Shown piece by piece: positions 1-12,930 of a stretch of 12,930 bases of DNA. A program made the translations under genes and the position numbers. Positions within the stretch are counted from its first letter, which is position 1. The number at the start of each line of letters is the position of its first letter. This DNA is from a virus. Lineage: Duplodnaviria; Heunggongvirae; Uroviricota; Caudoviricetes. Location: the IMG/VR virus record IMGVR_UViG_3300020061_000005. One strand, written 5' to 3'. Below the pieces are notes generated by a model, which was not told the origin of the DNA, did not search any database, and saw only the letters and a list, made by a program, of their open reading frames with translations.

Positions 1-3
1 CCC

Positions 4-345
4 ATGAGCGACTACACCTTCGAGGAGCTGGCTTTCATCGAGCGCATGAAGGGTGAGGCGATTCACTGCCTGGTCAAGATGCCAACCGGTGAGTGGGCTG
101 GGCTGCACCAGTTCTTCTTCACCACGGGTCTGCTGCTGGGTGTGACCGACATGGATGCGTACCGCATCCGGTACTGTTACCAGGATTCGCGCCAGGCGCT
201 GATCGCGCTGCTGGCCTGGGATGGTCAAGGCCGCCCGCCCGGTCCCTGGATCAAGGAGAAGGGCCGGCGCCTGGACGGCACCTATGCCGATAACACCAAC
301 CCCAACCTGGAGAAGCCCGATGGAGATGCCGACGTACAAGGTTGA
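4..345 (+). CDS. Phage hypothetical protein (113 aa)
   Basis: Natural-looking globular sequence with a GLHQFFFTTGLLLG...RYCY...ALLAWDG.G.PPGPWIKEKG pattern that I recall from small phage proteins. Start may be affected by the window edge. Confidence 0.75.
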   Translation: MSDYTFEELAFIERMKGEAIHCLVKMPTGEWAGLHQFFFTTGLLLGVTDMDAYRIRYCYQDSRQALIALLAWDGQGRPPGPWIKEKGRRLDGTYADNTNPNLEKPDGDADVQG

Positions 346-526
346 GATCTGTCTGCCGCAGCTGCGCTGGCGCTCGCCATTGCGCCGTGCTGGTCACAAT
401 CTGATTGTGCCGCCCACGCTGCAACAACGCTGGGAGGTGCAGATGTTCCAGTCCCGCCTGGATGGCAAAGATGCCTGGATGGAGTCGCGCGAGGAGTGGC
501 GCGATGTTCCCGTGGTGGGTGCGTGA
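320..526 (+). CDS. Phage hypothetical protein (68 aa; LQQRW...EWRDVP type)
   Basis: Shortened from track ORF 221..526. GGAG at 309-312 precedes the in-frame ATG at 320. PQLRW...LQQRW...EEWRDVP pattern typical of small phage ORFs; the stop overlaps the next start (GTGA 523-526). Confidence 0.7.
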   Translation: MEMPTYKVEICLPQLRWRSPLRRAGHNLIVPPTLQQRWEVQMFQSRLDGKDAWMESREEWRDVPVVGA

Positions 527-690
527 GCTGGTGGCGCCTCCTGGCTGGCTTCTGGAACTTCGTCACCATGTGCTTCTGTTCTTGGTGCGCGTTCTACATG
601 CCTGGAGATGGGATTTATCGCCTGTACATGACGCTTCTCGCGTGCCTCAACGCCTACTGCGTGAAGCGCTCGCTCTTCCCGCCTGGGTGA
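523..690 (+). CDS. Small Cys-rich membrane protein (55 aa, two hydrophobic segments)
   Basis: GTG start coupled to the upstream TGA. MSWWRLLAGFWNFVTMCFCSWCAFYMPGDGIYRLYMTLLACLNAYCVKRSLFPPG has two hydrophobic stretches joined by PGDG. Confidence 0.6.
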   Translation: MSWWRLLAGFWNFVTMCFCSWCAFYMPGDGIYRLYMTLLACLNAYCVKRSLFPPG

Positions 691-695
691 TCTAG

Positions 696-889
696 GATCG
701 GCCACGGGATAAGCCGTGAGTGCCCAGCGGAAGTGCGTCTGCTATGAGACACGGGCCGGTCGACCGCTAAACCGCGGCAGTGAGGGGATGGCGTTAGGTC
801 ACCCTGGGAGGTTTTCGATGGCTCCTGGGTTGACCGCTCCAACCGTCTGACCTGCACCCACCCGCCGAGCTGCCAGACAGCCGGCGGGG
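696..889 (+). ncRNA. Candidate structured non-coding RNA, family not recognised
   Basis: Hand-folded helices: 696-703/754-761, 704-707/714-717, 737-740/747-750, possible pseudoknot 726-730/764-768, a long interrupted hairpin ~774-855 and hairpin 861-872/878-888. No credible ORF spans the region. Strand is assumed from the flanking genes. Confidence 0.45.
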
Positions 890-894
890 TTCCT
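861..894 (+). terminator. Strong GC hairpin, terminator-like but with a weak U-tract
   Basis: CCCGCCG(A)GCTG-CCAGA-CAGC-CGGCGGG (11 bp, one bulged A) followed by GTTCCTT. Could instead be the 3' domain of the ncRNA candidate. Confidence 0.35.
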
Positions 895-903
895 TGTCAT
901 AAT
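895..903 (+). promoter_or_regulatory. Possible extended -10 promoter element (TG-n-CATAAT)
   Basis: TGTCATAAT at 895-903 directly after the hairpin; only a weak -35 (CAGACA 874-879). Confidence 0.3.
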
Positions 904-1053
904 CCAGCAGCGTGTTTCGTGATACCCTCCACGCCCATGACCATGCGCGCCCATCATCATCCGCATCGCCATCATCATCCCCATCCGATACCGGCGTTCC
1001 CAGCCCACATCGAGCTACTGATTTTACGTATCCGTTTCCGAAGGAGTCATAAC

Positions 1054-1374
1054 GTGACCACCGCAACCCTGACCTGGACGAACCCCACCGCTCGCATCGA
1101 CGGCTCGCCGCTCGATCCAAGCGATATCCTGTTTCTGGAGATCTTCGATGACACGGGCGATGGCAGTGGCCCGGTGCTGATCGGCTCGCCCACCGGCCCG
1201 GACACCGACTTCACCACGCAGGCGCTGGCGGTCGGCTCCCACACCTTCACGGTCGTGGTGAACGACACCACCGGCCACAAGTCCACCGCATCCAATGCAG
1301 CCGTGGTCACGGTACCAGCGACGCAGGCGATCCCCGAGGCGGTTGTCGACCTGGCGGCGGTGCTCAACCCGTAA
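1054..1374 (+). CDS. Ig-like / fibronectin type III-like single-domain protein (106 aa), probably virion-associated
   Basis: AAGGAG at 1041-1046 then GTG 1054. The TATLTWTNP...LEIFD...GSHTFTVVVND.TGHKS..SN pattern fits an FnIII-type beta-sandwich. The frame stays open upstream to 919 (His-rich extension, see findings). Confidence 0.7.
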   Translation: MTTATLTWTNPTARIDGSPLDPSDILFLEIFDDTGDGSGPVLIGSPTGPDTDFTTQALAVGSHTFTVVVNDTTGHKSTASNAAVVTVPATQAIPEAVVDLAAVLNP

Positions 1375-1410
1375 GTGCGAGCCCACGGTGGCCACGGATG
1401 GCCTCCGCTC

Positions 1411-1432
1411 ACTTGAAGTGGCAGCTAAGTAA
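1411..1432 (+). promoter_or_regulatory. Conserved bipartite motif ACTTGAA-N3-GCAGCTAAGTAA, copy 1 (putative late promoter/activator site)
   Basis: 19 of 22 positions identical to 7903-7924; intergenic, ends 53 nt before the portal ATG. Confidence 0.6.
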
Positions 1433-1485
1433 GCCGGCAGCCAGCGCCGCATAGACTCCCCGGCAGCTATCCCACGAGCTGCCCA

Positions 1486-4428
1486 ATGGCCACACCTGCC
1501 GCAAGCCTGCCTCCCAAGGCCAATGGTCAAGCGCGCGTCCAGCGCAATGACGATGGTTCGATCACGGTTGGCGATGACCAGGAAGGGCCACGCATCCCGC
1601 AGGCCGGCGAGTTCGATGAGAACCTGGCCGAGAAGCTGGAGACGCACGCTCGCAAGGCACTCGCCAGGCGCCTGATCGAGTATCGCGACGCGGACAAGGC
1701 CAGCCGCAAAGATTGGGAGATGCGCGAGCAGCGCGCTCTCAAGCTGATGGGCATCATCGACATCCCGCCCGAGGATGAGGATGCATCGCCGGGTGTCCAC
1801 CAGGTGGTGCACCCGATGCTCATGGAAGCCGCGGTGCAGTTCAACGCCCGCGCGATCGGGGAGATGTTCCCGCCCACCGGCCCGGTCAAGGGCCAGATCG
1901 TGGGCAAGCCGACCAAAGAGCGCGACGCACAGCGCGAGCGCGTGGTCGACTTCATGAACTACTACCTCACGCAGATCGACAAAGGCTACTTCGCCGACAC
2001 GGACCAGATGCTGCTGTATCTGCCTCTCTCGGGCAGTGCCTTCCGCAAGACTGGCCAGAATTGGGTGACGGGCCTGCCGGAGCTGCGCTACATCAAGGCG
2101 ACCAACTTCATCGCGCCCTACTCGGGCACCGATCTCACCACGATGCCGCGGTACTGCCACGAGTACACGATGACCGGCCAGGACATCAACCGCGCCGCCG
2201 AGCTGGGCACCTTCATCGAGACCGACATGATCACGCCCACCATGGGCACGGTGGAGCACTCGAAGACCGCGGACACCGCGGACCTGCGCCTGGTATCGCT
2301 GCACGAAGATGACTTCCTGGGCAAGATGCTGGAGTACCACATCGACCTGGTGATTCAGGAAGATCCGCTCACCATCAGCAAGGACACCAAGACCGGCGAG
2401 GTGAGCCGCACCGGCCAGGTGTATCCGTACATCGTGATCGTGGAGGAGGAGAACGAGGAGGTGCTGCTGGTGCGCCGCAATTGGCGCGAGGGCGATAAGA
2501 AGTTCCGCAAGCGTCAGTGGTTCGCGCATCACAAGTATCTGCCTGGCCTGGGCTTCTATGGCTTCGGACTTCCCCATCTGATCGGCTCGCTCGGCCGCGC
2601 TGCATCTGGCGCTGTGAATGCGCTCCTGGACTCTGCGCTCGCCGCCAACATGCAAGGCGGCTTCAAGACCCGCGAGGGCCGCGCTGCCGGGTTAGCGGGG
2701 GAGCTGCGACTGAAGCACGGGCTATGGCAGGACGTGGATGCGACCTACGAGGACATCGCGAAGTCCTTCTACACGCCAGACTTCAAACAGCCGAGCCCAG
2801 CGCTCTTCCAGTTGCTGGAGGGCCTGGTGCAATCCGGCCAACGCTTCGCGGGTACCACCGACGTCGCTGCTGGGGATGCGGACAACACCGGTCCCGTGGG
2901 TACGACCCTGGCGCTGATCGAGCAATCACAGAAACCGCAGTCCGCGATTCATAAGCGACTGCACGCCTCCTTCGGGGATGAGTTCGAGATGCTGGCCGAC
3001 CAGATCCACGACTTCATGCCCAACCGCTACGTGTACGAGCGGGATGATGATCAGTCGAAGTTCATTCTCAAGCAGGACTTCGATGGCCGGGTGGATGTGA
3101 TCCCGGTCTCAGACCCGAACATCTACTCCAACCAGCAGCGTATCGCCCAAGGCCAGGCGGTGATCGAGCTGCAGAACTCCCGGCCCGATATCTACCCGCC
3201 GCAGGCAGTGGTCGAAGCACACAAGCGCTTCATGGTCGCGATGCGCGTGCCGGACGTGGACGCCGTGGCACCGAGTGTCGAGACGCCCAAGTATCTGGAC
3301 CCGGTATCCGAGAATGGCCTGATGACCGTGGGTAAGGGTGTGCGTGCTTTCGAGCAGCAGAACCACGTCGGCCACATGGCAGTACACGAGAACGCGCTGG
3401 CATTCATCCGCGCCAAGCCAATGAAACCCGAAGAACTGCAACAGTTGGAGACGGTGTTCTCCTCGCACATTCGCGAGCACATGGCGCTGTACTACCGCAG
3501 CCTGGTGATGAGCCAGGCGGGTATCCAGGCGCCACCGCTGGGCCCGGATGGAATGCCGCAGGAGTTGGATCCACAGATGGAAGCGCAGATCACTGCCGCG
3601 GTCATGAAAGCCCTGCCGCAGCCACCGCCACCAGCCGACCAGGAAGGCCAGGGCGACAACGGCGAGGCCGCAGCGATCGAAGCCAAGACGCAGGCCGCCA
3701 TCAAAGCGAAGGACATGGAAGCGCAGGCGAACGTTGCGCGCGATGAGGAGGAGTTCATTTCCACCGAAGGGCGAGCGCAGATCGCCTGGGAGAACGAGCA
3801 AGCCAGGCTGCAGGCTGCGTTCGATGCCGAGGAGGCACGCAACCAGGTGTCCTTGCAGCGCGACCAGGACCGGGCCGATGCGGAGGCTGAAGCGGGTATC
3901 CAGCGCGATGAAGCGGCAACCCATGCCAAGGTCAAGGGGATCGAGCAGACCGGCGCCGTCAAGAGCGAGCTGCAGCTGCGCCAGGGGAGCCAGAAACTCA
4001 ACACCGAGCGCAAGGTGGGTGAACAGAAGGTCGAGCTGGCCGGCAAGGCAGGCGAGCAAAAGATCGACCAGGCGGGCAAGCAGGGCGATCAGAAGCTGGA
4101 ATCCACGAAGAAGATGGATGACCACAAAGTCAAGGCCGCCCAGCGCCAGACCAACACGAAACTCGATGGCGATCGGCGTGGCAGCGCGCAGGAGTTGGAG
4201 CACAATGACGCCTCGCACAAGCAGCAACTGAGCCAGGCCGAGGAAGCTGCGGCGCAGGAGCGTGAGAACAAGGACAAGGCGGCCAGCCAGGATCGGGACG
4301 TGAAGGGCCGCGAGTCGAAGCAAAAGCTGGACACCACGGCCAAGATGGATCGGCAGAAACTCCAATCCGCCAAAGAGCAGGCGAGGGCGAAGAAAGCCAA
4401 TGCGGCCAAATCCAAGGGCAAGAAGTGA
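1486..4428 (+). CDS. Portal protein (980 aa) with long C-terminal coiled-coil extension
   Basis: Motifs VVHPMLMEAAVQFNARAIGEMFPPTGPVK, RVVDFMNYYLT, DQMLLYLPLSGSAFRK, YLPGLGFYGFGLPHLIG, GTTLALIEQ and FDGRVDVIPVSDPN match my recollection of a podovirus-type portal family. Located upstream of scaffold and capsid genes. Confidence 0.93.
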   Translation: MATPAASLPPKANGQARVQRNDDGSITVGDDQEGPRIPQAGEFDENLAEKLETHARKALARRLIEYRDADKASRKDWEMREQRALKLMGIIDIPPEDEDASPGVHQVVHPMLMEAAVQFNARAIGEMFPPTGPVKGQIVGKPTKERDAQRERVVDFMNYYLTQIDKGYFADTDQMLLYLPLSGSAFRKTGQNWVTGLPELRYIKATNFIAPYSGTDLTTMPRYCHEYTMTGQDINRAAELGTFIETDMITPTMGTVEHSKTADTADLRLVSLHEDDFLGKMLEYHIDLVIQEDPLTISKDTKTGEVSRTGQVYPYIVIVEEENEEVLLVRRNWREGDKKFRKRQWFAHHKYLPGLGFYGFGLPHLIGSLGRAASGAVNALLDSALAANMQGGFKTREGRAAGLAGELRLKHGLWQDVDATYEDIAKSFYTPDFKQPSPALFQLLEGLVQSGQRFAGTTDVAAGDADNTGPVGTTLALIEQSQKPQSAIHKRLHASFGDEFEMLADQIHDFMPNRYVYERDDDQSKFILKQDFDGRVDVIPVSDPNIYSNQQRIAQGQAVIELQNSRPDIYPPQAVVEAHKRFMVAMRVPDVDAVAPSVETPKYLDPVSENGLMTVGKGVRAFEQQNHVGHMAVHENALAFIRAKPMKPEELQQLETVFSSHIREHMALYYRSLVMSQAGIQAPPLGPDGMPQELDPQMEAQITAAVMKALPQPPPPADQEGQGDNGEAAAIEAKTQAAIKAKDMEAQANVARDEEEFISTEGRAQIAWENEQARLQAAFDAEEARNQVSLQRDQDRADAEAEAGIQRDEAATHAKVKGIEQTGAVKSELQLRQGSQKLNTERKVGEQKVELAGKAGEQKIDQAGKQGDQKLESTKKMDDHKVKAAQRQTNTKLDGDRRGSAQELEHNDASHKQQLSQAEEAAAQERENKDKAASQDRDVKGRESKQKLDTTAKMDRQKLQSAKEQARAKKANAAKSKGKK
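3724..4425 (+). repeat. 21 degenerate 11-residue (33-bp) repeats in the portal C-terminal tail (aa 747-977)
   Basis: In-register blocks such as SQKLNTERKVG / EQKVELAGKAG / EQKIDQAGKQG / DQKLESTKKMD ... KQKLDTTAKMD / RQKLQSAKEQA; Arg occupies position 6 in each of the first six blocks. Confidence 0.75.
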
Positions 4429-4450
4429 ATGCGGCACGCAGGCGCCGGAT

Positions 4451-4606
4451 ATGTGCGACCCCTACGCGATCCACGTCTACCCGGCGCATAACGGGGAGCC
4501 AGAGCATCACACTGACGGCGGGGACGCTGCCGGCAAATGCTGGTGCGATCCCATCCGGCGCGATGAGGGTGACAGCGTGATCTGGCTGCACCGCAGGACG
4601 CACTGA
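4451..4606 (+). CDS. Small His/Cys-containing phage protein (51 aa)
   Basis: IHVYP...EHH...CWCDP...WLH pattern resembles small phage metal-binding ORFs. The ATG at 4451 lies just past the portal stop, and its own stop abuts the next ATG. RBS is weak. Confidence 0.6.
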   Translation: MCDPYAIHVYPAHNGEPEHHTDGGDAAGKCWCDPIRRDEGDSVIWLHRRTH

Positions 4607-4834
4607 ATGACCGTCACCGCACCGGAAGTCCGCGCCGCCAAGTCCTTCCTGCGCCAGAACGTGAAGGCCGGCACCAGGGATATCCCGCCGCGCAAGTTCG
4701 CCATGGCCGCCAAGGAACTGAAGGTGCCATTCAAGCAGTTGATCGCCTTCCTTGCCCGCCTGGCGGACGAGGGGCAGAATGATGGGCGCTATCGCCTGCA
4801 ACGTATCCAGCAAGAAGCTCAACGCGAGGAGTGA
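4607..4834 (+). CDS. Hypothetical basic helical protein (75 aa)
   Basis: TGA-ATG abutment with the upstream gene; amphipathic helical sequence; fills the gap exactly. Confidence 0.7.
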   Translation: MTVTAPEVRAAKSFLRQNVKAGTRDIPPRKFAMAAKELKVPFKQLIAFLARLADEGQNDGRYRLQRIQQEAQREE

Positions 4835-4837
4835 ATC

Positions 4838-5041
4838 ATGGCTTACGGTAAATCCAAGCTCGGTCCCACCGAGAAGATGCGCACGGGTCGGATGGAGATG
4901 CCCACCGGTGGCGGTCCAGCCAAGAATGTCGCCGGCACGGGCTCTCCTGCCAGCGGCTCACCGAAGATGAGCACCATCATGGGCCACGGCGAGCGCTGCG
5001 CCACCGCGGAACACACCATGGGCAAGGGCCACAAGTCGTGA
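4838..5041 (+). CDS. Small Gly/Lys/Met-rich low-complexity protein (67 aa)
   Basis: GAGGAG RBS before ATG 4838; basic, disordered composition seen in small ORFs following portals; GTGA overlap with the next gene. Confidence 0.7.
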   Translation: MAYGKSKLGPTEKMRTGRMEMPTGGGPAKNVAGTGSPASGSPKMSTIMGHGERCATAEHTMGKGHKS

Positions 5042-5301
5042 TCGTTCCAACCGTTGGCCGCGTGGTGTGGGTTGTGCGGCCCACCGATACGAACGACATC
5101 CGTCAACCCGAGATCGGTCTTATCGCCTACGTGCATAGCGAGCATTACATCAACGTGGCTGGCTTTGACCACAACGGACAGCCTTTCTCGCTCACATCAT
5201 TGCCGTTGGTGCAGGAAGGCGAGCCGAAGCCCGAGGGCAACTTCGCTGCGTGGATGCCCTACCAGGTTGGCCAGGCGAAGAAAGATGCCGCACCGGTATG
5301 A
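5038..5301 (+). CDS. Conserved phage hypothetical protein (87 aa; PTVGRVVW...WMPYQ type)
   Basis: PTVGRVVW...AYVHSEHYINVAGFDHNG...WMPYQ.GQA pattern recalled from many phage ORFs; coupled start. Confidence 0.8.
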   Translation: MIVPTVGRVVWVVRPTDTNDIRQPEIGLIAYVHSEHYINVAGFDHNGQPFSLTSLPLVQEGEPKPEGNFAAWMPYQVGQAKKDAAPV

Positions 5302-5464
5302 GGGGATAAAGCGCTCGATGCGTGAGAAGTATCCGAACGCGCCGTTGGAGGAGATCAAGACGCGCGCTTCGAAGATATACGAGTCCACGCGCAAGCCTGG
5401 TGAGATCCACATCCAGACAGCGGCCAAGCGCGAGCGGCACCGCAAAGTCGGGCGTGGCAATTGA
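5285..5464 (+). CDS. Small basic hypothetical protein (59 aa)
   Basis: C-terminal part of track ORF 5054..5464 from ATG 5285 (MPHRYEGIKRSMREKYP...IKTRASKIYESTRKPG); overlaps the upstream stop. Confidence 0.65.
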   Translation: MPHRYEGIKRSMREKYPNAPLEEIKTRASKIYESTRKPGEIHIQTAAKRERHRKVGRGN

Positions 5465-5473
5465 CGCAGCACC

Positions 5474-5488
5474 TGGTCGGACCGACCA
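5474..5488. promoter_or_regulatory. Perfect 15-bp palindrome TGGTCGG-A-CCGACCA (operator or RNA hairpin)
   Basis: Perfect 7-bp arms in a 32-nt intergenic gap, downstream of a TTGACG (5461-5466). Confidence 0.35.
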
Positions 5489-5496
5489 TCTGATGT

Positions 5497-6012
5497 ATGG
5501 CGCGAGTTATCGAAGGTCCGTATTGGGATTACCGGGATCGCGATCGAGCGATGGTATACATCGAGCGCGTGGAGATCGACTCGATGGATCGTGAGGAGAT
5601 CCGTTACCCCACCCAAAACAAGACCTACAGCCGCGCTGGCCAGCGGATGATGGACATCTTCCGTGCCTACGATGAGCTGTATCCCAACTCCATGATCAAG
5701 AGCCCGCACATCCAGGTGGAAAACAACTTAGAGCGCGATACGCGCATCTACACATTCACCTTCACGCGCCGCGCGCAGCCGCACGAGTACGCAGAACCGA
5801 AGCCTGAGACAGCCACCGAAGTGATGACCAGGCAGATGAAGGAGATGGTCGACCGTGAGATGACGAGCTTCAAAATCAGCTTCGATCCAGCCAGGGGCGG
5901 CGACGATCGCACCGCGCAGGTGTGCATCGAAGCGGATGGCGAGGTGCGCGATCTCACGCCCTGGAAGAAGCAGGACGATGACTCGATCAACCCTGGAGCC
6001 TGGAAGCCATGA
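5497..6012 (+). CDS. Hypothetical protein (171 aa)
   Basis: Longest plus-strand ORF filling the interval, natural composition, ATGA overlap with the next gene; no clear SD. Confidence 0.7.
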   Translation: MARVIEGPYWDYRDRDRAMVYIERVEIDSMDREEIRYPTQNKTYSRAGQRMMDIFRAYDELYPNSMIKSPHIQVENNLERDTRIYTFTFTRRAQPHEYAEPKPETATEVMTRQMKEMVDREMTSFKISFDPARGGDDRTAQVCIEADGEVRDLTPWKKQDDDSINPGAWKP

Positions 6013-6374
6013 GCCGCATCCCACATCCCGATGAGCTGCAGTGCTGGCGATCGGATTTCAAACAGCGCTACAAGCGAGCGCACACGCCGCCTGCCGAGCT
6101 GATCATTCCGACGAATGACTTCCAGGATGACCGGCCAGAGTTCGATAGCCCTGAAGCAGCGAAGACGTGGGTCGAGGGCCAGGAGGCCGCCACCTTCCGC
6201 TTCAGTAAAGGCATGGATTCATTCGGCGCTTCAGCGCACGCCAGGGGTGAAGGCTTCGCGCGTGGTTGGGATCACCATCCCGCCGACGCCAACCCGCACC
6301 CCGATGGTACCGATGAGTTCTACTCGTGGTACGCGGGTTGGTTGCAGGGCCAGCACCGGTTGCCAGGCCGATGA
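6009..6374 (+). CDS. Protein with C-terminal ribosome modulation factor (Rmf)-like domain (121 aa)
   Basis: EGFARGWD-HHPADA-NPH...SWYAGWLQG aligns by eye to E. coli RMF RGYQAGIA-GRSKEM-CPY...QWLGGWREA (G-aromatic-x-x-G, xP-aromatic, W-x-x-G-W). Confidence 0.6.
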   Translation: MSRIPHPDELQCWRSDFKQRYKRAHTPPAELIIPTNDFQDDRPEFDSPEAAKTWVEGQEAATFRFSKGMDSFGASAHARGEGFARGWDHHPADANPHPDGTDEFYSWYAGWLQGQHRLPGR

Positions 6375-6586
6375 TCGAGCCCGCTGCAGCCATCCATAAA
6401 TGGCGCACGCTTGCCGAAGAGCGCCGCCAGGACATGCTGGAGAAGATCGCCAACGCACTGCCAGAGCGCACCTACCTGGTCAATTGTGGCGCACTCAAAG
6501 AGCTGGATTTCCAGATCGCGCTGATGCACAACATACTCACCGGTAAAACCGAGAAAGGGGACGAGGATGGCGACGACAAAGATTGA
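6371..6586 (+). CDS. Small helical protein preceding GroES (71 aa)
   Basis: ATGA-coupled start at 6371 within track ORF 6326..6586; helical hairpin-like sequence with an acidic tail; its position directly before groES resembles related phages as I recall them. Confidence 0.7.
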   Translation: MIEPAAAIHKWRTLAEERRQDMLEKIANALPERTYLVNCGALKELDFQIALMHNILTGKTEKGDEDGDDKD

Positions 6587-7022
6587 TATCGATCAGCCGG
6601 CACGCCAGGCGGCGCAACAGAAGAACTTCGATCGAGTGCGCGAACAGCTGTATCCGAAGCTGCCGCTGCAGCCGGCCTTCTGGTCGGTGCTGCTCGAACC
6701 CCTGGAGCCAAAGGAAACCTCCGTTGGTGGCATTGTGCTGGCCAAGCCAACGCAGGATGCTCAGAAGATCCTCACCACCATTGGCCGCATCCTCGCGATC
6801 GGCTCGCTCGCCTTCACCGGCAAGACTGCTTCGGGGTTGAGCCTGTCGGATGAAAAGCTGAAGTTCGCAGTCGGGGATCACGTGCTGTATCAACGCTACA
6901 CCGGCCAGGAGTTGTACTTGTACAGTAAGGGCCAGGAGGAAGATCGGCGGCTGGTGATGATCACCGACTCCGAGATCTTGGGCTTGGTGAGCGATCCGAG
7001 CGCGTTCCGGATTTATGTATAG
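6567..7022 (+). CDS. groES: Phage co-chaperonin GroES-like protein (151 aa)
   Basis: LQPAFWSVLLEP, mobile loop ETSVGGIVL, GRILAIG, VGDHVLYQRYTG and ITDSEILG follow the Cpn10 pattern; GAGG RBS; N-terminal and internal extensions relative to the ~97-aa bacterial GroES. Confidence 0.9.
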   Translation: MATTKIDIDQPARQAAQQKNFDRVREQLYPKLPLQPAFWSVLLEPLEPKETSVGGIVLAKPTQDAQKILTTIGRILAIGSLAFTGKTASGLSLSDEKLKFAVGDHVLYQRYTGQELYLYSKGQEEDRRLVMITDSEILGLVSDPSAFRIYV

Positions 7023-7203
7023 CCCACCTGAAGCATTTTCACCCTTCATCCCGCGCGACCTTGCGCCTGGTGAGTTCCAGATGTTTTGCGGTAAATGCGG
7101 GTGGCGCGCACCGCGCAATGCGGTGTGTGTGAATGAATGCGGTGGCTGCGGTAAGTGGGGACTGCTGATCGCGAGCGAACGCAAGTGTTCGAAACCATCG
7201 TAG
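7015..7203 (+). CDS. Small zinc-ribbon protein (62 aa)
   Basis: CGKCG...CVNECGGCG Cys pairs; start overlaps the end of groES. Confidence 0.65.
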   Translation: MYSPPEAFSPFIPRDLAPGEFQMFCGKCGWRAPRNAVCVNECGGCGKWGLLIASERKCSKPS

Positions 7204-7373
7204 ATGTATTGCGCGTCCTATGGCAGCAGTGGTGGTGCGAGCACTATGATCTGACCATCGAGCGGCGCCCCCACCACGGCCGCGCGCATGTCCTGGTGAC
7301 CAAGCGGTGTCCGCACTGCCAATGGCACGATCAATTCGTGGTGAGTCTGGATACGGGGAGAATCTACCGATGA
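7185..7373 (+). CDS. Small putative Zn-binding protein (~62 aa)
   Basis: WCEH...CPHCQWH; likely GTG start at 7185 within track ORF 7155..7373 (start uncertain); ATGA overlap with the next gene. Confidence 0.55.
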   Translation: MFETIVDVLRVLWQQWWCEHYDLTIERRPHHGRAHVLVTKRCPHCQWHDQFVVSLDTGRIYR

Positions 7374-7696
7374 GCGATGCGAACCAAGTGCCTTACACCG
7401 ACGAAGAGACAGCTCTGTTGAACGAGCACACCGCGCTGTGCCATGCGATGCAATCCGGCGTGGCGATGGAAATGAACTACCCGGAGCGCGCGAGTGCTAC
7501 TGAACCCAAGCACCTGCGCGTGGGCGTCAATGTCGCGATGACCGATCATGCCGCCCTGGTGGCGTTGCTGATAGCCAAGGGCTTGATCACCAGGCTGGAA
7601 TACCTCACCGCGATCCGCGACATGATGAAGCTCGAAGTGAAGCGCTACGAAGCCAGCATCTCCGCGCGCAACGGCACCAACATCACCCTGGGCTAG
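7370..7696 (+). CDS. Conserved phage hypothetical protein (108 aa; HAMQSGVA...PKHLRVGVN type)
   Basis: ATGA-coupled start; HAMQSGVA, PKHLRVGVNVAM and LLIAKGLITRLEY motifs recalled from phage ORFs. Confidence 0.8.
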   Translation: MSDANQVPYTDEETALLNEHTALCHAMQSGVAMEMNYPERASATEPKHLRVGVNVAMTDHAALVALLIAKGLITRLEYLTAIRDMMKLEVKRYEASISARNGTNITLG

Positions 7697-7845
7697 TGCA
7701 GCGCCAGGTAGTTGCCGCCGACCAGTAGCGCGAGCACCCAGCACGCCAACCCTAGTGCAATGAGGTTGATCTTGGTCGGAATGGGGAACATCGCCAGCAC
7801 GAAGGACACAAAGGCGATGACCAGAAGCAGCAGTGAAATGGACAT
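7693..7845 (-). CDS. Small two-helix membrane protein (50 aa), the only credible minus-strand gene
   Basis: Strong AAGGAG RBS 6 nt before the ATG (complement of 7843-7845). MSISLLLLVIAFVSFVLAMF-PIPTKIN-LIALGLACWVLALLVGGNYLALH. Its stop shares the CTAG at 7693-7696 with the convergent gene. Confidence 0.8.
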   Translation of the reverse strand: MSISLLLLVIAFVSFVLAMFPIPTKINLIALGLACWVLALLVGGNYLALH

Positions 7846-7902
7846 GGAAGTCTCCTTGTAGCTGCCTGCCCAACGCGCATCGGACCATTCAAGGTCCGCC
7901 AT

Positions 7903-7924
7903 ACTTGAACCCGCAGCTAAGTAA
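7903..7924 (+). promoter_or_regulatory. Conserved bipartite motif ACTTGAA-N3-GCAGCTAAGTAA, copy 2 (putative late promoter/activator site)
   Basis: Near-identical to 1411-1432; intergenic, ends 57 nt before the scaffold start. Confidence 0.6.
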
Positions 7925-7981
7925 CGTCCTCATACTTTGCGGATATCGTCACGCGCATTCCCAGCTCGATCTGGAGTGCGT

Positions 7982-9013
7982 GTGCCAAGCCCAAACGATA
8001 ATCCTGCTAACCGGAAGTGGACTCCTCCGGATGAGCAGCGTCCCGCGGTTGATGTGAATCTGGACGAAAAGGACGCCTCCAAAGCCATCGCGCGTCATTC
8101 GCAGGAAGCAGCCCATCTGCCTGAGTCGGAAGATGACACGGCAGAGGATCGATTCCTGAACCGCTCGCGCGCTGTCAAAAAGCGCATTGCACGGATTCAG
8201 CGGCAGTTCGATCAGCGCCTGGCCGACCAGGATGCGGAGCGCCAGCGAGAGATCGCCTCACTGCGTGAGGAGGTCAACGGCCTCAAGACACGCAAGACCG
8301 AAGCTCCCGCGGTGGATGAGGCAGCTCACGAGCGCGCCATCGCTGCGTTGCAATCCGACCTGGCCGCCGCCCACGAGGCTGGTGAGTCGAAGAAGGTTGC
8401 CGAGCTGACGGCCAAGATCAATCGCCTGGAGGGCGAGTATTGGCACAAGAAAACGGTGGCGCAGTTGGGCAACCAAACGCCAGCGGAACCAGCGAAGACG
8501 CCGGCACGCCAGGAGCAGCGCCCCGCAGCACGGCAGAACGCCGCCGATGGTGCGACCGCCGAGGCGAAGCGCTGGATGCGCGCGAATGAGGACTGGTGGG
8601 AGGACCCTGAGTTTGCAGGTGAGAAGGCGTACGCGAATGCGACCTTCACCAAGCTGGTTCAGGAAGAGGACATGGACGCCGATGATCCGGAGACCTATGC
8701 CGAGCTGGGCAAGCGGGTGGCGAAGAAGTTCAAGGACATCGAGGTCATCGACCCAGACGCCAAGCGAGCCAAGAAGCGCAAGGCGAAGGAAGTCGATGAG
8801 GATGATGAGGATGAGGAGCTGGAGCCGCGCAATCGGCGCCAGGCACCGGTGATGCAGGTTGATCGTGGCAACACGCCATCCGTCCGCAGGGGACGCAGCG
8901 TGACGCTCACGGCCAGCGATGTGCAGAACATGAAGCAGTTCGGCCTTGATCCGTCGAACGACAAGCATGTGCAGCGCTACGCGGCCGAAGTCCAAGCGAC
9001 CAACGAGGCATGA
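7982..9013 (+). CDS. Capsid scaffolding protein (343 aa)
   Basis: GGAG at 7973-7976 then GTG 7982. Charged coiled-coil (SRAVKKRIARIQRQF...), central W...N.DWW motif, acidic run, and a C-terminal VTLTASDVQNMKQFGLDP...YAAEV coat-binding-like helix; lies upstream of the capsid genes. Confidence 0.8.
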   Translation: MPSPNDNPANRKWTPPDEQRPAVDVNLDEKDASKAIARHSQEAAHLPESEDDTAEDRFLNRSRAVKKRIARIQRQFDQRLADQDAERQREIASLREEVNGLKTRKTEAPAVDEAAHERAIAALQSDLAAAHEAGESKKVAELTAKINRLEGEYWHKKTVAQLGNQTPAEPAKTPARQEQRPAARQNAADGATAEAKRWMRANEDWWEDPEFAGEKAYANATFTKLVQEEDMDADDPETYAELGKRVAKKFKDIEVIDPDAKRAKKRKAKEVDEDDEDEELEPRNRRQAPVMQVDRGNTPSVRRGRSVTLTASDVQNMKQFGLDPSNDKHVQRYAAEVQATNEA

Positions 9014-9648
9014 AACCGATGAAAGCAGATGACGTTGTTGGCGCGGGCGCAACCCGCGAGCAAGCGAAGCCAGAACTCGCACGCCAGGCGCGACAGCGCC
9101 GCGGCAAACGTGCGGATGGCGATGTTCACAAGGTGAGCCACACGGTTCACACATCCCGCTTACAGGAAGCGGCCGAGCGCACAGAGGTGGTTCAGCCGGT
9201 GACTAAGAAGCGGTGGCAGCGAGCGACGGCATTGCCGGCGATGGTGGCTCCTGAAGGTTGGCGCCTGAAGTGGGTGCGAATCGATGGCCAGCATCGCGGT
9301 GATCAGTCGAACCTGGTTCGGCATATTCAGGAAGGATGGGAATTCGCGGCAGTCTCTGACTTTCCGCGAAAAGCACTCCCGACCCATCGCCTGACCAACC
9401 ACGGAGAAGTGATCGGGAACGTGGACACAGTGCTCCTGAAAATGGAGGTGGAGCTGGTCCAGCAACGCAACGACTTCTACAACAGCAGGCGGGACGTTGC
9501 GACGCGCGCGATCAACGAAGAGACGGGTCTGACCGAAGCCCTTCATCCAGCGATGCCGCTGGTCGAGGACATCAACCGGAGCCGGGTCAAGTTCCAGCGT
9601 ATGCGTCGCAAGCAGCGTGATGCGGTTGGAGTCGCTGACGACGATTAA
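9010..9648 (+). CDS. Conserved head-module protein between scaffold and capsid (212 aa), function unknown
   Basis: ATGA-coupled start; W..A.ALP...APEGWRLKWVR...D.SN...EGWEF...G.VIG...VLLKM..E....RNDFY pattern recalled from this phage group. Confidence 0.75.
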   Translation: MKPMKADDVVGAGATREQAKPELARQARQRRGKRADGDVHKVSHTVHTSRLQEAAERTEVVQPVTKKRWQRATALPAMVAPEGWRLKWVRIDGQHRGDQSNLVRHIQEGWEFAAVSDFPRKALPTHRLTNHGEVIGNVDTVLLKMEVELVQQRNDFYNSRRDVATRAINEETGLTEALHPAMPLVEDINRSRVKFQRMRRKQRDAVGVADDD

Positions 9649-9674
9649 CCGATCTTCTTGCGAGGTAGCCAATC

Positions 9675-10244
9675 ATGGCAAACGTAAATGCTCCCTCGGG
9701 CTTTACTGCCAACAAACACGCCACGGGTGGCGTGATTCGCACGGCTGAGTATCAGATCGTCGGTGGCCTGGCTTCGAACATCTATCGAGGCTCCCTGGTC
9801 ATCCCGGTCAACACGAACAAGCGCATCAACGTGGCAGCGGCCACCAACCGAGTGATCGGTGTGTTCGAGGGATGCGAGTACGTGGATACCAACGGAGATG
9901 TGCAGTTTCGTCCGCGCTGGGCCACCGCGACCGCCATTAAAACCGGCACCGTCGTGAAGGCTCATGTCTACGATGACCCGTTCGTCCTGTTCGCAGTCCA
10001 GGTTTCCACAGCCACCGGCCTGGTAGCCGCTGATGTGGGCGCCTTCGCCGATGTGGTGATCGGCTCTGGTGGTGCACTCACTGGCCAATCGGGCGACATG
10101 CTCGATCAGACCACGATCGGCACCGGCACCGTCCTGCGCATCGAAGAGCTGCAGCAGATCCAGGGCAACGACTACGGGCAATACGCCAAGGCACTGGTGC
10201 GACTCGCGCTCCATTACCTCGGCCCCGCCCTGACTGCGATTTAA
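9675..10244 (+). CDS. Putative capsid cement/decoration protein (189 aa)
   Basis: GAGGT RBS; MANVNAPSGF...NIYRGSLV...IGVFEGCEY...VYDDP..LFAVQ pattern; beta-rich; immediately upstream of the major capsid gene. Confidence 0.7.
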   Translation: MANVNAPSGFTANKHATGGVIRTAEYQIVGGLASNIYRGSLVIPVNTNKRINVAAATNRVIGVFEGCEYVDTNGDVQFRPRWATATAIKTGTVVKAHVYDDPFVLFAVQVSTATGLVAADVGAFADVVIGSGGALTGQSGDMLDQTTIGTGTVLRIEELQQIQGNDYGQYAKALVRLALHYLGPALTAI

Positions 10245-10256
10245 GGAGCGCGCGTC

Positions 10257-11165
10257 ATGACAATCTTTCGTAGTGACCAACGCAAACAGCTCCAACAGGG
10301 TCTGAATGCGATCTTCGGCCTCACCTATACGGAGTGGCCGGAACTGTGGCGGGACATTTTCACCGTCGAGAACTCGGAAAAAGCGTACGAGGAAGAGGTG
10401 ATGCAGTCCGGCTTGGGTGCCGCGTCTGTGAAGCCTGAAGGCGCTGGCGTCGAATACGACGATATGTACGAGACGTACGTCGCTCGCTACCAGCACGACA
10501 CCATTGCGAAGGCAGTGGCAATCACCGAGGAAGCGGTCGAGGACAACCTGTATGCATCGGTTGGCCAGCGCATTGCAAAGGCGCTTGCTCGCTCGATGAA
10601 GTTCACCAAGGAGCTGCGCGCGGCCAACGTGCTCAACTTCGGGTTCGATTCGAACTTCTCGGGTGGCGATGGTGTGCAGCTGTTCTCTACGGCTCACCCC
10701 CTGGGTGGTGGCGGCACGTTGCCCAACACGCTGGTAACCCCAGCGGATCTCTCGGAGTCCTCACTGGAAGAGGCGGCCATTCAGATCGCTGACTGGACGG
10801 ATGAACGCGGCATCCCGGTGCGGGCCATGATCAAGAAGATGATCATCCCCACGGCGCTGCAGTTCGTGGCTGCGCGGCTCCTGATGACGCCGTATCAGCC
10901 GGACACCGGGGACAACAACATCAACGCGCTGTTCAAACTCGGCACGATCGAGAACGGGTTCTCCGTGAATCGCTACCTGAGCGACCCGGACGCCTGGTTC
11001 TTGAAGACCGACGTCGACAACGGCTTGAAGCACTTCGTTCGCCGGCCGCTGAAGAAGGGGCTGGAGGGCGACTTCGAGACGGGTAATTTGCGGTACAAGG
11101 TCAGTGAGCGTTATTCGCAAGGCTGGTCAGATCCGCGTGGCGCCTGGGCTTCCCCTGGAGCCTGA
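10257..11165 (+). CDS. Major capsid protein (302 aa, HK97-fold expected)
   Basis: AAGGAG RBS. QLQQGLNAIFGLTY, SEKAYEEEV..SGLG.A.VKPEG..V.YD, RYQHDTIA...ITEEAVEDNLY, ALARSM..TKE..AANVLN and DFETGNLRYKVSERYS.GWSDPRG match a well-known podovirus-like MCP family. Confidence 0.93.
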   Translation: MTIFRSDQRKQLQQGLNAIFGLTYTEWPELWRDIFTVENSEKAYEEEVMQSGLGAASVKPEGAGVEYDDMYETYVARYQHDTIAKAVAITEEAVEDNLYASVGQRIAKALARSMKFTKELRAANVLNFGFDSNFSGGDGVQLFSTAHPLGGGGTLPNTLVTPADLSESSLEEAAIQIADWTDERGIPVRAMIKKMIIPTALQFVAARLLMTPYQPDTGDNNINALFKLGTIENGFSVNRYLSDPDAWFLKTDVDNGLKHFVRRPLKKGLEGDFETGNLRYKVSERYSQGWSDPRGAWASPGA

Positions 11166-11174
11166 TGAGACTAC

Positions 11175-11202
11175 GGCGCAGCTGTCACTCGGCTGCGCCT
11201 TT
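11175..11202 (+). terminator. Rho-independent terminator-like hairpin after the capsid gene
   Basis: GGCGCAGCTG-TCACT-CGGCTGCGCC (10 bp including one G-U) followed by TTT; the short U-tract suggests it is leaky. Confidence 0.6.
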
Positions 11203-11252
11203 CCCACCTGACATTGACCTGAACGCCCGATAAGGGCTGCGAGGAGCGGTTC

Positions 11253-11936
11253 ATGAGTCGTCAACTACTTTCCCAAGCGGCGCAGATCTTCTATGGCATG
11301 GTGCGCTATGGCCGTGCTTTCCAGGGCAAGCCTGGTGTGCAGATCACGCCTGAACTTCGTTGGCACAGCTACGGTGCCATCGTCCTGGCCGATGCGGACG
11401 GCATCTCCCTCTCGCAATCCGTCGGCGCTGCCGGCCTGGCGCTGATCAACGGTGCCTTCGCGGTTGGCGGTGTCGCCACCTTCGATGTCCCGCGCAATGT
11501 CGTGGGCGCCTGGACCACCAACTCGATCATCACGATCGTTGGCACGGACCAGTGGGGGTCGCTCATGTCGGAGGTCGGCGCCTCGGCTGCCACCTTCACT
11601 GGTAAGAAAGCCTTTAAGACCATCATCTCGATCACCAGCTCCGCCTCGATCACCGGTGCCACCTTCGGCTCGGGTGTGGTTATCGGTCTGCCCTACCGGG
11701 TCGATGAGAACGGCTACCTTCTTGGCAAGGTGGATGGCGCGACCGATGTTGGAACCTTCGTGGAAGCGATCACGGCTGCAGCCACCGGCACCACCGGTGA
11801 CACGCGCGGCACGATCACCTTCACCTCCGCGCCCGACACCACGAAGCTCTATGCGGTGCTGATCAAGATCGCTGATCCCTCGACGAAAGAAGGCGCGTAC
11901 GGCGTGAAGCAGTTCGGCAGCACGGACTCGGCTTAA
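11253..11936 (+). CDS. Virion structural protein (227 aa), Gly/Ala/Thr-rich beta protein
   Basis: GAGGAG RBS; ADADGIS.SQ...LING...A.FDVPRNV...TI.GTD.WG...E...GKKAFKTI.SIT pattern typical of capsid-adjacent structural proteins. Confidence 0.75.
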   Translation: MSRQLLSQAAQIFYGMVRYGRAFQGKPGVQITPELRWHSYGAIVLADADGISLSQSVGAAGLALINGAFAVGGVATFDVPRNVVGAWTTNSIITIVGTDQWGSLMSEVGASAATFTGKKAFKTIISITSSASITGATFGSGVVIGLPYRVDENGYLLGKVDGATDVGTFVEAITAAATGTTGDTRGTITFTSAPDTTKLYAVLIKIADPSTKEGAYGVKQFGSTDSA

Positions 11937-11945
11937 CGGTTCTGG

Positions 11946-12022
11946 TGCAGGGTAGAGCAGCCTGGCAGCTCGTTTGTCTCATACGCAAAAGGTCGCGGGT
12001 TCGAATCCCGCCCCTGCTACCA
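11946..12022 (+). tRNA. tRNA-Met(CAT), initiator (fMet)-like body with atypical anticodon stem; CCA encoded
   Basis: Full cloverleaf: acceptor TGCAGGG/CCCTGCT with U1xU72 mismatch, D-stem GAGC/GCTC, anticodon stem TTTGT/GCAAA, loop CTCATAC, T-arm GCGGG-TTCGAAT-CCCGC, A73-CCA. Confidence 0.95.
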
Positions 12023-12039
12023 CTTGGAGTGAATGAGTA

Positions 12040-12363
12040 ATGCGCCCACAAGTGATTTCTCAGACGGGGGCGGGGACCAGCAACCCGATCGTCATGGACT
12101 ACATCCGCAACCCCTTCACGGTGTCGCTCGCCGTGGATGTGACCGGCACGGTGTCCTTCTCGATCCAGCACTCTTACGACAATCCGGAATTGGGTGTCGC
12201 TAACATGGCCTGGCGCTCGAAGACCGCGCTGACCACGCAGATCGCCGCGCTCGAAGACAGTTTTACCGGCACTCCCATCCGCGCCATCCGCATTGTTCAG
12301 GCGTCAGGCTCGGGCACCACGAAGCTCACGGTTATCCAGTCCGGCCACGGACCTGGGGGATGA
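12040..12363 (+). CDS. Small beta-sandwich virion structural protein (107 aa)
   Basis: GGAG upstream; MRP.VIS.TG.GTS.PI.MDY..NPF.VSL.V.VTGT..FSIQHSYD...W...PIRAIRI pattern recalled from structural modules of related phages. Confidence 0.75.
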   Translation: MRPQVISQTGAGTSNPIVMDYIRNPFTVSLAVDVTGTVSFSIQHSYDNPELGVANMAWRSKTALTTQIAALEDSFTGTPIRAIRIVQASGSGTTKLTVIQSGHGPGG

Positions 12364-12366
12364 GTC

Positions 12367-12930
12367 ATGCCGGTTACAGTCCAACACATCCTCACGGCGA
12401 CCACGCCGGATAACACGACGGCAGAGATCCGGCCGAGTCACTGGAACTCGGGCCACCAGGTGTCGATCAGCCTCGCCGCAACTGAGGTAGTGAAGTTCAT
12501 TTCTGCCGGTGGCTCCAGCCAGAGCACGGGCACGATTCAGTTCAGCAATATGAACGGGGTGTCCTTCGGCCTGAATAACGGCACGCTGACGGCCTCGCAC
12601 AACGCGCTCACCGCACAGTCGGTGCAAACGCAGGGCATCCAGAGCATCAGCGCTGGCGGCAACCAGATCACCGGCGGCCAGGTGGTCTTCAGCAACTCCA
12701 ACGGCCTGGCCTTTGGGGTGAACGGCTCCACGATTACCGGCAGCTACACCGTCCCGACGCAGACGGCGCAGAGCATGGGGATCTACGGCTCCAGCCAGAC
12801 CACGGGTGCGTCTTCGAGTTCTACCGTGGACGCGCGCAGCCTGACGCTGGTCGGTGCTGGCGGTGTCTCTGTCGGGCTTACCAATGGGTCGGTGGTCATC
12901 TCCGGTGCCACCGGCGGTGGCGGTCCGAGC
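12367..12930 (+). CDS. Repeat-rich fibre-like structural protein, N-terminal 188 codons (runs off the window; absent from the ORF track)
   Basis: My translation from ATG 12367 is open to the window end: MPVTVQHILTATTPDNTTAEIRPSHWNSGH..., then Ser/Gly/Thr-rich repeats (ISAGG...FSN.NG..FG.N..T.T.S). Confidence 0.8.
   Translation, partial: MPVTVQHILTATTPDNTTAEIRPSHWNSGHQVSISLAATEVVKFISAGGSSQSTGTIQFSNMNGVSFGLNNGTLTASHNALTAQSVQTQGIQSISAGGNQITGGQVVFSNSNGLAFGVNGSTITGSYTVPTQTAQSMGIYGSSQTTGASSSSTVDARSLTLVGAGGVSVGLTNGSVVISGATGGGGPS

What the first reader, a model, noticed from the sequence alone, without database searches (positions are those of the whole stretch)
11946..12022. Initiator-bodied tRNA(CAT) that has lost two of the three anticodon-stem G-C pairs
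Seen: U1xU72 mismatch, G2-C71, C3-G70, A11-U24, A73, and a D-arm almost identical to E. coli tRNA-fMet (GAGCAGCCTGG.AGCTCG). The anticodon arm is TTTGT-CTCATAC-GCAAA, giving U29-A41, G30-C40, U31.G39 and C38, instead of GGG/CCC and A38. Established: the 1x72 mismatch, 2-71, 3-70 and 11-24 pairs are formylation determinants; the three consecutive G-C pairs direct P-site initiation, with the middle pair the most important; enteric VapC toxins cut tRNA-fMet at the 3' anticodon loop/stem junction; and phage tRNAs have been proposed to evade host anticodon nucleases through substitutions. It lacks the C4-G69/C5-G68 pairs associated with TilS-modified tRNA-Ile2. Inference: a nuclease-resistant replacement initiator that keeps only the essential central G-C, or a formylatable decoy for fMet-tRNA-targeting toxins or defence systems.
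Basis: partly seen in the sequence, partly recalled or inferred. Interest (0 to 1): 0.72.

Follow-up and report, generated by a model that had tools for sequence, protein, structure and literature searches.

The report
Phage start tRNA with stripped-down stem
A soil phage carries its own copy of the tRNA that starts protein synthesis, keeping only the one anticodon-stem base pair known to be essential; this is an extreme example of a pattern that turns out to be common in phage-borne start tRNAs, and why phages carry them is untested.

Summary
Window 11946-12022 (+) is a well-formed tRNA(CAU), the only true tRNA of a complete 76.8-kb phage from soil. It lies between two genes of the capsid operon. 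Its body is initiator-type: U1xU72, G2-C71, C3-G70, A11-U24, A73 and an encoded CCA. It is 78% identical to E. coli tRNA-fMet, 62% to elongator Met and 58% to Ile2. Its anticodon arm is U29-A41 / G30-C40 / U31.G39 with C38.

It is not a one-off kind. Among about 190 distinct initiator-bodied tRNA(CAU) genes sampled from viral contigs:
- about a quarter have all three G-C pairs;
- G30-C40 is kept in 98%;
- 29:41 and 31:39 vary with compensatory changes;
- 1:72 is unpaired in about 79%;
- 13% of the mismatch-type genes keep only the middle pair.

Alphaproteobacterial chromosomes natively have A29-U41. The nearest relatives (87% identical, also on phage contigs) are ua/GC/GC. So the change specific to this lineage is 31:39 plus A38 to C38. 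These are the two nucleotides flanking the published VapC cut site.

Most likely it is a working phage-supplied initiator tRNA. Nuclease escape is plausible but untested. No second copy of this exact arm was found. This scan has noted the same class on other DNA.

The parts
11946..12022 (+). tRNA(CAU) gene, 77 nt, initiator-type body, CCA encoded
   Evidence: ARAGORN; Rfam RF00005 59.5 bits; cloverleaf is the MFE fold
11946..11952 (+). acceptor stem 5' strand: U1 (opposite U72), G2, C3, A4, G5, G6, G7
   Evidence: pairs with 12012-12018
11955..11971 (+). D arm with A11-U24; one D-loop base differs from E. coli tRNA-fMet
11973..11989 (+). anticodon arm TTTGT-CTCATAC-GCAAA: U29-A41, G30-C40, U31.G39, C38; anticodon CAT at 11980-11982
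   Evidence: class comparison
11995..12011 (+). T arm GCGGG-TTCGAAT-CCCGC, identical to that of the Erythrobacter phage R6L tRNA and of phage contigs L552/L557
12012..12022 (+). acceptor 3' strand (C66-U72), discriminator A73, CCA
10257..11165 (+). major capsid protein gene upstream in the same operon
   Evidence: Pfam PF25209 and PHROG 371
11253..11936 (+). orfA (227 aa, no family); its stop codon ends 9 nt before the tRNA; homologues follow the capsid gene in related phages, without a tRNA
12040..12363 (+). orfB (107 aa); starts 17 nt after the tRNA 3' end, with GGAG 10 nt upstream of its ATG

Best explanation
This is a working, phage-supplied initiator-type methionine tRNA. It belongs to a large family of initiator-bodied tRNA(CAU) genes that occur on unrelated phage contigs.

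Inferred steps:
- It is transcribed as part of the late capsid operon, since it has no promoter or terminator of its own.
- It is cut out by host RNase P and 3'-end processing.
- It is charged by host MetRS (CAU anticodon, A73).
- It is formylated by host Fmt (unpaired 1:72, G2-C71, C3-G70, A11-U24).
- It is placed in the ribosomal P site through the one anticodon-stem pair that matters most, G30-C40.

Its likely use is to add to, or insure, the initiator-tRNA pool while the phage makes large amounts of structural protein. The flanking stem pairs are remodelled because a phage-borne extra copy is under weaker constraint there. Whether the 31:39 and 38 changes were also selected to escape an initiator-tRNA nuclease is open.

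Shown: the gene, its fold, its identity elements and the family-wide conservation pattern. Inferred: expression, charging, formylation and use in initiation.
For: - Real tRNA.
- Initiator body: in E. coli genomes blastn finds a median of four places, the number of tRNA-fMet genes per E. coli genome reported in PMC6265465. Identity is 77.9% to tRNA-fMet, 61.5% to elongator Met and 57.7% to Ile2.
- All published Fmt determinants are present (PMC7949028).
- Middle pair: G30-C40 alone, or even G30, sustains E. coli, including a cg/GC/cg mutant with pyrimidine:purine flanks (PMC5389676).
- Family-level selection: in 150 aligned sequences G30-C40 is G-C in 148, as invariant as the universal G53-C61 pair (149). 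Pairs 27:43, 28:42 and 29:41 change on both sides in 73, 60 and 82 sequences. 95% of cells are paired, and no shuffle out of 500 reaches the observed covariation.
- The E. coli elongator Met has C30-G40, so this conservation is specific to initiators.
- Against its 87%-identical relatives, two stem pairs differ on both sides and still pair: C27-G43 to U-A, and G31-C39 to U.G. That argues against decay.
- The phage has no Fmt, deformylase or RtcB of its own, so it must rely on host enzymes.
Against: - No expression, charging or formylation data exist. No RNA sequencing run holds the locus.
- The exact remodelled arm was found nowhere else, so its conservation cannot be tested.
- Eighty phage loci with a related capsid gene lack a tRNA at this place, so it is dispensable for the phage type.
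- U-A and U.G flanks break the purine:pyrimidine pattern of all natural bacterial variants described (PMC5389676). The closest tested mutant, cg/GC/cg, grew poorly.
- C32 opposite C38 is unusual for an initiator.
- The host is unknown.
Confidence: 0.6

Rival explanations
1. Nuclease-resistant replacement initiator. The anticodon arm was remodelled under selection so that host toxins or defence nucleases that cut tRNA-fMet no longer recognise it. An example is a VapC-type PIN nuclease. Phage translation could then continue after the host initiator is destroyed.
For: - Enteric VapC cuts tRNA-fMet between A38 and C39 (PMC4105405, citing Winther and Gerdes 2011). Here both nucleotides are replaced, by C38 and G39.
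- VapC toxins that target tRNA-fMet are reported in several phyla, including an alphaproteobacterium (PMC12321070).
- Phage tRNAs with anticodon-loop changes have been proposed to escape anticodon nucleases (PMC10264068).
- U31.G39 recurs in at least 66 distinct viral initiator-bodied tRNAs, 8 of them also with C38. One (L385) also has U1xU72.
- All 150 listed alphaproteobacterial chromosomal copies keep G31.
Against: - No nuclease, host or cleavage data exist.
- The recognition rules of VapC are unknown (PMC10264068).
- 31:39 is still G-C in 82% of viral copies and position 38 is still A in most (CTCATAA is by far the commonest loop), so most phage copies keep the cut site.
- The variation fits relaxed constraint equally well.
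- C38 is not clearly linked to G39: 8 of 66 against about 7% overall.
Confidence: 0.22
2. Dual-function or elongator methionine tRNA. An initiator-derived body has drifted towards use at internal AUG codons, as engineered tRNA-fMet mutants can.
For: - tRNA-fMet acceptor-stem mutants act as both initiators and elongators and can sustain E. coli alone (PMC6265465).
- About a fifth of viral family members have a Watson-Crick 1:72 pair.
- The flanking G-C pairs that discriminate initiators are gone here.
Against: - 1:72 is U opposite U, not a Watson-Crick pair.
- G2-C71, C3-G70 and A11-U24 favour formylation, which blocks EF-Tu binding.
- G30-C40 is kept, whereas the E. coli elongator has C30-G40.
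Confidence: 0.1
3. Non-functional or decaying tRNA copy. At most it serves as an RNase P cleavage point that separates the capsid-operon mRNA into two parts.
For: - It is a singleton: no second copy of this arm was found.
- Related phage loci lack a tRNA at this site.
- The anticodon stem is weak (three A-U, one G-C, one G.U).
- The fold z-score against shuffles is only -1.19.
- It is wedged between two genes, with 9-nt and 17-nt spacers.
Against: - It scores 59.5 bits against the tRNA model, and all four stems are intact.
- The nucleotides that are invariant across the 150-sequence viral alignment (T8, A14, T33 and T-loop positions) are unchanged here.
- CCA is encoded.
- Changes relative to its nearest relatives are compensatory.
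Confidence: 0.06
4. Decoy that soaks up initiator-tRNA-targeting toxins, or a lysidine-modified tRNA-Ile2 that reads AUA.
For: - Decoy: it resembles the target yet differs at the cut site.
- Ile2: the anticodon is CAU.
Against: - Decoy: nothing distinguishes it from a working tRNA, and a decoy would not need G30-C40 kept across the family.
- Ile2: only 57.7% identity to E. coli Ile2. There is no C4-G69/C5-G68, it has A11-U24, and 1:72 is unpaired.
- AUA is rare in this phage: 53 codons, 2.5 per 1000.
Confidence: 0.03

Closest known systems
Bacterial initiator tRNA (tRNA-fMet; E. coli metZWV/metY)
   Same: CAU anticodon, non-Watson-Crick 1:72, G2-C71, C3-G70, A11-U24, A73, a D arm identical but for one loop base, and G30-C40. 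Overall identity 77.9%.
   Different: U1xU72 in place of C1xA72. A4-U69. U29-A41 and U31.G39 in place of G-C. C38 in place of A38. A9 in place of G9.
Natural 3GC variants of bacterial initiators: alphaproteobacterial au/GC/GC; mycoplasmal GC/GC/gu and au/GC/gu (PMC5389676)
   Same: Only the middle pair, or the middle pair plus one other, is G-C. The middle pair is retained. My sample of alphaproteobacterial chromosomes confirms A29 with G30 and G31.
   Different: Those variants keep purine:pyrimidine orientation at all three pairs. Here the two flanking pairs are pyrimidine:purine (U-A and U.G). The nearest experimental analogue is the cg/GC/cg mutant.
Phage-borne initiator-type tRNA(CAU) genes: Erythrobacter phages R6L and ZS04, Xanthomonas phage Elanor, Sphingomonas phage PAU, Pseudomonas phage PaMx74, and tRNA-fMet of phiLM21-like Sinorhizobium prophages (PMC12429752)
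   Same: Same body and same kind of deviation: Elanor and PAU have U1xU72; PAU has U31.G39; PaMx74 has C38; R6L shares the T arm and the 3' acceptor strand. The gene is often the only tRNA found on the fetched stretch and lies near head or packaging genes.
   Different: Among the isolate-phage tRNAs tabulated, none combines U-A/G-C/U.G with C38. Nine viral-contig sequences share the U-A/G-C/U.G triple. The closest sequences overall (L552 and L557, 87% identical) are ua/GC/GC with A38.
Phage tRNAs proposed or shown to evade anticodon nucleases (PMC10264068; T5 tRNA-Lys against PARIS, PMC11464382; phage tRNAs against retron effectors, PMC11555353)
   Same: A phage copy of a host tRNA with substitutions in the anticodon arm, at or next to a known cleavage site.
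   Different: I found no published case that concerns an initiator tRNA. PMC10264068 reports that enteric phages generally avoid encoding tRNA-fMet. No nuclease is known for this unidentified host.

Membership tests
tRNA (Rfam RF00005) | Covariance-model score above the gathering threshold, with a cloverleaf fold | tested here: met
   59.5 bits against 29; ARAGORN; the MFE fold is the cloverleaf
Bacterial initiator tRNA (tRNA-fMet) | CAU anticodon and A73 (MetRS identity) | tested here: met
Bacterial initiator tRNA (tRNA-fMet) | No Watson-Crick pair at 1:72, plus G2-C71, C3-G70 and A11-U24 (Fmt determinants, PMC7949028) | tested here: met
   U1 opposite U72; the other three pairs are present
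Bacterial initiator tRNA (tRNA-fMet) | Three consecutive G-C pairs at 29:41, 30:40 and 31:39 | tested here: not met
   Only G30-C40; 29:41 is U-A and 31:39 is U.G. Natural exceptions exist and the middle pair suffices in E. coli (PMC5389676). So it is filed as 'works like an initiator', not as a canonical tRNA-fMet.
Bacterial initiator tRNA (tRNA-fMet) | Aminoacylation with Met, formylation, and IF2-dependent P-site binding | not testable with these tools
   Needs biochemistry or genetics
Virus-borne initiator-bodied tRNA(CAU) family (defined here from IMG/VR samples) | Initiator D arm with A11-U24, G2-C71/C3-G70, A73, mostly unpaired 1:72, invariant G30-C40 with variable 29:41 and 31:39, located on phage DNA | tested here: met
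   The window sequence aligns without exception to the family and shares all of its near-invariant positions.
Elongator tRNA-Met | Watson-Crick 1:72 and pyrimidine11:purine24; the E. coli type has C30-G40 | tested here: not met
   U opposite U at 1:72, A11-U24, G30-C40; 61.5% identity to the E. coli elongator
tRNA-Ile2 (lysidine, TilS substrate) | C4-G69 and C5-G68 (E. coli TilS determinants), an elongator-type body, and demand for AUA decoding | tested here: not met
   A4-U69 and G5-C68; 57.7% identity; AUA at 2.5 per 1000 codons in the phage. TilS rules differ between bacteria, so this is not absolute.
Anticodon-nuclease-resistant phage tRNA | A host nuclease that cuts the host isoacceptor, and resistance of the phage copy | not testable with these tools
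   Host unknown. The only data are positional: C38 and G39 replace the A38/C39 VapC site (PMC4105405).

The most novel reading that the evidence does not exclude
Phage initiator tRNAs as a class, and this one in its most extreme form, are counter-defence cargo. Their anticodon arms are reshaped down to the single pair the ribosome needs, so that host nucleases or toxins that shut off translation by destroying tRNA-fMet cannot recognise them. In this copy both nucleotides of the known VapC scissile bond are replaced. As far as my literature searches show, that would be the first anti-defence initiator tRNA. It would also be a natural map of the minimal initiator.
Probability: 0.2. Interest if true: 0.75.

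Novelty: new variant of a known kind. Interest (0 to 1): 0.45.

Why it matters
Two things make it worth a specialist's glance.

First, the family-wide pattern in phages is a natural replicate of the E. coli mutagenesis result that only the middle G-C pair is essential for initiation. The pattern is G30-C40 kept in about 98%, flanking pairs free to covary, and many different 1:72 mismatches. This tRNA is near the minimal end of that series, and its pyrimidine:purine flanks are not described in bacteria.

Second, it gives a concrete, cheap test of whether phages carry initiator tRNAs to survive host attacks on tRNA-fMet: cleavage and complementation assays on a 77-nt RNA.

Against that, phage tRNA(CAU) genes of initiator type are already annotated in isolates. 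The same class has been noted repeatedly by this scan. This particular sequence is a singleton from an uncultured phage with an unknown host.

Tried and rejected
- **Same place in related phages.** 80 loci with a related capsid gene contain no tRNA. Where orfA homologues exist, they are not followed by one.
- **Second copy of the remodelled arm.** The body-specific patterns, with the stem left free, returned only other stem types from viral contigs, genome contigs and metagenome contigs. Near-identical records may be hidden by the tools.
- **Expression.** The look-up of sequencing runs lists three soil DNA runs from two studies, possibly the source samples. No RNA holder is listed.
- **Own promoter or terminator.** None within 9500-12930 on the + strand.
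- **Phage-encoded partners.** No Fmt (PF00551), peptide deformylase (PF01327) or RtcB (PF01139).
- **attP remnant.** Rejected. There is no tyrosine integrase (serine integrases were not searched), the genome has direct terminal repeats, the tRNA is full length, and it sits inside the capsid operon.
- **Ile2.** Rejected on body features and on the rarity of AUA.
- **Host identification.** Capsid relatives among isolates infect Pelagibacter, Roseobacter, Caulobacter, cyanobacteria and Alcaligenes. This is too mixed to name a host, and relatives cannot be drawn for a virus record.
- **Literature.** The Winther and Gerdes 2011 and Walling and Butler 2018 papers are not held, so the cleavage site is cited second-hand. 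tRNAscan-SE isotype models were not available.

Full report
**What is there.** ARAGORN finds one tRNA in the window, tRNA-Met(cat) at 11946-12022 on the + strand. Rfam's tRNA model matches 11946-12019 at 59.5 bits (gathering score 29, E = 4.8e-11) and marks only position 1:72 as a non-standard pair.
- U1 opposite U72, G2-C71, C3-G70, A4-U69, G5-C68, A11-U24, A73, and an encoded CCA;
- the anticodon arm TTTGT-CTCATAC-GCAAA, that is U29-A41, G30-C40, U31.G39 and C38.

The cloverleaf is the minimum-free-energy fold.

**Where it sits.** The window is part of a complete 76,831-bp virus record with direct terminal repeats. This is its only tRNA above threshold. The surrounding genes are a portal, a GroES-like protein and a major capsid protein. 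The tRNA lies 9 nt after the stop of orfA (11253-11936) and 17 nt before orfB (12040-12363). No promoter-like or terminator-like site lies nearby on its strand, so it is presumably made from the late operon transcript and cut out. Runs that hold the DNA are soil metagenomes. Capsid relatives among isolated phages infect Pelagibacter, Roseobacter, Caulobacter, cyanobacteria and Alcaligenes, so the host cannot be named. Eighty viral contigs with a related capsid gene have no tRNA near it. The gene is therefore a lineage-specific acquisition.

**Which kind of CAU tRNA.**
- Against 5,426 E. coli genomes the sequence matches a median of four places per genome. Four is the number of tRNA-fMet genes per E. 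coli genome reported in PMC6265465.
- I verified reference sequences for the E. coli elongator tRNA-Met and the CAU-anticodon tRNA-Ile as 100% matches to annotated RefSeq genes.
- Global identity is 77.9% to tRNA-fMet, 61.5% to the elongator and 57.7% to Ile2.
- The Fmt determinants summarised in PMC7949028 are all present: unpaired 1:72, G2-C71, C3-G70 and A11-U24.
- The Ile2 acceptor pairs C4-G69/C5-G68 are absent. AUA is rare in this phage, at 53 codons or 2.5 per 1000 in a crude gene set.
- There is no tyrosine integrase, so an attP remnant is not a sensible reading.
- The phage encodes no Fmt, deformylase or RtcB.

**It is one of many.**
- A blastn search of isolate phages returned 76 records. 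I tabulated the initiator-like ones. These include tRNAs of Erythrobacter phages R6L and ZS04, Xanthomonas phage Elanor (also U1xU72), Sphingomonas phage PAU (U1xU72 and U31.G39), Pseudomonas phage PaMx74 (C38), Gordonia phage Phendrix, and rhizobial phages. G30-C40 is present in every one, while 29:41 and 31:39 differ.
- I then sampled IMG/VR with two patterns that fix only the initiator D arm and the CAU loop.
- Of 186 evaluable distinct sequences, 1:72 is unpaired in 146 and G30-C40 is present in 183. 29:41 is G-C in only 61 (A-U 85, U-A 38). 31:39 is G-C in 153. All three pairs are G-C in about a quarter (20 of 99 and 31 of 96).
- Among the 146 mismatch-type sequences, 19 keep only the middle pair, as the window does.
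- A tool cross-check on 150 aligned sequences gives the same picture. G30-C40 is G-C in 148 of 150, on a par with the universal G53-C61 pair at 149. Pairs 27:43, 28:42 and 29:41 change on both sides in 73, 60 and 82 sequences. 95% of cells are paired, and no shuffle out of 500 reaches the observed covariation.
- A further scan for U31 with G39 returned at least 66 distinct initiator-bodied sequences. Nine have the window's U-A/G-C/U.G triple and eight have C38. One of them (L385) also has U1xU72.

**The right baseline.** In 251 alphaproteobacterial genomes, the 5' strand of the initiator anticodon stem reads TCAGG in nearly all of the 150 matches listed. That means A29, G30 and G31. Only one listed match has G29. 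One of those genomes, G044, is unpublished; the claim does not depend on it. This agrees with PMC5389676, which states that the first pair is A-U in all alphaproteobacteria and that rhizobial ribosomes use that variant efficiently. The nearest relatives of the window's tRNA are 87% identical, with the same T arm and 3' acceptor strand. They are ua/GC/GC with A38, and they lie on phage contigs next to a large terminase, or near RecT-like and replication-initiation genes. Against them, the window differs in the anticodon arm by:
- C27-G43 to U-A;
- G31-C39 to U.G;
- A38 to C38.

Both stem changes are double substitutions that preserve pairing. 'Lost two of three' is therefore true against E. coli. 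The step specific to this lineage is the third pair and position 38.

**How it most likely works.** PMC5389676 shows that the middle pair, or G30 alone in some contexts, is necessary and sufficient for tRNA-fMet to pass from the 30S complex to an elongation-competent 70S and to sustain E. coli. The flanking pairs add fitness in the cold and in minimal medium. A cg/GC/cg mutant, which like the window has pyrimidine:purine flanks, still supported growth. The viral family conserves exactly that pair and the formylation determinants, and lets the rest covary. That pattern is what selection for initiator function predicts. Selection for an elongator or a decoy would not predict it; the E. coli elongator has C30-G40. 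I therefore read the gene as a working phage-supplied initiator tRNA (confidence about 0.6). Charging, formylation and P-site use are inferred, not shown.

**Why the remodelling.** Two readings remain open.
- *Relaxed constraint.* A phage copy is an extra, so the flanking pairs drift. 31:39 is still G-C in 82% of viral copies, and CTCATAA is by far the commonest loop, so position 38 is A in most. Most copies therefore keep the VapC site.
- *Nuclease escape.* VapC toxins of several bacteria, including an alphaproteobacterium, stop translation by cutting tRNA-fMet (PMC12321070). The enteric enzymes cut between A38 and C39 (PMC4105405). Phage tRNAs with anticodon-loop changes have been proposed to escape such nucleases, but that study found enteric phages mostly avoid carrying tRNA-fMet (PMC10264068). 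Here both nucleotides of that bond are replaced. This is suggestive only: the host, its toxins and the enzymes' recognition rules are unknown.

I put nuclease escape at about 0.2, a dual-function or elongator role at 0.1 (PMC6265465 shows acceptor-stem mutants can do both), a decaying copy at 0.06, and a decoy or Ile2 at 0.03.

**Novelty.** Phage tRNA-fMet genes are annotated in isolates and prophages (for example PMC12429752), and 3GC variants are known in bacteria. I found no paper describing the family-wide pattern in phages or the ua/GC/ug arm with C38. This is within the limits of the held library. This scan has already noted the same class on other DNA. One earlier case is a stripped-down anticodon stem in a relative of Erythrobacter phages. 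Another is a 'flipped pair' variant said to be common in phages. I class it as a new variant of a known kind, of moderate interest.

**Caveats.**
- It may include some host tRNAs at prophage edges, so percentages are approximate.
- Position calls rest on ARAGORN coordinates and a T-loop motif, cross-checked by the alignment.
- The exact sequence is a singleton, so its own conservation could not be tested.

Noticed in passing
window 6567-7022 (+): A GroES/Cpn10-like co-chaperonin gene (Pfam PF00166, E = 6e-9; PHROG 3188) sits inside the head module, between the portal and capsid genes.
   Followed up: no
G000:C1 51345-51405, 53616-53749, 53897-53957, 60188-60257 (outside the window): Four sub-threshold tRNA-model matches (23-28 bits). 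A phage with both Ro60/Y RNAs and a variant initiator tRNA invests heavily in RNA biology.
   Followed up: partly
L129 6685-6762 (Actinoplanes subtropicus contig): This bacterial genome has two canonical initiator genes (CTGGG stem) plus a third initiator-bodied tRNA(CAU). The third has U31.G39 and C38 (CCGGT-CTCATAC-GCCGG), the same 31/38/39 combination as the window. It may be prophage-borne.
   Followed up: no
L555 7118-7192 and 7206-7281 (440-kb metagenome contig Ga0180437_10000009): Within a dense array of 18 predicted tRNA genes on a very large contig, ARAGORN reports two tRNAs with four-base anticodons (cttt and cata). These may be frameshift-suppressor-like tRNAs or artefacts.
   Followed up: no
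L552 3578-3654 and L001 4000-4076: Closely related initiator-type tRNAs lie directly beside the large terminase gene in unrelated phages (upstream of it in L552, downstream in Erythrobacter phage R6L). In the window the tRNA lies after the capsid gene. The tRNA appears to move between phages as a small cassette near head and packaging genes.
   Followed up: partly
search of 251 alphaproteobacterial genomes: A few chromosomes carry extra initiator-like copies with other stems, for example TCTGG and CCGCG in a Bradyrhizobium (G001). This suggests that prophage-derived initiator tRNAs are common in bacterial genomes too.
   Followed up: no
window 696-889: An earlier first-reader note flags this roughly 200-nt coding-free stretch upstream of the head genes as a possible structured RNA. 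Rfam at gathering threshold finds nothing there.
   Followed up: no
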